Shown here one piece after another: positions 1-64,000 of a stretch of DNA of 64,000 nucleotides. The stretch's first letter is position 1, and the number at the start of each line of letters is the position of its first letter. Where the stretch lies: positions 2,381 to 66,380 of the forward strand of contig NZ_DASWTG010000041.1 in NCBI RefSeq assembly GCF_036402235.1, read 5' to 3'. The notes under the pieces were generated by a model, which was not told the origin of the DNA, made no database searches, and saw only the letters and a list, made by a program, of their open reading frames with translations. The DNA is from Sphingomonas sp. GTDB lineage: Bacteria; Pseudomonadota; Alphaproteobacteria; Sphingomonadales; Sphingomonadaceae. A program made the translations under genes and the position numbers.

Positions 1-697
1 GACGATCGGTCCCGAAATGCTGATGGCCTATGCCGATGGCGAGCTGGACCCGATCGCGGCCAGGCGCGTCGAGACGGCGATCGCCGCCGACCCCGCGCTC
101 GCCGCTCAGGTCGAGCAGCATCGCAAGCTCACCGCATCGCTCCGCGCTGCGTTCGAGCCGGTCGCCGCCGCATCCGTCCCGTCTTCGGTAGAGGCCATGC
201 TGAGCGCGTCCGCCAAGGTCGTCCCGCTCGCTCCCAGGCCGGCCCGCCGCGAGCGCCCCTTCTGGATGGGTGCGGTCGCCGCGAGCCTGGTCGCGGGACT
301 TCTCGCGGGGCCGCTCGTCCTCCCGCGCGATCCCGGCGGCGTCGCGATGCGCGACGGGACCGCGATCGCGAGCGGCGAGGTCGCGAAGGCGCTCGCCACC
401 CAGCTCGCATCGGCGCAGGCGCCCGATGCGCCGGTGCGCGTCGGTGTCACCTTCCGCGACGGCGCGCAACGCTGGTGCAGGACCTTCGAATCCGGCGCGA
501 CCGGCGGCATCGCCTGCGCGCAGGGCGAGGACTGGCGGATCGAGCGGCTCTATGGCGGCGTGTCGCAGCGGGACGCGGCCTATCGGCAGGCCGGTTCCCC
601 CGCCGCGGCGATGATGGCCGATGCGCAGGCGATGATGGCCGGCGACCCGCTCGACGCCGCCGCCGAGAAGGCCGCGCGTGATGCGGACTGGAAGTAA
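1..697 (+). CDS. Transmembrane anti-sigma factor (5' end probably just outside the window)
   Basis: N-terminal LMAYADGELD anti-sigma-type motif, one TM helix, and a periplasmic domain with CRTF...GIAC...WR. The frame is open to the window edge (TIGPEMLMAY). Confidence 0.8.
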   Translation, partial: TIGPEMLMAYADGELDPIAARRVETAIAADPALAAQVEQHRKLTASLRAAFEPVAAASVPSSVEAMLSASAKVVPLAPRPARRERPFWMGAVAASLVAGLLAGPLVLPRDPGGVAMRDGTAIASGEVAKALATQLASAQAPDAPVRVGVTFRDGAQRWCRTFESGATGGIACAQGEDWRIERLYGGVSQRDAAYRQAGSPAAAMMADAQAMMAGDPLDAAAEKAARDADWK

Positions 698-715
698 AGC
701 CGCTCCTCGCGAGAA

Positions 716-2701
716 CTAATCCCGCGGGCCCGCCGCCTCGATCACCTTGCGCGCCTCGGCCGGCCAGTCGCGGTCGGGGACGAGGAAGTTGCCGCGCGCG
801 TCGTTGCCGATCTCAGGCAACCAGCGCCCGCCGGTCGACATCGAATTGTGCCAGTTTCCCGAGGCGCGGTTGTCGGTCGAGATCTTGCGGCGGTACATCT
901 TGCCGGCGGTGTTGATGTTGAGCCACTTGCCGCCGGTCTCGACGACGTTGCCGGTCACGGTGAAGTGCTTGCTGCCCTCGTCGAGATAGATGCCGATGCG
1001 GTTCGAGATGTCGAAGATGTGGTTGTTGCGGATCACCGAATTGGGGTTGGCCGAGAGGTTGTAGATCGCCCCGCCATCCTCGTACCACAGCTTCACGCCA
1101 TGGATGCGGTTGCCCTCGACCAGGGTGTTCTTGAGCGTGGTCGGCGTCGTGAACTTGGGGTTGTGGACATAGCCCTTCTGGTTCTCGTCGTAATTCGGGT
1201 TGCCGCCCGCGTCGTTATAGCCCCAGCCCCAGCCGACCGCGATCGCATCGTATGGCGCGTCCGAGATGTCGTTGTGGCGGATCGTCGCGCCGTCGATGTA
1301 CGTCGTCAGGATCGCGGCATTGTCCTTATAGTCCTGGCTGACGGTGACGACCGTGTTGTCCTCGATCACGAGGTTGCGGTTGATCAGGTTGGGGTCGGTC
1401 GGGTGATGCGCGTCGGTGCGCACCCCGCCCGCCATGATCGCGCCGCCGGCGAGGACCGAGAAGCGGTTGCGCGATACGCGGATGCCGTCGGTCGCTAAAC
1501 CCACGCCAGTCAGATGCGCCACCGGCTCGTTGCCGATGCCGAGCGCGATCTGGCCGAGCTGGGTGAAGTGGTTGCCCTCGAACGTCACGTCGCGCGCTGC
1601 CGAAACCTGCACCGCGGCGGGCATCTGGTGCCATTTGAGGCGCATCGATTCGAACTCGACGCAGCCCCAGCCGCACTTCTCCCACGCGTCCTTCGGCCGG
1701 ATCGGCGAGACGTCGCTCAAATAGGCGCCGCTCTGCTGGTTGGCGTAGCCGGTCGGCTTGCTCGGCCCCATCCACGACGTGTGGGCGAAGGTGAGCCCGC
1801 GGAAGGCGAGGCGCTCGACCGGCGCCGCGGGGGTGCCGCTGATCGACACTAGGGTCTCCAGCGTGGGGACGACCACCTTCAAATCCTTGATATCCTCGTC
1901 GATCCCGGTGCGCAGGTAGAGCTTGCCCGCCTCAGGGTCGATCACCCATTGGTGATAGCGCGCATGCCAGTCGTTGGTCTTGCCGATGAACTCCAGCGCA
2001 TTGACCAGGAACAGCCGCGAATCATCGGGGAAGATCGGCTTGGTGACCGTGTCATAGCCCCAGCTGTTGTTGTCCCAGGCGGGCTGCTGCATCGTCACGG
2101 TGGTGCCGCTGATCGACTTCACCGGCGAATAGCGATCGGTGAAGAAGCCGGTCGCCTCCAGCTCCAGCCGGTCCGGGCGGGCGAGCTTGCCGATATAGGC
2201 GTATTTCGGGTTGGTGATCTCGAAGCCGTTCGCGCTGAACTTGACGTCGGAGGCCTTGAGCTCGACCCAGGGCCGCTCTGCGGTGGTGCCGTTGACCCAG
2301 ATCTGGCGCGTGTCGAGCCCCTTGGGGGTCGCGGCGACATAGATGCGGCGCTCTTCGTTGTATGAGGCGAAGCCCGTGACCTCGATGCCCGAGGAGATGA
2401 CCGGCTTGGCGCCGTCCGCGGCGCGCCACTCGACGCTCTTGCCGTTGAGGCCGCCATCGACGCGGCGGAACACCAAAGGCTTGGTGAGCTTGTAGGTGCC
2501 GTCGGCGAGGATGACCGTAACGTCATCCTTGGCATTGCTCGCACGCACCAGCGCCTGCGCGCGTTCGAGGCTGCGGACCGGCTTCGCCTCGGTCCCCGGA
2601 TTGCGGTCGTTGCCCCCAGGCGCGACATGCACCGTCACCTGCGCCAGTGCGGTCGAAGCGGAAAGTAGCGCGGCGGCCAGCGCCAGCGTCCGTGCAATCA
2701 T
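716..2701 (-). CDS. Secreted right-handed parallel beta-helix glycan-active enzyme (GH141/pectin-lyase-like fold)
   Basis: Real start is MIARTLALAAALLSASTALAQ (signal peptide, ATG 2701) inside the longer ORF-track entry. VHVAPGGNDRNPGT N-terminus and many I.NN.I/I.HN.I beta-helix repeats. Confidence 0.75.
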   Translation of the reverse strand: MIARTLALAAALLSASTALAQVTVHVAPGGNDRNPGTEAKPVRSLERAQALVRASNAKDDVTVILADGTYKLTKPLVFRRVDGGLNGKSVEWRAADGAKPVISSGIEVTGFASYNEERRIYVAATPKGLDTRQIWVNGTTAERPWVELKASDVKFSANGFEITNPKYAYIGKLARPDRLELEATGFFTDRYSPVKSISGTTVTMQQPAWDNNSWGYDTVTKPIFPDDSRLFLVNALEFIGKTNDWHARYHQWVIDPEAGKLYLRTGIDEDIKDLKVVVPTLETLVSISGTPAAPVERLAFRGLTFAHTSWMGPSKPTGYANQQSGAYLSDVSPIRPKDAWEKCGWGCVEFESMRLKWHQMPAAVQVSAARDVTFEGNHFTQLGQIALGIGNEPVAHLTGVGLATDGIRVSRNRFSVLAGGAIMAGGVRTDAHHPTDPNLINRNLVIEDNTVVTVSQDYKDNAAILTTYIDGATIRHNDISDAPYDAIAVGWGWGYNDAGGNPNYDENQKGYVHNPKFTTPTTLKNTLVEGNRIHGVKLWYEDGGAIYNLSANPNSVIRNNHIFDISNRIGIYLDEGSKHFTVTGNVVETGGKWLNINTAGKMYRRKISTDNRASGNWHNSMSTGGRWLPEIGNDARGNFLVPDRDWPAEARKVIEAAGPRD

Positions 2702-2724
2702 CGGGAACCTCTCCTGTCTTTTTT

Positions 2725-3453
2725 TCAGTTCACCCAGCCGCCGTCGATCACATTGACCGTGCCGGTGGTGAAGGCGCTCTCGTCGCTGGCGAGGTAGACG
2801 GCCAGCGCCGCCAGCTCGCTCGTCCGGCCGAACCGGCCCATCGCCTGGCGCGCGGTGAACTCGGCATAGGCTTTCTCGAAATCGCCGGTATCGTGCAGGC
2901 GCTGGATCAGCGAGGGCGTCTCGACCGTGCCCGGGCAGATCGCGTTGCAGCGGATGCCCTGGGTCACATAGTCGATCGCGACCGACTTGGTGAGGCCGAT
3001 CACCGCCGCCTTGGTCGCGCCATAGGCGAAGCGGTTGGGCACCGCCTTGATGCTCGAGCAGACCGACGACATGTTGATGATCGAGCCGCCACCGCGCGCG
3101 ATCATGTTGGGCAGCACCGCCCGGATCATCCGGTACTGTGCCGTCACGTTGAGCGACTGGGAGAAATCCCACGCATCCTCGTCGCAATCGAGGATCGTGC
3201 CGGCATGGACGAAGCCCGCGCAATTGTAGAGGACGTTCAGCTCGGGAAATTCGGCGGCGATCGCCTGCACGGCCTCCTTGCTGGTCACGTCGAGCTGGCG
3301 CGTCTCCGCGCCCTGGAGCCCGTCTAGCGCCTCGGCGCGGACGTCGGTGGCGATCACCCGTGCGCCTTCGCGCACGAACGCTTCGACGGTGGCCCGGCCG
3401 ATGCCCTGGCCCGCTGCGGTCACCAGTGCGATCTTGCCTTCGAGACGGCCCAT
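2725..3453 (-). CDS. SDR oxidoreductase (2-keto-3-deoxy-L-fuconate dehydrogenase/BDH2-like)
   Basis: MGRLEGKIALVTAAGQGIG Rossmann motif, NCAG, YGATK catalytic motif, NAICPGTV; 242 aa from ATG 3453. Confidence 0.85.
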   Translation of the reverse strand: MGRLEGKIALVTAAGQGIGRATVEAFVREGARVIATDVRAEALDGLQGAETRQLDVTSKEAVQAIAAEFPELNVLYNCAGFVHAGTILDCDEDAWDFSQSLNVTAQYRMIRAVLPNMIARGGGSIINMSSVCSSIKAVPNRFAYGATKAAVIGLTKSVAIDYVTQGIRCNAICPGTVETPSLIQRLHDTGDFEKAYAEFTARQAMGRFGRTSELAALAVYLASDESAFTTGTVNVIDGGWVN

Positions 3454-3513
3454 AAACTCTCCAATGGGTAGATTGCGGCGTGGACAATGCCCTCTGTATT
3501 CGTATGATGAATT

Positions 3514-5130
3514 ATGTTTGAGCATCATGCAAGCATCGATCGCCGCTCGACCCTCGGGCTGCTGGCCCTCATCTTCGGCACGCCCGCCGCGGCGCAGGTC
3601 GCCCTCGACGGCCATGGCGTGGAGGACATCCGAAAGCACGGCGCGCGGGGCGACGGGCGCGCGATCGACAGCCCGGCGATCAACCGCGCGGTGCAGGCGG
3701 CGGCGAAGCGCGGCGGGGGCGTGGTGCTGGTGCCGCCGGGCCGGTATCTCAGCTTCTCGATCCGGCTGCTCGACAATGTCACGCTGGTGCTGTCCGCCGG
3801 CGCGGTGATCGAGGCGGCGAACCCCGACATCCACGGCCGCAACTACGATCCCCCCGAAAATTATCTGGAGGAGCAGTTCCAGGATTTCGGGATCACCCAT
3901 GTCCACAACAGCCTGATCTATGCCGATGGCGCGTCGAACATCGGCGTGGTCGGCCCGGGCATGCTCCACGGCCTGGGCCTCGACCGCGAGGGGCCGGGGG
4001 ATCATTGGTGGCAGCGCGCGCACTGGCGCTCGTCCAAGGCGCTGGGCATCACGCCGAAGGAACAGATGCTGCGCGATCTCAAGGAGGCGGCGCAGGTCGG
4101 GCGCGCGAACAAGACGGTCGGCCTGATGAACTGCCGCAACGTGCGGCTTCAGGATTTCACCATCCTCCAGGCCGGGCATTTCGGCATCATCGCGCATGGC
4201 TGCACCAACATGGGCGTCGAGGGCATCGTCATCGACACCGACCGCGACGGGATCGATATCGACTGCTGCCGCGACGTGCGCGTCGTCAACTGCACCGTCA
4301 ACGCGCCCAAGGACGATGCGATCGTGCTCAAGAGCAGCGGCGCGCTGGGCCGCAAGGTGGTGTGCGAGGACATCCTGGTCCAGGGCTGCAAGACCAGCGG
4401 CTATCTGATGGGTTCGCTGCTCGACGGCACTTACCGCCTGTCCGATTACGGCTCGCCCGACGGCAATGGCGTACTCGGACGGATCAAGATGGGGACCGAG
4501 ACGATCGGCGGCTTCCGCAACGTGCGCATCGCCGATTGCATCTGCACCAACAGCCGCGGCATCCTGATCGGCATCGTCGACGGGGGCACGATGGAGGATG
4601 TGTCGGTGAGCGGGATCACCTTGCGCGATCCGGTCAACCACCCGCTGTTCGTTCACCACGGCGCCCGCATGCGCGCGCCCAAGGGCACGCCGGTCGGCAA
4701 GATCCGCCGCATCCGCTTCGAGGACGTGCAGGTCTCTGGCGGCGACTGGCGCGAGCCGTGCGGCGTCGAGGGCTTCGCCGACGGCCCGATCGAGGACGTG
4801 ACCTTCCATGGCGTCGAGGTGCACTCGCCGGGCGGCGGCACCGCGGCCGATGCGGCGCGCGAGCCCGAATATCGCCGCGAGACCAGCCTCGAGGTGAGCT
4901 ACCTCAAGACGCTGCCCGCCTCCGGCTTCTGGGCGCGGCATGCCAGGCGCCTGACGATCAAGGACTGCCGCTTCAGCGTCGAGAAGCCTGATGCGCGGCC
5001 GACGGTGGCGCTGCGCAATGTCGAGGGCGCGATCATCGACGGGCTGGTCTCCGACAAGCCGCGCGAGAGCGCGGTGTCGGCCAAGGACAGCAGCGGGATC
5101 GCGACCGGCGACGTGCGGACGTTCGCATGA
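3514..5130 (+). CDS. Glycoside hydrolase family 28 protein, probably Tat-exported
   Basis: DRRSTL twin-arginine-like leader; HGARGDG N-terminus; GH28-type motifs DRDGIDID, KDDAIVLKS and RIKMG. Confidence 0.8.
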   Translation: MFEHHASIDRRSTLGLLALIFGTPAAAQVALDGHGVEDIRKHGARGDGRAIDSPAINRAVQAAAKRGGGVVLVPPGRYLSFSIRLLDNVTLVLSAGAVIEAANPDIHGRNYDPPENYLEEQFQDFGITHVHNSLIYADGASNIGVVGPGMLHGLGLDREGPGDHWWQRAHWRSSKALGITPKEQMLRDLKEAAQVGRANKTVGLMNCRNVRLQDFTILQAGHFGIIAHGCTNMGVEGIVIDTDRDGIDIDCCRDVRVVNCTVNAPKDDAIVLKSSGALGRKVVCEDILVQGCKTSGYLMGSLLDGTYRLSDYGSPDGNGVLGRIKMGTETIGGFRNVRIADCICTNSRGILIGIVDGGTMEDVSVSGITLRDPVNHPLFVHHGARMRAPKGTPVGKIRRIRFEDVQVSGGDWREPCGVEGFADGPIEDVTFHGVEVHSPGGGTAADAAREPEYRRETSLEVSYLKTLPASGFWARHARRLTIKDCRFSVEKPDARPTVALRNVEGAIIDGLVSDKPRESAVSAKDSSGIATGDVRTFA

Positions 5131-6137
5131 TCGAGCGCCTAACGAATTTGGGCGATCTCGCCTTCGGCGCGGCGTCGATCGGCAACCTCTATCGCGCAGT
5201 GCCTGAGGATCAGGCGCGCGAGGTCGTGGCGCGCGCGTGGAACGCCGGCATCCGCTATTTCGACACCGCGCCGCATTACGGCTTCGGCCTCAGCGAGAAG
5301 CGGCTGGGCGCGGCGCTGGCAGAGCTCGATCCCGGGCAGAGCGCGATCGTCTCGACCAAGGTCGGGCGGCGGCTCGATCCGCGGCCCGACGCCGATCTGT
5401 CGGCGGTGCGCCAGGCGTTCGTCTCGCCTGAGCCGTACGAGAGCATGTTCGACTACAGCTACGGCGCGGTGATGCGCTCGTACGAGGGCAGCCTCGCACG
5501 GCTGCGGCGCGACCGCATCGACATCCTCTATGCGCACGACATCGGCAGCTTCGCGCATGGCGATGCGCATCCCCGGCTGTTCCGCGAGTTCCTCGACGGC
5601 GGCTATCGCGCGATGCGCGAGCTGCGCGACTCCGGGGCGGTCGGCGCGATCGGGCTGGGGGTCAACGAGACCGCGGTGTGCGTCGAGATGCTGGGCGAAG
5701 GCGAGGTCGACCTGATCATGCTCGCCGGGCGCTATACGCTGCTCGAGCAGGACCCGCTCGACGACCTGCTGCCGCTCTGCGCCGAGCGCGGGGTGCGGCT
5801 GGTGATCGCGGGGCCGTACAACTCGGGCATCCTCGCCAAGGGCGTGCGCCATGGCGGGGCGATCCCCAACTTCAACTACGAGCCCGCCCCGGCGGAGATC
5901 GTCGCGCGGGTGGGGGCGATCGAGGATCTCTGCGCACGCCACGGCGTGCCGCTCGCCGCCGCCGCGCTGCAATTCCCGCTCGCGCATCCGCAGGTGGCGT
6001 CGGTGGTGCCGGGCATGGGCTCGGTCCGGCAGGTCGAGGATGCGCTGGCGCTGATGGCGCAGCCGATCCCGGCGGACTTGTGGGCGGAGCTCAAGGAGGC
6101 AGGGCTGATCCGCCGGGACGCGCCCACGCCCCGCTAA
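5127..6137 (+). CDS. Aldo/keto reductase (L-fucose/D-threo-aldose 1-dehydrogenase-like)
   Basis: FGAASIGNL, FDTAPHYG, STKVGR and LYAHD motifs; ATGA overlap with the GH28 gene. Confidence 0.85.
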   Translation: MIERLTNLGDLAFGAASIGNLYRAVPEDQAREVVARAWNAGIRYFDTAPHYGFGLSEKRLGAALAELDPGQSAIVSTKVGRRLDPRPDADLSAVRQAFVSPEPYESMFDYSYGAVMRSYEGSLARLRRDRIDILYAHDIGSFAHGDAHPRLFREFLDGGYRAMRELRDSGAVGAIGLGVNETAVCVEMLGEGEVDLIMLAGRYTLLEQDPLDDLLPLCAERGVRLVIAGPYNSGILAKGVRHGGAIPNFNYEPAPAEIVARVGAIEDLCARHGVPLAAAALQFPLAHPQVASVVPGMGSVRQVEDALALMAQPIPADLWAELKEAGLIRRDAPTPR

Positions 6138-6143
6138 CTCCAT

Positions 6144-6270
6144 TCCTCCCCGGAGGGGGAGGGGGACCAGCGAAGCTGGTGGAGGGGTAGCTCACCACTG
6201 GCGTCACCACTGGTGGAGAATACCCCTCCGTCACCGCTGCGCGGTGCCACCTCCCCCTCCGGGGGAGGAG
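6144..6270. repeat. CIR/MITE-like palindromic element, copy 1
   Basis: TCCTCCCC...GGGGAGGA termini with internal hairpins (accagcgaagctggt; caccgctgcgcggtg); lies between convergent genes. Confidence 0.85.
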
Positions 6271-6280
6271 TTATCGTGCA

Positions 6281-6778
6281 TCACCCCTTCCGGCTGGCCT
6301 CGAACAGGAACCAGGCGCGCTCCTCGGCCTGATCGGTCCATTCGTCGAGGATGCCGCTCGTGGCATTGTCCTTGGCCTCGTCGACGATCTCCTTGGCCTC
6401 GCGCAGCAGCGCGATCAGCTTGAGATTGTCCTCGCGCAGCTCGGCGAGCATCGCCTCGGGCGCGACGAAATCCTTGTCATTGTCCTCGATCGTCTGATGG
6501 CGCGAGATGTCGCCGACCGAGCGCAGCGTGGCATTGCCGGTCTTGCGCACGCGCTCCGCGATCACGTCGGTGCTGGCGAGGATCTGCGCCGCCTGGTCGT
6601 CGAGCATCAGGTGATAGTCGCGGAAATGCGGGCCGGAGACGTGCCAGTGGAAATTCTTGGTCTTGAAGTACAGCGCATAGCTGTCCGCCAGGATGCCGTT
6701 CAGCGCTTGCGCCACGGTCTTGGTGTCGTTGCGGTTGAGGTCGGTCGGCGTCTTCAGCGCGGCGTTCGGGTCGGCCAT
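6281..6778 (-). CDS. dps: Dps/ferritin-like DNA starvation protection protein
   Basis: LYFKTKNFHWHVSGPHFRDYHLMLD and DVIAERVR signature motifs. Confidence 0.93.
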   Translation of the reverse strand: MADPNAALKTPTDLNRNDTKTVAQALNGILADSYALYFKTKNFHWHVSGPHFRDYHLMLDDQAAQILASTDVIAERVRKTGNATLRSVGDISRHQTIEDNDKDFVAPEAMLAELREDNLKLIALLREAKEIVDEAKDNATSGILDEWTDQAEERAWFLFEASRKG

Positions 6779-6810
6779 GATTCACTCCTGATCGGTTGAG
6801 TCGGCAATGA

Positions 6811-6835
6811 AACGATCCCTTGCCATATAGGGTCC
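6811..6835 (-). promoter_or_regulatory. Candidate EcfG (general stress sigma) promoter of dps
   Basis: Minus strand GGACC-N16-CGTT, one mismatch to GGAAC-N16/17-CGTT. It overlaps a CCTATAT -10-like word, so the sigma assignment is ambiguous. Confidence 0.45.
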
Positions 6836-6876
6836 GCTGCTGCGCTGCGAAAAGGGTGATCAGGGTAATCGAGCGG

Positions 6877-7443
6877 CTAGATCAGCCGCAAGGCGCCCGC
6901 GGCGAGGATCAGGCCGGTGGTGAGGCACAGCAGGCCGAATCCGATGCGGTAGGCGCGGATCGGCAGCTTGCGCCACGCCTTCTCGCCCAGCAGCGCCGCG
7001 GCGGTGTTGACCGCCAGCACCGCGATCGTGGCCCCGATCGCCGCCAGCACCGGCGAGGGGCCATGCGCGGCGAAGGCGAAGGTAAGGAATTGCGTCGTAT
7101 CGCCCGCGGCGAGGATGAAGACGCCGAACAGCGATGTCGCGAAGGCGCCGAGCTTCCAACCGTCGAGCCGCTCGGGGGGCTTCTGTCGCCACAGCGCGCC
7201 CATCGACGCGAACAGCAGCGCCAGCGCGACCAGCAGCTGCCGCGCATCGGGCGTGAGCAGCGGCGCGATCAGCGCGCCGCCTATGGCCGCCACGGCATTG
7301 CCCGCCGCATGCGCGAGGAAGGCGGCGAGGGCGACGGTGAAGGGCTTGCCGAAGCGGTCGGCCAGGATCGCGACCAGCCAGGGCGAGCGGTCCCCCGCCT
7401 GAGCCAGCAGCACGGCGACGAAGGCGGGAACCAGCGAATCCAT
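6877..7443 (-). CDS. TMEM165/GDT1 (UPF0016) family membrane protein
   Basis: Two repeats with GD(R/T)(S/T) motifs (QAGDRS, AAGDTTQ); multiple TM helices. Confidence 0.75.
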   Translation of the reverse strand: MDSLVPAFVAVLLAQAGDRSPWLVAILADRFGKPFTVALAAFLAHAAGNAVAAIGGALIAPLLTPDARQLLVALALLFASMGALWRQKPPERLDGWKLGAFATSLFGVFILAAGDTTQFLTFAFAAHGPSPVLAAIGATIAVLAVNTAAALLGEKAWRKLPIRAYRIGFGLLCLTTGLILAAGALRLI

Positions 7444-7461
7444 CAGGCCCGATATACCAGA

Positions 7462-7779
7462 TCAGGCACCAAGGCGGATCGCGCAGGCGGCGGTGAAGGC
7501 AGCGGCGGTGCGCGGATCGTCGCGCCCGCAGCTGACGGCATCGCGCAGCAGCGCAAGCCCGTCCGCGATCATCGGCCCGCGCTGCCCTGCGGCGAGCGCC
7601 GCTTCGAGCGCGTGCACCACCGGGAGCGCCGGGGTGATGCCGTTGGCGAGCGCGATCCGGCGGATCGCATCGAGGTCGGCGGCAAGCTCCGCAGTTGCGG
7701 CTCGCGCCGCGCGCGCGCCGATCGAATCGATTCGCTGGCCAAGCTCGATCGCCAGCACCCGGTTGCGTGCATCGGTCAC
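7462..7779 (-). CDS. Hypothetical Ala-rich helical protein
   Basis: GTG start with GGGGAG SD; host-like codon usage; 19 nt upstream of the GDT1-family gene. Confidence 0.65.
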   Translation of the reverse strand: MTDARNRVLAIELGQRIDSIGARAARAATAELAADLDAIRRIALANGITPALPVVHALEAALAAGQRGPMIADGLALLRDAVSCGRDDPRTAAAFTAACAIRLGA

Positions 7780-7830
7780 ATGCGGTTCTCCCCCTGCGAT
7801 CCCGTGAAGGGGACGGTGCGCCTGATATGG

Positions 7831-7845
7831 TTAACACCGAGCTAA
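7831..7845. promoter_or_regulatory. CtrA-box-like site
   Basis: TTAA-caccgag-CTAA (minus strand TTAG-N7-TTAAC), one mismatch to TTAA-N7-TTAA, about 50 bp upstream of the 7779 start. Confidence 0.55.
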
Positions 7846-7969
7846 TCCGCCGCCAAAGCGACCGCGCGCTTGACATTGCGCGCCTCACGGGGCATGCGCC
7901 CACCCCTGACAGCGGCCTGCCAGCGCGCGGCCGCTTTATTCTTTTGAACCAGACTGCAGGATTCGGGCG

Positions 7970-8137
7970 ATGGCCAAGCCGACAACCGTCAAGATCAAGC
8001 TCGTCAGCACGGCTGACACCGGCTTCTTCTATGTGACCAAGAAGAACCCGCGCACCCAGACCGAGAAGCTGAGCTTCCGCAAGTATGATCCCGTCGTGCG
8101 CAAGCACGTCGAGTTCAAGGAAGCGAAGATCAAGTAA
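7970..8137 (+). CDS. rpmG: 50S ribosomal protein L33 (absent from ORF track, 55 aa)
   Basis: Translated by hand: [55 protein letters not shown]. Confidence 0.97.
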
Positions 8138-8181
8138 TCCGGCCCCCGGCCGGATCGCACTGCCCCGCACGGACGGGGCTG

Positions 8182-8213
8182 AAGGCCGCGGGCGAATCGC
8201 CCGGCGGCCTTTT
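8182..8213 (+). terminator. Rho-independent terminator of rpmG
   Basis: GC-rich hairpin aaggccgcgggcga-a-tcgcccggcggcct followed by T-run. Confidence 0.75.
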
Positions 8214-8221
8214 CCGTTTGA

Positions 8222-8244
8222 ACTCCTCCCCTTCAGGGAGGAGT
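8222..8244. repeat. Minimal hairpin related to the CIR-like family
   Basis: actcctccc-cttca-gggaggagt, a perfect 9-bp stem matching the family termini; between convergent rpmG and divK. Confidence 0.55.
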
Positions 8245-8248
8245 GACA

Positions 8249-8611
8249 TCACAAAAGCGCCCGCACTTCCTCGACGAAGCGCATCACCGAGATCGGCTTG
8301 GTGACATAGGCGTTGGCGCCGGCAGCGCGGATCCGCGCCTCGTCCTCCTGCCCGGCATAGGCGGTGACCGCCATCACCGGGATGCCCTTGAGCGCCGGGT
8401 CCCCGCGCATCCGCCCGATGATGTCGAGGCCGGAGATATGCGGCAGCTGGATGTCCATCACCACCAGATCGGGGTTGAACGCGCGCGCGGTCGCCACCGC
8501 CTCGCGCCCGTCGCGCACCGGCGAGGTCTCGAAGCCGTGCGCGCGTAGCAGGTCGCAGAAAAGTTTGAGGTTGAGTTCGTTGTCCTCGACAACCAGCACC
8601 CTTTTTGCCAC
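8249..8611 (-). CDS. divK: Single-domain response regulator, DivK-like
   Basis: KRVLVVEDNELNLKLF, MDIQLP, VTAYA, VTKPIS. Sits between DUF3572 and rpmG as divK does in other alphaproteobacteria. GTG 8611 or ATG 8626 start. Confidence 0.8.
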   Translation of the reverse strand: MAKRVLVVEDNELNLKLFCDLLRAHGFETSPVRDGREAVATARAFNPDLVVMDIQLPHISGLDIIGRMRGDPALKGIPVMAVTAYAGQEDEARIRAAGANAYVTKPISVMRFVEEVRALL

Positions 8612-8652
8612 GCGCAATCTATCCATCAAAGAGATCGGGCAAGCTCTAGGCG

Positions 8653-8925
8653 ATGCGCGCTGGCGAGACAAATGAGGATGCAACCGCGCTGGCACTCGCC
8701 GCGCTCGGCTGGACGGTATCCGACGCCGCACGCGCGCATCGGCTGCTCGACATGACCGGCCTGACACCTGCCGACCTGCGTGCGCGGGCGGGCGAGCCTT
8801 CGGTGCTCGCCGCGGTGCTGGGGTTCCTCGAAGCCTATGAGCCCGACCTGGTCGCCTGCGCCGAGGCGATCGGTTCGCGGCCGGCGGCGCTGGTGGCGGC
8901 GCGCGAAAGGCTGGAGCGCGCATGA
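8653..8925 (+). CDS. DUF3572 family protein
   Basis: ALAALGW...LLDMTGLTPADLR...LAAVLGFL pattern; divergent from divK. Confidence 0.8.
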   Translation: MRAGETNEDATALALAALGWTVSDAARAHRLLDMTGLTPADLRARAGEPSVLAAVLGFLEAYEPDLVACAEAIGSRPAALVAARERLERA

Positions 8926-9569
8926 GGCCGTTGCTGATCTGCGATTGCGACGAGGTGCTGCTGCACATGGTGCGGCATTTCAGCGCCTGGCTCGACGAGG
9001 CGCACGACGTCGACTTCGACGTGTCGAACCACGACTGGGCCAACGCCATGAGGCGCCGTGACGGCGCCGCGCTGACGGCCGAGGCGATGTGGGGCTATCT
9101 CGACGGCTTCTTCCCGGGGCAGATGGCGCGGCAGACCCTGGTGCCGCATGCGCGCGAGGCGCTGGCGGCGCTGGCGGAGGCCGCCGACATCGTCATCCTC
9201 ACCAATTTGAAGGACCATTGCCGCGAGCACCGCATCGCGCAGCTCGATACGCATGGCATCGTCCATCGCGTGGAGTGCAACCAGGGCGGCAAGGGCCGTC
9301 CCGTGGCGCAGCTGGTCGAGGAGCATGGCGCGGGGGTCGCGGTGTTCGTCGACGATCTTGCCCAGCACCACGAATCGGTCGCGCGTGCCGCGCCGCATGT
9401 GTTCCGGCTGCACATGGTGTCGGAGCCGCAGATGGCCGCGTTCGTGCCTGCTGCGCCGCACGCCCATGCCCGGATCGACGACTGGCGCGAGGCGCAGCGC
9501 TGGATCGCTGCGCGCTTTTCCGCCGGCCAGCCCGCAACCGAACTCGCAACCCTGGGAGATGCTAGATGA
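8922..9569 (+). CDS. HAD-superfamily hydrolase
   Basis: ICDCDEVL motif I, ILTN motif II, VFVDD motif IV. Confidence 0.8.
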   Translation: MRPLLICDCDEVLLHMVRHFSAWLDEAHDVDFDVSNHDWANAMRRRDGAALTAEAMWGYLDGFFPGQMARQTLVPHAREALAALAEAADIVILTNLKDHCREHRIAQLDTHGIVHRVECNQGGKGRPVAQLVEEHGAGVAVFVDDLAQHHESVARAAPHVFRLHMVSEPQMAAFVPAAPHAHARIDDWREAQRWIAARFSAGQPATELATLGDAR

Positions 9570-10024
9570 CTGACGTCCACGCCAAGCTCGCCGAACTCGG
9601 CCTGACCCTGCCCGAGGCCGCCGCGCCGGTCGCCGCCTATGTGCCGACCGTGCTGGCGAGCGGGCTGCTCCACATCTCGGGCCAGCTTCCGTTCAAGGAC
9701 GGGGCGGTGATGACCGGCCGCCTCGGTGAGGATCGCGACGTCGCCTATGGCCAGGAGGCGGCCGAGCGCTGCGGCCTGATGCTCGTCGCGCAGATCGGCA
9801 AGGCGCTGGGCGGGTTCGATCGGGTCGAGCGCATCGTCAAGCTCGGTGTCTTCGTCAACTCGGCGCCCGGCTTCACTGAGCAGCCCCAGGTCGGCAACGG
9901 CGCGTCGGAGTTGATGGAGAAGCTGTTCGGCGAAGCGGGGCGCCACGCCCGCGCCGCGGTCGGCGTCGCGGCGCTGCCGCGCGGCGCGGCGGTCGAGGTC
10001 GACGCGATCGTCGCGGTTCGCTGA
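9566..10024 (+). CDS. RidA family protein
   Basis: PVAAYVP, ISGQLP, GRHARAAVGVAALPRGAAVEVD. Confidence 0.9.
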   Translation: MTDVHAKLAELGLTLPEAAAPVAAYVPTVLASGLLHISGQLPFKDGAVMTGRLGEDRDVAYGQEAAERCGLMLVAQIGKALGGFDRVERIVKLGVFVNSAPGFTEQPQVGNGASELMEKLFGEAGRHARAAVGVAALPRGAAVEVDAIVAVR

Positions 10025-10048
10025 GCCGTTTCAACTGTGACAACTCTG

Positions 10049-10113
10049 TTGCGCCGCCGCCACAGCGGCGGCGCAATGCATGCCGCAGCGCAAAAGGGAA
10101 TTGTGCGTTGCGG
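10049..10113. terminator. Tandem hairpins after the RidA operon
   Basis: Perfect 12-bp stem ttgcgccgccgc-caca-gcggcggcgcaa, then an imperfect second hairpin at 10082-10113. Confidence 0.5.
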
Positions 10114-10128
10114 CGGATTGGTGCAGCT

Positions 10129-10137
10129 TTATCCACA
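10129..10137 (+). promoter_or_regulatory. Single perfect DnaA box
   Basis: TTATCCACA exact match; function unproven. Confidence 0.4.
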
Positions 10138-10241
10138 TCGGGCAGGACCAGCCATGCCGGGACCTTTCAGGTCTTAGAGCAACATGGCGGACTGGCCGAC
10201 TGCAGGTTGGGACCGAATCGTGATTCAACGAAAGGGATCCC

Positions 10242-11090
10242 ATGCGTTTCACCAAACTCACGCTCGGCGCGCTGCTGCTCGCCGCCACCGCAACCCCCGC
10301 CTTCGCGCAGGAAGAGGCCACCGAAGCGCCTGAGCCGATCACCGTATCGGGCAGCGTGACGCTGGCGTCGGACTATCGCTTCCGCGGCGTCTCACAGACC
10401 GACAAGGAAGTCGCGCTGCAGGGCGGCGTCACCATCGCGCACGAAAGCGGCGCCTATATCGGCTTCTGGGGCTCGAACCTCGCCGGCTGGGGCACCTTCC
10501 TGGGCGCGAACATGGAGCTGGACGTCATCGCGGGCTACAAATTCCCCGTCGCCGAAGGCGCCACGCTCGATGTCGGCGTGACTTACTACATGTATCCGGG
10601 CGGCCTCGACAAAACCGACTTCTTCGAGCCCTATGTCAAGCTGTCGGGCACCGTCGGCCCGGTCACGCTGACCGGTGGCGTCGCCTATGCGCCGAAGCAG
10701 GAAGCGCTGGGCCGGGTCTATCCCGATGCCGCTGCGGCCGCGGCGGGCACGCCGAGCTTCCCGGGCGACAAGGAGGACAATATCTATGTGTCGGGCGACG
10801 CGGTTCTGGCCGTGCCGAACACGCCGCTCAGCCTGCGCGCGCATCTCGGCTATTCGGACGGCAATGACGGCCTCGGCCCCAACGGCACCAGCCTTGCCCC
10901 GACCGGCAAGTATCTGGACTGGGCGCTGGGCGCGGACCTGACCTTCAAGGGCCTGACGCTGGGCGTGTCGTACATCGACACCGACATCAGCGCGGCGGAC
11001 AGCGCCTATCTGATGCCGAACTTCTCCAAGACCACCGGCGGCGACATCGCAGGGTCGACGGTCGTCGTGTCGCTGACCGCCGCTTTCTGA
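10242..11090 (+). CDS. TorF family putative outer-membrane porin
   Basis: Signal peptide, SDYRFRGVSQTD...ALQGG motif, C-terminal Phe. Confidence 0.85.
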   Translation: MRFTKLTLGALLLAATATPAFAQEEATEAPEPITVSGSVTLASDYRFRGVSQTDKEVALQGGVTIAHESGAYIGFWGSNLAGWGTFLGANMELDVIAGYKFPVAEGATLDVGVTYYMYPGGLDKTDFFEPYVKLSGTVGPVTLTGGVAYAPKQEALGRVYPDAAAAAAGTPSFPGDKEDNIYVSGDAVLAVPNTPLSLRAHLGYSDGNDGLGPNGTSLAPTGKYLDWALGADLTFKGLTLGVSYIDTDISAADSAYLMPNFSKTTGGDIAGSTVVVSLTAAF

Positions 11091-11111
11091 TCGCCGCGGG
11101 CAAGGCAAACG

Positions 11112-11145
11112 AGAAGGGCGCCGGAATCGCTTCCGGCGCCCTTCT
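11112..11145. terminator. Bidirectional terminator
   Basis: Perfect 15-bp stem agaagggcgccggaa-tcgc-ttccggcgcccttct between convergent genes. Confidence 0.85.
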
Positions 11146-11166
11146 TCGTATCGGCTGCTGGGCGGA

Positions 11167-11637
11167 TCAGTTCGGGGTCGGCGTGGGCGTAGGCGCCGGG
11201 GCCGGAGCTGCCGGGGTCGCGCCGGTTGCGGCACGCGCGTCGCGGCCGTCGCCCTGCGGGGCGGCGACGATGTCGCGGGTGGTGCTGCCCTTGTCGATCA
11301 CATTGGTGCCGGGGCTGCCTACGGACGAGCGCACGCCGACATCGGCGGCGCTGTTGCCGCCCGCGGCCTGGATCGCCGCCTGCTCGGATGCGCTGCGCTG
11401 GGCCGATCCGCCGAACAGCGCGTCGAGCGCCTGCTGCGACGGGCCGCCCGAATCCTGCGGGCGCGGTGCGCCGGGCTGGGGCGGGCGCAGCGCGAAATCG
11501 GGCGGGATCACCAGCGGCGCCTGACGTGCCACGGCGAATTCGTCGGGCCGCTTGCGGTTGAGCATCCCGCCGCTGCCGCAGCTCACGAGCAGCATCGCCG
11601 ATCCGCCGACGGCGGCGATGAGGACAGACTTACGCAT
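11167..11637 (-). CDS. DUF3035 family lipoprotein
   Basis: MRKSVLI...LLVSC lipobox; PDEFAVARQAPLVIPPDFALRPPQPG motif; downstream of lspA. Confidence 0.8.
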   Translation of the reverse strand: MRKSVLIAAVGGSAMLLVSCGSGGMLNRKRPDEFAVARQAPLVIPPDFALRPPQPGAPRPQDSGGPSQQALDALFGGSAQRSASEQAAIQAAGGNSAADVGVRSSVGSPGTNVIDKGSTTRDIVAAPQGDGRDARAATGATPAAPAPAPTPTPTPN

Positions 11638-12169
11638 TGGCATTCTCCACAGGGGCGCCGGGTTCATCGGCCTTGGGTTTCTCACGCACGAACAGCGCCC
11701 GGATGAGCAGGATCACGACGCCGATGGTAATCGCAGCATCGGCGACATTGAAGACCAAAAAAGGGCGCCATTCGGGATTCCACGGCGTCCACACGTGCAG
11801 ATCGGCATAATCGACGACATAGCCGAAGCGCACGCGATCGACGATGTTGCCGAGCGCGCCGCCCAGCACCAGCGCCAGCGCGAACAGGTCGCCGCGGTTC
11901 TTCTCGCGCAGCATCCACCAGCCGACGCCCGCGGCGATCAGCGCGGTCATCGCGACCAGCGCCCAGCGCATCCATTCGGTCTCCGCCGCCAGCATCCCGA
12001 GCGACACGCCGTTGTTGGCGACGAAGCGCAGGTCGAAGAACGGCAGGATCTCCCGGACCGCGCCGGGGTAGGCAATGCCGAGGCCCTCGACCACGAACGC
12101 CTTCATCGCCTGATCGGCGACGAAGATCAGCGCGGCCAGCGCGAAGCCAAGCGTACGATTGCGATTCAT
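11630..12169 (-). CDS. lspA: Signal peptidase II
   Basis: DQAMK, NNGVSLG, GGALGNIVDR and FNVADAAIT motifs. Confidence 0.95.
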   Translation of the reverse strand: MNRNRTLGFALAALIFVADQAMKAFVVEGLGIAYPGAVREILPFFDLRFVANNGVSLGMLAAETEWMRWALVAMTALIAAGVGWWMLREKNRGDLFALALVLGGALGNIVDRVRFGYVVDYADLHVWTPWNPEWRPFLVFNVADAAITIGVVILLIRALFVREKPKADEPGAPVENANA

Positions 12170-12179
12170 GAGGCCAACG

Positions 12180-15100
12180 TCATCCAACTACCTGGGCGCA
12201 GCGGTGGCACAGCGCGCCCTCGGCTTCAACCTCCGGCAGCAGCCGCCAGCAACGGCCGCACTTCTCATGGTCCGTGCGCGCGACGGTGACGTCGCCGTCC
12301 TGAAGCTTCACATCGGCCACGATGAACACCTCGGCCAGCTCCGCGGCGGGGCGCAGCATCTCGGGCACCGTCACCTCGGCCTCGAGGCTCGACCGGATCG
12401 TCTTCTCGCGGCGATAGGGCTCGATCGCCTCGGTCACCTTCTCGCGCAACGCGCGGATGTCGGCCCACTCGGTCGAGATCGCGTCGTCGCCGGGCAGCGC
12501 GGGCAGCTCGGGCCATTCGAGGAAATGGACCGACCCGTCCTCGCTCGGATAGCGCGCCTGCCACACTTCCTCGGCGGTGAAGGCGAGGATCGGCGCGGCG
12601 TAGCGGACCAGCGCGTGGAACAGCAGGTCGAGCACGGTGCGATAGGCGCGGCGCTTGAGGCTGTCCGGGTCATCGCAATAGAGGCAGTCCTTGCGGATAT
12701 CGAAGAAGAAGGCCGACAGGTCCTCGTTCATGAAGTCCGACAGGGCGCGGGCGTAGCGGTTGAACTCGAACGCTTCCGCCGCCGCGCGCAGCTCGACGTC
12801 GAGCGCGCCGAGCTTGTGGAGGATGTAGAGCTCGAGCTCGGGCATCTTGCCCACCGCGACCTTCTCGGCATCGGTGAAGCCGTCGAGCGCGCCGAGCAGA
12901 TAGCGGAAGGTGTTGCGGATCTTGCGGTAGGCGTCGCCGGTGCCGGCGAGCACTTCCTTGCCGATGCGGACGTCCTCGAAATAGTCGGTCTGCGCGACCC
13001 ACAGGCGCAGGATGTCGGCGCCGCTCTCGCCGATGATCTTGAGCGGATCGACGACGTTGCCGAGGCTCTTCGACATCTTGCGGCCCTGCCCGTCGAGCGC
13101 GAAGCCATGGGTGAGCACGGCGTCGTACGGCGCGCGGCCGCGCGTGCCGGCGCTTTCCAGCAGCGACGACTGGAACCAGCCGCGATGCTGGTCGGAGCCT
13201 TCGAGATAGAGGTTCGCGCGGGTTCCTTCCCCGTAACGCGCCTCGATCACGAAGCTGTGGGTCGAGCCGCTGTCGAACCACACGTCGAGGATGTCGTTGA
13301 CCACCTCATAGTCTGCGAGCGCATAGTTTGACCCGAGCAGCGCCTGATGGTCCGCGCCGAACCACGCGTCGGCGCCGCCCTGACGGAAGGCGTCGAGGAT
13401 GCGCGCGTTGACCGCTTCGTCGCGCAGATAGTCGCCGGTCTGGCGGTGGACATAGAGCGGGATCGGCACGCCCCAGGCGCGCTGGCGGCTGATCACCCAG
13501 TCCGGACGGCCTTCGACCATCGATCGGATGCGGTTGATCGAACGCTCCGGCACCCACCGCGTCCGCTCGATCGCATCGAGCGCGAGGTGGCGGAGGGTGG
13601 GGGAATTGGTCGGGTTGACGATCGGGCCGAAGCCGGCATCGGCGGCGAAGGCGGGGAGTTCGTGGGGGACGGAACCTGCGATTCTTCCCGTCGTCCCAGC
13701 TCTTCCCGTCACCCCAGCGAAAGCTGGGGTCTCCTGCGGCTCCTGCCCCGCCCCACGGCCAGAGGCCCCAGCTTCCGCTGGGGCGACGATGTTGTGGCGA
13801 GCGCCGTCCATCGGGATGAACCACTGCGGCGTGCAGCGGAAGATGATCTTCGCCTTGGAGCGCCACGAATGCGGATAGCTGTGCGCGAAATCGTCCGACG
13901 CGGCGAGCAGCGCGCCGGCTTCACGCAGGTCGGTGCAGATCGGCCCGTCGCTGGCGACGAACTTCTTGTTGATGACCGATCCCTGCCCGCCGAGCCACAG
14001 CCAGTCGGGGCGGTAGAAGCCCGCATCGTCGACCGCGAACACCGGATCGATGCCGTGCGCCTTGCACAGCAGGAAATCGTCCTCGCCATGATCGGGCGAC
14101 ATATGGACGAGGCCGGTACCGGCATCGGTGGTGACGAAGTCGCCGGGCAGGAACGGACGCGGCTTGGCGAAGAAGCCGCCGAGATGGTGCATCGGGTGGC
14201 GGGCAGCGGCGCCGGCAAGTTGGATGCCCTTGATGGTCAAGGCTGGCGAAGCTGCCTTCGGATCAATCGCATCGTCGAAGAAGAAGCGGATACCCGAATA
14301 GCGAGCCGCATCCAAGCCAGCCAACTTAAGCGCACGACTGAGCCGGTCACCAAATGCTTCGATCAACTCATCGGCGATCAAGACTCGGGCGCCTACGGGA
14401 AAGCCGATGGTGCGAAGTGCGGCTTCGACCTCTTCAATCGAGACGGCGCCTGCGTCCGTCCCAGACAACCCGACGGCGGTCGGGTCGAGCGTCAAGAGAC
14501 GGTACTCGACCTCCTCCCCATAGGCGAGCGCCTGGTTCACCGGGATCGTCCACGGCGTGGTCGTCCAGATCACGGCATGCGCGCCGACCAGCTCGGGCGC
14601 GTTCGGCGCCTCCGTGATCTCGAACGCGACGTCGATCTGGGTCGAGACGACGTCCTCATATTCGACCTCGGCCTCGGCCAGCGCGGTCTTTTCGACTGGC
14701 GACCACATCACCGGCTTGGCGCCGCGATAGAGCTGGCCGCTGGTCGCGAACTTCAGAAGCTCGCCCGCGATCGTCGCCTCGGCGTCGGACTTCATCGTGA
14801 GGTACGGATCGTCCCAGTCGCCGATCACGCCGAGCCGCTTGAACTGCTCGCGCTGGATGCCGACCCACTTCTCCGCATAGGCGCGGCATTCGGCGCGGAA
14901 CTCGGCCGGAGGGACCTCGTCCTTGCTCTGCTTCTTGGCGCGATACTGCTCCTCGATCTTCCACTCGATCGGCAGGCCGTGGCAGTCCCAGCCGGGGACA
15001 TAGGGCGCGTCCTTGCCCATCAGGCTCTGGCTGCGGACCACGATGTCCTTGAGGATCTTGTTCATGGCGTGCCCCATGTGCAGGTCGCCATTGGCGTAGG

Positions 15101-15293
15101 GCGGGCCATCGTGAAGGATGAAGCGCTCGCGCCCCTTCCGCTGCTCGCGCAGCCGGTCATAGACGCCGATCTTCGCCCAGCGTTCGAGGATCGCGGGCTC
15201 CTTGGCGGCAAGGCCCGCCTTCATCGGGAAGTCGGTCTTCGGCAGGAAGACGGTGTCGCGCCAGTCGCGGGCGGAATCGGTGGTTTCGGTCAT
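12180..15293 (-). CDS. ileS: Isoleucine--tRNA ligase (type 1) carrying two in-frame insertions/replacements
   Basis: PPYANGDLHMGH, WTTTPWT, GTGLVH, KMSKS and C-terminal CGRCWR...CHRC zinc finger. Start MTETTDS at 15293, 1037 aa. Confidence 0.97.
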   Translation of the reverse strand: MTETTDSARDWRDTVFLPKTDFPMKAGLAAKEPAILERWAKIGVYDRLREQRKGRERFILHDGPPYANGDLHMGHAMNKILKDIVVRSQSLMGKDAPYVPGWDCHGLPIEWKIEEQYRAKKQSKDEVPPAEFRAECRAYAEKWVGIQREQFKRLGVIGDWDDPYLTMKSDAEATIAGELLKFATSGQLYRGAKPVMWSPVEKTALAEAEVEYEDVVSTQIDVAFEITEAPNAPELVGAHAVIWTTTPWTIPVNQALAYGEEVEYRLLTLDPTAVGLSGTDAGAVSIEEVEAALRTIGFPVGARVLIADELIEAFGDRLSRALKLAGLDAARYSGIRFFFDDAIDPKAASPALTIKGIQLAGAAARHPMHHLGGFFAKPRPFLPGDFVTTDAGTGLVHMSPDHGEDDFLLCKAHGIDPVFAVDDAGFYRPDWLWLGGQGSVINKKFVASDGPICTDLREAGALLAASDDFAHSYPHSWRSKAKIIFRCTPQWFIPMDGARHNIVAPAEAGASGRGAGQEPQETPAFAGVTGRAGTTGRIAGSVPHELPAFAADAGFGPIVNPTNSPTLRHLALDAIERTRWVPERSINRIRSMVEGRPDWVISRQRAWGVPIPLYVHRQTGDYLRDEAVNARILDAFRQGGADAWFGADHQALLGSNYALADYEVVNDILDVWFDSGSTHSFVIEARYGEGTRANLYLEGSDQHRGWFQSSLLESAGTRGRAPYDAVLTHGFALDGQGRKMSKSLGNVVDPLKIIGESGADILRLWVAQTDYFEDVRIGKEVLAGTGDAYRKIRNTFRYLLGALDGFTDAEKVAVGKMPELELYILHKLGALDVELRAAAEAFEFNRYARALSDFMNEDLSAFFFDIRKDCLYCDDPDSLKRRAYRTVLDLLFHALVRYAAPILAFTAEEVWQARYPSEDGSVHFLEWPELPALPGDDAISTEWADIRALREKVTEAIEPYRREKTIRSSLEAEVTVPEMLRPAAELAEVFIVADVKLQDGDVTVARTDHEKCGRCWRLLPEVEAEGALCHRCAQVVG
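13707..13788. repeat. CGTC-tagged REP doublet inside ileS, read in frame
   Basis: cgtcaccccagcgaaagctggggtctc...gaggccccagcttccgctggggcgacg; arms nearly identical to the intergenic copy at 21640-21720. Confidence 0.92.
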
Positions 15294-15472
15294 TTGGGGG
15301 CGGGGATTAGCTTGTGTGGGGCGGCGGGGGAAGAAGATTGGTTCAGCAGGGCGCGGAACGTGCTTGCAATGTTGGATTTCGCCTGCTTGGCTCGTTCGGC
15401 GGCATCGCGCCGCCGCTCTTTGAAATTCACCGTCAGGGTTGCCGCGAGCGCGTGAAAACGGCGCTGATAGTG

Positions 15473-16411
15473 TCAACCAAGTGTATACTTCCGCAGCGCG
15501 TTGCGCGCCGCGTCGCAATCGGCGGCGATCTGGGCCTTCAGCGCATCGAGCGAATCGAACTTCGCCTCGTCGCGGAGGTATTCGATCAGCTCGACCTCGA
15601 TGGTCTGGCCGTAGAGGTCGCCCGAAAAGTCGAAGAAATAGGGCTCGAGCAGCTCGACTGGCGGCTCGATACTCGGGCGGATGCCGAGATTGGCGGCTCC
15701 CTCTAGGACGCGACCGTCCGAGAGGCGTCCCCGCACCGCATAGATGCCGTAGCGCGGCCGGAGATAATTGCCGAGCTGGAGGTTGGCGGTGGGATAGCCG
15801 AGCTCGCGCCCGAGCTTCGCGCCCGGCTCGACCACGCCCTCGATCGCGAAGGGGCGGGTGAGCAAAGCGGCGGCGTCGCGCGGCTTGCCGGCCTGCAGCG
15901 CCTCGCGGATGCGGCTCGATGAGATGACCTCGTCGCCATCCTCGACCGGGGCGACGGTATCGACGCTGAAGCCGAGCTCTTGGCCGAGCGCATGCAGCAC
16001 GCCGACATCGCCGTCGCGGCCCTTGCCGAAGGTGAAGTCGGCGCCGGTGACGACCCCGCCCGCGCCGATCAGCTCGACGAGGCGCTGCTCGGCAAAGGCG
16101 CGCGCTGGCAGCCCGGCGAGCGCGGCGTCGAACCCGAACACCAGCATCGCGTCGGCGCCGGCCTCGCCGAACAGCCGCTGGCGCTGGTCGAGCGTGGTCA
16201 GGCGGAAGGAGGGCGTCTGCGGCCGGAAATAGCGCATCGGGTGCGGATCGAAGGTGGCGACGATCGCCGGTCTTCCCTCGGCGCGCGCGCGCTCGACCGC
16301 GCGGCCCACCACCGCTTGGTGCCCGCGATGAAATCCGTCGAAATTGCCGAGCGCCACGATCCCGCCGCGCAGATGCGCCGGAACCGCGACCGCTCCGTCC
16401 AGCCGCTCCAT
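15473..16411 (-). CDS. ribF: Riboflavin kinase/FAD synthetase
   Basis: ALGNFDGFHRGHQ, GADFTFG, ISSSRIR, GRELGYPTAN and LEPYFFDF motifs; start MERLD at 16411. Confidence 0.95.
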   Translation of the reverse strand: MERLDGAVAVPAHLRGGIVALGNFDGFHRGHQAVVGRAVERARAEGRPAIVATFDPHPMRYFRPQTPSFRLTTLDQRQRLFGEAGADAMLVFGFDAALAGLPARAFAEQRLVELIGAGGVVTGADFTFGKGRDGDVGVLHALGQELGFSVDTVAPVEDGDEVISSSRIREALQAGKPRDAAALLTRPFAIEGVVEPGAKLGRELGYPTANLQLGNYLRPRYGIYAVRGRLSDGRVLEGAANLGIRPSIEPPVELLEPYFFDFSGDLYGQTIEVELIEYLRDEAKFDSLDALKAQIAADCDAARNALRKYTLG

Positions 16412-16448
16412 GCGCGCGCCTATAGAGGTGCCTTCCGCAAGTGCCAAC

Positions 16449-17621
16449 TTACTGTGCAGAAGCGATCCCCGCGCGCAACACGCGAAGCACATTGCCACCC
16501 ATCACCTTGCGGATTTCCTCAGGCGTGAAGCCGCGATCGACCAGTGCCTGAGTCACGAACACCAGCTGCGCCGTATCGAAGCCGGTGGTGACCGCGCCGT
16601 CGAAGTCGGAGCCGAGGCCGACATGGTCGATGCCGACCAGATCGCGGACATGCGCGATCGCGGCGGCGACCTTCTCCGGCTCGGTGCCGCAGATCGCGGC
16701 GTCCCAATAGCCGATGCCGATCACCCCGCCGGTCTTCGCGACCCCGCGAATCTCGTCGTCGGAGAGGTTGCGGTTGACCTTGCACACCGCTTGCACCCCG
16801 CCATGGCTGGAGACGACGGGGCGTTTGGCCATCGCGAGGATCTCGGCGACCGACTTGTGGCTGGCATGCGCGATGTCGACGACCATGCCGAGTTGTTCCA
16901 TGCGGCGGATCGTCGCGCGGCCCAGTGGGGTGAGGCCGCCCTTGGCGATGCCGTGCATCGATCCCGCCAGCTCATTGTCGAAGAAGTGGGTGAGGCCCGC
17001 CATGCGGAAGCCCGCGGCGTGGAGCCGGTCGAGATTGGCGAGCTTGCCCTCCATGTTCTGCAGGCCCTCGATCGACAGCAGCCCGCCGACCGTCTTGCTG
17101 CCCTTCGCGCGAGCGGCGAGCAGCGCGTCGAGATCGGCGGGGGTGCGGATCACGCGCAGCTTGCCCTCCGACGCCGCGGCGGCGCGGCCGAGCTTCTGCG
17201 CGTGGAACAGAGAGCGCTCGAGCAAGGACGTCCAGGTGCGCGGCGGCTGGAGCTGCGCCACCGCGAGCATGGTGATGTTGTCGGTGTCGGCGCCGTTGGC
17301 GTCGTAATTCTGGTTCTTCGGCGTCTTGGTGACCGAGGAGAAGACCTGGAGGGCGACATTGCCCTCGATCAGCCGCGGCAGGTCGACCTGGCCGCGCTCC
17401 GACCGATCGTTAAGGCTGCGCTTCCACAGCAGCGTGTCTTCGTGGAGGTCGGCGATCTGGAGGCTGGCGTGGAGCTTCCGCGTCTCGGGCGTGACGGCGG
17501 GAAGCTTGGTCGCGACGACCTTGTTCATGCCGCGCTCGACGATGCCGGGCGCGATCGCGAAGAAAGCGAGCACGGCGACCATCAGCAGGGCGACGAGCCA
17601 GAGAATCCATTTCCGCTTCAT
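16449..17621 (-). CDS. Membrane dipeptidase (peptidase M19)
   Basis: N-terminal TM anchor; HEDTL, SIEG, THF, DIAH, SHGG and GSDFDG motifs. Confidence 0.88.
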   Translation of the reverse strand: MKRKWILWLVALLMVAVLAFFAIAPGIVERGMNKVVATKLPAVTPETRKLHASLQIADLHEDTLLWKRSLNDRSERGQVDLPRLIEGNVALQVFSSVTKTPKNQNYDANGADTDNITMLAVAQLQPPRTWTSLLERSLFHAQKLGRAAAASEGKLRVIRTPADLDALLAARAKGSKTVGGLLSIEGLQNMEGKLANLDRLHAAGFRMAGLTHFFDNELAGSMHGIAKGGLTPLGRATIRRMEQLGMVVDIAHASHKSVAEILAMAKRPVVSSHGGVQAVCKVNRNLSDDEIRGVAKTGGVIGIGYWDAAICGTEPEKVAAAIAHVRDLVGIDHVGLGSDFDGAVTTGFDTAQLVFVTQALVDRGFTPEEIRKVMGGNVLRVLRAGIASAQ

Positions 17622-17637
17622 TGCCGCTCCCCCTGGT

Positions 17638-17732
17638 CGTCATGCCGGACTCGTTCCGGCATCCACGGTGCCGCGCATCCAGTCGGTGCATGTGTGCGAC
17701 ACGGTGGACCCCGGCACAAGGCCGGGGTGACG
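17638..17732. repeat. CGTC-tagged REP doublet (ccgg subtype)
   Basis: cgtcatgccggactcgttccggcatccac...gtggaccccggcacaaggccggggtgacg. Confidence 0.88.
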
Positions 17733-17733
17733 A

Positions 17734-18210
17734 TCACGTCAGGCGTTCGAGCGTGACGAAGCTGTGCGCGGGGCGGCCTTCCTCGGCGGGACGATCCTCG
17801 CGCGCGGTCTCGCGCCATTCGGGGCCGAAGGGCGGGACGACGGCGTCACCTGCGGGCGACACATGCACCTCGGTCAGCTCGATCCGCTCCGCACGGTCGA
17901 GGAACAGCGCGAAGATCTCCGCGCCGCCGATCACCGCGACGTCGCCATCTCCCGCAAGGCGCAGCGCCGCCTCGACCGAGCTCGCCACCTCCGCCCCCTC
18001 GCGCTGCCACGACGGATCGCGGGTCAGCACGATGTGGCGGCGGCCGGGCAGCGGCGAGGGAAAGCTCTCGAACGTCTTGCGGCCCATGACCATTGGCTTG
18101 CCCATGGTCTGCGCCTTGAAGCGCTTGAGGTCGGCGGGCAGGTGCCAGGGCAGCTTGCCGTCAACCCCGATCACGCCGTTGTCGGCTCGCGCGAGATGGA
18201 AGCTGATCAG
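17734..18210 (-). CDS. folA: Dihydrofolate reductase, apparent CTG start
   Basis: (L/M)[58 protein letters not shown]. The ORF track starts at GTG 18174, but homology extends to CTG 18210. Confidence 0.93.
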
Positions 18211-19001
18211 ACCGCGACCTCGGCCTTGATGTGCGGCTGGGCGACATAGTCGTGGAGGACGAAATCCTCATATTCGTAGGCGTCGATCGAGGTCGGCTTG
18301 CGCAGGATCTCCAGCCGCGGGAGCGGGCCGGGGGCGCGGGAGAGCTGCAGCTCGGCCTGCTCGAGATGGTTGGAATAGAGGTGGCAGTCGCCGCCGGTCC
18401 AGATGAACTCGCCCGGCTCGAGATCGCATTGCTGCGCGAGCATGTGGGTGAGCAACGCGTAGCTGGCGATGTTGAACGGCACGCCGAGGAAGATATCGGC
18501 CGAGCGCTGGTAGAGCTGGAGCGAGAGCTTGCCGCCCGCGACATGGCACTGGAACAGGCAATGGCACGGCGCCAGCGCCATCGCGCCCAGCTCACCCGGG
18601 TTCCACGCCGACACGATCATGCGGCGCGAGGCGGGATTGGTCTTGAGCTGTTCGATCAGCCCCTTGATCTGATCGATATGGCTGCCGTCGGGCGCCTGCC
18701 AGTCGCGCCACTGCTTGCCATAGACCGGACCGAGATCGCCTGCGTCATCGGCCCATTCGTCCCAGATGCTGACCTTGCGCTCCTGCAGCCACTTCACATT
18801 GGTGTCGCCGCGCAGGAACCACAGCAGCTCGACGATGATCGAGCGCAGATGCAGCTTCTTGGTGGTGAGGACCGGGAAGCCTTCGGACAGATCGAAGCGC
18901 ATCTGGTGGCCGAACACGCTGCGCGTGCCGACGCCGGTGCGGTCCATCTGCACCGCGCCATGGGCCAATGCCCGCTCCATGAGATCGAGATACTGCCGCA
19001 T
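18207..19001 (-). CDS. thyA: Thymidylate synthase
   Basis: [41 protein letters not shown]. Confidence 0.98.
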
Positions 19002-19170
19002 CGCTTGAGCCTAGCCGAGCGGTGATGCGCCGCCAAGCATGGGCGCGGGCCAAGCTGTGGATCGTCTTGCATCCGATATGGAGCAAAGTGCTCCGTCAAC
19101 CGAGTCAGACTGGTCCGTCGCGGAGACGCCTCGGCTCGACGGATTCCGCGGGTTCCGGAACGATGGCGTC

Positions 19171-19569
19171 ATGGCGTTGCAAGCGTCTCTCCCATCCCCC
19201 GGTACGCCGTTCGAAGCGATCGGCAGGCTTGTCGCGGACAGCGTCGCCGGGGAAAGGGTGGAGGTGGCCGCCTTCGCCTATTGCGACGATGCCGGGCGCA
19301 TGCTCGGTATCCGCCACGCCCGCAGCGACGCGGCGGACGCGGTCGATCTGCCGGTGCGGCGGGTTGCGATCGATGCGCTCAGCCTCGACGCGGCGGTGGT
19401 GGTGATGGCGCACAACCATCCCCGCGGCGAAGCCTGGCCGAGCCAGGCGGATCGCGAAGCGACGCGGCGGCTGGCCGATGCGCTGCGCACGCTCGGCGTG
19501 CGGCTGCACGAGCATCTGGTGGTGGGCGCGGGCGAGGCGTGGAGCTTCCGCGCGGCGGGGTTGCTTTAA
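19171..19569 (+). CDS. Stand-alone RadC-like JAB/MPN domain protein (start uncertain: 19039/19078/19171)
   Basis: MAHNHPRGEAWPSQAD...LHEHLVVG matches the RadC JAB HxH-x10-D motif; no HhH domain. Confidence 0.8.
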   Translation: MALQASLPSPGTPFEAIGRLVADSVAGERVEVAAFAYCDDAGRMLGIRHARSDAADAVDLPVRRVAIDALSLDAAVVVMAHNHPRGEAWPSQADREATRRLADALRTLGVRLHEHLVVGAGEAWSFRAAGLL

Positions 19570-19579
19570 AGCACAAATT

Positions 19580-19705
19580 AATCCTCCCCCGCCAGGTGGG
19601 GAGGTGTCAGCAAGGCTGACGGAGGGGGCGGATGCCAGACCGCCAGCGGTGCGCGTCCTCCCCCTCCGTCGCCTTCGGCGCCACCTTCCCCTGGCGGGGA
19701 GGATT
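19580..19705. repeat. CIR/MITE-like element, copy 2
   Basis: AATCCTCCCC...GGGGAGGATT terminal inverted repeats with internal hairpins. Confidence 0.88.
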
Positions 19706-19710
19706 GGATC

Positions 19711-20490
19711 TTATTCGTCAGTGGTCGATTTGGGCTTGGGAGCGCCGGCCTTCTTCGGCGCGGGGCTGAAACGGCAGGCGCGAATGGCTTCGGGCTCGGG
19801 GCGCGGACCCTCCGCCTTGAAGGTGGCGAGGTAGCCGCCGGCCGAGGGCATGTCGCGCATCGTGACCAGTTTGTAGCCGACCGCGGCGAACTCGCATTTG
19901 AGCAGCTCGGGCGGGGTGCCGTGGTTCTGCGTCTCGCGATCGGCATCGACCACCACGACAAGGCCGTCGGGGCGCAGCGAGGGGCGCATGCGCCACAGGA
20001 ACTCGTACGGCGCCTCGATCTCATGGTACATGTGAACCATCAGGATTCGGTCAAAGCTGTTGCCCGGCAGCTTGGGGTCTTCGGACTCGCCCAGGCGCAC
20101 GCTGACATTGTCGAGCCGCTCGCGCGACACGCGCTGGGCGAGTCCCTCGACCACCCCGGGAATGATGTCCTCGGCGAGCACCCGGCCCTTCTTCCCGACG
20201 CGCTGGGCGAGGCGGATCGTGTAATAGCCCTCGCCCGCGCCGATATCGGCGACGGTGGTGCCGGGCCTGATCTCGGCCAGGTCCATCACCGTATCGGCTT
20301 CGTTCAGGCGGTCGCGCGCTTCCTCGGTCGACCAGCGGGCGGAGACGATCGTCGCGACCGGACGGTCGGCGGCGGGGAAATTGAGTTCCTCTTCCGGCTC
20401 GGGCTTGGGCGTCGGGCGCGGCTGCGTGGCGTCGCACCCTGCGATGGCAAGGGCACCCAGCAACAGCAGCGAGGCGCCCCTTGGCCTCAA
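19711..20490 (-). CDS. Class I SAM-dependent methyltransferase with lipoprotein signal
   Basis: LAIAGC lipobox; VADIGAGEGYY motif I; HMYHEI; TTGA overlap with the prfB stop. Confidence 0.82.
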   Translation of the reverse strand: MRPRGASLLLLGALAIAGCDATQPRPTPKPEPEEELNFPAADRPVATIVSARWSTEEARDRLNEADTVMDLAEIRPGTTVADIGAGEGYYTIRLAQRVGKKGRVLAEDIIPGVVEGLAQRVSRERLDNVSVRLGESEDPKLPGNSFDRILMVHMYHEIEAPYEFLWRMRPSLRPDGLVVVVDADRETQNHGTPPELLKCEFAAVGYKLVTMRDMPSAGGYLATFKAEGPRPEPEAIRACRFSPAPKKAGAPKPKSTTDE

Positions 20491-21614
20491 TCCACGTCCT
20501 CCACCTCGACCGTCTCGCCGGTCACGCGCTGTGATAGCGCAGCTGCCATGAACGGGTCGAGTGCCCCGTCGAGCACATCTGCGGGCGCGGTGGAAGTGGT
20601 TCCGGTGCGCAGGTCCTTCACCAGCTGATAGGGCTGGAGGACGTAGGAGCGGATCTGGTGGCCCCAGCCGATCTCGGTCTTGGCGCTGTACTCGCCCATC
20701 GCCGCGGCCTCGCGCTTGGCGAGCTCAGCCTCGTAGAGGCGGGCCTTGAGCATCCCCATCGCGGTCGCGCGGTTCTTGTGCTGCGAACGGTCCTGCTGGC
20801 TCGCGACGATGATGCCGGAGGGAACGTGGGTGATGCGCACCGCCGAATCGGTGGTGTTGACGTGCTGGCCACCGGCACCGGAAGCCCGGTAGGTGTCGAT
20901 CTTGAGGTCGCTCTCGTTGATCTCGATGTCGATCGAATCGTCGATCACCGGATAGACCCAGACCGACGAGAAGCTGGTGTGGCGGCGCGCCGAGCTGTCG
21001 TAGGGCGAGATGCGGACCAGGCGGTGCACGCCGCTCTCGGTCTTGGCATAGCCATAGGCGTTCTCGCCTTTGATCAGCAGCGTCGCGGACTTGATCCCGG
21101 CCTGCTCGCCGGCGTGATAGTCCATCAGCTCGACCTTGAAGCCGTGGCGTTCGGCCCAGCGCGTGTACATGCGCTGGAGCATCTCGGCCCAGTCCTGGCT
21201 CTCGGTGCCGCCGGCGCCCGAATGGACCTCGAGATAGGTGTCGTTGGCGTCGGCCTCGCCCGAGAGCAGCGCCTTGACCTTGTCCTGTTCGGCCCGCTCG
21301 GCGAGCGCGGCGAGCGCCTGCGTGCCCTCGACCGCCATCGCCTCGTCGCCCTCGGCCTCGGCCATCTCGATCAGCTCGGACGTGTCGGCAAGCTCGCGCT
21401 CGATCGCGCGCGTCGCGGCGATCGATTCGTCGAGCCGGCGGCGCTCGCGCATCACGTCCTGCGCTTCCCTGGGATTCTCCCACAAGGTCGGGTCCTCGAC
21501 GCGCGCATTGAGCTCGTCGAGCCGGCGCAGCGCCTTGTCCCAGTCGAGGAAGCGGCGCAGCAGCGCGAGCGCTTCGTTGATCTTGTCGGCATGTGCCTGC
21601 GCTTCGGCGCGCAT
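20487..21614 (-). CDS. prfB: Peptide chain release factor 2 (no internal frameshift)
   Basis: GAGGTE, RISPY, GAGGQHVN; continuous ORF through RRFLDWD. Confidence 0.97.
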   Translation of the reverse strand: MRAEAQAHADKINEALALLRRFLDWDKALRRLDELNARVEDPTLWENPREAQDVMRERRRLDESIAATRAIERELADTSELIEMAEAEGDEAMAVEGTQALAALAERAEQDKVKALLSGEADANDTYLEVHSGAGGTESQDWAEMLQRMYTRWAERHGFKVELMDYHAGEQAGIKSATLLIKGENAYGYAKTESGVHRLVRISPYDSSARRHTSFSSVWVYPVIDDSIDIEINESDLKIDTYRASGAGGQHVNTTDSAVRITHVPSGIIVASQQDRSQHKNRATAMGMLKARLYEAELAKREAAAMGEYSAKTEIGWGHQIRSYVLQPYQLVKDLRTGTTSTAPADVLDGALDPFMAAALSQRVTGETVEVEDVD

Positions 21615-21639
21615 CGTATCGAACCTTTCAAAACTTGGC

Positions 21640-21720
21640 CGTCATCCCAGCGAAAGCTGGGATCTCAAGCCGCAAGCGAGCGGCCTGAGGCACGAGGCCC
21701 CAGCTTTCGCTGGGGCGACG
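21640..21720. repeat. CGTC-tagged REP doublet (cccagcgaaagctggg subtype)
   Basis: cgtcatcccagcgaaagctgggatctc...gaggccccagctttcgctggggcgacg. Confidence 0.92.
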
Positions 21721-21737
21721 CAGATTAAAAACGCCCG

Positions 21738-24248
21738 CTAGTAGATTCCGCCCTCGCGTTGCAAGAAGTCGCTGTCGCGCGGGCCTTCGCGGCGCACCGC
21801 CTTCTTGGTCGCCTCGGCCTTGGGCGCGGCCTCTTCCTCGCTGCGGCGGGCGCGGCGGCGCGGCTCGCTCTCGGGCTTGAACGCCTCCCAGATCACCCCC
21901 GCCTTGGGATCGGTGCCCGGCCAGGCGCCATAGACGCGGCGTCCGCTGGCGCGGTCGATGCGGACCATGCGGATGCCGGCTGGCGCGGTGAAGGGCAGCA
22001 CATCGAGCCCCTCATAGGCCTTTTGCGCGAACTGCTTGAAGATCGGCGCGGCCAGCGTGCCGCCCTGCGCATAGCCGCCCAGGTTGGTGGGCGTGTCGTA
22101 GCCGATATAGACGCCGGCGATCATCTGCGGCGTGCCGCCGATGAACCACACGTCGCGCGGGCCGTTCGAGGTGCCGGTCTTGCCCATGATCGGGCGGTTC
22201 AAGTCGCGCAGGATCGTCGCGGTGCCGCGCTGGATCACGCCTTCGGTGATGTGGACCATCTGATAGGCGCTCATCGCGTCGATCACCTGGCGCGAGCGGA
22301 TGACGGGGCGCGGCATCGGCTTGCCATCCCAGTCGGGCATGTTGCAGCGGTCGCACGCGCGCCAGTTCTGCGGCCAGATCACCTTGCCGTGGCGGTCCTG
22401 CGCGAAGTCGATCAGCGAGGGGGTCAGCGCGCGGCCGTGATTGACCAGGATCGAATAGGCGTTGACCATCCGCATCACGGTCGTCTCGCCCGCGCCGAGG
22501 GAATAGGAGAGGTAGGGCGGATATTTCTGCGCGCTGACGCCCATGCGCTGCATCAGATCGACCACCTTCTCCATGCCGGTGGCGTTCGCCGCCTGCACGG
22601 TCATCAGGTTGCGCGACTGCTCGATGCCCCAGCGCATCGTCTTGGGCCCCGCGCCGCGCGTGCCGCCGAAGTTGCGGAAGCATTTCTGGCCGAGCGCGGC
22701 GCCCTGATAGACGCAGAACGGCCCGTCGACGATGATCGAGGCGGGGGTCATCCCGTTCTCGAGCGCAGCGGCGTAGACGATCGGCTTGATCGTCGAGCCC
22801 GGCTGGCGCTGCGCCTGGGTCGCGCGGTTGAATGCCTGCACCGTGGCGTCGAACCCGCCCTGCATGGCAAGGACGCGGCCGGTATTGGGGTCCTGAACGA
22901 CCATGCCGCCCGAAACCTTGGGGATCGAGCGCAGCGCGAATACGCCACCCTCGGGCGCGACTGCGATCACGTCGCCGCGCTTCAGCGCATTGAACGCCGC
23001 GCCGCCCTGGCCGCGCACCGGCATCTGCGCGCCGGACGCGGGGAGCGTGCCGGTGCGCCCGTCACCGAAGCCGATCTCGGCGCTGCCGCCGCTCTTGGAG
23101 ATGACGATCGCGGGGCGCCAGTCCTCGTAATCGAGGTTGATGTTGGTATTGAGCAGTGCCGCGCGCCAATTGTCGCCCTCGAACGCCACTTCACGCATCG
23201 GGCCGGACCAGCCGCGGCCGCGATCATAGCGCAGCAGGCCGTCGCGCAGTGCCTTTTGCGCCGCCTTCTGGATCTCGGGATCGAACGAAGTGCGAACCCA
23301 CAGGCCGCCGGCATAGACGCTGTAGGGGCCGGCCTTCTCGGTTTCGCCGAAGCGATCGAGCAGCAGACGACGAACTTCCTCGATGAAATAGCCGCCGAGC
23401 GGGTCGGTGCTGGGCGACTTGCGCGGCACCGCACCGAGCGGTGCGGCGACGGCCTCGTCATGCGCGGCCTGATCGATATAGCCGTTCGCCAGCATCTGCC
23501 CGAGCACCCAGTTGCGCCGCTCGATCGCGCGGTCGGCATGCCGCTCGGGCATATAGTTGGAGGGACCCTTGGGCAGGATCGCGAGATAGGCGAATTGCGG
23601 GAGGGTCAGCTGCGAGAGGTCGCGGTCGAAATAGGCGTGCGCCGCCGCCTCGACCCCGAAGGCGTTGCGGCCCAATGCGATCTGGTTGAGGTAGAGCTCG
23701 AGGATCTGCTCCTTGCTCAACGTATTCTCGATGCGGAAGGCGAGGATCGCCTCGCGCGCCTTGCGGACGTAGCTGACCTCGTTGTTGAGCAGCAGGTTCT
23801 TGGCGACCTGCTGGGTGATGGTCGAGGTGCCGCGCGGCGTCTCGCCGCTGGTCAGCCCCTGCCATGCCGCGCGGACCAGGCCGGGATAGTCGACGCCGCC
23901 ATGGTCGAAGAAGGTCTTGTCCTCCGCCGACAGGAACGCGCCGACCAGCAGCTTGGGATATTCGTCATAGGACAGCTCGACGCGGCGCTCGCGCGCATAG
24001 CTGCGCAGCGGCGTGCCGTCGCCCTGACGGACATTGGTGGGCAAGGGCGGCTCATAGGCGCGCAGCATGTCGACTGAGGGCAGATCGCGCAGGAACAGCG
24101 CCCACAGCAGCACGGTGCCGACGCCCGAGAGCAGCGCCAGCCAGGCGAGCACGCGGAACCACCAGCGCTGGCGGAGCGCCGCGAACCGGCCTCCGGCATT
24201 CCCGCGCATGAACTTCAGCCTGAAATCGGGTTGGGTCGCTTCCGCCAT
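21738..24248 (-). CDS. mrcA: Class A penicillin-binding protein 1A
   Basis: AEDKTFFDH, STITQQVAKN and RKAREA transglycosylase motifs; QPGSTIK, SRN and KTGT transpeptidase motifs. Confidence 0.93.
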   Translation of the reverse strand: MAEATQPDFRLKFMRGNAGGRFAALRQRWWFRVLAWLALLSGVGTVLLWALFLRDLPSVDMLRAYEPPLPTNVRQGDGTPLRSYARERRVELSYDEYPKLLVGAFLSAEDKTFFDHGGVDYPGLVRAAWQGLTSGETPRGTSTITQQVAKNLLLNNEVSYVRKAREAILAFRIENTLSKEQILELYLNQIALGRNAFGVEAAAHAYFDRDLSQLTLPQFAYLAILPKGPSNYMPERHADRAIERRNWVLGQMLANGYIDQAAHDEAVAAPLGAVPRKSPSTDPLGGYFIEEVRRLLLDRFGETEKAGPYSVYAGGLWVRTSFDPEIQKAAQKALRDGLLRYDRGRGWSGPMREVAFEGDNWRAALLNTNINLDYEDWRPAIVISKSGGSAEIGFGDGRTGTLPASGAQMPVRGQGGAAFNALKRGDVIAVAPEGGVFALRSIPKVSGGMVVQDPNTGRVLAMQGGFDATVQAFNRATQAQRQPGSTIKPIVYAAALENGMTPASIIVDGPFCVYQGAALGQKCFRNFGGTRGAGPKTMRWGIEQSRNLMTVQAANATGMEKVVDLMQRMGVSAQKYPPYLSYSLGAGETTVMRMVNAYSILVNHGRALTPSLIDFAQDRHGKVIWPQNWRACDRCNMPDWDGKPMPRPVIRSRQVIDAMSAYQMVHITEGVIQRGTATILRDLNRPIMGKTGTSNGPRDVWFIGGTPQMIAGVYIGYDTPTNLGGYAQGGTLAAPIFKQFAQKAYEGLDVLPFTAPAGIRMVRIDRASGRRVYGAWPGTDPKAGVIWEAFKPESEPRRRARRSEEEAAPKAEATKKAVRREGPRDSDFLQREGGIY

Positions 24249-24317
24249 CGGGGCGGGGTTTAGCAGGATTGAGCGGGCTTGCCAGCCGGGGATGCGGCGG
24301 GGCGTTCGGGATGAGAA

Positions 24318-24442
24318 AATCCTCCCCCGCCAGGGGGAGGTGGCAGGCGCAGCCTGACGGAGGGGGCGGACGCGATCACGCCCGTCGGGTGTCCTCTCCC
24401 TCCGTCGCCTTCGGCGCCACCTCCCCTTGGCGGGCGAGGATA
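24318..24442. repeat. CIR/MITE-like element, copy 3
   Basis: aatcctcccccgccagggggaggtggca...ccctccgtcgccttcggcgccacctcccc...gaggat; highly similar to copy 2. Confidence 0.88.
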
Positions 24443-24449
24443 TGGGGAT

Positions 24450-25697
24450 CTACCGCGCCGCCATCCGGGTCGCGAAATGGATCGCCACCGCGCGGCTTAC
24501 GCTCTCCGCCACGCGGCGGCGGCCATCTGCCGAATTGAGGAAGGCGGCGTCCTTGGCGTTGGAGATATAGCCGGTCTCGAACAGGATCGACGGCACGTCG
24601 GGCGCCTTGAGCACCAGCAGCGATGCCATGCGGTGGTAATTGTCCTTGACCGGCATCAGTCCCTGCGCCTCGCGCCCCAGCAGGCGGGCGAACTTGGCGG
24701 AAGCGTTCATCGTCTCGCGCTGCGTGAGGTCGATCAGGATCGAGGAGACCTCGCGATTCTGGCCGGCAAGGTCGAAGCCGGAGAGCAGGTCGGACTTGTT
24801 CTCGCGCGCGGCGAGGCGTGCGGCCTCCTTGTCGGAAGCGACCTCGGACAGAGTGTAGACGGTCGCGCCGCTCGCCTCCGCATTGTGCGCGGCGTCGCAA
24901 TGGACCGAGATGAACAGCGCGGCGCCCAGCTTGCGCGCGATCTCGAACCGGTCGCGGTGGAGGAGGTAGCGATCGTCCTCACGCGTCATCGCGACCCGGA
25001 CGCGGCCCGACGACAGCAGTTCGTCACGGATGGCGCGCGCGGTCTTGAGCGTCAGGTCCTTCTCCTGCAGCCCTTCGGCCGAGATCGCGCCGGGGTCGTG
25101 CCCGCCATGACCGGCGTCGATCACCACCAGCGGGCGGCTGTCGTCGCTGCCCTGGATCCGCGGCAGCTTGAATGCGGCGGCGCGCGCGGGCACGGGCACC
25201 GAGACGCTGTAGCTGTGGCGGCTCGACGCCCGAGTGAAGCTGAACGGAGGCAGGAAGCTCATCCGCCCCTCGGCGGCAGCACGGGCGAAGCGCGAATCAT
25301 CGACCGTGCGCAGCTCTAGCGTGAGTGCGGTGCCGTCGGCGGAGAAGCGGCCCTCCGTCACGATCGCGGGGCGGGCGAGGTCGAACACCACGCGCGAGCC
25401 GTCGCCGCGCGATGCCTGGCGCACGCTGCTGACCGGACCGCCGGCCTCGGCGCGCGCGCCCGGCATCGCGCCCGTCAGGTCGAGCGCGATGCGATTGGGA
25501 CCCGCGAGCACGAAGCTGCTCGCCGCCGCCACCCGCTCATCGAAGCGGATGACGATGCGGTTCGACTGGACGTCGATATCGCGGATCGTGCCTGCCCAAC
25601 TCGGCGCGCCGCTGAGCCAGCCGGCGAGGAGGGCGAGGAAGAAGGACACCCGGGCGATATGCCGCGCCGGGCTGGGGGGGGTCCAGCCCAAAAGCAT
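24450..25697 (-). CDS. amiC: N-acetylmuramoyl-L-alanine amidase with AMIN domain
   Basis: VIDAGHGGHDPGA, EKDLTL, SVHCD and ILFETGYISN amidase_3 motifs. Confidence 0.88.
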   Translation of the reverse strand: MLLGWTPPSPARHIARVSFFLALLAGWLSGAPSWAGTIRDIDVQSNRIVIRFDERVAAASSFVLAGPNRIALDLTGAMPGARAEAGGPVSSVRQASRGDGSRVVFDLARPAIVTEGRFSADGTALTLELRTVDDSRFARAAAEGRMSFLPPFSFTRASSRHSYSVSVPVPARAAAFKLPRIQGSDDSRPLVVIDAGHGGHDPGAISAEGLQEKDLTLKTARAIRDELLSSGRVRVAMTREDDRYLLHRDRFEIARKLGAALFISVHCDAAHNAEASGATVYTLSEVASDKEAARLAARENKSDLLSGFDLAGQNREVSSILIDLTQRETMNASAKFARLLGREAQGLMPVKDNYHRMASLLVLKAPDVPSILFETGYISNAKDAAFLNSADGRRRVAESVSRAVAIHFATRMAAR

Positions 25698-26161
25698 GCA
25701 CTTTACTCACATGATCAATTCCCTGACCCGAGCGGGACTAGGGCGCTGCGCCTTCAAACAGGGTGAAGCAACGCGGTTAATCGACAATTCGGCATGTTTT
25801 TGCCGAAATGGGTGGCAAGGCCTTGCCGGTCGGCGCGCGGCGGGCTGATCCGTTGCGCGCCCGGTTGCAGGGTGCTACGCATCGCCCGACCGGCTTGTGC
25901 CGGCCGTTCGCCGCCACCCTGTTTCGGCGGTAATTCAGGTTGATGCTGTGATGTCGCAATTTCCCCGTCGCTCCGATCGCCAGGCCCCTGCGGCCGGCCG
26001 GTGTGCGACGGCGGAGCATCCGGGCCGCGGGCTCGGACGTGCGCCCACAGCAGACGCAAATCTTCAAACCAGTTTCGACCGCGCCGCCCTGGGCAGCGCG
26101 GTCGGCATCATTGACCGCGTGCCGCGGCTGACAACCGCTCGGCGCGCCCGGAGAACAATAA
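25698..26161. promoter_or_regulatory. Long divergent intergenic region, probable rne promoter and structured 5' leader
   Basis: About 460 bp with no credible CDS; hairpin ttcggcatgttttgccgaa. Long rne leaders are known in other proteobacteria. Confidence 0.45.
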
Positions 26162-28801
26162 ATGACCATGCGTATGCTGATCGACGCACGCCACCGGGAA
26201 GAGACCCGCGTGGCCGTCGTCAAAGGGAACCGAATCGAGGAGTTTGATTTCGAGTCCGCCGAGCGCAAGCAGCTCAAGGGCAATATCTATCTGGCCAAGG
26301 TGACCCGCGTGGAGCCCTCGCTCCAGGCGGCGTTCGTCGAATATGGCGGCAACCGCCACGGCTTCCTGGCCTTCAGCGAAATCCACCCCGATTACTACCA
26401 GATCCCCAAGGAGGACCGCGAGGCGCTGCTTCGCGAGGAGGCCGAGCATGCCGCCGAGGAAGCGGCGCTGCGCGAAGAGGCCGATGGCGACGACGACCAG
26501 GATCATGACGACGAGGAAGGCGGCGACGTCGAGGTCGTCGAGCGGCCCGCCGAGGAGGATGAGGAAGCCGCCGAGGGAGCCGATGGTGAAGGCGAGGACG
26601 GCGGAGCCAATAGTGGCGGGCGCCGCCGCCGCGGCCGCAAGGGCAGCGACGATCAGGTCGAGGCGCTGCGCCAGCGCCGCATGAGCCTGCGCCGCCGCTA
26701 CAAGATCCAGGACGTGATCCGCCGCCGCCAAGTGCTGCTGGTCCAGGTCGTCAAGGAAGAGCGCGGCAACAAGGGCGCGGCGCTGACCACCTATCTGTCG
26801 CTCGCCGGCCGCTATTGCGTGCTGATGCCCAACACCGCGCATGGCGGCGGGATCAGCCGCAAGATCAGCTCGGCGGCCGACCGCAAGCGCCTGAAATCGA
26901 TCATGTCGGACCTCAAGCTCCCGCCGACGATGGGCTGCATCGTCCGCACTGCGGGGCTCCAGCGCACCAAGACCGAGATCAAGCGTGACTTCGACTATCT
27001 CGCCCGGCTGTGGGACGAGATCCGCGAGAAGACGCTGCAGTCGTCAGCGCCCGCGCTGGTCTATGGCGACAGCGACCTGATTAAGCGCGCGATCCGCGAC
27101 ATCTACAATCGCGACATCGAGGAAGTGATCGTCGAGGGCGAGGAGGGCTATCGCCACGCCAAGGACTTCATGAAGCTGCTGATGCCGAGCCACGCCAAGA
27201 AGGTGAAGCACTACAGCGACGCGGTGCCGCTGTTCCAGCGCGCGCATGTCGAGGACCAGCTTGCGGCGATGTACCACCCGGTGGTGCAGCTCAAGAGCGG
27301 CGGCTATCTCGTGATCAACCCGACCGAGGCGCTGGTCTCGATCGACATCAACTCGGGCCGCTCGACGCGCGAGCATAATATCGAGCAGACCGCGACCGCG
27401 ACCAACCTCGAGGCGGCGCAGGAGATCGCGCGCCAGCTGCGCCTGCGCGACATGGCCGGGCTCGTCGTCATCGACTTCATCGACATGGACCACGGATCGA
27501 ATGTCCGGAAGGTCGAGAAGGCGATGAAGGAAGCGCTCAAGAACGATCGCGCGCGCATCCAGGTCGGCCGCATCAGCGCGTTCGGCCTGATGGAGATGAG
27601 CCGCCAGCGCCTGCGCACCGGCGTGCTCGAGGCGTCGACCGTGACCTGCCCGCATTGCGAAGGCACGGGCCTGGTCCGCACGGCTTCGTCGGCGGGCCTC
27701 TCCGCGCTGCGCCTGATCGAGGACGAGGCCGCGCGCGGCCGCGGCTCGCTGCTCACGCTGCGCTGCAGCCAGGAAGCGGCCTTCTACGTGCTCAACAAGA
27801 AGCGTGCGGACATCGCCGAGATCGAGGACCGCTATGGCGTGACCGTCGAGATCCTTTCGGACGGCGAGCTCGAAGGCGCGCGCATGTCGGTCGAGGCCAG
27901 CGGGCCGCCCCCCGCGCATGCGCCGAAGTTCGCCGCCGCGATCGAGGAGATCGAGGAGGACGTCGTCGAGGAGATCGACGAGGAAGAGGACGAAGAGGAA
28001 GTCGAGGCCCGCGAGCCGCGCCGCGAGCGCAGCGACCGGGGCGAGGGCGAAGGTGAGGGTCGCAAGCGCCGCCGTCGTCGTCGTGGCCGCCGTGGTCGCC
28101 GCGACGAGGAGAATGGCGAGCGCCAGGAGGCGGAGGATGCCGCCGACGAGAGCGAGGGCGAGCCGGAAGAGGCCGATGAGGCAGAAGCGCCCGCTGAAGC
28201 TGCCGGCGACGAGGGCGAGCCGCGCAAGCGTCGCCGTCGCGGCCGCCGCGGTGGCCGCCGCGGTGCCGCGGGCGAGGGCGGCGAAGGTGCCGAGGCCGAA
28301 GCCGGCGAGACGGCCGAGGAAGCGGCTGCCGAACCGGTGACGGTGGAAGCCGAGCCCGAGCCGGTTGCCGAGGAAGCGCCGGTCAAGCCCAAGCGTACGC
28401 GCCGCAAGAAGGCTGATGCCGAGGCCGCCGGGCCCCCGGTCGCCGCGATCGACGAGGCGACCGCTGCGGCAGGCATCGCCGCCGAGCCGCAGCCCGTGGT
28501 TGCCGAGGAAGCGCCGGCCAAGCCCAAGCGCGCGCGCCGCAAGAAGGCCGATGTCGAGGCGGAAGCGCAAGCCCCCGCCGCCGAGGCTGCACCCGCAGCT
28601 GAGGCTGCCGCCGAGCCGGTTGCGGAGGAAGCACCGGCCAAGCCCAAGCGCCGCAGCCGCGCCAAGGCGGCCGCGCCGGTCGCGCAGGACCTGGAGCCGG
28701 CAGCTGCCGTTACAGCCCCGGCCGATGGCGAAGCGGAAGCCGGCGAGGGCGAAGGCGGCGAGCCGCGCCGCGGCTGGTGGCAGCGCACCTTCGGAGCGTG
28801 A
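26162..28801 (+). CDS. rne: Ribonuclease E
   Basis: MLIDARH, GNIYLAKV, HGFLAFSEI, DINSG, IDFIDM and CPHC Zn-link; disordered Arg/Glu-rich CTD ending RRGWWQRTFG. Confidence 0.97.
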   Translation: MTMRMLIDARHREETRVAVVKGNRIEEFDFESAERKQLKGNIYLAKVTRVEPSLQAAFVEYGGNRHGFLAFSEIHPDYYQIPKEDREALLREEAEHAAEEAALREEADGDDDQDHDDEEGGDVEVVERPAEEDEEAAEGADGEGEDGGANSGGRRRRGRKGSDDQVEALRQRRMSLRRRYKIQDVIRRRQVLLVQVVKEERGNKGAALTTYLSLAGRYCVLMPNTAHGGGISRKISSAADRKRLKSIMSDLKLPPTMGCIVRTAGLQRTKTEIKRDFDYLARLWDEIREKTLQSSAPALVYGDSDLIKRAIRDIYNRDIEEVIVEGEEGYRHAKDFMKLLMPSHAKKVKHYSDAVPLFQRAHVEDQLAAMYHPVVQLKSGGYLVINPTEALVSIDINSGRSTREHNIEQTATATNLEAAQEIARQLRLRDMAGLVVIDFIDMDHGSNVRKVEKAMKEALKNDRARIQVGRISAFGLMEMSRQRLRTGVLEASTVTCPHCEGTGLVRTASSAGLSALRLIEDEAARGRGSLLTLRCSQEAAFYVLNKKRADIAEIEDRYGVTVEILSDGELEGARMSVEASGPPPAHAPKFAAAIEEIEEDVVEEIDEEEDEEEVEAREPRRERSDRGEGEGEGRKRRRRRRGRRGRRDEENGERQEAEDAADESEGEPEEADEAEAPAEAAGDEGEPRKRRRRGRRGGRRGAAGEGGEGAEAEAGETAEEAAAEPVTVEAEPEPVAEEAPVKPKRTRRKKADAEAAGPPVAAIDEATAAAGIAAEPQPVVAEEAPAKPKRARRKKADVEAEAQAPAAEAAPAAEAAAEPVAEEAPAKPKRRSRAKAAAPVAQDLEPAAAVTAPADGEAEAGEGEGGEPRRGWWQRTFGA
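28361..28670 (+). repeat. Three coding repeats in the RNase E CTD
   Basis: VAEEAP(V/A)KPKR(T/A/R)..K at about 28361, 28498 and 28616. Confidence 0.75.
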
Positions 28802-28921
28802 TGTGTCGAGCGGCGGGGATGGCTCCATTCCCGCCGCTCACGCATCGTTCATGCGGCTCGCCCCATCCCGCTCCGGGGCGTGCGGCAGTGACGGCCGGTT
28901 GATCGCAGGGGATAATCCGCC

Positions 28922-30283
28922 ATGATGCCGGCCATGCAGCGCTTCGTATCGCTCTTCGCGCTCCTGCTGCTCGTCTGCGTCACGAGCCCGGCTTTCGCCC
29001 AGTCGATCCTGCGCGATGCCGAGAGCGAGGCGCTGCTCGCGGACATGTCGCGCGACCTGATCAAGGCCGCCAATCTTCAGCCCAACAACGTCCGCATCAT
29101 CCTGATCAACGATCCGTCGATCAACGCCTTCGTCGCCGGCGGGCAGGCGGTCTATATCCATTCGGGCCTGATCGACGCCGCCAGCAGCGCCAACGAGGTG
29201 CAGGGCGTGATCGCGCACGAGCTCGGCCATGTCACCGGCGGGCACGTTCCGCTGGGCGACCGCATGGCCAAGGGCGCGACCGGCATCACCATCCTCAGCC
29301 TGTTGCTCGGCGCCGCGGCGATGGCCGCCGGCTCGGCGGACGCGGGCATGGGGCTGATGCAGATGGGCCAGCGCGCCGCGCTCGGCAATTTCCTCGCCTT
29401 CAGCCGTGCGCAGGAGGCCACCACCGATGCCGCGGGCGTCAAATATCTCTCCGGCGCCGGGGTCAGCGGGCGCGGGATGCTCGATTTCTTCAAGAAGCTG
29501 CAGCAGCAGGAATATCGCTGGGGCCTCAAGCGCGGCGGCGAGCAGAGCTATGTGATGAGCCACCCGATGTCGGGCGACCGCATCGCGACGCTGACCGCCG
29601 ATCTCCAGGCCGACCCGGCATGGAGCAAGCCCAGCGACGCGGCGCTGGAGGAGCGCTTCCGCCGCATGCAGGCCAAGCTGCGCGGCTATGTCTCCGATCC
29701 CAAGGACACGCTGCGCCGCTATCCCGAGACCGATGTGACCGTGCCGGCGCGCTACGCCCGCGCCTATGCCTATCACAAATCGGGCTATCCGCAGCAGGCG
29801 GCCGCGGAGGCGGCGGCGCTGGTCCGGGCCGAGCCGCACAATCCCTATTTCCTCGAGCTCGAAGGGCAGATCCTGCTCGAATCGGGCAAGCCAAAGGAAG
29901 CGATCGCGCCGCTGCGCGAGGCGACCGAGAAGACCAACTTCCAGCCGCTGATCGCCACCACCTTCGGCCACGCTTTGCTCGCGGTCGAGGACCCCGCGCT
30001 GCTGCCCGAGGCCGAGAAGGTGTTGCGCCAGTCGGTGGTGCGCGACCGCGAGAACCCCTTCGCCTGGTATCAGCTCGGCATGGTCTATGAGCGCAAGGGC
30101 GACAGCGCGCGCGCCGCGCTCGCGACCGCCGAGCGATCGAGCATGATCGGCGATATGGGCCGCGCGCTGCCCAGCGCGCAGGCGGCAATGGCGGGGCTGC
30201 CGCAGGGCTCGCCCGACTGGATCCGCGCGCAGGACATCGTCATGGCCGCGCAAGCCGCGATGCAGGACAGGAAGAGAAGGTGA
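28922..30283 (+). CDS. M48 metalloprotease with TPRs (BepA/YfgC-like)
   Basis: Signal peptide, INAFV, HELGH, EATTD, SHP and TPR-like C-terminus. Confidence 0.88.
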   Translation: MMPAMQRFVSLFALLLLVCVTSPAFAQSILRDAESEALLADMSRDLIKAANLQPNNVRIILINDPSINAFVAGGQAVYIHSGLIDAASSANEVQGVIAHELGHVTGGHVPLGDRMAKGATGITILSLLLGAAAMAAGSADAGMGLMQMGQRAALGNFLAFSRAQEATTDAAGVKYLSGAGVSGRGMLDFFKKLQQQEYRWGLKRGGEQSYVMSHPMSGDRIATLTADLQADPAWSKPSDAALEERFRRMQAKLRGYVSDPKDTLRRYPETDVTVPARYARAYAYHKSGYPQQAAAEAAALVRAEPHNPYFLELEGQILLESGKPKEAIAPLREATEKTNFQPLIATTFGHALLAVEDPALLPEAEKVLRQSVVRDRENPFAWYQLGMVYERKGDSARAALATAERSSMIGDMGRALPSAQAAMAGLPQGSPDWIRAQDIVMAAQAAMQDRKRR

Positions 30284-31032
30284 CCGATTCCATGGTGAAG
30301 AGTCCGCTGGCGCTCGTCGGCCTGATGGCGCTGTCCGCGGCGCTCGGTGGCGGGATCGTCCTCGGGGCGCAGGCGCTCGTGCCCGCCAGTGCCGGGAACG
30401 CGGACAAGGCGCGGATCGGCGAGGTGGTGCGCGACTATGTGCTCGAGAATCCGGAGATCCTGCCCGAGGCGATGAAGCGCCTGCAGGAGCGCGAGACGGG
30501 CAAGGCGGTCGCGTCGAGCCGCCCCGCGATCACCCAGCCCTATGCCAGCGCCTGGGAAGGCAACCCCAAGGGCGACGTCACCGTCGCGGTCTATATGGAC
30601 TATGCCTGCGGCTATTGCCGCGCCAGCCTGCCGATGATCGCGCGGCTGGTGGCGGAGGATGCCAATGTCCGCATCGTCTATCGCGAGCTGCCCGTGCTGA
30701 GCGAGGTCAGCCGCACCGCGGCGCGCTGGGGCCTGGCGGCGGCCGAGCAGGGCAAGTTCAAGCCGTTCCACACCGCGCTTTATTCGGCGGGGCAGCTGAG
30801 CGAGGGGTCGATCCGCGCCGCGGCGGCAGCGGCCGGGCTCGATACCGCGAAGGCACAGGCAGCGCTCGCTTCGCCGCAGGTGGAAGGCGAGATCGCCCGC
30901 AACCTCGAGATCGGCGGCAAGCTCGGCATCACCGGCACGCCCAGCTGGGTGATCGGCGATCGCGTCATCTCGGGCATGGTGCCCTATGAGGTGCTGCAGC
31001 AGACGGTGCAGGCCGCGCGCAAGAAGGGCTGA
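30280..31032 (+). CDS. DsbA family thiol-disulfide oxidoreductase
   Basis: CGYC active site, YRELPVL, GITGTP; GTGA overlap with the upstream gene. Confidence 0.88.
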
Positions 31033-31150
31033 CCCGCGTCCGTACGGGCGCGAGCGGAGCCGCCCGGTAAAAAATCGAACGAAGAACGAACATTGCGGGT
31101 TGCGCGAGGCGCATCCGTCCCTACATCGCGCGCAAATCAGGGGGCCTTCC

Positions 31151-32092
31151 ATGCAGCCGATCCTCTCCGTTCGCGGTGTCAGCAAGACCTATGCCTCGGG
31201 GCACAAGGCGTTGGGATCGGTCGATCTCGACATCAACAAGGGCGAGATCTTCGCGTTGCTCGGCCCGAACGGCGCGGGCAAGACCACGCTGATCAGCATC
31301 ATCTGCGGCATCGTCACGCCGAGCTCCGGCACGATCGTCGTCGACGGGCATGACGCCTTGTCGGAGCCGCGCGCGGCACGGATGAAGATCGGGCTCGTGC
31401 CGCAGGAACTGTCGGTCGACATGTTCGAGACGGTTCAGGCGACCACGCGCTACAGCCGCCGCCTGTTCGGCCGCGCGGGGCATGACGACTATGTCGATCA
31501 GGTGCTCAAGGACCTGTCGCTCTACGACAAGCGCCACAGCAAGGTGATGGAGCTGTCGGGCGGGATGAAGCGCCGCGTGCTGATCGCCAAGGCGCTGGCG
31601 CACGAGCCCGACATCCTCTTCCTCGACGAACCCACCGCTGGAGTCGACGTCTCGCTGCGCCGCGACATGTGGAAGCTGATCGGCAGCTTACGCGAGCGCG
31701 GCACCACCATCATCCTCACCACCCATTATATCGAGGAGGCCGAGGAGATGGCCGACCGGGTGGGCGTGATCAACAAGGGAGAGCTGCTGCTGGTCGAAGG
31801 CAAGGCCGAGCTGATGAAGAAGCTCGGCAAGCGCGAGATGGACATCGCGCTGGTCGAGCCGATGGCGGCGATCCCGGCCGAGCTGGACGAGTGGCATCTT
31901 GCGCTCGAGGATGAGGGCACGCGACTGCGCTACACCTTCGACGCGCAGGCCGAGCGCACCGGCATCCCCTCGCTGCTGCGCAAGCTCGGCGACCTCGGCA
32001 TCGCGTTCAAGGATCTCGATACCTCCAAGTCGAGCCTCGAGGACATCTTCGTCGACCTTGTCGAGCGCCGGGACGAGGAGAAGGCGGCATGA
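31151..32092 (+). CDS. ABC transporter ATP-binding protein (YadG-like)
   Basis: [26 protein letters not shown]; start MQPIL at 31151. Confidence 0.92.
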
Positions 32093-32859
32093 GGGGCTTC
32101 AACCATCACGGCGTCTGGGCGATCTACCGATTCGAGATGGCGCGCGCGCTGCGCACCTTGTGGCAGAGCCTGGTCACCCCGGTGATCACCACCGCGCTCT
32201 ATTTCGTCGTGTTCGGCGGCGCGATCGGCAGCCGCATGCAGGAGCTGGACGGCGTCGCCTATGGCAGCTTCATCGTGCCCGGCCTGATCATGATGAACCT
32301 GTTGCAGCTGTCGATCTCCAACGCGTCGATCGGCATCTATTTCCCCAAGTTCACCGGCACGGTGTATGAGCTGCTCTCCGCGCCCGTCTCCGCCATGGAG
32401 ATGGTGATCGGCTATGTCGGCGCCGCGACGACCAAGTCGATCGCGATCGGCCTCGTCATCCTGTTCACCGCGATGCTGTTCGTCGACGTGCCGATCCGGC
32501 ATCCGTTCGTGATGATCGCGATGCTAGTGCTGACGTCGGTGACGTTCAGCATGCTCGGCTTCATCATCGGCATCTGGGCCAAGGGCTTCGAGCAGCTCTC
32601 CTTCGTCCCGGCGCTGATCGTGACGCCGCTGACCTTCCTCGGCGGCGCCTTCTACACGATCAACATGCTGGCGGAGCCGTGGCGGACGATCAGCCTGGCC
32701 AATCCGGTGGTCTATCTGGTCAGCGGCTTCCGCTGGAGCTTCTTCGGCACCGGCGACGTGTCGATCGGGGTCAGCCTGGGCTTCACCGCGGCGTTCCTGG
32801 CGGTATGCCTCGGCGTGATCGGCTGGATCTTCAAGACCGGCTGGCGGCTGAAGAACTGA
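32089..32859 (+). CDS. ABC-2 permease (YadH-like)
   Basis: Six TM helices; [18 protein letters not shown] and [11 protein letters not shown] motifs. Confidence 0.9.
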
Positions 32860-32865
32860 GGTAAA

Positions 32866-32998
32866 AATCCTCCCCGGAACGGGGAGGGGGACCGCCGCCG
32901 AAGGCGGTGGTGGAGGGGGTCCGAGGCAATGGAATCCCTCGCCTCGGACCCCCTCCGTCAGCGCTTCGCGCTGCCACCTCCCCGTGCCGGGGAGGATT
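32866..32998. repeat. CIR/MITE-like element, copy 4
   Basis: aatcctcccc...ggggaggatt; long central stem (ggtccgaggc...gcctcggacc) with GAATC in its loop. Confidence 0.88.
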
Positions 32999-33002
32999 TA
33001 GT

Positions 33003-34865
33003 TCACCCCGCCACCGGCAGCGTGATCATCGATCCGGCACACACCCGCTGGGTCGCCTTCACGAAGTCCCCCGGCTTCGCCTTGTAGATGTTGGGCACGA
33101 ACGTTTGCGGGTTGCGGTCGATCACCGGGAACCAGCTCGACTGGACCTGCACCATGATGCGGTGGCCCTTGCGGAACACATGATCATGGTCGCGCAGCGG
33201 CACGTTCCACGCGACCACCTTGTTCGGCACCAGTGGCTTTGCCGTCTCGAAGCTCTCGAGCCAGCGCCCGCGGCGCACCTCCATCGCGATCGGCAGCTGG
33301 TAGCCGTTGAGCGTCTTCGGGTAGTCGCCGAGCGCGCTGGACTTGGTCGTCAAATCATAATCGTCGGGCAGCACGTCGATCAGCTTGACCACCATGTCGC
33401 TGTCGGTGCCCGAGGTCGATGCCTGCAGCGTCGCGCTGATCGCGCCGCTGACGGTCAGATCCTTGTCGAGCGGCGCGCTGACATAGGTGAGGACGTCCTG
33501 CCGCCCGTTCACGAAGCGCTGGTCCGCCGCCTCCCACCAGCGCCATTCCTGCGAGGGATAGGTGACCGAGATCGGCCGCTCGCGGTACGGCACCGGGTTG
33601 GCCGGATCGGAGACATATTCACGGCATCCTTCGCCCGCGGGCGCGGTGAAGGACAGCGATCCGTCGGCATGGAGATAGAGGCTGGTCGCCTTCGTCCCTG
33701 CCGGCGGCCATTTGGCGTAGTTCTTCCACTGCCACGACCCGCTCTGGAAGACCTTGGCCTCGCCCCTGGGCTGCGTGCCCTTGCCGTGCAGCCAGTATGC
33801 AAAGAACGGCGCCTCGATATCGCGCATGAACTCGGTGCCGCTGGGCTTGCCGAAGTTGACGTAGCCGAGATTGTCGCCCGCGCTCTTCCAGCTGCCGTGG
33901 TTCCATGGCCCGGCGACGATCATGCTCAGCCCCTTGGGATCGTCCTTCTCCATCCGCTCGTAGATCTTCCAGCCGCCGAGCGGGTCCTCCTGGTCCCAGA
34001 AGCCGACCACATGCAGCGTCGGCACGGTGGTGCGGCCGAGCCGGTCGGTCCACACCTGCCGCTTCCAGTGATCGTCGTAATCGGGATGCTCGATGATCTG
34101 GGTCAGCATCGGCACGCTGCCCTTGAAGTGCAGCTTGTCGAGATTCTCGACCGGGCCGAGCTTCAGGAACCAGTCGTACATATCGACCGGCGGCGGCCCG
34201 CCGGGATTGTAATCGAAATCCTCGCCGTCCTTGTTGTTCTGGAGGCCATAGGTCCAGTCGGTGAGGTAGGAGAGGCGGAACGCGCCGTAGCGGTGGAGGT
34301 CGTCGTTCATCCACCAGTCGTTCCACGCCGCCTGCGGGCTCACCGCTTTCAACGCGGGATGCGGCCGGGCGAGCGCCACCGCCGCGGCATAGCCGGGATA
34401 GGAGCCGCCGGTCATGCCGACGCGGCCGTTGTTGTCGGCGACGTTCTTCACCAGCCAGTCGATCGTGTCATAGGCGTCGCTCGCCTCGTCGGGCGCGTTC
34501 GAGCCAGCGGGGGACAGCGCCATCGACATGGCGAACACGCCCTCCGACTTGTAGCGCCCGCGCATGTTCTGGAAGACGAGGATATAGCCGTCCTCCATCA
34601 TGTACTTGATCGACGCCGGCACCGCCCTGGGCGCTGCGCCCGGCACGCCATAGGGGGTGCGCTGGAGGATCATGGGCAGCTTGCCGGGCTTGCCCGCGGG
34701 GCGCAGGATCACCGTCTGCAGCCTGGTGCCGTCGCGCATCGGGATCATCACCTCCTGAAAGGTGAAGGCGGCGGCCGGGGCCTGCGCCGTCGTTGCCTGA
34801 TGTGCCGGGGCGGGGGCAGTCAGCGCAGTTGCGAGGGCGGCGGCAAGAAAGCGGCGGTACATCAA
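33003..34865 (-). CDS. CocE/NonD family serine hydrolase (secreted)
   Basis: IPMRDG, RTPY, QNMRGRYKSEG, GGSY nucleophile, GPWNHG; signal peptide. Confidence 0.9.
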   Translation of the reverse strand: MMYRRFLAAALATALTAPAPAHQATTAQAPAAAFTFQEVMIPMRDGTRLQTVILRPAGKPGKLPMILQRTPYGVPGAAPRAVPASIKYMMEDGYILVFQNMRGRYKSEGVFAMSMALSPAGSNAPDEASDAYDTIDWLVKNVADNNGRVGMTGGSYPGYAAAVALARPHPALKAVSPQAAWNDWWMNDDLHRYGAFRLSYLTDWTYGLQNNKDGEDFDYNPGGPPPVDMYDWFLKLGPVENLDKLHFKGSVPMLTQIIEHPDYDDHWKRQVWTDRLGRTTVPTLHVVGFWDQEDPLGGWKIYERMEKDDPKGLSMIVAGPWNHGSWKSAGDNLGYVNFGKPSGTEFMRDIEAPFFAYWLHGKGTQPRGEAKVFQSGSWQWKNYAKWPPAGTKATSLYLHADGSLSFTAPAGEGCREYVSDPANPVPYRERPISVTYPSQEWRWWEAADQRFVNGRQDVLTYVSAPLDKDLTVSGAISATLQASTSGTDSDMVVKLIDVLPDDYDLTTKSSALGDYPKTLNGYQLPIAMEVRRGRWLESFETAKPLVPNKVVAWNVPLRDHDHVFRKGHRIMVQVQSSWFPVIDRNPQTFVPNIYKAKPGDFVKATQRVCAGSMITLPVAG

Positions 34866-34916
34866 CTCATGTCTCCCCGTTGTCAGGCGGGAATAGAGGC
34901 GCGGCGCCTGCCGCTG

Positions 34917-35624
34917 TCAATCGGCCTGCGGACGCAGCAGCGCCGGGCGCAGGACGAGGCCGTTGAGGTTGAGCAGCGCGTGCACCAGCATCGCGAACCA
35001 CAGCTCGCCCGTGGCCAGGTAGAGCGTCGCGAGCAAGGTGCCCGCGACTGCCGAGAAGATCATCCCCGCCCAGCCCTGATAGCGGTGCGCCCCGGCGAAG
35101 AGCAGCGTGGCGAGCGCGAAGCCGAGCGGTGCGCTGCCCGTCGCCAGCGCCGCGAACAACGGCAAGGCGAGGCGGAAGAACAGTTCCTCCACAATCCCCG
35201 CCGCGATGCCCAGCGCGGCGGTCCAGCCGAATTCGCCGCGGCGGCGGGGCAGGATGCGGTCGATATCCCCGGCGCTGAACGGCCGCCGTCCGCGCCGTAG
35301 CTGCCAGCGCGCAAGGAGAAGGCCGATCAGCGCTCCTCCGCAGAGGCCCGCAAGCACGGCCACCTTGAACGCCGCCCCGCCAAACCCGGCAAAGTCGCGT
35401 GCCGTCATCGCCAGCGCGGCGAACTCGACGGGCAGGCGGGCAAGCGCGTCAAGCCGTCCGCCGATCGCCAGTACGACGAGCGCGCTCGCCCCAAACGCGA
35501 GCGGCGCGCGGCGCATCCAGCGGCGGTATCGGGCGATCCGCCCGGTGCCCGGCGGCACCCCGCCGCCCCGGAGATACCAGGCATAGGCGGCAATGAGAGC
35601 CGCCAGCAGCAGCCAGTGCGTCAA
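34917..35624 (-). CDS. CPBP/Abi (CAAX-type) intramembrane metalloprotease
   Basis: GIVEELFFR, FAGAHRYQG and MLVHALLN motifs. Confidence 0.88.
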   Translation of the reverse strand: MTHWLLLAALIAAYAWYLRGGGVPPGTGRIARYRRWMRRAPLAFGASALVVLAIGGRLDALARLPVEFAALAMTARDFAGFGGAAFKVAVLAGLCGGALIGLLLARWQLRRGRRPFSAGDIDRILPRRRGEFGWTAALGIAAGIVEELFFRLALPLFAALATGSAPLGFALATLLFAGAHRYQGWAGMIFSAVAGTLLATLYLATGELWFAMLVHALLNLNGLVLRPALLRPQAD

Positions 35625-35673
35625 CCGTGCCGCCTCGGAGGTGGCGACATCGTTTGAATCCCTCTCTTCGTTC

Positions 35674-35769
35674 CGTCATTTTCGCGCAGGCGGGAATCCA
35701 TTCGCCGCGACGATGCGGATCGATCCTCGACGGCAGAAAGAATGGATTCCCGCCTGCGCGGGAATGACG
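35674..35769. repeat. CGTC-tagged REP doublet (cgcgcaggcggga subtype)
   Basis: cgtcattttcgcgcaggcgggaatccatt...aatggattcccgcctgcgcgggaatgacg. Confidence 0.88.
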
Positions 35770-35807
35770 GCGGGAAAGGTTCGCGCTCTGCCATCACCTC
35801 CGCCTGA

Positions 35808-36776
35808 TCAGGCGTTGCGGTGCTCGCCCCGCACCCAGCGGACGGTGCCCGAGCTCGAGCGCATGACGACGCTCTCGGTGGTCATCTTGCCCGGCTTGCG
35901 CTTGACGCCCTCGAGCAGCGAGCCGTCGGTCACGCCGGTCGCGGCGAAGATGCAGTCGCCCTTGGCCAGCTCGGTCAGGTCATATTGCTTGTCGAGATCC
36001 TCGATGCCCCATTTGCGGGCGCGGGCGCGCTCGTCCTCATTGCGGAACAGCAGCCGGCCCTTGAACTGGCCGCCGACGCAGCGCAGCGCGGCGCAGGCGA
36101 GCACGCCCTCGGGCGCGCCGCCCTGGCCCATATAGACGTCGATCGTCGTGTCGGGATCGGTGGTCGCGATCACCCCTGCGACATCGCCGTCGCCGATCAG
36201 CACCACGCCGCAGCCGATCGCGCGCAGCTCGGCGATCAGCTTCTCGTGGCGCGGGCGATCGAGCACGCAGGCGATGATCTCGTTGGGCTTGACGCCCTTC
36301 GCCGCGGCGATCGCCTCGATATTCTGGGTCGGGGACTTGTCGAGGTCGATCACGTCCGCCGGATAGCCGGGGCCGACCGCGATCTTGTCCATATAGACGT
36401 CGGGCGCGTTGAGCAGATTGCCTTCCTCGGCGATGGCGAGCACGGCAAGGCTGTTCGGCCCCGCCTTGGCGCAGATCGTGGTGCCCTCGAGCGGGTCGAG
36501 CGCGATGTCGATCTTCGGCCCCTTGCCCGGCGCGCTGCCGACCTTCTCGCCGATGAACAGCATCGGCGCCTCGTCGCGCTCGCCCTCGCCGATCACGACG
36601 GTGCCGTCCATGTAGAGCGAGTTGAGCGCGGCGCGCATCGCTTCCACGGCGGCGGCGTCGGCCGCCTTCTCGTCGCCGCGGCCGACCAGCGTCGACGCGG
36701 CGATCGCCGCAGCTTCGGTGACGCGCACCATTTCAAGCACCAGGACGCGGTCGAGCACCTTGCTGGCGGTCTGCAT
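35808..36776 (-). CDS. glpX: Fructose-1,6-bisphosphatase class II
   Basis: RVTEAAA, VIGEGERDEAPML, DPLEGTT, GGAPEGVL. Confidence 0.96.
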   Translation of the reverse strand: MQTASKVLDRVLVLEMVRVTEAAAIAASTLVGRGDEKAADAAAVEAMRAALNSLYMDGTVVIGEGERDEAPMLFIGEKVGSAPGKGPKIDIALDPLEGTTICAKAGPNSLAVLAIAEEGNLLNAPDVYMDKIAVGPGYPADVIDLDKSPTQNIEAIAAAKGVKPNEIIACVLDRPRHEKLIAELRAIGCGVVLIGDGDVAGVIATTDPDTTIDVYMGQGGAPEGVLACAALRCVGGQFKGRLLFRNEDERARARKWGIEDLDKQYDLTELAKGDCIFAATGVTDGSLLEGVKRKPGKMTTESVVMRSSSGTVRWVRGEHRNA

Positions 36777-36887
36777 GATCGGCGAAGCCCCTCTAAAGAT
36801 CGACGTTTCGGAGCGCGATAGGAGTGCGCGCGAGGCTTGTCGATGGGGGCCAACGCTGTCATTCCCTCAAAAGCCGGCAACGGCCGC

Positions 36888-36912
36888 GAAACCGGGGCCG
36901 GTTCGCGGCGTT
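36888..36912 (+). promoter_or_regulatory. Candidate ECF-sigma promoter
   Basis: GAAAC-N16-CGTT, 32 nt upstream of ATG 36945. Confidence 0.4.
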
Positions 36913-36944
36913 CGGTGCGTAACAAGGGATCAAAGGCGCGTGAC

Positions 36945-37271
36945 ATGCTGAGTCTGCTGCTGGCGTTGAGCGTCGCGGGTGAGCCGCCCAGGATCGTCAC
37001 CCTGCCCCGGCGTGCCCGTCCTGCCGCGGTCGTCCGCAAGCGCGCCGCGCGCAAGCCGGTGCGCCGGCCGCTGCCGCAGCCGGCCACATTGTGCCTGACC
37101 GGCACCTGTACCCGGTCCGCCGCGCCCGGCGATCGGTTGACCGGGCCGACCGCGCCCGAGCGCAGCGGGAAGATGGATGTGGTCCGGTCGACCGGCATGC
37201 CGTGCGGCGTGCAGGGCGCGCCGGTCTGCCCGAAAAAGGGCCAGGAGCTGCTGAGCACGCGCATCGACTAG
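36945..37271 (+). CDS. Small secreted basic Cys-containing hypothetical protein
   Basis: MLSLLLALSVAG leader; Cys pairs CLTGTC and CGVQGAPVC. Confidence 0.6.
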   Translation: MLSLLLALSVAGEPPRIVTLPRRARPAAVVRKRAARKPVRRPLPQPATLCLTGTCTRSAAPGDRLTGPTAPERSGKMDVVRSTGMPCGVQGAPVCPKKGQELLSTRID

Positions 37272-37326
37272 CCATGTTCCGGCGCGGACCTCGTTGTGCT
37301 AACGCAACGAGGGGAGGGTGTAGCCC

Positions 37327-37677
37327 ATGTCCGCGCTGCTCGTATTCGCGTTGATGCTCCAGGCCGGCGGCGACGATGCCGCGATGCAGGCCTATCGCGA
37401 CAAGACCCGCGCCGTCATCCCGTGCAAGACCACCGGAGATCCCGACGAGGTGACGATCTGCGCGCTGCGTGAGGCGGACAAGAAGTACCGCGTGCCCTTC
37501 GTCACCACCAATGCTCGCGACAATGTGCCCTATCAGACCGAGCGCGTGCTTGAGGACACGATGTTCCAGTGCGGCGTCAGCGGCCCGTTCCTGACGCAAT
37601 GCGGCGGGATGGTCGGGGTGACGGTGGGCGTCGGGTTCGACGGCAAGGTGATGCGCAAGCGCGAACCCGCGCCCTAG
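37327..37677 (+). CDS. Small secreted four-Cys hypothetical protein
   Basis: GGAGGG SD, signal peptide, C...DEVTIC and CGVSGPFLTQC. Confidence 0.7.
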   Translation: MSALLVFALMLQAGGDDAAMQAYRDKTRAVIPCKTTGDPDEVTICALREADKKYRVPFVTTNARDNVPYQTERVLEDTMFQCGVSGPFLTQCGGMVGVTVGVGFDGKVMRKREPAP

Positions 37678-37689
37678 CACGCCCCCCCG

Positions 37690-37791
37690 AATCCTCCCCC
37701 GCCAGGGGGAGGTGTCAGCGAAGCTGACGGAGGGGGAGGACGCGAAACGCCGGTCGGGGAGTCCTCCCCCTCCCCCTAGCGGGGGAGGATT
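37690..37791. repeat. CIR/MITE-like element, copy 5 (internally shortened)
   Basis: aatcctcccccgccagggggaggtgtcagcgaagctgacggagggg...gggggaggatt. Confidence 0.85.
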
Positions 37792-37807
37792 GAACGCCCG
37801 TCGGCCC

Positions 37808-39100
37808 TCACTCCCCCAATATGTGCATCCACATCGGTTCGCCCGCAAGGCTGGGCGAACCGCGCAGCTTCTCCAGCGCCTGCGCGATCGAGCGTTCGGG
37901 CACTTCGTGCGTCACGATCGCGACGAGCACGCTGCCATCGGCCATCGCGCCGCGCTGAATCAGCGATTCGATCGAGACGCCCGCGTCGCGCATCGCCGCG
38001 GCGATCTCGGCCAGCACGCCGACCTTGTCGGCGACGGTGAAGCGCAGATAGGCGCGGCCGCGGCGCTCTCCGGTCGGCGCGGCGGGTTCGGCGGTCAGGC
38101 TCGCGGCGGGCATCGCATAGGGCGGGCCGAATTCGGTGCGCGCGATGTCGATCAGGTCGGCGACCACCGCCGATGCGGTCGGGCCGTCGCCCGCGCCCGC
38201 GCCCTGGAACAGCAGCCGGCCGACGAAATTGCCCTCGGCGACGACCGCGTTGGTCGGGCCAAGGACATGCGCCAGCGGATGCGCGAGCGGCACGAGGTGC
38301 GGGTGGACACGCTGGAACAGCCCGTTGCCATTGAGATCAGCGATGCCGAGCAGTCGCACGCGATAGCCCAGCGCCGCCGCCTCCGCGATGTCGGCGGCGA
38401 GCAGATGGCGGATGCCGCCGATCGCGACGTCGCCGAACGCGGGCTGGGTGCCGAACGCGATGCTCGCCAGGATCGACAGCTTGTGCGCGGCGTCGACGCC
38501 GTCGATGTCGAAGCTCGGGTCCGCCTCGGCGAAGCCCGCCGCCTGCGCCTCGGCCAGCACCTCGGCGAAGTCGCGGCCTTCGGCCTCCATCTTGGACAGG
38601 ATGAAATTGCAGGTGCCGTTGAGGATGCCATAGACGCGGTCGATCTGGTTGGCCGCGGCGCCTTCGCGCAGCCCCTTGATCACCGGCACCCCGCCCGCGA
38701 CTGCCGCCTCGAACTTCATCGGCGTGTCGCTCTTCTCGGCGACACCGGCGAGCTCGAGGCCATGATGCGCGATCATCGCCTTGTTGGCGGTGACGAGGCC
38801 CTTGCCCGCCGCCAGCGTCGCGCGGGCAAGCGCGAGGGCGGGGCCGTCGGACCCGCCGATCAGCTCGACCACCACGTCCGCCTTGGGGTGACGCGCCAGC
38901 TCGGTCATGTCGTCGACCCAGTCGAAGCGCGCGATGTCGACGCCGCGGTCCTTGGCGCGGTCGCGCGCGGAGACCGCGACGATCTCGATCGGCCGGCCCG
39001 CCCGGCGCGCGATCAGCTCGGCATTGGCGTCGATCAGGCGAATGACGCCCGCACCCACGGTGCCAAGGCCGGCAAGAGCAACGCGCAACGGTTCGGTCAA
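37808..39100 (-). CDS. hom: Homoserine dehydrogenase (TTG start)
   Basis: LAGLGTVG, VTANKA, FEAAVAGGVP, GILNGTCN and C-terminal ACT domain; GAGGA SD before TTG 39100. Confidence 0.95.
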   Translation of the reverse strand: MTEPLRVALAGLGTVGAGVIRLIDANAELIARRAGRPIEIVAVSARDRAKDRGVDIARFDWVDDMTELARHPKADVVVELIGGSDGPALALARATLAAGKGLVTANKAMIAHHGLELAGVAEKSDTPMKFEAAVAGGVPVIKGLREGAAANQIDRVYGILNGTCNFILSKMEAEGRDFAEVLAEAQAAGFAEADPSFDIDGVDAAHKLSILASIAFGTQPAFGDVAIGGIRHLLAADIAEAAALGYRVRLLGIADLNGNGLFQRVHPHLVPLAHPLAHVLGPTNAVVAEGNFVGRLLFQGAGAGDGPTASAVVADLIDIARTEFGPPYAMPAASLTAEPAAPTGERRGRAYLRFTVADKVGVLAEIAAAMRDAGVSIESLIQRGAMADGSVLVAIVTHEVPERSIAQALEKLRGSPSLAGEPMWMHILGE

Positions 39101-39120
39101 AGCTTCTTCCTCAACGCTTT

Positions 39121-39217
39121 CGTCACCCCGGCCTCGTGCCGGGGTCCAGCGGGCGGCAAGAATCGCCCGTGCGGCTCTTTGCGGCACGGTGGACCCCGGA
39201 ACAAGTCCGGGGTGACG
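39121..39217. repeat. CGTC-tagged REP doublet (ccgg subtype)
   Basis: cgtcaccccggcctcgtgccggggtcca...tggaccccggaacaagtccggggtgacg, 20 bp upstream of hom. Confidence 0.88.
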
Positions 39218-39254
39218 GAGGAATAGTTTTGCCGGGGTTACTTCTTCGCCGCGG

Positions 39255-40205
39255 CTACTTCTTCGTCAGCCCGATCTCGCGCAGCCGTTCCGCCAGATAA
39301 TCATGCGCGGTGATCGGCGGCTCGCGCTCGGGATTCTCCGCGCTCACGCATTGCGGCAGCGCCTTGATCAGGAAATCGGGCGCGGGATGCAGGAAGAACG
39401 GCATCGAATAGCGCGGCGTGCCGCGGCGCTCGACCGGCGGGTTGACCACGCGGTGGGTGGTCGAGGGCAGGACATGGTTGGTCAGCCGCTGCAGCATGTC
39501 GCCGACATTGACCACCATCGCGCCCTCGGGCGGCCGCACCGGCAGCCACTCGCCGTCCTTGTCGAGCAGCTCGAGCCCTGCTTCCTCGGCGCCGAGCAGG
39601 AGCGTGATGAGGTTGATGTCCTCATGCGCCCCGGCACGCACGTTGGGCGCATCCTCGGTCACTGGCGGATAGTGGAGCAGGCGCAGCACCGAGTTGCCGT
39701 CCTTCACCGCATGGTCGAACCAGTTCGGTTCCAGTCCCAGATGCCGCGCGATCGCCGAAAGCAGCTTGTCGCCCGCCGTGTCGAACGCCGCGAACAGCTC
39801 GAGGAAGGTCTCGCGGAATCCCTCGGGCCGGTCGGGCCAGATGTTGGGCGCCATGTTCGCCTCGAACCGGTGCCCGGCGGGCAGCTCGCGGCCGATATGC
39901 CAGAATTCCTTGAGGTCGACATATTCCGCGCCCTTGGCGATCTCGGTCTTGAACGGCGTGTAGCCGCGCGCGCCGCCGCCGCCCGCGACGAAATAGCCGC
40001 GCTTCTCTTCCTCCGGCAGGTCGAAGAACGCCTTGGTCGCCGCCCAGGCACGGTCGATCAGGTCCTGCGGCACGCCATGGTCGGACACCATCGCGAAGCC
40101 GAACCGCTCGAACGATCCGCCCAGCGCGGCGGCGAACCCGTCCGGGTCGCGCGCCTGATCGGCGAGGCTGACCAGCGGGACTTCGGCAAGAACGGTGTCG
40201 GGCAT
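39255..40205 (-). CDS. 2OG-Fe(II) dioxygenase, IPNS-like
   Basis: LRLLHYPP, AHEDINLITLL (HxD), STTHRV (His) and RYS. Confidence 0.9.
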   Translation of the reverse strand: MPDTVLAEVPLVSLADQARDPDGFAAALGGSFERFGFAMVSDHGVPQDLIDRAWAATKAFFDLPEEEKRGYFVAGGGGARGYTPFKTEIAKGAEYVDLKEFWHIGRELPAGHRFEANMAPNIWPDRPEGFRETFLELFAAFDTAGDKLLSAIARHLGLEPNWFDHAVKDGNSVLRLLHYPPVTEDAPNVRAGAHEDINLITLLLGAEEAGLELLDKDGEWLPVRPPEGAMVVNVGDMLQRLTNHVLPSTTHRVVNPPVERRGTPRYSMPFFLHPAPDFLIKALPQCVSAENPEREPPITAHDYLAERLREIGLTKK

Positions 40206-40338
40206 TCAAGGTAACTCCGGAAACGATTCTCCCGGAAATAGACCTTCATGCGGCCCGCGAACAGAGGCGGGAGAGGCGCGGTGCCGCGCGCCCCTCCCGC
40301 AGCCCGCGCCTACGCAGCGCCGGAACGGGTTACAGCCA

Positions 40339-40848
40339 TTATTTGCCGAGAACGGTGAGCGTGCCGCGGCTCTTCGAATCGCCCGTGGGATCGAGCTTGA
40401 GCGTGAAATCGCTGCCTTCGCTGGTCTTGCCGCTGAACTGGCCGTCCTTGGCCGCGACGGTGAAGCCGGCCGCCTGCATCTGCTCCTCGAACCAGCTGCG
40501 GACCTGGCCGGCGGCGGCGGGCGCCTCGAACTGCACGCGCACCCTATCCTCACCGCCCGCGTCGCGATTGGCATCGACATTCAGGCTGGCGATCGTCGAT
40601 CCGGGATAGAGCTTGAGGCCGTCGACCTCGAAATTCTCGGCCTTCAGATCGAATTTGGGCAGCTTGATCGACCCTTCAAACCCCGGCACCTTGACCGCGA
40701 CACGCCCGTCCTTGTCGGCCTTGATCGATGCGTTGCCCTCGCCGCTGTTAACCGAGATGCTCGCGCCATTGCCCTCGCCCGAGCCATCGCCGCACGCCGC
40801 GAGCGCCAGCACCAGGGGGAGGGCAAGCCAGTTCCGGGTCATATGCAA
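40339..40848 (-). CDS. Hypothetical lipoprotein
   Basis: LALAAC lipobox; host-like codon usage. Confidence 0.72.
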   Translation of the reverse strand: MHMTRNWLALPLVLALAACGDGSGEGNGASISVNSGEGNASIKADKDGRVAVKVPGFEGSIKLPKFDLKAENFEVDGLKLYPGSTIASLNVDANRDAGGEDRVRVQFEAPAAAGQVRSWFEEQMQAAGFTVAAKDGQFSGKTSEGSDFTLKLDPTGDSKSRGTLTVLGK

Positions 40849-40945
40849 GCTCCACCGTATTAGTTGGGCAACACACTAGCCCGCGCCGCAAAAAAGATCA
40901 AGCCGCGGGGTGACGTGCCCGGTGCGATGCGGCATTGGGCGCGGC

Positions 40946-42187
40946 ATGGACGCGCAGACTCCCCACCAACCCGGCGAAGCGGCGAACCGGTCGCCCATTC
41001 CGATGGGCGAGTTCGTCGCGCTGATCGCGTCGATCATGGCGCTGACTGCGCTCGGCATCGATTCGATGCTGCCGGCGCTGCCCGCGATCAGCGACGAGCT
41101 CGGCGTCAGCCAGCCCAACCATCGCCAGTATGTCATCACCGCCTTCATGCTCGGCTTCGCGGTCGCGCAGCTGTTCCACGGCCCGCTCGCCGACCGCTTC
41201 GGGCGCAAGCCGGTGATCATGGCGGCGCTTGCCTTCTACGTGGCCACCAATGCGGTCGCGGCCTTTTCGGGCAGCTTCGAGCTGCTGCTGCTCGCGCGCG
41301 CGGCGAGCGGCGCTGCGGTCGCCGCGGGGCGCGTGGTGACGGTGGCGCTGGTGCGCGACTGTTTCCAGGGGCGGGCGATGGCGCGGGTGATGAGCCTCGC
41401 CTTCATGACCTTCATGATCGTGCCCGTGCTCGCGCCCGCCTGGGGCCAGCTGATGGTGATTATCTTCGGCTCGTGGCGGCTGATCTTCGGCGGGATCGCG
41501 ATCGTCGCGGCGCTGGTGCTGATCTGGTTCACGCTTCGCATGCCCGAGACGCTGGCGCGCGATACCGTGCACCCGCTCGACCTGAGCGAAATCTGGCGCG
41601 GCTATGGCAAGATGTTCCGCGATCGCTGGGCGGTCGGCTACACCTTGGCCACCACCGCGATCTCGGGCTGCTTCTTCTCGTTCATCGGGTCGATCCAGCA
41701 GATCGTCTATGACGTGTTCAAGCGGCCCGAGCTGCTGACATTGGTGTTCGCCTCGGTCGCCGGGCTGATGGCGCTGGGGTCGTTCCTCAATTCGCGCCTG
41801 GTGATGCGCTTCGGCATGCGCTTTCTCTCGCATCTCGCGCTGGTGACGACCACTGTGCTCGCCGTGATCCACCTGACGGTGATCCTGCTGGGCGGCGAGA
41901 ATCTGTGGGTGTTCATCGCGCTTCAGGCGCCGATGATGGCCGCGATGGGCCTCGCCAACTCGAATTTTTCAGCGATGGCGATGGAGAATATGGGTGAGAT
42001 CGCGGGCACCGCGTCGAGCCTGCAGGGCTTCATCGCGACGATGGGCGCGGCGGTGCTCGGCGCGGTGATCGGCCAGTCGTTCGACGGGACGACGGTGCCG
42101 CTGTACCTTGGTTTCACCGTGCTGGGCGTGACCGCACTCGTCATCGTCTTCGTCACCGAACGCGGCAAGCTGTTCCGCCGCAACTGA
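40946..42187 (+). CDS. Bcr/CflA family MFS drug efflux transporter
   Basis: ALGIDSMLPALP, GPLADRFGRKPV; 12 TM helices. Confidence 0.9.
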   Translation: MDAQTPHQPGEAANRSPIPMGEFVALIASIMALTALGIDSMLPALPAISDELGVSQPNHRQYVITAFMLGFAVAQLFHGPLADRFGRKPVIMAALAFYVATNAVAAFSGSFELLLLARAASGAAVAAGRVVTVALVRDCFQGRAMARVMSLAFMTFMIVPVLAPAWGQLMVIIFGSWRLIFGGIAIVAALVLIWFTLRMPETLARDTVHPLDLSEIWRGYGKMFRDRWAVGYTLATTAISGCFFSFIGSIQQIVYDVFKRPELLTLVFASVAGLMALGSFLNSRLVMRFGMRFLSHLALVTTTVLAVIHLTVILLGGENLWVFIALQAPMMAAMGLANSNFSAMAMENMGEIAGTASSLQGFIATMGAAVLGAVIGQSFDGTTVPLYLGFTVLGVTALVIVFVTERGKLFRRN

Positions 42188-42198
42188 CCGTGCGGCAG

Positions 42199-42224
42199 GG
42201 AACCGTCAGCCCCTCTTCGCCGTT
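42199..42224 (+). promoter_or_regulatory. EcfG-type general stress promoter
   Basis: Exact GGAAC-N17-CGTT, 30 nt upstream of ATG 42255. Confidence 0.7.
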
Positions 42225-42254
42225 CGCGCTTCAGGAGAAGCAAGGAGGGCTGCG

Positions 42255-42593
42255 ATGGGCGGTCATCAGGTTCCAGGGCGCGGACCCGGCGACGACGGAT
42301 ATGACGAGGACGGCTATGACGAGAGCCAGCGCGCCGAAATCCTCGAGGCGACGCGCGACGGCCCGGGCGACGGCACGGTCCTGACCGATCTCGATCCCGA
42401 CCTCGGCGAGGAGCTTGACGCCGACGCGGAGGAGGACGAGCTGCTGATGGTCGCCGACGAGGTCGGGGAGGAGGAGGTCGCGGAGAGCGACGCCGCCGAT
42501 GACGACGAAGACGATCTTCAGGGCGACTTCGACGCCGGCACGCTCGACGCGGATGATCTCGACGATGGCGATGCGGTTGCCCTGAACCCTTGA
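42255..42593 (+). CDS. Highly acidic small protein
   Basis: AGGAGG SD; hand count 28 Asp + 15 Glu of 112 aa, no Lys, 3 Arg. Confidence 0.75.
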   Translation: MGGHQVPGRGPGDDGYDEDGYDESQRAEILEATRDGPGDGTVLTDLDPDLGEELDADAEEDELLMVADEVGEEEVAESDAADDDEDDLQGDFDAGTLDADDLDDGDAVALNP

Positions 42594-42650
42594 TCGGCAC
42601 CCTTGACCGGGGGGCGCTTCGGGCGGAGCATCGCCAGCGAAGGGAGCGCC

Positions 42651-43244
42651 ATGACCACCGATCCGCGCGTGGATGCCTATATCCAGCGGCAGGCCGATTT
42701 CGCCCGCCCGATCCTGATCTGGCTGCGCGCGCGCGTCCACGCCGCTTGCCCCGATGTGGTGGAAGGCATCAAATGGGGGATGCCGGCCTTCTCCTATCGC
42801 GGCCGTCCGCTCGCCAGCATGGCCGCGTTCAAGGCGCATGCCAGCTTCGGCTTCTGGTATCGCGACCAGCTCGCCACGGGCAAGGAGGGGGAGGCGATGG
42901 GCCAGTTCGGCCGCATCGAATCGCGCGCCGATCTGCCCGATGACGCCGCGATGGAAGCACAGGTGCGCGCGGCGATGGCGCTCACCGATTCGGGCGCTCT
43001 CCCCAGGCGCGCCGTCAGGCCGCCCAAGCCCGAGGCCGAGGTGCCCGAGGCATTGGCCGAAGCGCTCGCGCGCGATCCCGCGGCAGCGGCGGCGTTCGAC
43101 GCATTTCCGCCGAGCGCGCGACGCGACTATTGCGAATGGATCGCCGGCGCCAGGCAGGAGGCGACGCGGGATCGGCGCCTCACCGACGCGATCACCTGGA
43201 TCCGCGAGGGCAAGAAGCGCCACTGGAAATATGAAAGCTGCTGA
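42651..43244 (+). CDS. YdeI/OmpD-associated family protein
   Basis: DPRVDAYI, IKWGMP, RRDYCEWIAGARQEATR; start at ATG 42651. Confidence 0.85.
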   Translation: MTTDPRVDAYIQRQADFARPILIWLRARVHAACPDVVEGIKWGMPAFSYRGRPLASMAAFKAHASFGFWYRDQLATGKEGEAMGQFGRIESRADLPDDAAMEAQVRAAMALTDSGALPRRAVRPPKPEAEVPEALAEALARDPAAAAAFDAFPPSARRDYCEWIAGARQEATRDRRLTDAITWIREGKKRHWKYESC

Positions 43245-43306
43245 AGGGCTTGCGTTCGGCGACATTTATGTGATGATGCAACATCTCTTGCGATAGGAGG
43301 TGCCCT

Positions 43307-43714
43307 ATGCGTCGTTCCGTTGCATATCGTGAGCCCGAGTCGATCTCCGCGCTCAACACCACCCCATTGATCGATGTGCTGCTGGTGCTGTTGATCATGC
43401 TCATCGTCACCATCCCCGCGGCGACTCACAAATTGCCGGTCGATCTGCCGCAGGGGATCGGGGAGCCGTCGGTCGACCTTCCCCACCGGCTCGATATCTC
43501 CGCGGCAGGCCAGCTTGCCTGGGACGGGCGGACGATCGCCGATGCCGAGCTTCCCGCGCTGCTCGCCTCGACCCTCGCGGCGAACGGCGTGCTGCACTTC
43601 AAGGCGGATCAGGCCGCGCGCTACGAGCGCTTCGCCACGGTGCTGAGCGCCGTCAAGCGCTCGGGCGTCACCCGGCTGGGCTTTGTCGGCAACGAGGCGA
43701 TGGCGTTCGACTGA
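43307..43714 (+). CDS. exbD: ExbD/TolR family protein (orphan)
   Basis: NTTPLIDVLLVLLIMLIV, KADQAARY, GVTRLGFV. Confidence 0.85.
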   Translation: MRRSVAYREPESISALNTTPLIDVLLVLLIMLIVTIPAATHKLPVDLPQGIGEPSVDLPHRLDISAAGQLAWDGRTIADAELPALLASTLAANGVLHFKADQAARYERFATVLSAVKRSGVTRLGFVGNEAMAFD

Positions 43715-43754
43715 GCTTTCCCGCGCGCCATAGTTGCCGTAAACGTCAAGCGCT

Positions 43755-44150
43755 ATGGCGCGCTTCACACGGACGATCACCGCCGGGCCGGACGACATCG
43801 ACGAGCTCGGCCATGTCAACAATGCGGTCTGGGTCCGCTGGATCCAGGACGTAGCGGTGGCGCACTGGCACGCAGTCGCGCCGCCCGAGCATCGCGATGC
43901 CTATATCTGGGTCGTGACCCGGCACGAGATCGACTATCGCGGCAATGTGTCCGAGGGCGAGACGGTGACCGCCGAAACCTGGGTGCCCCATCCGCCGCGC
44001 GGCGCGCGCTTCGACCGCCACATGCGCTTCACCGGCGACGACGGCAAGGTGAAGGTCGAGGCGGTCTCGACCTGGGCGATGCTCGACCGCGCCACCGGCC
44101 GGCTGGTGCGCGTACGCGACGAGATCGCGGCACCGTTTCTGGAGGGGTGA
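43755..44150 (+). CDS. Acyl-CoA thioesterase (hotdog fold)
   Basis: DIDELGHVNNAVWVRW, HEIDYR. Confidence 0.88.
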   Translation: MARFTRTITAGPDDIDELGHVNNAVWVRWIQDVAVAHWHAVAPPEHRDAYIWVVTRHEIDYRGNVSEGETVTAETWVPHPPRGARFDRHMRFTGDDGKVKVEAVSTWAMLDRATGRLVRVRDEIAAPFLEG

Positions 44151-44473
44151 GCGGGGAGGTGCGAGGACCGCTGTCGACCCCATTGCGGACGTTCGGTTCG
44201 ATCGCCATTCTCGCCACGATGCTGATACGATGGCCTTCGATAAGATTCGCAGCTGCCATGACCGTTTCCGTCCTCCTCGCGACAATGGCGTTCGACGGTT
44301 TATCTATGGGCGGTCCGAGGGGCGCAGGTGGCTGGGCTGCATTTGTTGGATTCATAGCCCTGCCATTCCTGGTGTGGCTTACGAAAAGCGGCAGGTCCGC
44401 CAAATACGTACAGGCCGTGCCATTGTTGATCGTGGTTCTCGTCATTGCATACTCGAGTTGGGCCATGGTTTAA
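44147..44473 (+). CDS. Hypothetical small membrane protein with atypical codon usage
   Basis: GTGA overlap with the thioesterase stop; about 3 hydrophobic segments; many A/T-ending codons. Confidence 0.55.
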   Translation: MSGEVRGPLSTPLRTFGSIAILATMLIRWPSIRFAAAMTVSVLLATMAFDGLSMGGPRGAGGWAAFVGFIALPFLVWLTKSGRSAKYVQAVPLLIVVLVIAYSSWAMV

Positions 44474-44758
44474 TCCCAACCAACAGACCTTGCAGCCGAC
44501 CAAGATGGCAGCTTCCCACCCAAATCTCGACCGCGCTTGCAATGTTGGAACTGATTTGCTTGCGTCGTTTGGTGCCAGGCACCGCCCTTTGATTTCGTCG
44601 ATCCACCCGGCAGAATCGGTCTGCCGCACGCACCCCGGACAAGGGCGACGAAGTTGACAGAATGAATCGCGTTCCGCGTAATTTCGTCAACTTCGCGGGA
44701 GAGCCGGCGGCGTCCCGATACCGACCGTCGCAAACCCACTCGGCTTGCGCCGTGCGGT

Positions 44759-47449
<2,691 letters not shown>

Positions 47450-47505
47450 TGCGGCATGGCCAGCGTCAACCGGTTCGTTACTTCACCCACCTCAAGCGCG
47501 AATGA

Positions 47506-49125
47506 TTATGTCGCATGATCATCGATCCGCCGCCGGAAGGTTTCGGGCAGGAACAGCAGGCCGATGATCAGCGTCAGCACCGCGACGGTGATCGGATACC
47601 ACAGGCCGTAATAGATATCCCCGGTCGCCGCGACCATCGCGAAGGCGATCGTCGGCAGGAAGCCACCGAACCAGCCATTGCCGATATGATAGGGCAGCGA
47701 CATCGCGGTGTAGCGGATCCGGCTCGGGAAGATCTCGACCAGCAGTGCCGCGATCGGGCCATAGACCGCCGTCACCAGCAGCACGAGCCAGAAGAGCAGC
47801 GCGACGATCAGCGGCTTGTTCATCGCTGCCGGATCGGCCTTGGCGGGATAGCCGGCGGCGCTCAGCGCGGCGTTGATTTCGGCGCGGAACGCTGCGGCAT
47901 CGCCGGCCTGCTCGATCTTGCGGTCGCCGACGAAGATCTCGGCGCGCTCCTTGCTCCCGTCTGCCGAGCTGTAGGGGATGCCCGATTTGGCGAGTAGCGA
48001 CTTGGCGATGTCGCAATCGGTGCGGTCGAACTTGTTGCCGCCGATCGGGTCGAACTGGACCGAGCAGGTGGCGGGATCGGCGATGACGCTGACCGGCGCC
48101 TTGGCCTGCGCCGCCGCCAGCGCCGGATTGGCCGCCTGGGTCAGCGCATGGAAGGTCGGGAAATAGGTCAGCGCCGCCAGTGCGCAGCCGGTCAGGATGA
48201 TCTTCTTGCGCCCGATCCTGTCGGAGAGCGCGCCGAAGATGACGAAGAAGGGCGTGGCGAGCGCCAGCGCGATCGCGATCAGGATGTTGGCGGTGGCGCC
48301 ATCGACCTTCAGCGTCTTCTCGAGGAAGAACAGCGCATAGAATTGCCCCGTATACCAGACCACCGCCTGGCCCGCGACCGCGCCGAGCAGCACGATCAGC
48401 ACGGTGCGCAGGTTGCGCCACTGGCCGAACGCCTCGGTGAAGGGCGCCTTGGAGGTGGTGCCTTCCTCCTTCATCTTCTGGAACACCGGGCTCTCGGCGA
48501 GCTGGAGGCGAATCCACAGCGACACGCCGAGCAGCAGGATCGAGACGAGGAAGGGCAGGCGCCAGCCCCAGTCGGTGAATGCCGCCTCACCGATGACGGT
48601 GCGGATGCCGATCACCACCAACAGCGCCGCGAACAGGCCGAGCGTCGCGGTGGTCTGGATCCAGCTGGTGAACAGCCCGCGCTTCCCCTCGGGCGCATGC
48701 TCGGCGACATAGGTCGCGGCGCCGCCATATTCGCCGCCGAGCGCGAGGCCCTGGACGAGCCGCAGCGCCACCAGGATCACGGGCGCAGCGACGCCGATGC
48801 TGGCATAGCTCGGCAGCACGCCGACCGCGAAGGTCGACAGGCCCATCAGTCCCATCGTCACGAGGAAGGTGTATTTGCGCCCGACGACATCGCCGAGCCG
48901 GCCGAATACCAGCGCGCCGAACGGCCGCACCGCGAAGCCCGCGGCGAACGCGCCAAGCGCGAGGATGAACGCGGTGGTCTCGTTCACGCCCGAGAAGAAT
49001 TTGGCCGAGATGACCGTGGCCAGCAGCCCGTAGAGATAGAAATCATACCACTCAAACACCGTGCCGAGCGACGAGGCGATGATCACCTTGCGTTCGTTCC
49101 GGCCGGTCACTGCGGCTGTGGTCAT
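47506..49125 (-). CDS. MHS-family MFS transporter (organic acid/H+ symporter-like)
   Basis: GTVFEWYDF, QGLALGGEYGG, RYTAMSLPYHIGNG. Confidence 0.9.
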   Translation of the reverse strand: MTTAAVTGRNERKVIIASSLGTVFEWYDFYLYGLLATVISAKFFSGVNETTAFILALGAFAAGFAVRPFGALVFGRLGDVVGRKYTFLVTMGLMGLSTFAVGVLPSYASIGVAAPVILVALRLVQGLALGGEYGGAATYVAEHAPEGKRGLFTSWIQTTATLGLFAALLVVIGIRTVIGEAAFTDWGWRLPFLVSILLLGVSLWIRLQLAESPVFQKMKEEGTTSKAPFTEAFGQWRNLRTVLIVLLGAVAGQAVVWYTGQFYALFFLEKTLKVDGATANILIAIALALATPFFVIFGALSDRIGRKKIILTGCALAALTYFPTFHALTQAANPALAAAQAKAPVSVIADPATCSVQFDPIGGNKFDRTDCDIAKSLLAKSGIPYSSADGSKERAEIFVGDRKIEQAGDAAAFRAEINAALSAAGYPAKADPAAMNKPLIVALLFWLVLLVTAVYGPIAALLVEIFPSRIRYTAMSLPYHIGNGWFGGFLPTIAFAMVAATGDIYYGLWYPITVAVLTLIIGLLFLPETFRRRIDDHAT

Positions 49126-49201
49126 TCAGGCCCTCCCATTTATCTTACATAATGGTGGCGGGTTTTACAGTCTGCGTCGAGGGCCGAAATCGCGCAGAAG
49201 C

Positions 49202-49252
49202 GGGGGACCAGCGAAATTTGTCCCTCTCTCCTTCCGAAGGGAGGGGAGGAAT
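49202..49252. repeat. Degenerate fragment of the CIR-like element
   Basis: gggggaccagcgaa matches copy 1, followed by a ccctctctccttccgaagggagggga hairpin. Confidence 0.45.
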
Positions 49253-49257
49253 GAGGA

Positions 49258-49638
49258 TCAATCCTCCAGCAGCGCCAGGCTTACCTTCGCCGTGCCCGTG
49301 CGGTGCATCCCAATCTCGCGCGCCGCGGCGTGGGAGAGGTCGATCACCCGCCCGCCGCGAAACGGGCCGCGGTCGTTGACTCGCACCACGACGCTCTTGC
49401 CGGTGGTCAGGCTGGTGACGCGGATGCGGCTGCCGAAGGGCGCGGTGCGGTGCGCCGCGGTCAGCGTGTCGGGATCGCAGCGCTCGCCGTTTGCTGTGCG
49501 GTTGCCCTCCATCTCGCGGCTGAAATAGCTCGCCATCCCGCTGCCGAGATCGGCGCCGGCGACATCATCCTCCGCCGCCGCGGTCGGTGCCGCCAGTGCC
49601 AGCGCCAGCGCGCCGAAGAATAGACCCCGCATCCCCAT
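49258..49638 (-). CDS. rlpA: Septal ring lytic transglycosylase RlpA family
   Basis: GMASYF, TANGE, TAAHRTAPFG, VRVNDRGPF, RVIDLS; no SPOR domain. Confidence 0.85.
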   Translation of the reverse strand: MGMRGLFFGALALALAAPTAAAEDDVAGADLGSGMASYFSREMEGNRTANGERCDPDTLTAAHRTAPFGSRIRVTSLTTGKSVVVRVNDRGPFRGGRVIDLSHAAAREIGMHRTGTAKVSLALLED

Positions 49639-49740
49639 GTCCCCTTTTGCGGCCATGGATGAACCAGCGCCCGCCCGGACGGGCAAGCGCCACAGCGCTC
49701 GCCCGCGCCAAATCCGCGACCGGTTGCTGGAGCAACCGGC

Positions 49741-53422
<3,682 letters not shown>

Positions 53423-53452
53423 CTATGGATGCATCGCCGCGCACGCCGGATG

Positions 53453-53467
53453 TTAACCATTTTCTAA
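53453..53467. promoter_or_regulatory. CtrA-box-like site
   Basis: TTAA-ccatttt-CTAA in the gyrB/DUF4893 divergent region; an extra GTTAAC half-site lies near 53488. Confidence 0.6.
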
Positions 53468-53524
53468 CGTACTTTGGCGACTGTGCGTTAACTGTACCTT
53501 ATCCCGATGCCGGGGGGCGTCCAT

Positions 53525-54160
53525 ATGCGTAGCGTCATACTCGCTGTCCTTGTCTCGTGCGGCCTCGCCGGCTGCGCCGCGCGGCGCGAAACCGTGGTGG
53601 TCAGCGCTTCGCAAGTCGAGATCGTCGACGATGGCGGCGCCGGGCAGGTGATCCGTCCGGCCGACCAGGCGAAGATCGACGCATTGCCCGCAATCTGGCA
53701 GGCCGCATGGGGCAAGTCGCCCGGACGCGCGCGTTCGCGCGAGGGTGCGCTGCTCGAACCCGCAGCGGCGCTCGATCATCCCGAGCTCAGCCCCGGGTCC
53801 TATAATTGCCGCCTGATCCGGCTCGGCGGCCGGGCCGGCACGCGGCGCGTGCGCAACTTCCCCACGCATTTCTGTTACGTCGGTGCGGCGGACGGCGTGC
53901 TCAACTTCACCAAGCAGACCGGCAGCGAACTGCCCGCGGGGCTGCTCTACAAGACCGGGAAGCGCTATACCTTCGTCGGCGCGCTGCAACGCGCGGAGGG
54001 CGACAATTCGCTGGTCTATGGCGCCGATCAGGCGCGCGACGTCGCCGGAGTGGTCGAGCGGGTCGGCCCGTTTCGCTGGCGCATGGTGATGCCGGTGGGC
54101 GAGCAGGATCTCGACATCCTCGAGCTGACGCCGGTACCGGTCGAGCGCCAGGCGAGCTGA
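53525..54160 (+). CDS. DUF4893-like lipoprotein
   Basis: LAGC lipobox; PGSYNCRLIRLG, KQTGS and GVVERVGPFRWR motifs. Confidence 0.75.
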   Translation: MRSVILAVLVSCGLAGCAARRETVVVSASQVEIVDDGGAGQVIRPADQAKIDALPAIWQAAWGKSPGRARSREGALLEPAAALDHPELSPGSYNCRLIRLGGRAGTRRVRNFPTHFCYVGAADGVLNFTKQTGSELPAGLLYKTGKRYTFVGALQRAEGDNSLVYGADQARDVAGVVERVGPFRWRMVMPVGEQDLDILELTPVPVERQAS

Positions 54161-54163
54161 GCG

Positions 54164-55225
54164 TCAGCTGACGGTCACGACGCCGTCGCGCACCGCGTAG
54201 CGCGTTGCCTGGCCGATCCCGTCGAACAGCTCGGGCTCGGTCCCCGTCATCCACACTTGCCCCCGCCCCGCCAGCCGGTCGAACAGCGCGCGCCTGCGGC
54301 TGGGGTCGAGATGCGCGGCGACCTCGTCGAGCAGCAGGATCGGCGCGCGGCCTGTGCGGTCGGCGACCAGCTCGGCATGCGCGAGCACGATGCCGAGCAG
54401 CAGCGCCTTCTGCTCGCCGGTCGAGCAGAGCTGCGCGGGCTGATCCTTCCCCAGATGCGTGACGTTGAGGTCCTGCCGGTGCGGCCCCACCAGCGTCCGC
54501 CCCGCAGCGGCATCGCGTGCGCGGCCCGCGCGCAGCGCCTGCGCCAGATCGGTCACCGTCTCGCCCTCCAGCGCCAACCCCGCCCGCGCGAACGGCCCCT
54601 CGGGCTGGTCCGCCAGCCGCGCCGCCAGCGCCTCGACCGCCCCCCGCCGTGCCGCGTCGATCGCTACGCCATGCTCGGCCATGCGCGCCTCCAGCGCAGT
54701 CAGCCAGTCGGGATCGGCGGGCTCGTCCGCCGCGAGCAGCCGGTTGCGCTCGCGCATCGCCGCCTCGTAGCGCGCGCTGTGATGGGCGTGGCCCGGCGCC
54801 AGCGCCAGCGTCAGCCGGTCGAGAAAGCGCCGCCGCTCGCTCGCCGGCTCGACGAACAGCCGGTCCATCGCCGGGGTCAGCCACAGCACGGTGAGCCATT
54901 CGGCAAGGCTCGCCGCCGCCGCCGCCGCGCCGTTGACCCGCACCACGCGCCGCTCGGGCGCCGAGCCTTGCGTGCCCGTCCCGATCTCGATCCCCTCGGC
55001 CAGCGTCGCCGCCACCGCGAACCCGCCGCTGCCGCCCTGCCGTGCGATCTCGGGCAGCGGCGCGCGGCGCAATCCGCGTCCGGGCGCGAGCAGCGACACC
55101 GCCTCCAGCACATTGGTCTTGCCCGCACCATTGTCCCCGGTCAGCACCACGAACCCCGCGCCGGGCGTCAGCGCTGCGGCCGCGTGATTGCGGAAATCGG
55201 TGAGGAGAAGGCGGGCAAGGGCCAT
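54164..55225 (-). CDS. recF: DNA replication/repair protein RecF
   Basis: [40 protein letters not shown]. Confidence 0.96.
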
Positions 55226-55272
55226 CCGACCGCCTCTAGCCGCGTGGCAGGGTAGGGGGAAGTACGACCATC

Positions 55273-55350
55273 AATCCTCCCCCGCCAGGGGGGCATGCGA
55301 AGCATGACGGGAGGGGGCGGACGGCGACCAGCGAGCGGTGGGGGAGGATT
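55273..55350. repeat. CIR/MITE-like element, copy 6 (strongly shortened)
   Basis: aatcctcccccgccagggggg...gggggaggatt. Confidence 0.8.
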
Positions 55351-55359
55351 GGTCCAGTT

Positions 55360-55713
55360 CTAGTCGGCCACCCGCCCCACGCGCACCAGCACCCCGTCGG
55401 GATCGCTCACCGCGAATTCATAGCATCCCCATGGCTTGAGGTGCGGTGCGTCCGGCTCGATGATCGCTTCGCGCACCCGGTCCGCCACCGCATCGACATC
55501 GTCTACATAGAGGTACAGGCCGAACGGATTGTGCGGCGCTTGCAGCTTCGACATGTCCTCGGCGCGCAGATGCAGGTCCCAGCCCTTGCCGTCGGTCAGG
55601 ATGCGATAATCGCCATAGTCGCTCTCCAGGCTCAGGCCGAGCCGCTCGTAAAAGGCCTGGCTGCGGTCGAGGTCCTGGCACGGCAGGATCGCGGTGACGC
55701 GGTGTTCGCCCAT
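55360..55713 (-). CDS. VOC/glyoxalase-bleomycin resistance family protein
   Basis: [32 protein letters not shown]; start at ATG 55713. Confidence 0.88.
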
Positions 55714-55798
55714 GGTCTCGTCTGCCTTCTTGCCTATATCGCTGTCGCGCGGGCATAAGCCGCGCTCCGACGACCTCCTAGCAGAAAGCACCGATCCC

Positions 55799-57799
55799 GT
55801 GTCCGAGATGTTCCGAATTACGCTGCCCGACGGTTCCGTCCGCGAGGTAGCCCCGGGGACTACCCCGGCGGACATCGCCGCGGCGATCGGTCCGGGCCTC
55901 GCCAAGGCCGCAATCGCTGCACGCGTCGACGGCGAGCTGCGCGACATCACCCGCTCGCTGGAGGGCGACTCCAATCTCGCGCTGGTGACGTCCAGGGACG
56001 AGGCCGACGCGCTCGAGCTCGCCCGCCACGACTATGCGCACGTCCTCGCCGAGGCGGTGCAGGCGCTGTGGCCTGGCACGCAGATCACCTTCGGCCCGGC
56101 GACCGACGACGGCTTCTATTACGACGTGATGGCCCCGGCCTCGCGCGAGCCCTTCTCGATGGACGATCTGCCCGCGATCGAGGAGAAGATGCGCGAGATC
56201 ATCCGCGCCGACAAGCCGCTCCGCCGCGAAGTGTGGAGCCGCCAGGCGCTGATCGAGAAGTGGGAGACCGAGGGCGAGAGCTTCAAGGCCGAATGGGCCA
56301 GGGAGCTGCCCGAGGGCGAGGAGCTGACGGTCTATTGGTCGGGCAGCGATTGGCTCGACATGTGCCGCGGCCCGCACCTCGCCTCGACCGGCAAGCTCGA
56401 TCCGCAGGCGTTCAAGCTGATGCGCGTCGCGGGCGCCTATTGGCGCGGCGACCAGCGCAACGCCCAGCTCACGCGCATCTACGGCACCGGCTGGCTCAAC
56501 AAGAAGCAGCTCGACGCGCATCTTCACAAGCTCGAGGAAGCCGCCAAGCGCGACCATCGCAAGCTCGGGCAGGAGATGGACCTGTTCCACCTCCAGGCGG
56601 AGGCGCATGGCAGCGTCTTCTGGCACCCCAAGGGCTATATGATCTGGCGCGAGCTCGAGGCCTATATGCGCCGCGCGATCGATGGCGCGGGCTATCGCGA
56701 GGTCAAGACGCCGCAGGTGATGGACGCGCGCCAGTGGGAGGCGTCGGGCCATTGGGGCAAGTATCGCGAGAATATGTTCGTCATCCCTGACGAGGTGCCG
56801 AACGTCGAAGAGGAGGGCCCCCTCGTCTCGAACGACGCCGACTGGATGGCGCTCAAGCCGATGAACTGCCCGGCGCACATCCTGATCTTCAAGCAGGGGA
56901 TCAAGTCGTACCGCGACCTGCCGCTGCGCCTCTACGAGAATGGCTGCTGCCACCGCAACGAGCCGCACGGCGCGCTCCACGGCCTGATGCGCGTGCGCCA
57001 GTTCACCCAGGACGATGCGCACATCTTCTGCCGCGAGGACCAGATCGTCGACGAGGTCCAGGCCTTCTGCCGCCTCGCCGACCGCATCTACAAGGATTTC
57101 GGCTTCACCTATTCGATCAAGCTCGCGCTGCGCCCGGAGAAGCGCTTCGGCACCGAGGCGATGTGGGACCAGGCCGAGGCGGAGTTGCGCGACGCCGTGG
57201 TCCGCGCCGGCCTTGCTACGCAAGAATATGGCTGGGAGGAACTGCCGGGCGAGGGCGCTTTCTACGCGCCCAAGCTCGAATGGCATCTCACCGACGCGAT
57301 CGGTCGCACCTGGCAGGTCGGCACGATCCAGTCGGACCGCGTGCTGCCCGAGCGGCTCGACGCAACCTATGTCGGCGAGGATGGCGAGCGCCACCGCCCG
57401 GTGATGCTCCACCGCGCGATCTTCGGCTCGTACGAGCGCTTCATCGGCATCCTGATCGAGCATTTCGCCGGCCGCCTGCCCGCCTGGCTCGCGCCGACCC
57501 AGGCGGTGGTCGCGACGATCGTCTCCGACGCCGACGACTATGCGAAGGATGCCGTGGCGCAGCTCAAGGCCGCGGGCATCCGCGCCGACAGCGATCTGCG
57601 CAACGAGAAGATCAACTACAAGGTGCGCGAGCATTCGCTGGCGAAGGTCCCGCACCTGCTGGTGGTCGGCAAGCGCGAGGCGGAGGAAGGCACCGTCGCC
57701 ATCCGCACCCTCGGCGTCGAGGGCCAGCGCGTGATCCCGCTCGCCGAGGCGATCGCCTGGCTCAAGGGCGAGGGCACGCCGCCGGATCTGCGGGGATGA
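55799..57799 (+). CDS. thrS: Threonine--tRNA ligase
   Basis: TGS domain, RHDYAH, DMCRGPH, RDHRKLG, KPMNCP, FYAPK, MLHRA; GTG 55799 or ATG 55808 start. Confidence 0.98.
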
Positions 57800-58458
57800 A
57801 TTTCCACGCTGCCATCGGCCGCCACGGTGCGGGCGAGCGGCTGGCGCGGCACCGGCATGCGCAGGGCTATGTCGCGGTCGTACTGGCGGGCGGCTATCTC
57901 GAAGCAGGCGAGCGCGGCCGTATTCGCGCGCAGGCGGGGATGGCGGTGGTCCATCACGACTGGTCGGCGCATCAGGACGGATTCGGCGCGAAGGGCGCGC
58001 AGGTGCTCAACCTGCCGCTGCCCGCTGGCCTCACCGAGGGCCCGGTGCGGCTCGCCGATCCGGACGCGGTCGCGCGCCTCGCCGAACGCGATCCGCTGGC
58101 CGCGGCCGAGCTGGTCCGCGATATCGCAACCGCGGTCACGACGACTCCCGGCGATTGGCCCGATCTCCTCGCCGCGGCGCTGGACCGCGATCCTTCGCTC
58201 CCGATTGCCACATGGGCCGAGGCCGCGGGTCTCGATCCCGCCTCGGTGAGCCGCGGCTTCGCGCGCGCCTATGGCGTAAGCCCCAAGCGCTTCCGGCTCG
58301 AGTCGCGCACCCGCGGTGCGGTTCGCGCGCTCGTCGGCTGGCGCGGCACGCTCGCCGCGCTGGCGGCCGAGCATGGCTTCGCCGATCAGGCGCATCTCGC
58401 CCGCGCTGCGCTGGCGATGACGGGGCGCACGCCGTCGCAGCTGCGGGCGGTGAGCTAG
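57796..58458 (+). CDS. Short AraC-family transcriptional regulator
   Basis: ATG overlapping the thrS TGA; cupin-like H-x-H N-terminus; HTH with [10 protein letters not shown]. Confidence 0.85.
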
Positions 58459-58481
58459 GCCCAAAGACACCTGTCTTCATC

Positions 58482-58577
58482 CGTCATCCCCGCGCAGGCG
58501 GGAATCCATTCTGGCTGGCCGACCGGATCGAGCCGTCACATCAGCCTCAATGGATCCCCGCCTGCGCGGGGATGACG
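58482..58577. repeat. CGTC-tagged REP doublet (cgcgcaggcggga subtype)
   Basis: cgtcatccccgcgcaggcgggaatccatt...aatggatccccgcctgcgcggggatgacg. Confidence 0.9.
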
Positions 58578-58659
58578 AAGTGGGGATGGTCGCCAATCCG
58601 GCGCCCTGCGGCAAAGTCCGTTCAAGCCGGGGGCGGTGCCATAGGCTACCAACACAGTC

Positions 58660-59805
58660 ATGGACCGCCGCCTCTTCCTCGCCGCCGCGCTGGGCTCGCT
58701 CGCCGCCGCCCGCGCCATTCGCCCCGCTGCCGCGCAGGCCGCGCCACCCGTCACCCGCTGGAGAGTCGGGACGTCGGAAGGGCATGACGCCTTTGCCTTT
58801 CTCGGCCCGCTCTCGGGCGAACCGCTCTACCAGCGCTACTACGCCGCCGATGCCGCCGCCTTCGCGCCCAGGCTGCCCGAAGCGATTCGCGCCGACATCC
58901 CGAAGCTTTGGAAGGAGGCGGGCAAGGATTACGGCCTGCTCGGTCCCAATCTGTCGACGACCTGCTCCGGCGCGGACGTCGCCACGCTCGACGCGGTGAT
59001 CGCGAACTTCGCCGATCTCGAGGGCCGCGTGCGTCCCCGCTATCAGGCGAGCCCTTATTGGGATGCCAAGGACTGGGCCTGGCTCACCGCCAACGCCCCG
59101 CGCCTGGGCGCGGTGTTCGCGGCGATGCGCGACGCCGGCTTCGCCGCCTTTCGCGCCGAACGCACCGCCGGGATCGAAATGCGCGCCGCAGAGATCGCCC
59201 GCGCGCTCGCCAGCTACGATGTCGTGCAGTGGCAGCGCAAGCTCACCGGCCGCGCCTTCGAGACGGAGATCGCGATCGTGCTGCTGCAATTCTCCAAGCC
59301 GCACGGCATCAAGGTGCAGGGCCAGACGTTCCTTCAATCCGCCGACTATGACGTCGCGCTCACCGTGCGCATCGCCGCGCACGAGATGCTGCACCCGCCG
59401 GTGCCGATGGACGGCGCGGCGGCCAAGGCGGCGATGGCCGTGCTCGAGCGTGATGCGCTGATGATGCGAATCGTCCGCGAGCATGATCCGCGCTGGGGCT
59501 ACACCACGCTCGAAGGCTATCTGAACGAGGATCTGTGCGAGGCGCTCGACCAGCTGATCAGCGAGGCGCTCGGCGTCGCGCGCAACCCCGCCGACCGCTG
59601 GCGCAAGGCCGATGACGGGATGCATGTCCTTGCGGCCGGCCTTTACGGCCTGCTCCGCCAGGACAAATGGGCCGAGACCGGCGGCGATATCGGGCAGTGG
59701 CTCGCGAAAGCCGTCGCCGCGGGCCGACTCGCGCCGCGGGTGTTGCATCCGGTCGCGGCGCGGGTGCTCGAACGGCCGGTCGATCGCCTCTGGCCGCTTG
59801 CGTGA
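58660..59805 (+). CDS. Tat-exported putative zinc metallopeptidase (HExxH)
   Basis: MDRRLFL twin-arginine leader; AHEMLH followed by EGYLNE. Confidence 0.7.
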   Translation: MDRRLFLAAALGSLAAARAIRPAAAQAAPPVTRWRVGTSEGHDAFAFLGPLSGEPLYQRYYAADAAAFAPRLPEAIRADIPKLWKEAGKDYGLLGPNLSTTCSGADVATLDAVIANFADLEGRVRPRYQASPYWDAKDWAWLTANAPRLGAVFAAMRDAGFAAFRAERTAGIEMRAAEIARALASYDVVQWQRKLTGRAFETEIAIVLLQFSKPHGIKVQGQTFLQSADYDVALTVRIAAHEMLHPPVPMDGAAAKAAMAVLERDALMMRIVREHDPRWGYTTLEGYLNEDLCEALDQLISEALGVARNPADRWRKADDGMHVLAAGLYGLLRQDKWAETGGDIGQWLAKAVAAGRLAPRVLHPVAARVLERPVDRLWPLA

Positions 59806-59944
59806 GCCGGCCTGACCGCCCATATCAGCGTAGCGCCCGCGCCACAGCGTGTGGCTATTTCGTCAGGATTGGTGCGGCGGGGCTACCCCGCAGCGCCGTC
59901 CTGCGCTATCCTGCGCATCTGTAACTGTAACAGGAGCTGTTCCT

Positions 59945-60490
59945 ATACGTCCTCCCATGTCCCGGCGCGGGTTCGCGCCCCCGGTGCCTACCGGCCCGCG
60001 CTTCAACGAATTCATCCAGTCGCCCAAGGTCCGCGTGATCGACCATGAGGGCGAGAATCTGGGCGTGATGTACACCCGCGAGGCGATGGAGCAGGCGCAG
60101 GAACTGGGCCTCGACCTGGTCGAGGTGTCGCCCAACGCCGATCCACCCGTCGCCAAGTTCCTCGATGTCGGCAAGTACAAGTACGAGGCGCAGAAAAAGG
60201 CGAACCTCGCGCGCAAGTCGCAGAAGACGCAGGAGATCAAGGAGATCAAGATGCGTCCGAACATCGACGACCACGACTACGACACCAAGATGAAGGCGGT
60301 CCACAAGTTCATCGGTGAGGGCGACAAGGTGAAGATCACCCTGCGCTTTCGCGGTCGTGAGCTGTCGCACGGCCAGCTCGGCATGAACCTGTTGAAGCGC
60401 GTCCAGGAGGATTGCGCCGAGGATGCCAAGGTCGAGTCCTATCCGCGCATGGAAGGCCGCCAGATGCTGATGGTGCTGGCGCCGAAATAG
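59945..60490 (+). CDS. infC: Translation initiation factor IF-3, ATA start
   Basis: [45 protein letters not shown]; AGGAG SD 8 nt before ATA. Confidence 0.96.
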
Positions 60491-60508
60491 GAGGGCGGAA
60501 GGAGGGGG

Positions 60509-60985
60509 ATGATGGGCGACGTTCTCGACAAGTTTTTCGCGCAGGCACGCGAAGTGCAGTTCGGGGACCGCGACGAGATTTCCCTTACTCCCGAGGAAAT
60601 CTACCAGATCGTATCGAATAATGCGGTCCGTGCCCGGTTCATTCTGCGCTTTGCCAAGGAAGCGCAGAGTGAGGAGTTGCGGACGCTGATTCGTCTCTAT
60701 CTGCAAAGCATCGCCTCGAAGGAGGAGGAAATTGCGGCCGAGATGCGAATCGATGCCGATGGCGTGGAGCGTTATGTCGGGCGGGTAGGCATTGGCGGCG
60801 CCGGTGCCGGGATCGTAATGATTGTTTCGACCGGCGGGACCGGCGCCGTGATCTTGGTCGGCGGCGGTCTGGTGGCGATGGCTGCCAGCGGCTACACGTC
60901 GAACCGATTGCGCAAGCGCGCGTTGAAGCGTGAGACGCTGGCGAAGCGAATTCGCGAAACCCTCGAGGAGATCGCCGATGATTGA
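60509..60985 (+). CDS. Hypothetical protein with glycine-zipper hydrophobic hairpin
   Basis: AGGAGG SD; GRVGIGGAGAGIV...GGTGAVILVGGGLV; lower-GC codon usage. Confidence 0.7.
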   Translation: MMGDVLDKFFAQAREVQFGDRDEISLTPEEIYQIVSNNAVRARFILRFAKEAQSEELRTLIRLYLQSIASKEEEIAAEMRIDADGVERYVGRVGIGGAGAGIVMIVSTGGTGAVILVGGGLVAMAASGYTSNRLRKRALKRETLAKRIRETLEEIADD

Positions 60986-61181
60986 ATGGCTGGCCAGTGC
61001 CAATGCCGATCAGGTCGCGGCGATTCTCGGGCTGCTCCTTGGCCTCTGGGGCGTCGGGTCTTCGCTTTGGCGCCTCGCCGATACCAGCCGGCGAGAAGTC
61101 CTCGCCTTGGCCGCGGTGTCGGCAGGATTGGTGCTGCTCGCGCGGGATCGGCGTCGCGATCGAGGCGAATCGCTTAACTGA
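60978..61181 (+). CDS. Small 2-TM membrane protein (67 aa)
   Basis: ATG 60978 with GAGGAG SD, overlapping the upstream stop; MIEWLASANADQVAAILGLLLGLWGVG...EVLALAAVSAGLVLL, basic tail. Confidence 0.6.
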   Translation: MIEWLASANADQVAAILGLLLGLWGVGSSLWRLADTSRREVLALAAVSAGLVLLARDRRRDRGESLN

Positions 61182-61560
61182 CGGCCGGCGGCTCCCACAA
61201 TTCGATCGCATTGCCCTCGGGATCGTGGATTCGCGCGAACTTGCCGGTCTCCGGCGTATCCCATTCGTCCTTGGTGATGATCGCGACGCCCGCCGCGTTG
61301 AGCTGCTCGAGCATGCCCTCGAGGTCACTGACGCGCAGATTGATCAGGAACTGCTTGTCGGCGGCGAAATAGTCGGTGTCGGCCTTGAACGGCGCGAACA
61401 CCATCGGCCCGCCCTGCGTCTGCCAGAACCAGTCGTCGGGGTCGCCCGCACCCTCGGCATTGCACTCCGCGCCGATGTTCAGGTGATCGCGATACCATGC
61501 GGTCAGTGCGTCGGGATCCTTCGCGCGAAAGAAGAACCCGCCCATGCCGAGTACGCCCAT
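61174..61560 (-). CDS. VOC family protein
   Basis: MGGFFFRAKDP, INLRVSDL, RIHDPEGNAIELWEP. Confidence 0.88.
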   Translation of the reverse strand: MGVLGMGGFFFRAKDPDALTAWYRDHLNIGAECNAEGAGDPDDWFWQTQGGPMVFAPFKADTDYFAADKQFLINLRVSDLEGMLEQLNAAGVAIITKDEWDTPETGKFARIHDPEGNAIELWEPPAVS

Positions 61561-61619
61561 CGTCCGCTCCCTTGCGATTGAGGGGGCAGCTTAGGCGCTG
61601 TCGGCAATGGTGGCCAGCG

Positions 61620-61991
61620 TCAGCGCTGGCGCATCTCGATCACGCGCCATTCGCCCTCGATCCGGCACGCTGTGCCATCGACCGCGCCCTGCGCGAACGG
61701 GCGGCAGCTGCGCCCCGCCTTGTCGGTGAAGCCCTTGCCGACGGTCGGACCGTGCTCGCGACCACCGGTCGACGGGTCGTCCAGCACCTGCTGGAGTCGC
61801 CCGCTCGCCATCAGCGTGCCGCCGTGGAAGGTGACCGGCGAACCCGGCTCAGCCCAGATGCTGAGCGTGATGAAGACACCGAACCCCATAACCGCCAGCG
61901 CCGCTGCCCATCTGACCCAGCGGTTGCGGAAGCTGTGCAGCCACCCCGAACGGGCAGGGGTTTCGGATGCGTCGAGAATGTGGGTTGGCAT
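61620..61991 (-). CDS. Membrane protein resembling the periplasmic domain of the anti-sigma factor at 1-697
   Basis: One TM helix, then GTLMASGRL...GFTDKAGRSCRPF...GTACRIEGEWR. Confidence 0.7.
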   Translation of the reverse strand: MPTHILDASETPARSGWLHSFRNRWVRWAAALAVMGFGVFITLSIWAEPGSPVTFHGGTLMASGRLQQVLDDPSTGGREHGPTVGKGFTDKAGRSCRPFAQGAVDGTACRIEGEWRVIEMRQR

Positions 61992-62057
61992 GGCAGCGCT
62001 TCCGGAAACGGTGTCTTGACTAACTAAATCACCAGTAGCGGGATTGCAACGTCGTGC

Positions 62058-64000
62058 TCACGCCGCCGTCGCGAATTCCCCAAGGCCCGTGGCGGCATCG
62101 AGCATCCGCCGCTCGAGCGACTTCAATCGCAGCACTGCGGTGATCTTGTCGCCGGTCAGGTCGGTCACATAGAAGGTGTCGACCGCGCGCTCGCCATAGG
62201 TGGCGACATGCGCCGAATGGATCGTCACCTTCGACTGGAACAGCGCATAGGCGAGGTGGTGGAGCAGTGCCGGCCGGTCGCGGGCATTCACCTCGATCAC
62301 CGTGAAGCGGTTCGACGCCTTGTTGTCGATCAGCACCGCCGGCTCGATCGGGAAGGCGTCGGCGCGCGGGCGGGGCAGGGGCTTGGCCGCGAGCCGCTCG
62401 GTCAGCTTGGCGCGGTTGGCCAGCGCCTCGGCGATGCCGGTCTCGATCCGGCCGAGCTGGCCGGGATCGTCGAACGGGCGGCCGAGCGGGTCCTGCACCA
62501 GGAAGTTGTCGATCGCCATGCCGTCGCGCGTCGGGTGGATGCGCGCGTCGATGATGTTGCCGCCCGCCGCATGGATCGCGCCGGCGATGCGGTAGAACAG
62601 GCCCGCATGGTCGGCGGCATAAACCGTCACCAGCGTCGCGCCGCGATCGGGATAGACCGTCGCCTCGACCGACAGCTGCGCCTCGCCCACCCGCTCGATG
62701 AAGCGGGCGTTGCGCTCGATCACGTCCTCGGGCTCGGCGACCCAATAGGGGTCGGGCAGTCGCTTGATCAGCGCGCTCATGTCGCGTCCGATCGCCGCGG
62801 ACAGCGCTTCCTGCTTCGCCGCGATCCGCTCGCCGCGGCCCTTCTGCTTGTGGCCGAGCCGCAGCACCTCCTCGGCGCTGTCGAACAGGTTGGTGAGCAG
62901 CTGGCGCTTCCACCCGTTCCACACGCCGGGTCCGACCGCGCGGATATCGACGATGGTGAGGACGAGCAGCATCATCAGCCGCTGCGGCGACTGCACCACC
63001 TCGGCGAAGTCGAGGATCGTCTTGAAGTCGGAAAGGTCGCGCTTGAACGCGGTGGCGGACATCAGCAGGTGCCAGCGCACCAGCCACGCCACCGTCTCGG
63101 TCTCGGCCGGGGTCAGCCCCAGCCGCGGGCACAGCCGTTGCGCCACCTCCGCGCCCAGCACGCTATGGTCGCCGCCGCGCCCCTTGGCGATGTCGTGCAG
63201 CAGCACCGCGACATAGAGAGCGCGGCGCGAGGCGATCTGGTCGAGGATGCCGCTGGCGAGCGGATGGTCCTCCCGCCGCTCGCCTTTCTCGATGCTCGCG
63301 AGCAGCCCGATCGCGCGGATCGAATGCTCGTCCACCGTATAATGGTGGTACATGTCGAACTGCATCTGCGCGACGACGCGGCCGAAATCGGGCACGAACT
63401 GGCCGAACACGCTGGCCTCGTTCATCCAGCGCAGCACCGTCTCGGGATCGCGCGGGCTCGTCAGCACGTCCATGAACAGCGCATTGGCGCGCGGATCGTC
63501 GCGCTTGTCGGCGATCAGCTTGGCGTCGCGCGCGGCGGCGCGCATCGTCAGCGGATGCACCTCCAGCTTGTGCAGGTCGGCGAGCTGGAACACCTCCAGC
63601 AGCCGCACCGGATCCTCGGCGAAGAAGCTGTCGCGCGGCAGCGCCAGCCTTCCGCGGTCCAACACGAAGCCCTTCAATTTGGCGGGCGAGCGGCGGATGC
63701 GCGGCAGCCCGAACCGGCTCCCGCGCGCCGCGAACTTCTCATCCAGATGGGCGAGGAACACGCCGGTCAGGTCGCCGACCATCTTCGCCTGCAGGAAGTA
63801 GAAGTGCATGAAGCGCTCGACCTTCGACTTGCCCGGCCGGTCGGCGTAGCGCATGCGCTCGGCGATCTCGCGCTGGAAGTCGAAGGTCAGGCGGTCCTCG
63901 GCGCGCCCGGCGATGTTGTGCAGGTGGCAGCGCACCGCCCACAGGAAATTCTCGGCGCGGCGGAACTGGCGGTACTCCAGCTTGGTCAGCAGCCCCGCGC
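62058..64000 (-). CDS. glnD: [Protein-PII] uridylyltransferase (5' part beyond the window)
   Basis: HHYTVDEH...LLHDIAKG HD domain and two C-terminal ACT domains; frame open to the window end. Confidence 0.95.
   Translation of the reverse strand, partial: AGLLTKLEYRQFRRAENFLWAVRCHLHNIAGRAEDRLTFDFQREIAERMRYADRPGKSKVERFMHFYFLQAKMVGDLTGVFLAHLDEKFAARGSRFGLPRIRRSPAKLKGFVLDRGRLALPRDSFFAEDPVRLLEVFQLADLHKLEVHPLTMRAAARDAKLIADKRDDPRANALFMDVLTSPRDPETVLRWMNEASVFGQFVPDFGRVVAQMQFDMYHHYTVDEHSIRAIGLLASIEKGERREDHPLASGILDQIASRRALYVAVLLHDIAKGRGGDHSVLGAEVAQRLCPRLGLTPAETETVAWLVRWHLLMSATAFKRDLSDFKTILDFAEVVQSPQRLMMLLVLTIVDIRAVGPGVWNGWKRQLLTNLFDSAEEVLRLGHKQKGRGERIAAKQEALSAAIGRDMSALIKRLPDPYWVAEPEDVIERNARFIERVGEAQLSVEATVYPDRGATLVTVYAADHAGLFYRIAGAIHAAGGNIIDARIHPTRDGMAIDNFLVQDPLGRPFDDPGQLGRIETGIAEALANRAKLTERLAAKPLPRPRADAFPIEPAVLIDNKASNRFTVIEVNARDRPALLHHLAYALFQSKVTIHSAHVATYGERAVDTFYVTDLTGDKITAVLRLKSLERRMLDAATGLGEFATAA

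Follow-up and report, generated by a model that had tools for sequence, protein, structure and literature searches.

How does a palindromic repeat come to lie in frame within a gene as essential as ileS, and does the site attract such elements, tolerate them or make use of them? This question was raised for a 64,000-nucleotide stretch of DNA from Sphingomonas sp. (the window), in which an earlier note had described a REP element inside the isoleucyl-tRNA synthetase (IleRS) and proposed the surrounding loop as a recurrent landing pad for selfish repeats. The kind of event is already known: as that note stated, palindromic repeats within genes have been described for the RPEs of Rickettsia and for CGTC REPs (PMC3733652).

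An intact ileS gene with a repeat-bearing loop

The ileS gene of the window (Table 1) encodes a product that scored 771 bits against the TIGR00392 (ileS) profile, at equivalog level for a cutoff of 621 bits. The HMGH and KMSKS motifs are intact, the frame is open along the whole protein, and identity to Sphingomonas IleRS sequences is 73-87%. The 69 codons that the earlier note had counted between the conserved QWFIPMD and TLRHLAL motifs were recovered exactly, and sequence alignment placed 0-5 residues of the solved IleRS structures at this position. On the basis of that alignment, the segment may be a surface loop after CP1. An AlphaFold2 model, built from a 64-sequence alignment of close relatives only, showed a pLDDT of 60 and a pTM of 0.41, and the catalytic core itself fell below 50, which makes the model too poor for judging the loop.

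Table 1. Coordinates of the features described in the text (positions of the window).
Feature	Position	Strand	Basis
ileS, isoleucine--tRNA ligase (type 1), 1037 aa, intact	12183..15293	-	ORF and TIGR00392
Lineage-specific loop, 69 codons, aa 497-565, QWFIPMD to TLRHLAL	13599..13805	-	ORF translation
Older decayed CGTC-1 copy: spacer and 3' arm, peptide GRIAGSVPHELPAFAADAG	13632..13688	-	peptide match
Imperfect 18-bp tandem duplication of the dimer 3' junction (AGVTGR/AGTTGR)	13683..13718	-	repeat search
Intact 82-bp inverted dimer of two CGTC-1 REP units with outermost CGTC tags	13707..13788		repeat search, fold
3' arm (coding strand), GAG-A-CCCCAGC-TTTC-GCTGGGG-T-GACG	13707..13733	-	repeat search
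Dimer spacer, 28 nt	13734..13761	-	alignment of loop copies
5' arm (coding strand), CGTC-G-CCCCAGC-GGAA-GCTGGGG-C-CTC; 8-bp stem, 4-nt loop	13762..13788	-	repeat search
Intergenic sibling CGTC-1 dimer, prfB/PBP1A spacer	21640..21720		synteny with L085 and L087

The complete CGTC doublet claimed in the earlier note was reproduced. Its two 27-nt arms are 89% complementary, and the CGTC/GACG tags lie at the outer ends of both units (13785-13788 and 13707-13710). The stems can be written as ACCCCAGC-GAAA-GCTGGGGT and GCCCCAGC-GGAA-GCTGGGGC, both of 8 bp with a 4-nt loop, the first stem pair being A-T in one unit and G-C in the other. These features were compared with those of the CGTC-1 family (Di Nocera, De Gregorio & Rocco 2013, BMC Genomics 14:522, PMC3733652), whose units start with CGTC and have an 8-bp stem with almost invariably complementary A/T at the first and second positions, a 4-nt loop and a 3-nt unpaired tail (consensus CCA), and which are mostly intergenic and often form inverted dimers with spacers of 20-100 bp. 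The window element is alike in tag, stem, loop, dimer form, alphaproteobacterial host and mainly intergenic copies, whereas its tails are CTC (coding strand GCCTC / GAGAC); variants within the family are allowed (PMC3733652).

The predicted translation of the dimer is (I)VAPAEAGASGRGAGQEPQETPAFAGVT. As ileS is essential and its frame intact, the insert is probably read into the expressed IleRS; a precise excision of the 82-nt dimer from the RNA would break the frame, because 82 is not divisible by 3. A search of RNA runs for a transcriptome of the window organism found none, the runs holding 5-7% of the sampled words. An example of a junction peptide predicted for a dimer-carrying IleRS is HNIVAPAEAGASGR. 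At the RNA level, the dimer was predicted to fold at -70.6 kcal/mol (z = -5.8). No T-run was found 3' of the hairpin, which is thus not an intrinsic terminator, and no Rfam family matched at gathering thresholds; the matches below threshold, to long-hairpin miRNA models and BjrC68, were rejected as spurious.

Two further signs of repeated insertion had been read from the loop. The 18-bp tandem duplication is real (13683-13700 versus 13701-13718, 16/18, 89%), but it duplicates the junction of the dimer and is not a separate insertion; it is common to the window and an 87%-identical relative (P0001/L081). The evidence for the second, decayed arm coding for PAFA is weak at the DNA level, where its local match of 10/12 is equalled by 5.9% of the background ileS windows. 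At the peptide level it is strong: GRIAGSVPHELPAFAADAG matches GEGAGQEPHETPAFAGVTG of the dimer at 11/19 positions ungapped, a value equalled in 2 of 20000 shuffles. The DNA test had used the 27-nt arms alone, with a chance-level result, and the in-register peptide and codon tests exposed the old copy. In it the palindrome is gone and the third codon positions have moved to C, and it can be followed in register from L091 through L092 to the window. Even in P0009, whose loop counts as 'REP-free', 12/26 positions agree with the dimer peptide (equalled in 8 of 20000 shuffles). What points to repeated insertion within the window is this older copy downstream.

Copies outside the loop

The earlier note had matched the arms to a second, intergenic dimer, and this was also confirmed, with 26/27 positions shared between 13762-13788 and 21694-21720 and 25/27 between 13707-13733 and 21640-21666 (counted by eye on the alignment). 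A 16-mer core of the arm has four matches in the window, all within these two dimers; at least four matches were obtained in 3 of 100 shuffles. The intergenic dimer differs from the loop dimer in its spacer, and the prfB/PBP1A spacers of L085 and L087 also hold CGTC-1 copies. The spacer type of the loop dimer recurs in the loops of L081 and L087, and also in one intergenic copy of L083, located in the M19-ribF spacer (2033-2116), which is 94% identical over 84 nt including the spacer. Dispersed CGTC-1 copies lie at 3640-3721 in L085 and at 3377-3460 in L087. The window itself has CGTC dimers of other subtypes at around 17638-17733, 35673-35770, 39121-39217 and 58482-58577. None of its remaining 11 palindromic elements is inside a gene; two overlap long frames that run from stop to stop, but both precede the likely start.

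In the soil metagenome run X1, the read depth increases from 16 to 925 exactly across the arm, which marks it as a high-copy repeat in that run. An assembly error at the repeat, or a non-functional ileS copy, was also considered, having in mind that repeats can mislead assemblers and that the source is metagenome-like (run X1 accounts for 99% of the sampled words). This explanation is exceedingly improbable. A contig from X1 covers 13463-14010, across the loop, with no differences, and a related strain in run X2, with 20 differences, spans the loop with the same insert, which argues that the insert is not an artefact. Loop repeats are likewise carried by independent assemblies, namely that of L081, an independent sample with a near-identical loop architecture, that of L087, a long contig of an isolate genome with the same element in the loop, and those of complete genomes such as S. 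suaedae. The frame is open over 1037 aa with all catalytic motifs.

The same loop in related bacteria

To compare orthologs, close relatives were added one by one, the matches listed by the scan being taxonomically scattered rather than nearest. Repeat-derived peptides were found at the loop in 65 of the 121 listed Sphingomonas-clade IleRS sequences (54%), and they derive from at least eight palindrome families unrelated to one another, i.e., at least seven besides that of the window. The remaining 46% of the close relatives listed, including the well-sampled S. koreensis group, have no repeat there. Orthologous loops are thus neither identical nor REP-free, and their length ranges from 16 to 82 aa. 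At many loci the loop DNA contains long inverted repeats, and among 79 listed ileS genes, 13 of the 20 strong inverted repeats begin 4-42 nt past the QWFxxMD codons. Intergenic copies exist for five of the families tested. Unrelated elements share the flanking codons D-G-x-R/K/H and R-x-x-G-S/A-A-x-D-E-L-P, and relatives with differing families are 84-90% identical to the window IleRS over aligned residues. The reading frame of one DNA family differs between L089 and L090, and family c was found in both orientations. In S. suaedae (CP042239), the loop and the ribF-ileS spacer both hold family c, the two copies of this one genome being 95.5% identical over 112 nt; in L087 it is family g that lies between ribF and ileS. 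Families c and g are units of 100-115 bp with conserved spacers and look MITE-like.

The presence of many families between the same codons, of one family in two frames and of another in two orientations, means that the site has been used recurrently, by independent events, as the earlier note had proposed. An NJ tree of the masked IleRS sequences mixed the loop types, but its resolution, possibly affected by recombination, is too poor for a count of gains and losses.

With a high degree of confidence, we explain the insert as a near-neutral, selfish CGTC-1 insertion in a permissive, recurrently used loop of IleRS. A non-autonomous inverted dimer would have entered the long, lineage-specific loop in frame, to be transcribed and translated within IleRS, adding around 27 Ala/Gly/Pro-rich residues with no required function of their own, and would survive because the loop tolerates length. 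An earlier CGTC-1 dimer would have landed first and decayed to the conserved ELPAFAxxAGFGP segment, the drift of its codons to the host GC3 usage destroying the palindrome and keeping the peptide. Later, in different lineages, at least six families would have placed elements in the 5' part of this remnant; in the window lineage, a fresh CGTC-1 dimer would have been followed by the 18-bp slippage duplication at its 3' junction.

Possibly, the old remnant seeded the later insertions, and we hold it as a tentative alternative that the loop is actively targeted, the remnant or a resident palindrome drawing in new palindromic elements. This could occur through a hairpin serving as target for a mobilising enzyme, or elements could be exchanged with intergenic copies in the vicinity, by gene conversion or template switching. 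The new elements cluster within a few codons rather than across the whole loop of around 100 nt, and with respect to the decayed dimer those of six families fall in its 5' part; this hints at targeting beyond tolerance alone. The neighbouring spacers hold the same or different elements (family c in S. suaedae, g in L087 and a in L083), and REPs have been cited as insertion targets of IS (ref 12 in PMC3733652). However, elements also occupy this position in short loops lacking the DELPAFA remnant (e.g., L004, L006, L036 and L046), the element junctions showed neither a target-site duplication nor a shared target motif, no dedicated transposase is known for CGTC REPs (PMC3733652), and clustering at the N-terminal edge is equally explicable by constraint on the conserved AGFGP part. 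The distribution may reflect either frequent hitting or tolerance acting as a selection filter. The further proposal of an active trap, in which the embedded remnant attracts, swaps and 'digests' unrelated palindromes while ELPAFAxxAGFGP is now conserved and possibly functional, is speculative and in our opinion rather doubtful. If true, it would be a life cycle of selfish DNA within one loop, with insertion, codon amelioration and exaptation.

The arms of the dimer are 53/54 identical between lineages, whereas fourfold sites are 73-78% and the spacer 71-86% identical. Strict neutrality does not predict this arm identity, so that gene conversion, recent re-insertion or selection on the hairpin would be needed. 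Under the last of these, a strong RNA or DNA hairpin would be selected in ileS, with any palindrome family supplying it, and might act as a translational pause following emergence of the CP1 editing domain, in the ileS-lspA transcript as a site for RNase processing or stability, or as a protein-binding DNA site. The stability of the predicted fold and the finding of palindromes from unrelated families at this place in 54% of the relatives listed agree with such a role, which we nevertheless judge very unlikely. Of the close relatives listed, 46% do without any repeat, old copies (window 13632-13688 and L092) have lost the palindrome and kept the peptide, and the hairpin has neither a T-run nor an Rfam match. 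The arms of intergenic REPs are conserved as well, which makes arm conservation a property of the family and not of the site.

Alternatively, the residues encoded by the repeat might have been exapted to give IleRS a useful flexible extension, for example in the binding of tRNA or a partner. The ELPAFAxxAGFGP peptide has outlived the palindrome in many lineages, now in codons of host usage, and CGTC-1 is in the Ala/Gly/Pro-rich frame in every ileS loop seen. But the peptide of the intact dimer is swapped for unrelated ones or missing in close relatives, and the loop is missing from the solved IleRS structures, in such a way that a function of the peptide seems unlikely to us.

Relation to known repeats and significance

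A CGTC-1 dimer is tabulated in the IleRS of Erythrobacter litoralis (ELI_13550, aa 467-488, VTPAEAGVSPGHEQIPASAGMT; PMC3733652), in the same gene and the same reading frame as that of the window and, from the residue numbers, it appears to be in the same loop. That entry is a single row of a supplementary table, whereas here a single loop is shared by at least eight unrelated families across many genera, and old and new copies are nested within it. A search of the literature outside subscription journals for a REP hot spot in IleRS returned only this row, and the multi-family hot spot and the nested copies thus appear unreported. In the same study, intragenic REPs of one functional class were at different sites, apart from those in Xanthomonas recB, and the R. 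conorii RPE-6 was assigned to CGTC-1 (PMC3733652).

The RPEs (Ogata et al. 2000 and 2002, Claverie & Ogata 2003, as cited in PMC3733652) resemble the window insert as in-frame palindromes in genes of functional, often essential proteins. Their hosts have reduced intracellular genomes, whereas the window insert belongs to a soil bacterium that is free-living and GC-rich, and in RPEs one family is spread over many genes, whereas in the ileS loop many families share one site. In REPINs with RAYT transposases (Bertels & Rainey 2011, PMC3116915; Nunvar et al. 2010, PMC2817692) the mobile unit is, as here, an inverted REP pair with its spacer, and the identity of whole units including the spacer at non-orthologous sites (94% over 84 nt; 95.5% over 112 nt) fits movement as a dimer. 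The REPs of such a system flank the gene of a cognate RAYT, an IS200/IS605-like Y1 transposase, of which none is reported for CGTC REPs (PMC3733652). Families c and g may also be compared with MITEs in coding sequences, although neither a relationship with the terminal repeats of a transposase nor a target-site duplication was identified here. A paper on Coxiella burnetii (PMC5896051) reportedly deals, by its title, with MITEs and their implications for protein evolution.

Since at least seven other repeats have been accommodated there, the loop repeatedly turns selfish DNA into what is predicted to be protein sequence. For Sphingomonadales, the length variation of the loop and the CP1 region can mislead phylogenies based on ileS, the clustering of orthologs and the prediction of structures. 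Rickettsia is the best-known source of in-frame palindromes, over whose origin and fate there is still debate. Found in bacteria that are free-living and can be cultured, the ileS loop constitutes a natural time series, with empty sites, fresh elements of around eight families, a junction duplication, and eroded palindromes whose peptide survives. This series makes it possible to test whether such insertions are targeted or tolerated, whether the arms are maintained by gene conversion or by selection, and whether such peptides can become a functional part of the enzyme.

The ileS gene and its inserted REP dimer

The gene that carries the element matches the NCBIfam equivalog TIGR00392 with 771 bits (cutoff 621), its product shares 73-87% identity with isoleucine--tRNA ligases (IleRS) annotated in Sphingomonas, and HMGH, KMSKS and the C-terminal Cys cluster are all found in it. 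About 69 codons had been noted earlier between the WFIPMD and TLR motifs, and the count turned out to be exactly 69, at a point where solved bacterial IleRS (8c9f, 8wnf, 1ffy) have 0-5 residues and both flanks align. Elsewhere in the protein, a segment of the CP1 editing-domain region (aa 269-358) is hypervariable, with 47 to 120 aa, in such a way that relatives 80-90% identical elsewhere share almost nothing but a short ..(F/L)(L/I)VA..L...F..R.. core; repeat-like character is absent from it, and cassette exchange, diversifying selection or relaxed constraint could possibly underlie its variability.

Features located in the window
Feature	Position	Strand	Details
ileS ORF	12180-15518; start MTETTDS at 15293	minus	encodes 1037 aa
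Loop, QWFIPMD to TLRHLAL	13599-13805	minus	aa 497-565
CP1-region hypervariable segment	14220-14489	minus	aa 269-358
Inverted arms of the ileS dimer	13707-13733 and 13762-13788		27 nt each, 89% complementary, 28-nt spacer
18-bp tandem repeat	13683-13700 vs 13701-13718		89% identity
Other CGTC-tagged inverted dimers, different stem subtypes	~17638-17733, 35673-35770, 39121-39217, 58482-58577		none within a gene
CCTCCCC-N3-4-GGGGAGG palindromes	6148-6264, 19598-19690, 24319-24441, 32865-32999, 37690-37791, also 8222-8245		none within a gene

A REP doublet (13707-13788) with arms like those of the intergenic dimer at 21640-21720 was confirmed within this loop, the intergenic dimer matching its arms at 25/27 and 26/27 positions, so that the arms do have another genomic copy. 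In each arm, CGTC and one base are followed by half of a stem (7 nt), a loop of 4 nt (GAAA/GGAA), the other half and a tail; each unit has a stem of 8 bp, and the CGTC tag, stem and loop are features of the CGTC-1 family described by Di Nocera et al. (PMC3733652). As RNA, the dimer region forms a single long hairpin (-70.6 kcal/mol, z = -5.8 vs shuffles), and its coding strand translates as (I)VAPAEAGAS-GRGAGQEPQE-TPAFAGVT. The dimer is 82 bp long, not a multiple of three, and its exact removal at the RNA level would thus shift the frame.

The insert is not an assembly artefact, since a 548-nt contig from a soil metagenome run (X1) spans 13463-14010 with 0 differences, and a related strain in a second run (X2) spans the loop with 20. 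In X1 the depth over 13705-13731 climbs from ~16 to 925, and other contigs have loose ends that begin exactly at the arm borders; the arm is therefore a high-copy repeat in that community.

The earlier note also took an 18-bp tandem duplication as a sign of repeated insertion. The duplication is present; it takes in the final 7 nt of the stem, the TGACG tag and 6 flanking nt, and it is common to the window and the 87%-identical locus L081 (AGVTGR/DGVTGR) and missing from the related locus L087. It is a junction duplication and no separate insertion, and it dates from the ancestor that the window shares with L081, slippage being its simplest explanation.

The ileS element is the only one in a gene among the 12 palindromic elements located in the window, six of them CGTC-tagged dimers and six of the GGGGAGG type. 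Stem subtypes of the four other CGTC dimers are ATGCCGGA.., TTCCCGCGCAGGCGGGAAT, ACCCCGGC..GCCGGGGT; the 39121-39217 dimer falls within a long stop-to-stop frame, close to its upstream end and probably ahead of the true start, and the palindrome at 24319-24441 lies directly upstream of the PBP1A start. In type, the GGGGAGG-core repeats resemble families b, c and g, the G-rich ones found in the IleRS loops of other species.

Repeat families in the loops of related IleRS

The loop was compared in the best 120 IleRS cluster representatives, all from the Sphingomonas clade and 927 to 1035 aa long. Far from being identical and REP-free, the loops measured 16 to 82 aa in the sequences delimitable by the motif pattern, and 65 of 121 sequences (window counted) carried repeat-derived peptides of eight types.

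Peptide types at the loop and copies outside ileS, by locus; n includes six sequences that fit two type patterns, and in at least one of these, the IleRS P0005, the extra family-a call is a loose pattern match, not a second element
Type	Peptide	n	Copies outside ileS
a (CGTC-1)	V.PA.AG.S...P.FAG.T	31	L083 2033-2116; L085 3640-3721; L087 3377-3460
b	SLS.REREGA..ARKGEGD...PLPLP.GEG	7	
b2	GRGLGEG...NPLP.GERE	2	
c	SPSPSGEGLGVG...PNPSPEGEGL	8	L085 9843-9954; L054 6692-6795; L083 3235-3272
d	VRAEPVEA...LRQAQGER	3	L058 611-702
e	FSTSLETNG...SSEVEK	6	L009 5924-5998; L032 6151-6180
f	LPGAGRSGLIGE	5	
g	SPLPLAGGAGGG or LPSRLREGSGEG	6	L087 9848-9958

Loop repeats were also found in Sphingobium (L010, CGTC-1), Tsuneonella (L021), Tianweitania (L046) and Devosia (L034 and L051), in Sphingomonadales metagenome bins (L015, L018 and L023, with class or order label only) and in an unclassified proteobacterium (L064). 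In the loop DNA of the loci compared, the best inverted repeats had arms with 24/26 to 35/39 bases matched. The genes fetched (for P0001, P0009, P0003, P0005, P0029, P0060 and P0008) all lie in the order ribF-ileS-lspA-DUF3035 as far as the contig reaches, and over aligned residues five of the encoded proteins show 84-90% identity with the window IleRS.

As the eight families lack sequence similarity, each needs at least one insertion. The unrelated elements are bounded by the same codons, those for D-G-x-(R/K/H) on the upstream side and for (G)R-x-x-G-(S/A)-A-x-D-E-L-P on the downstream side. Two peptide types first split as g and h proved to be one DNA repeat (CTCCCCTCCCGCTTGCGGGAGGGGTCGGGGG); this repeat, CTCCCCTCCCGCTTGCGGGAGGGG..., is read in two frames at the same loop, so that one species has SPLPLAGGAGGG there and another has LPSRLREGSGEG (L089 11370-11485 vs L090 1505-1612). 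Judged by the off-centre GTCTC-NNN-GAGAC spacer hairpin, the family-c element of L006 is inverted with respect to those of L004 and L085. These comparisons show that unrelated palindromic elements have entered the same few ileS codons many times.

Copies outside ileS are known for five of the families tested; they were sought and not found for family b and for family f, a nested palindrome (L088). The window dimer shares its spacer and ~8 nt past the GACG tag with the intergenic L083 copy, and the ileS loop of L083 holds a family-b element rather than a CGTC-1 dimer. In Sphingomonas suaedae (L085, CP042239) the family-c loop copy (11456-11566) and an inverted copy 1.5 kb upstream in the ribF-ileS spacer (9843-9954) share 95.5% identity across 112 nt that include the element's own spacer, which points to gene conversion or copying over a short range. 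Between prfB and PBP1A, at least three species (the window, L085 and L087) have the intergenic CGTC-1 dimer at one syntenic position with a conserved spacer (GCCTCA.GCCGC.CGCTTGCGGCTT); it is therefore old and stable, in contrast with the turnover at the ileS loop.

An inverted-repeat scan of 79 ileS genes (238 kb; minimum arm length 20 nt, minimum complementarity 85%, maximum spacing 110 nt) gave 20 repeats, of which 13, phylogenetically non-independent, begin 4-42 nt past the QWFxxMD codons. The others lay at -544 (L036), -477 and +1142 (L015), +795 (L076) and +1180 nt (L027), apart from a weak match at -706 nt and one actually in the ribF-ileS spacer. Secondary sites for REP dimers are the CP1 variable region and the C-terminal half, and another insert of CGTC type occurs in P0055 close to aa 369-372 (LLRHPGESRGP...GTPDQVRGD), with the CGTC unit in another frame. 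Sites besides the loop are hit too, though rarely.

Element-free loops come in two very different forms, DRPAG..AEDESAAGAADFAGFMPLAP and DGKRG..DELPAFA..AGFGPxVNP, interleaved among IleRS otherwise 82-90% identical, a hint that Sphingomonas lineages may have recombined within ileS.

An older copy and the conservation of the arms

An older, decayed CGTC-1 copy appears to underlie the new dimer. Three comparisons bear on it, all chosen post hoc, in such a way that their counts are somewhat optimistic: the loop of P0009 (L082), which has no intact element, against the dimer peptide (12/26 ungapped, reached by 8/20000 composition-preserving shuffles), its DNA in register with the L087 dimer (42/78, 0/20000 codon shuffles), and the window segment GRIAGSVPHELPAFAADAG (13632-13688) against GEGAGQEPHETPAFAGVTG (11/19, 2/20000 shuffles). 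The last favours the second decayed PAFA arm proposed earlier; a DNA test of the old copy by the arms alone gave chance level, and the older copy thus rests on the peptide and in-register evidence. In a sister clade, in register with GF.P, L091 has an intact 3' arm right before this motif and L092 a decayed arm at the same place. At third codon positions of the old copy the A/T of the repeat (CCA GCT TTC GCT) have become C (CCC GCC TTC GCC), so that the palindrome is gone and the peptide kept. One possible refinement is targeting, either by this remnant or by intergenic repeat 'nests' in the vicinity.

Between the window and L081, identity is 88% (aa), 86% (nt) and 78% (fourfold sites), with 53/54 in the arms and 24/28 in the spacer; the values for L087 are 86, 84 and 73%, 53/54 and 20/28. 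The ileS arms are thus kept beyond the neutral rate, and since the same is found for intergenic copies across species, we ascribe it to homogenisation of the REP family, not to ileS; possible causes include re-insertion, gene conversion and hairpin selection. A purely neutral account leaves chiefly this observation unexplained, and selection for a hairpin or for the peptide is another possible refinement.

Precedents and meaning of the insertions

A CGTC-1 dimer dispersed elsewhere lies in frame within an intact ileS. The insert would be translated as part of IleRS, given that ileS is essential and has an open frame, that the element is no multiple of three in length, and that every carrier keeps the frame. 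It would be tolerated because the loop is dispensable, and probably has no function of its own, as close relatives lack it or have unrelated sequence there.

Rickettsia RPEs are established examples of palindromic repeats lying in frame, R. conorii RPE-6 being assigned to CGTC-1, and Di Nocera et al. listed CGTC-1 units inside genes of S. wittichii, S. alaskensis and E. litoralis and reported no dedicated transposase for CGTC REPs (PMC3733652). The dimer of E. litoralis IleRS (aa 467-488 of 965; PMC3733652) is read in the same frame as that of the window, and the ileS element is of a kind already known. In that study same-site insertion was found only in Xanthomonas recB, other genes being hit at differing sites (PMC3733652), whereas the IleRS loop is one site with many families. 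No description of a multi-family IleRS hot spot was found in open-access papers and bioRxiv preprints. The comparative pattern around the ileS element extends this kind in a way that is solid and apparently unreported: a hot spot of about eight families, where a new copy is nested with an old one whose codons have ameliorated.

Follow-up and report, generated by a model that had tools for sequence, protein, structure and literature searches.

In the isoleucyl-tRNA synthetase (IleRS) of a soil Sphingomonas, the distal part of the CP1 editing domain, which is not catalytic, consists of a divergent block of 97 residues, a rare long form. The gene, ileS, lies on the minus strand of the window, which is the whole stretch of 64,000 nucleotides that was analysed. 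The block was probably replaced by recombination anchored in its conserved flanks, and we put the probability of this best reading at about 0.65. It is sharply bounded, is depressed in GC3, evolves under purifying selection, and occurs in polyphyletic carriers whose nearest relatives have unrelated blocks.

Table 1. Positions of ileS features in window coordinates
Feature	Position	Strand	Basis or remark
ileS (P0001), type-1 bacterial isoleucyl-tRNA synthetase	12180..15293	-	Pfam and alignment with relatives
TTTPWT editing motif, within the conserved 5' anchor IWTTTPWTIPVNQAL	14547..14564	-	sequence conservation
Divergent block (module), aa 265-361 (RLLTLDP...IQLAG)	14211..14501	-	unalignable with same-genus relatives; common only to P0002 and P0003
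Insert 1, aa 270-301 (DPTAVG...EEVEAALRTIGFPVG), loop then predicted helix	14391..14486	-	alignment with canonical 47-aa blocks; AF2
Low-GC3 core, aa 286-350	14244..14438	-	change-point analysis with permutation null
Core strand-helix kept from canonical CP1, aa 302-321 (ARVLIADELIEAFGDRLSRA)	14331..14390	-	homologous to GRRYLVAEPLMPAFTKRTG of canonical blocks
Insert 2, aa 322-351 (LKLAGLDAARYSGIRFFFDDAIDPKAASPA)	14241..14330	-	contains motif LAGLD..RYS..RFFFD.A.DP
Conserved 3' anchor, ARHPMH (aa 364-369) to GTGLVH (aa 392-397)	14103..14204	-	nucleotide identity
HGEDD, 3' of the GTGLVH anchor end	14076-14090	-	motif, editing residues intact
Second variable loop with in-frame REP-type repeat	13599..13805	-	GC12 0.72, GC3 0.66-0.73

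The enzyme and its long CP1 block

The ileS product has 1037 aa. The reading frame is open upstream to a TTG at 15518, and the alignment with relatives begins at the ATG at 15293, which is the true start. The gene is single-copy, and the remaining matches in the genome are paralogues of about 31% identity. Pfam matched the Rossmann-fold catalytic domain PF00133 (E = 6e-128) and PF08264 (E = 4e-24), and PF06827 scored 20.9 bits, slightly below its cut-off of 21.3. The synthetic signatures HMGH (HIGH, aa 72-75) and KMSKS (aa 739-743) were found, and the CP1 motifs TTTPWT (aa 244-249), GTGLVH and HGEDD (aa 402-406) are intact. With its catalytic, CP1 editing and anticodon-binding/C-terminal zinc-finger parts, the enzyme is a type-1 bacterial IleRS of class Ia. 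The motif positions on minus-strand ileS confirm the first-pass annotation, which had placed a foreign-looking segment between TTTPWT and GTGLVH in an intact frame; AYGEEVEY (aa 257-264) directly precedes the block, and ARHPMH follows it.

In the long form, two inserts, each about 30 aa in length, are added to the canonical strand-helix-strand core; the editing and synthetic motifs are untouched. In the AF2 model, the helix of insert 1 spans model residues 97-106 (block-mean pLDDT 75-89) and the core forms a strand (114-118) and a helix (119-135; block-mean pLDDT 78-93), while the loop part of insert 2 has a pLDDT of 56-65. The motif of insert 2 is made of columns that are invariant among the three carriers of the module. 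The modelling proposed for the segment predicts that the module folds as a unit, and the model of the domain matched IleRS CP1 structures (Foldseek probability 1.00). Sequence alignments with PDB entries were interrupted exactly at the module, leaving query residues 84-162 without a match. A Pfam search with the module alone found no family, and an Rfam search of 13900-14800 gave only a chance miRNA match (E = 0.42). The dN/dS of the module among the carriers is about 0.15, showing that it evolves under purifying, not diversifying, selection.

The solved type-1 CP1 domains (S. aureus 1FFY/1QU2, Priestia megaterium IleRS1 8C9E, T. thermophilus 1WK8/1UDZ) share with the window enzyme the fold, the T-rich and GTGxVH/HGEDD flanking motifs and the strand-helix-strand core, but only about 24 of their residues correspond to the roughly 79 of the window enzyme at this place. 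Neither the two inserts nor the RYS..RFFFD.A.DP motif has a counterpart in solved structures or Pfam families. The eukaryote/archaeon-specific inserts of LeuRS CP1 (PDB 2WFD/2WFE) are likewise additional secondary-structure elements at the edge of the editing fold that leave the hydrolytic pocket untouched. However, they are fixed across kingdoms, whereas the sphingomonad IleRS insert differs from species to species within a single genus and would be exchanged among them.

Codon composition of the block

The switch to rare codons described in the first-pass annotation is evident from the counts, as TTG, CTT, GCA, GCT, TTT, ATT, GTA and CGA make up 23 of the 97 block codons and 9 of the 870 in the rest of ileS. 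The GC3 of aa 265-361 was 0.67, compared with 0.888-0.90 in the remainder of the gene (65/97 and 785/870 GC-ending codons, respectively; Fisher P = 6e-9), and in A/G/P/T/V codons it was 0.73 in the block and 0.96 in the rest. The proposed check of GC3 along ileS therefore revealed a significant dip. The maximum-likelihood change-point analysis delimited a core with a GC3 of 0.58 against 0.88 outside (2dlnL 27.5, beyond the maximum of 17.4 in 200 permutations), and the low GC3 extends over the part homologous to canonical CP1 as well. Among 97-codon segments of long high-GC3 ORFs across the genome (mean GC3 0.88, sd 0.058), at most about 1%, as an upper bound, had a GC3 of 0.67 or less. GC1 and GC2 of the block are coding-like (0.65/0.50 versus 0.675/0.455 in the rest). 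A frame-shifted origin was rejected, since GC is near 0.9 at no codon position.

The depressed GC3 marks DNA that has not shared the compositional history of its surroundings in the gene. In the remainder of ileS, even variable columns hold a GC3 of 0.86-0.96, and relaxed constraint is therefore not a sufficient cause of the dip. With a pS of 0.69-0.73, the synonymous sites of the module appear close to saturated, but both the window and P0003 have retained the low GC3, which a simple import followed by amelioration does not predict. The same dip recurs in most non-canonical blocks of relatives, regardless of host GC, which is more suggestive of something intrinsic to the blocks than of low-GC donors.

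Carriers and block turnover in Sphingomonadales

When the segment was searched separately, as the first-pass annotation had advised, a word-indexed search of 5.8e9 proteins found the module in two further proteins only, P0002 (genome source Ga0190275_10000032) and P0003 (ERZ27290719 k141_6155), at 64-67% identity. No further module was found in a pattern scan of contigs with one genome per species, and exhaustive HMMER on 1.84e9 representatives gave no further carrier, three matches being repetitive proteins. The module was nowhere beyond P0002 in the JGI metagenome scan, where a second match (L114) was not an IleRS, and the SRA word index contained it only in a source-like run (X1). Distant homologues of the block occur in lower-GC Sphingorhabdaceae. 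An assembly artefact was rejected because an independent Logan contig crosses both junctions without mismatch and the architecture recurs, in frame, in three assemblies made independently.

In the backbone tree, the window IleRS is located in the crown Sphingomonas clade, P0002 outside that clade, and P0003 in a clade with Erythrobacteraceae-labelled rows. The AU test rejected the monophyly of the three carriers (p = 5e-9) as well as the pairing of the window with P0002 (p = 0.0017). The nearest relatives of every carrier have unrelated blocks; for example, the closest relative of P0003's genome (L090) carries a different one. The distribution of the block is thus incongruent with the phylogeny of the remaining gene, as in mosaic genes. 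Close relatives with the same segment in ordinary vertical divergence, which would have spoken against the first-pass annotation, were not observed, and its picture of a discrete, hypervariable, cassette-like block with foreign-looking composition stands.

Nucleotide conservation in both flanks is among the highest in ileS. The mean pairwise nucleotide identity of the 5' anchor was 0.85-0.87, versus a gene mean of 0.74, among 36 sphingomonad ileS genes, and identity to the nearest relatives falls from 0.88-0.94 in the flanks to about 0.3-0.5 (the random level) in the block and is back up to 0.88-0.94 in the 3' anchor. Metagenome contigs of other sphingomonads link both flanks via 165-211 other letters, leaving 14241-14457 uncovered; a single run showed slight coverage of 14458-14488. 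The joints of these contigs, at 14204-14222 and 14501-14518, agree almost to the base with the boundaries first drawn for the segment. The breakpoints between high-identity flanks and the block are therefore sharp, as is also typical of mosaic genes.

The 52 Sphingomonadales IleRS sequences compared fall into 25 block types, with a count of 34 or more changes of type along their backbone tree, and derived block types occur in common among non-sister lineages. Replacement is directly visible in near-identical ileS pairs: L002 and L033, from two species, are 96-100% identical in ileS, but their blocks (78 and 64 aa) are unalignable, and the pairs L007/L037 and L011/L035 have likewise replaced blocks. 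The comparison proposed to look for a swappable cassette, made here across species, thus shows one in relatives, and a similar replacement would have taken place in the window's own lineage.

Mosaic penA/pbp genes of Neisseria and Streptococcus (PMC10926701, PMC3241670) are similar in having a sharply bounded divergent block with near-identical flanks, incongruence and a differing composition. In contrast, ileS is a housekeeping aminoacyl-tRNA synthetase gene without a known selective agent, no donor was found for its block, and the block is unalignable rather than merely 10-20% divergent, at a site where such events number dozens within one order. No hypervariable or mosaic IleRS CP1 was found described in the literature.

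Origin of the block and its meaning

The distal CP1 subdomain, which in the window belongs to a normal, single-copy type-1 IleRS, behaves in Sphingomonadales like an exchangeable unit. It is bracketed by WTTTPWTIPVNQA and ARHPMH...FVTTDAGTGLVH, where the nucleotide sequence of ileS is conserved about as strongly as anywhere in the gene, and these stretches could act as homology arms for recombination with a divergent ileS allele. If they do so, recombination would swap the sequence between them, and the block would have entered this lineage by such a replacement, most likely from another sphingomonad. That recombination was the mechanism is our inference from these patterns, as is any view of when and in which direction the block moved and of what lowered its GC3. 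The earlier claim of a horizontally acquired module gained from the incongruence, the composition and the block swaps in relatives, whereas no donor sequence was found in any of the protein, genome, metagenome or SRA searches above; the horizontal origin is therefore argued from incongruence and composition. For the block, identity to the best matches is 62-68%, compared with 67-76% for the backbone, and no donor lineage had a block closer than its backbone.

A vertical origin is unlikely. The long form would have arisen once, early in Sphingomonadales, through insertions in a tolerant surface loop, diverged fast, and been lost or overwritten in most lineages, with the window retaining an old variant. 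Block dN does scale with flank dN among the three carriers (0.30, 0.36 and 0.36 for the module; 0.12, 0.18 and 0.18 for the flanks), as expected from long-standing co-divergence and from ancient transfers alike. Remote homologues of the long form (L064, L012, L062 and L046) are scattered over the order, and the blocks of L039/L042 and L034/L041 share their architecture at 40-54% identity despite backbones of 79-90%, showing that blocks can diverge rapidly in place. However, many independent losses would be needed, each restoring a canonical block closely like that of the outgroup, and the carrier clade is rejected. Point substitutions cannot produce unalignable blocks in near-identical ileS genes in the available time, and the high GC3 of variable columns elsewhere argues against relaxed constraint as the source of the dip.

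It is doubtful that the blocks form a trans-specific cassette polymorphism maintained by an interbacterial toxin, a phage-encoded synthetase modifier or another antagonist that docks on the editing domain, with the order-wide GC3 deficit as its footprint, caused either by sweep interference or by absent GC-biased gene conversion in blocks that are swapped only whole. Very improbable is an arms race in which diversifying or frequency-dependent selection by such a protein on the CP1 face drives turnover and the low GC3 reflects Hill-Robertson interference around recurrent sweeps. Turnover is indeed extreme and localised even among near-identical genes, and block types are common to several lineages. 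A weaker codon bias around adaptive substitutions is well established, as Betancourt and Presgraves are reported to have found in 2002. The Vs protein of phage T4 binds the host ValRS, so that a class Ia synthetase as the target of a phage factor is not without precedent. Nevertheless, the low dN/dS within the module type argues against diversification, no antagonist was seen, and canonical blocks are stably kept in many co-occurring lineages. Selection by an inhibitor, a toxin or a phage protein, as suggested in the first-pass annotation, is conjecture. To our knowledge, and judging from PDB entry titles, the inhibitors described for IleRS occupy either the synthetic site or that of the tRNA and not the distal part of CP1. 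Moreover, the second variable loop of ileS, a separate hot spot outside the module that was replaced in parallel in the pairs L002/L033, L007/L037 and L011/L035, turns over equally fast merely via selfish repeats, so that insertion tolerance and conserved recombination anchors would suffice.

Also very improbable is a derivation of the approximately 60 extra residues from REP/MITE-type or other non-coding DNA by in-frame insertion and later domestication: GC3 near bulk GC would then be expected, as in the module (0.67, compared with a genomic GC of 0.675), and relatives carry repeat-derived in-frame inserts in the same block (L005/L009/L068 and L044) or just after ARHP (L003 and P0003), with a GC3 of 0.65-0.73 where measured, and the second ileS loop of the window contains a REP element. 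However, blastn and tblastn of the module against its own genome returned only itself, and the sole inverted repeat in it, with 79% complementarity over 19 nt, is weak. Its GC1 and GC2 resemble those of coding sequence, the dip in GC3 extends over the CP1-homologous core, and the three carriers share both purifying selection and a conserved motif. Rickettsia/Wolbachia palindromic elements, CGTC-type REPs (PMC3733652) and the window's own REP are comparable in that an ileS surface loop tolerates added peptide, and some relatives carry repeat peptides in this CP1 block; the module differs from them in being single-copy, non-palindromic and conserved in three carriers. Thus, neither the multiple copies nor the palindrome of a REP/MITE-derived insertion was found, and no template repeat of a diversity-generating retroelement variable region was found either, the block having no second copy in the genome.

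It is customary to regard aminoacyl-tRNA synthetases as markers that evolve slowly and are inherited vertically. In this case, 100-300 nt of an essential single-copy ileS turn over faster than species, are shared by non-sister lineages and have their own base composition; ileS phylogenies and CP1 alignments of Sphingomonadales should therefore mask the block and the second loop. If selection drives the turnover, a factor that targets the editing domain would be expected behind it. If the turnover is neutral, replacement of the block between its flanks would be a clean case of ultra-conserved motifs that serve as recombination arms and exchange unalignable sequence in an essential gene. The system may also provide a natural test of what maintains the high GC3 of GC-rich bacteria, because the loss of GC3 is confined to blocks that have become unable to pair with their alleles.

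Position and composition of the divergent block

The window IleRS (P0001) contained the class I catalytic and anticodon-binding domains and a near-threshold match to the C-terminal zinc finger (Pfam), and its HMGH, KMSKS, TTTPWT, GTGLVH, and HGEDD motifs were all intact. The remaining synthetase matches in the genome were only ~31% identical to ileS; therefore, this copy is the sole ileS. Its reading frame continues for 225 nt upstream of the true ATG (15294-15518), a stretch that is non-coding, as its GC3 was ~0.5, and a 702-aa ORF lies antisense to ileS at 13347-15455 (plus strand). The extension and the antisense ORF are both usual artefacts of high genomic GC.

The first-pass annotation described a foreign-looking segment with rare codons between AYGEEVEY (aa 257-264) and ARHPMH (aa 364-369), and these landmarks are correct. 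The expected dip in GC3 was significant (0.67 in the block versus 0.888 in the rest of the gene; 65 of 97 versus 785 of 870 GC-ending codons; Fisher P = 6e-9), and GC1 and GC2 were normal for coding sequence. The eight codons named as rare made up 23 of the 97 codons in the block versus 9 of 870 elsewhere in ileS, and four-fold A/G/P/T/V codons had a GC3 of 0.73 versus 0.96. The core located by a change-point search had a GC3 of 0.58 versus 0.88 outside, with a likelihood gain (27.5) above that of all 200 permutations (maximum 17.4). Over the whole genome, a value this low was reached by at most ~1% of the 97-codon windows taken from long ORFs of high GC3.

Features of the window ileS and its variable regions (aa, residues of IleRS)
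Feature	Position	Strand	Basis or remark
ileS stop-to-stop ORF	12180-15518	minus	ORF call in the window
ileS start ATG	15293	minus	alignment with relatives begins there; product of 1037 aa (P0001)
TTTPWT	aa 244-249	minus	motif position in IleRS
Divergent block	14211-14501 (aa 265-361)	minus	stretch between AYGEEVEY and ARHPMH
Insert 1 of module	aa 270-301	minus	interrupts canonical core (alignment)
Low-GC3 core	14244-14438 (aa 286-350)	minus	change-point search
Insert 2 of module	aa 322-351	minus	interrupts canonical core (alignment)
GTGLVH	aa 392-397	minus	motif position in IleRS
Second compositional anomaly	13599-13805 (aa ~497-566)	minus	GC12 0.72, GC3 0.66-0.73

Anatomy, rarity, and constraint of the module

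To judge by its named relatives, the source is a Sphingomonas. The interval from the Thr-rich peptide to ARHPMH was compared by alignment in 29 relatives from the genome search and ~35 named Sphingomonadales loci. Most alphaproteobacteria carried a 46-59-aa strand-helix-strand unit there (canonical sphingomonad form, YLQFEHDGRRYLVAEPLMPAFTKRTGIPMGKIIALIKGPVLEGATAR), and the window IleRS had 102 aa, in which the canonical core was still recognisable (ARVLIADELIEAFGDRLSRA ... LTIKGIQLAG) and was interrupted by two inserts. Sequence alignments of the window CP1 fragment with IleRS enzymes of solved structure (8C9E/8C9F, 1FFY) are interrupted precisely at the module: residues 84-162 of the fragment lack a counterpart, because the solved enzymes have only ~24 residues there. 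Residues 190-435 were modelled with AlphaFold2 from a 79-sequence alignment (mean pLDDT 82.6). In the model, insert 1 forms a loop followed by a helix (block-mean pLDDT 75-89), the module core is predicted as a strand and a long helix (block-mean pLDDT 78-93), and most of insert 2 is a loop of lower confidence (pLDDT 56-65). The best structural matches of the model were IleRS CP1 domains. The module had no Pfam family in a Pfam search, no second copy was found in the genome, and no convincing palindrome was found within it.

When the module alone was searched against a word index of 5.8 billion proteins, two proteins matched: P0002, from a JGI soil metagenome, and P0003, from an ENA metagenome. 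Identity over the module was 64-67%, and 50 columns were invariant, among them GFPVGARVL.AD and LAGLD..RYS..RFFFD.A.DP. No further carriers were found in 185,579 species (one genome each), in 1.84 billion representatives (exhaustive profile search), or in JGI metagenome contigs, where the one extra match was not an IleRS; the SRA word index listed a source-like soil run (X1) alone. A distant long-form homologue (37-43% identical) occurred in a Parasphingorhabdus MAG, and long forms of similar architecture occurred in other, scattered lineages. Between the three carriers, dN was 0.30-0.36 and pS was near saturation; the resulting dN/dS of ~0.15 indicates that the module is constrained and not junk.

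Probable replacement of the block, as opposed to gradual divergence

The window matched its nearest relatives with a nucleotide identity of 0.88-0.94 on either side of the block and 0.3-0.5 within it, and the segment was absent from close relatives. Contigs of other sphingomonads in four metagenomes covered the flanks at ≥85% identity and 14241-14457 at zero, with trace coverage over 14458-14488 in one run; the joints lay at 14204-14222 and 14501-14518 and enclosed 165, 168, or 211 letters of other sequence. The block was covered in X1 only, where a contig crosses both junctions without a mismatch.

Both variable regions were removed from 60 IleRS sequences to build a backbone tree, in which the window fell within a seven-row crown Sphingomonas clade (support 98), P0002 fell outside the 27-row crown clade, and P0003 grouped in a clade that also contained Erythrobacteraceae-labelled rows (support 96). 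Forcing the three carriers together cost 395 lnL units (AU p = 5e-9), and forcing the window and P0002 together cost 83 (p = 0.0017). The ribF gene beside P0003 shares 85% identity with its counterpart in Sphingomonadaceae bacterium 3R27E2-A, although the ileS of the latter carries a different block. The CP1 flanks of P0003 were nearer to S. changbaiensis (0.93) than to its own clade (0.80) over aa ~170-475, so that recombination may have involved a tract wider than the block itself. At 8607-9072 of locus L032, ~2.3 kb downstream of the P0003 ileS-lspA cluster, a TraY/DUF6290-type antitoxin is paired with a ParE toxin.

The comparison for a swappable cassette, as first proposed, gave its clearest case among relatives, in L002 (genome G006) and S. 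pokkalii (L033). Their ileS genes were 96-100% identical over nearly the whole length, but their CP1 blocks (78 versus 64 aa) were unalignable, and the second loop was also unlike. L007/S. hominis and L011/L035 showed the same pattern, and other close pairs retained the block. The L002/L033 alignment also held short patches of 78-87% identity (e.g., nt 60-105, 480-510, 1710-1740, and 2820-2850), and the whole gene thus appears to be a recombinational mosaic. The 52 Sphingomonadales rows comprised 25 block types. Mapped onto the backbone tree, these required no fewer than 34 changes, and non-sister rows had several derived types in common. The stretches that bracket the block had a mean pairwise nucleotide identity of 0.85-0.87 versus a gene mean of 0.74, and could plausibly serve as homology arms for recombination.

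Candidate causes of low GC3 and of turnover

Most non-canonical Sphingomonadales blocks had a GC3 of 0.12-0.38 below that of their own gene, irrespective of host GC; the deficit was absent from canonical blocks and from a small number of shared non-canonical blocks (L019/L063, P0002). Deficits of 0.20-0.37 were also observed in some ileS genes of Rhodobacterales, Hyphomonadaceae, Bosea, and Caulobacterales (L070, L080, L108, L072, and L099), of which the CP1 blocks were divergent and of normal length (56-63 aa), and low GC3 may thus accompany block novelty outside Sphingomonadales as well. Possibly, blocks without an alignable allele to pair with escape GC-biased gene conversion, an idea reportedly put forward by Lassalle et al. 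(2015); interference from recurrent selection, an effect reported by Betancourt and Presgraves (2002), is another possible cause. A third is that the blocks came from sphingomonads of lower GC and have ameliorated slowly. Among the carriers, the deficit was 0.01-0.03 in P0002, ~0.22 in the window, and ~0.25 in P0003; its persistence at near-saturated synonymous divergence between carriers argues somewhat against simple amelioration. Relaxed protein constraint was rejected, since variable columns elsewhere in the window ileS had a GC3 of 0.86-0.96.

In close species pairs, replacement of the second loop was at least as frequent as that of the CP1 block. The loop peptide (PAEAGASGRGAG...PAFAGVTGRAG...) resembles the translation of a REP-type repeat. 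Selfish repeats land in the CP1 part too, because relatives carried in-frame repeat-like Gly/Pro/Arg-rich peptides (e.g., ...HPGEGRDPLTP..DPGLRRGDG... and HPGESRGRASSFEHGEGSPAPDQVRGDDG) within the block (L005/L009/L068, L044) or just past ARHP (L003, P0003). In P0003, a 58-aa insert (SPSPPAGEERDL...PSPAGGEGVNPASP) follows ARHPLAKFF (aa ~370-430).

The first-pass annotation also proposed a horizontally acquired hypervariable module in an essential gene, possibly driven by an inhibitor, toxin, or phage protein. Horizontal exchange is supported in kind but not in detail, as no donor was found and the module family looks old. An arms race is improbable, given that the module is under purifying selection and that the second loop turns over equally fast merely by gathering selfish repeats. 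Intragenic recombination is already known to produce mosaic genes, and class Ia CP1 domains are known to carry inserts specific to single lineages; a literature search gave no account of a hypervariable IleRS CP1 block that is cassette-like, order-wide, and marked by a systematic GC3 deficit. Because of the repeat-driven turnover of the second loop and the repeat-derived peptides in the CP1 blocks of relatives, insertion tolerance together with conserved recombination anchors is a sufficient neutral explanation.
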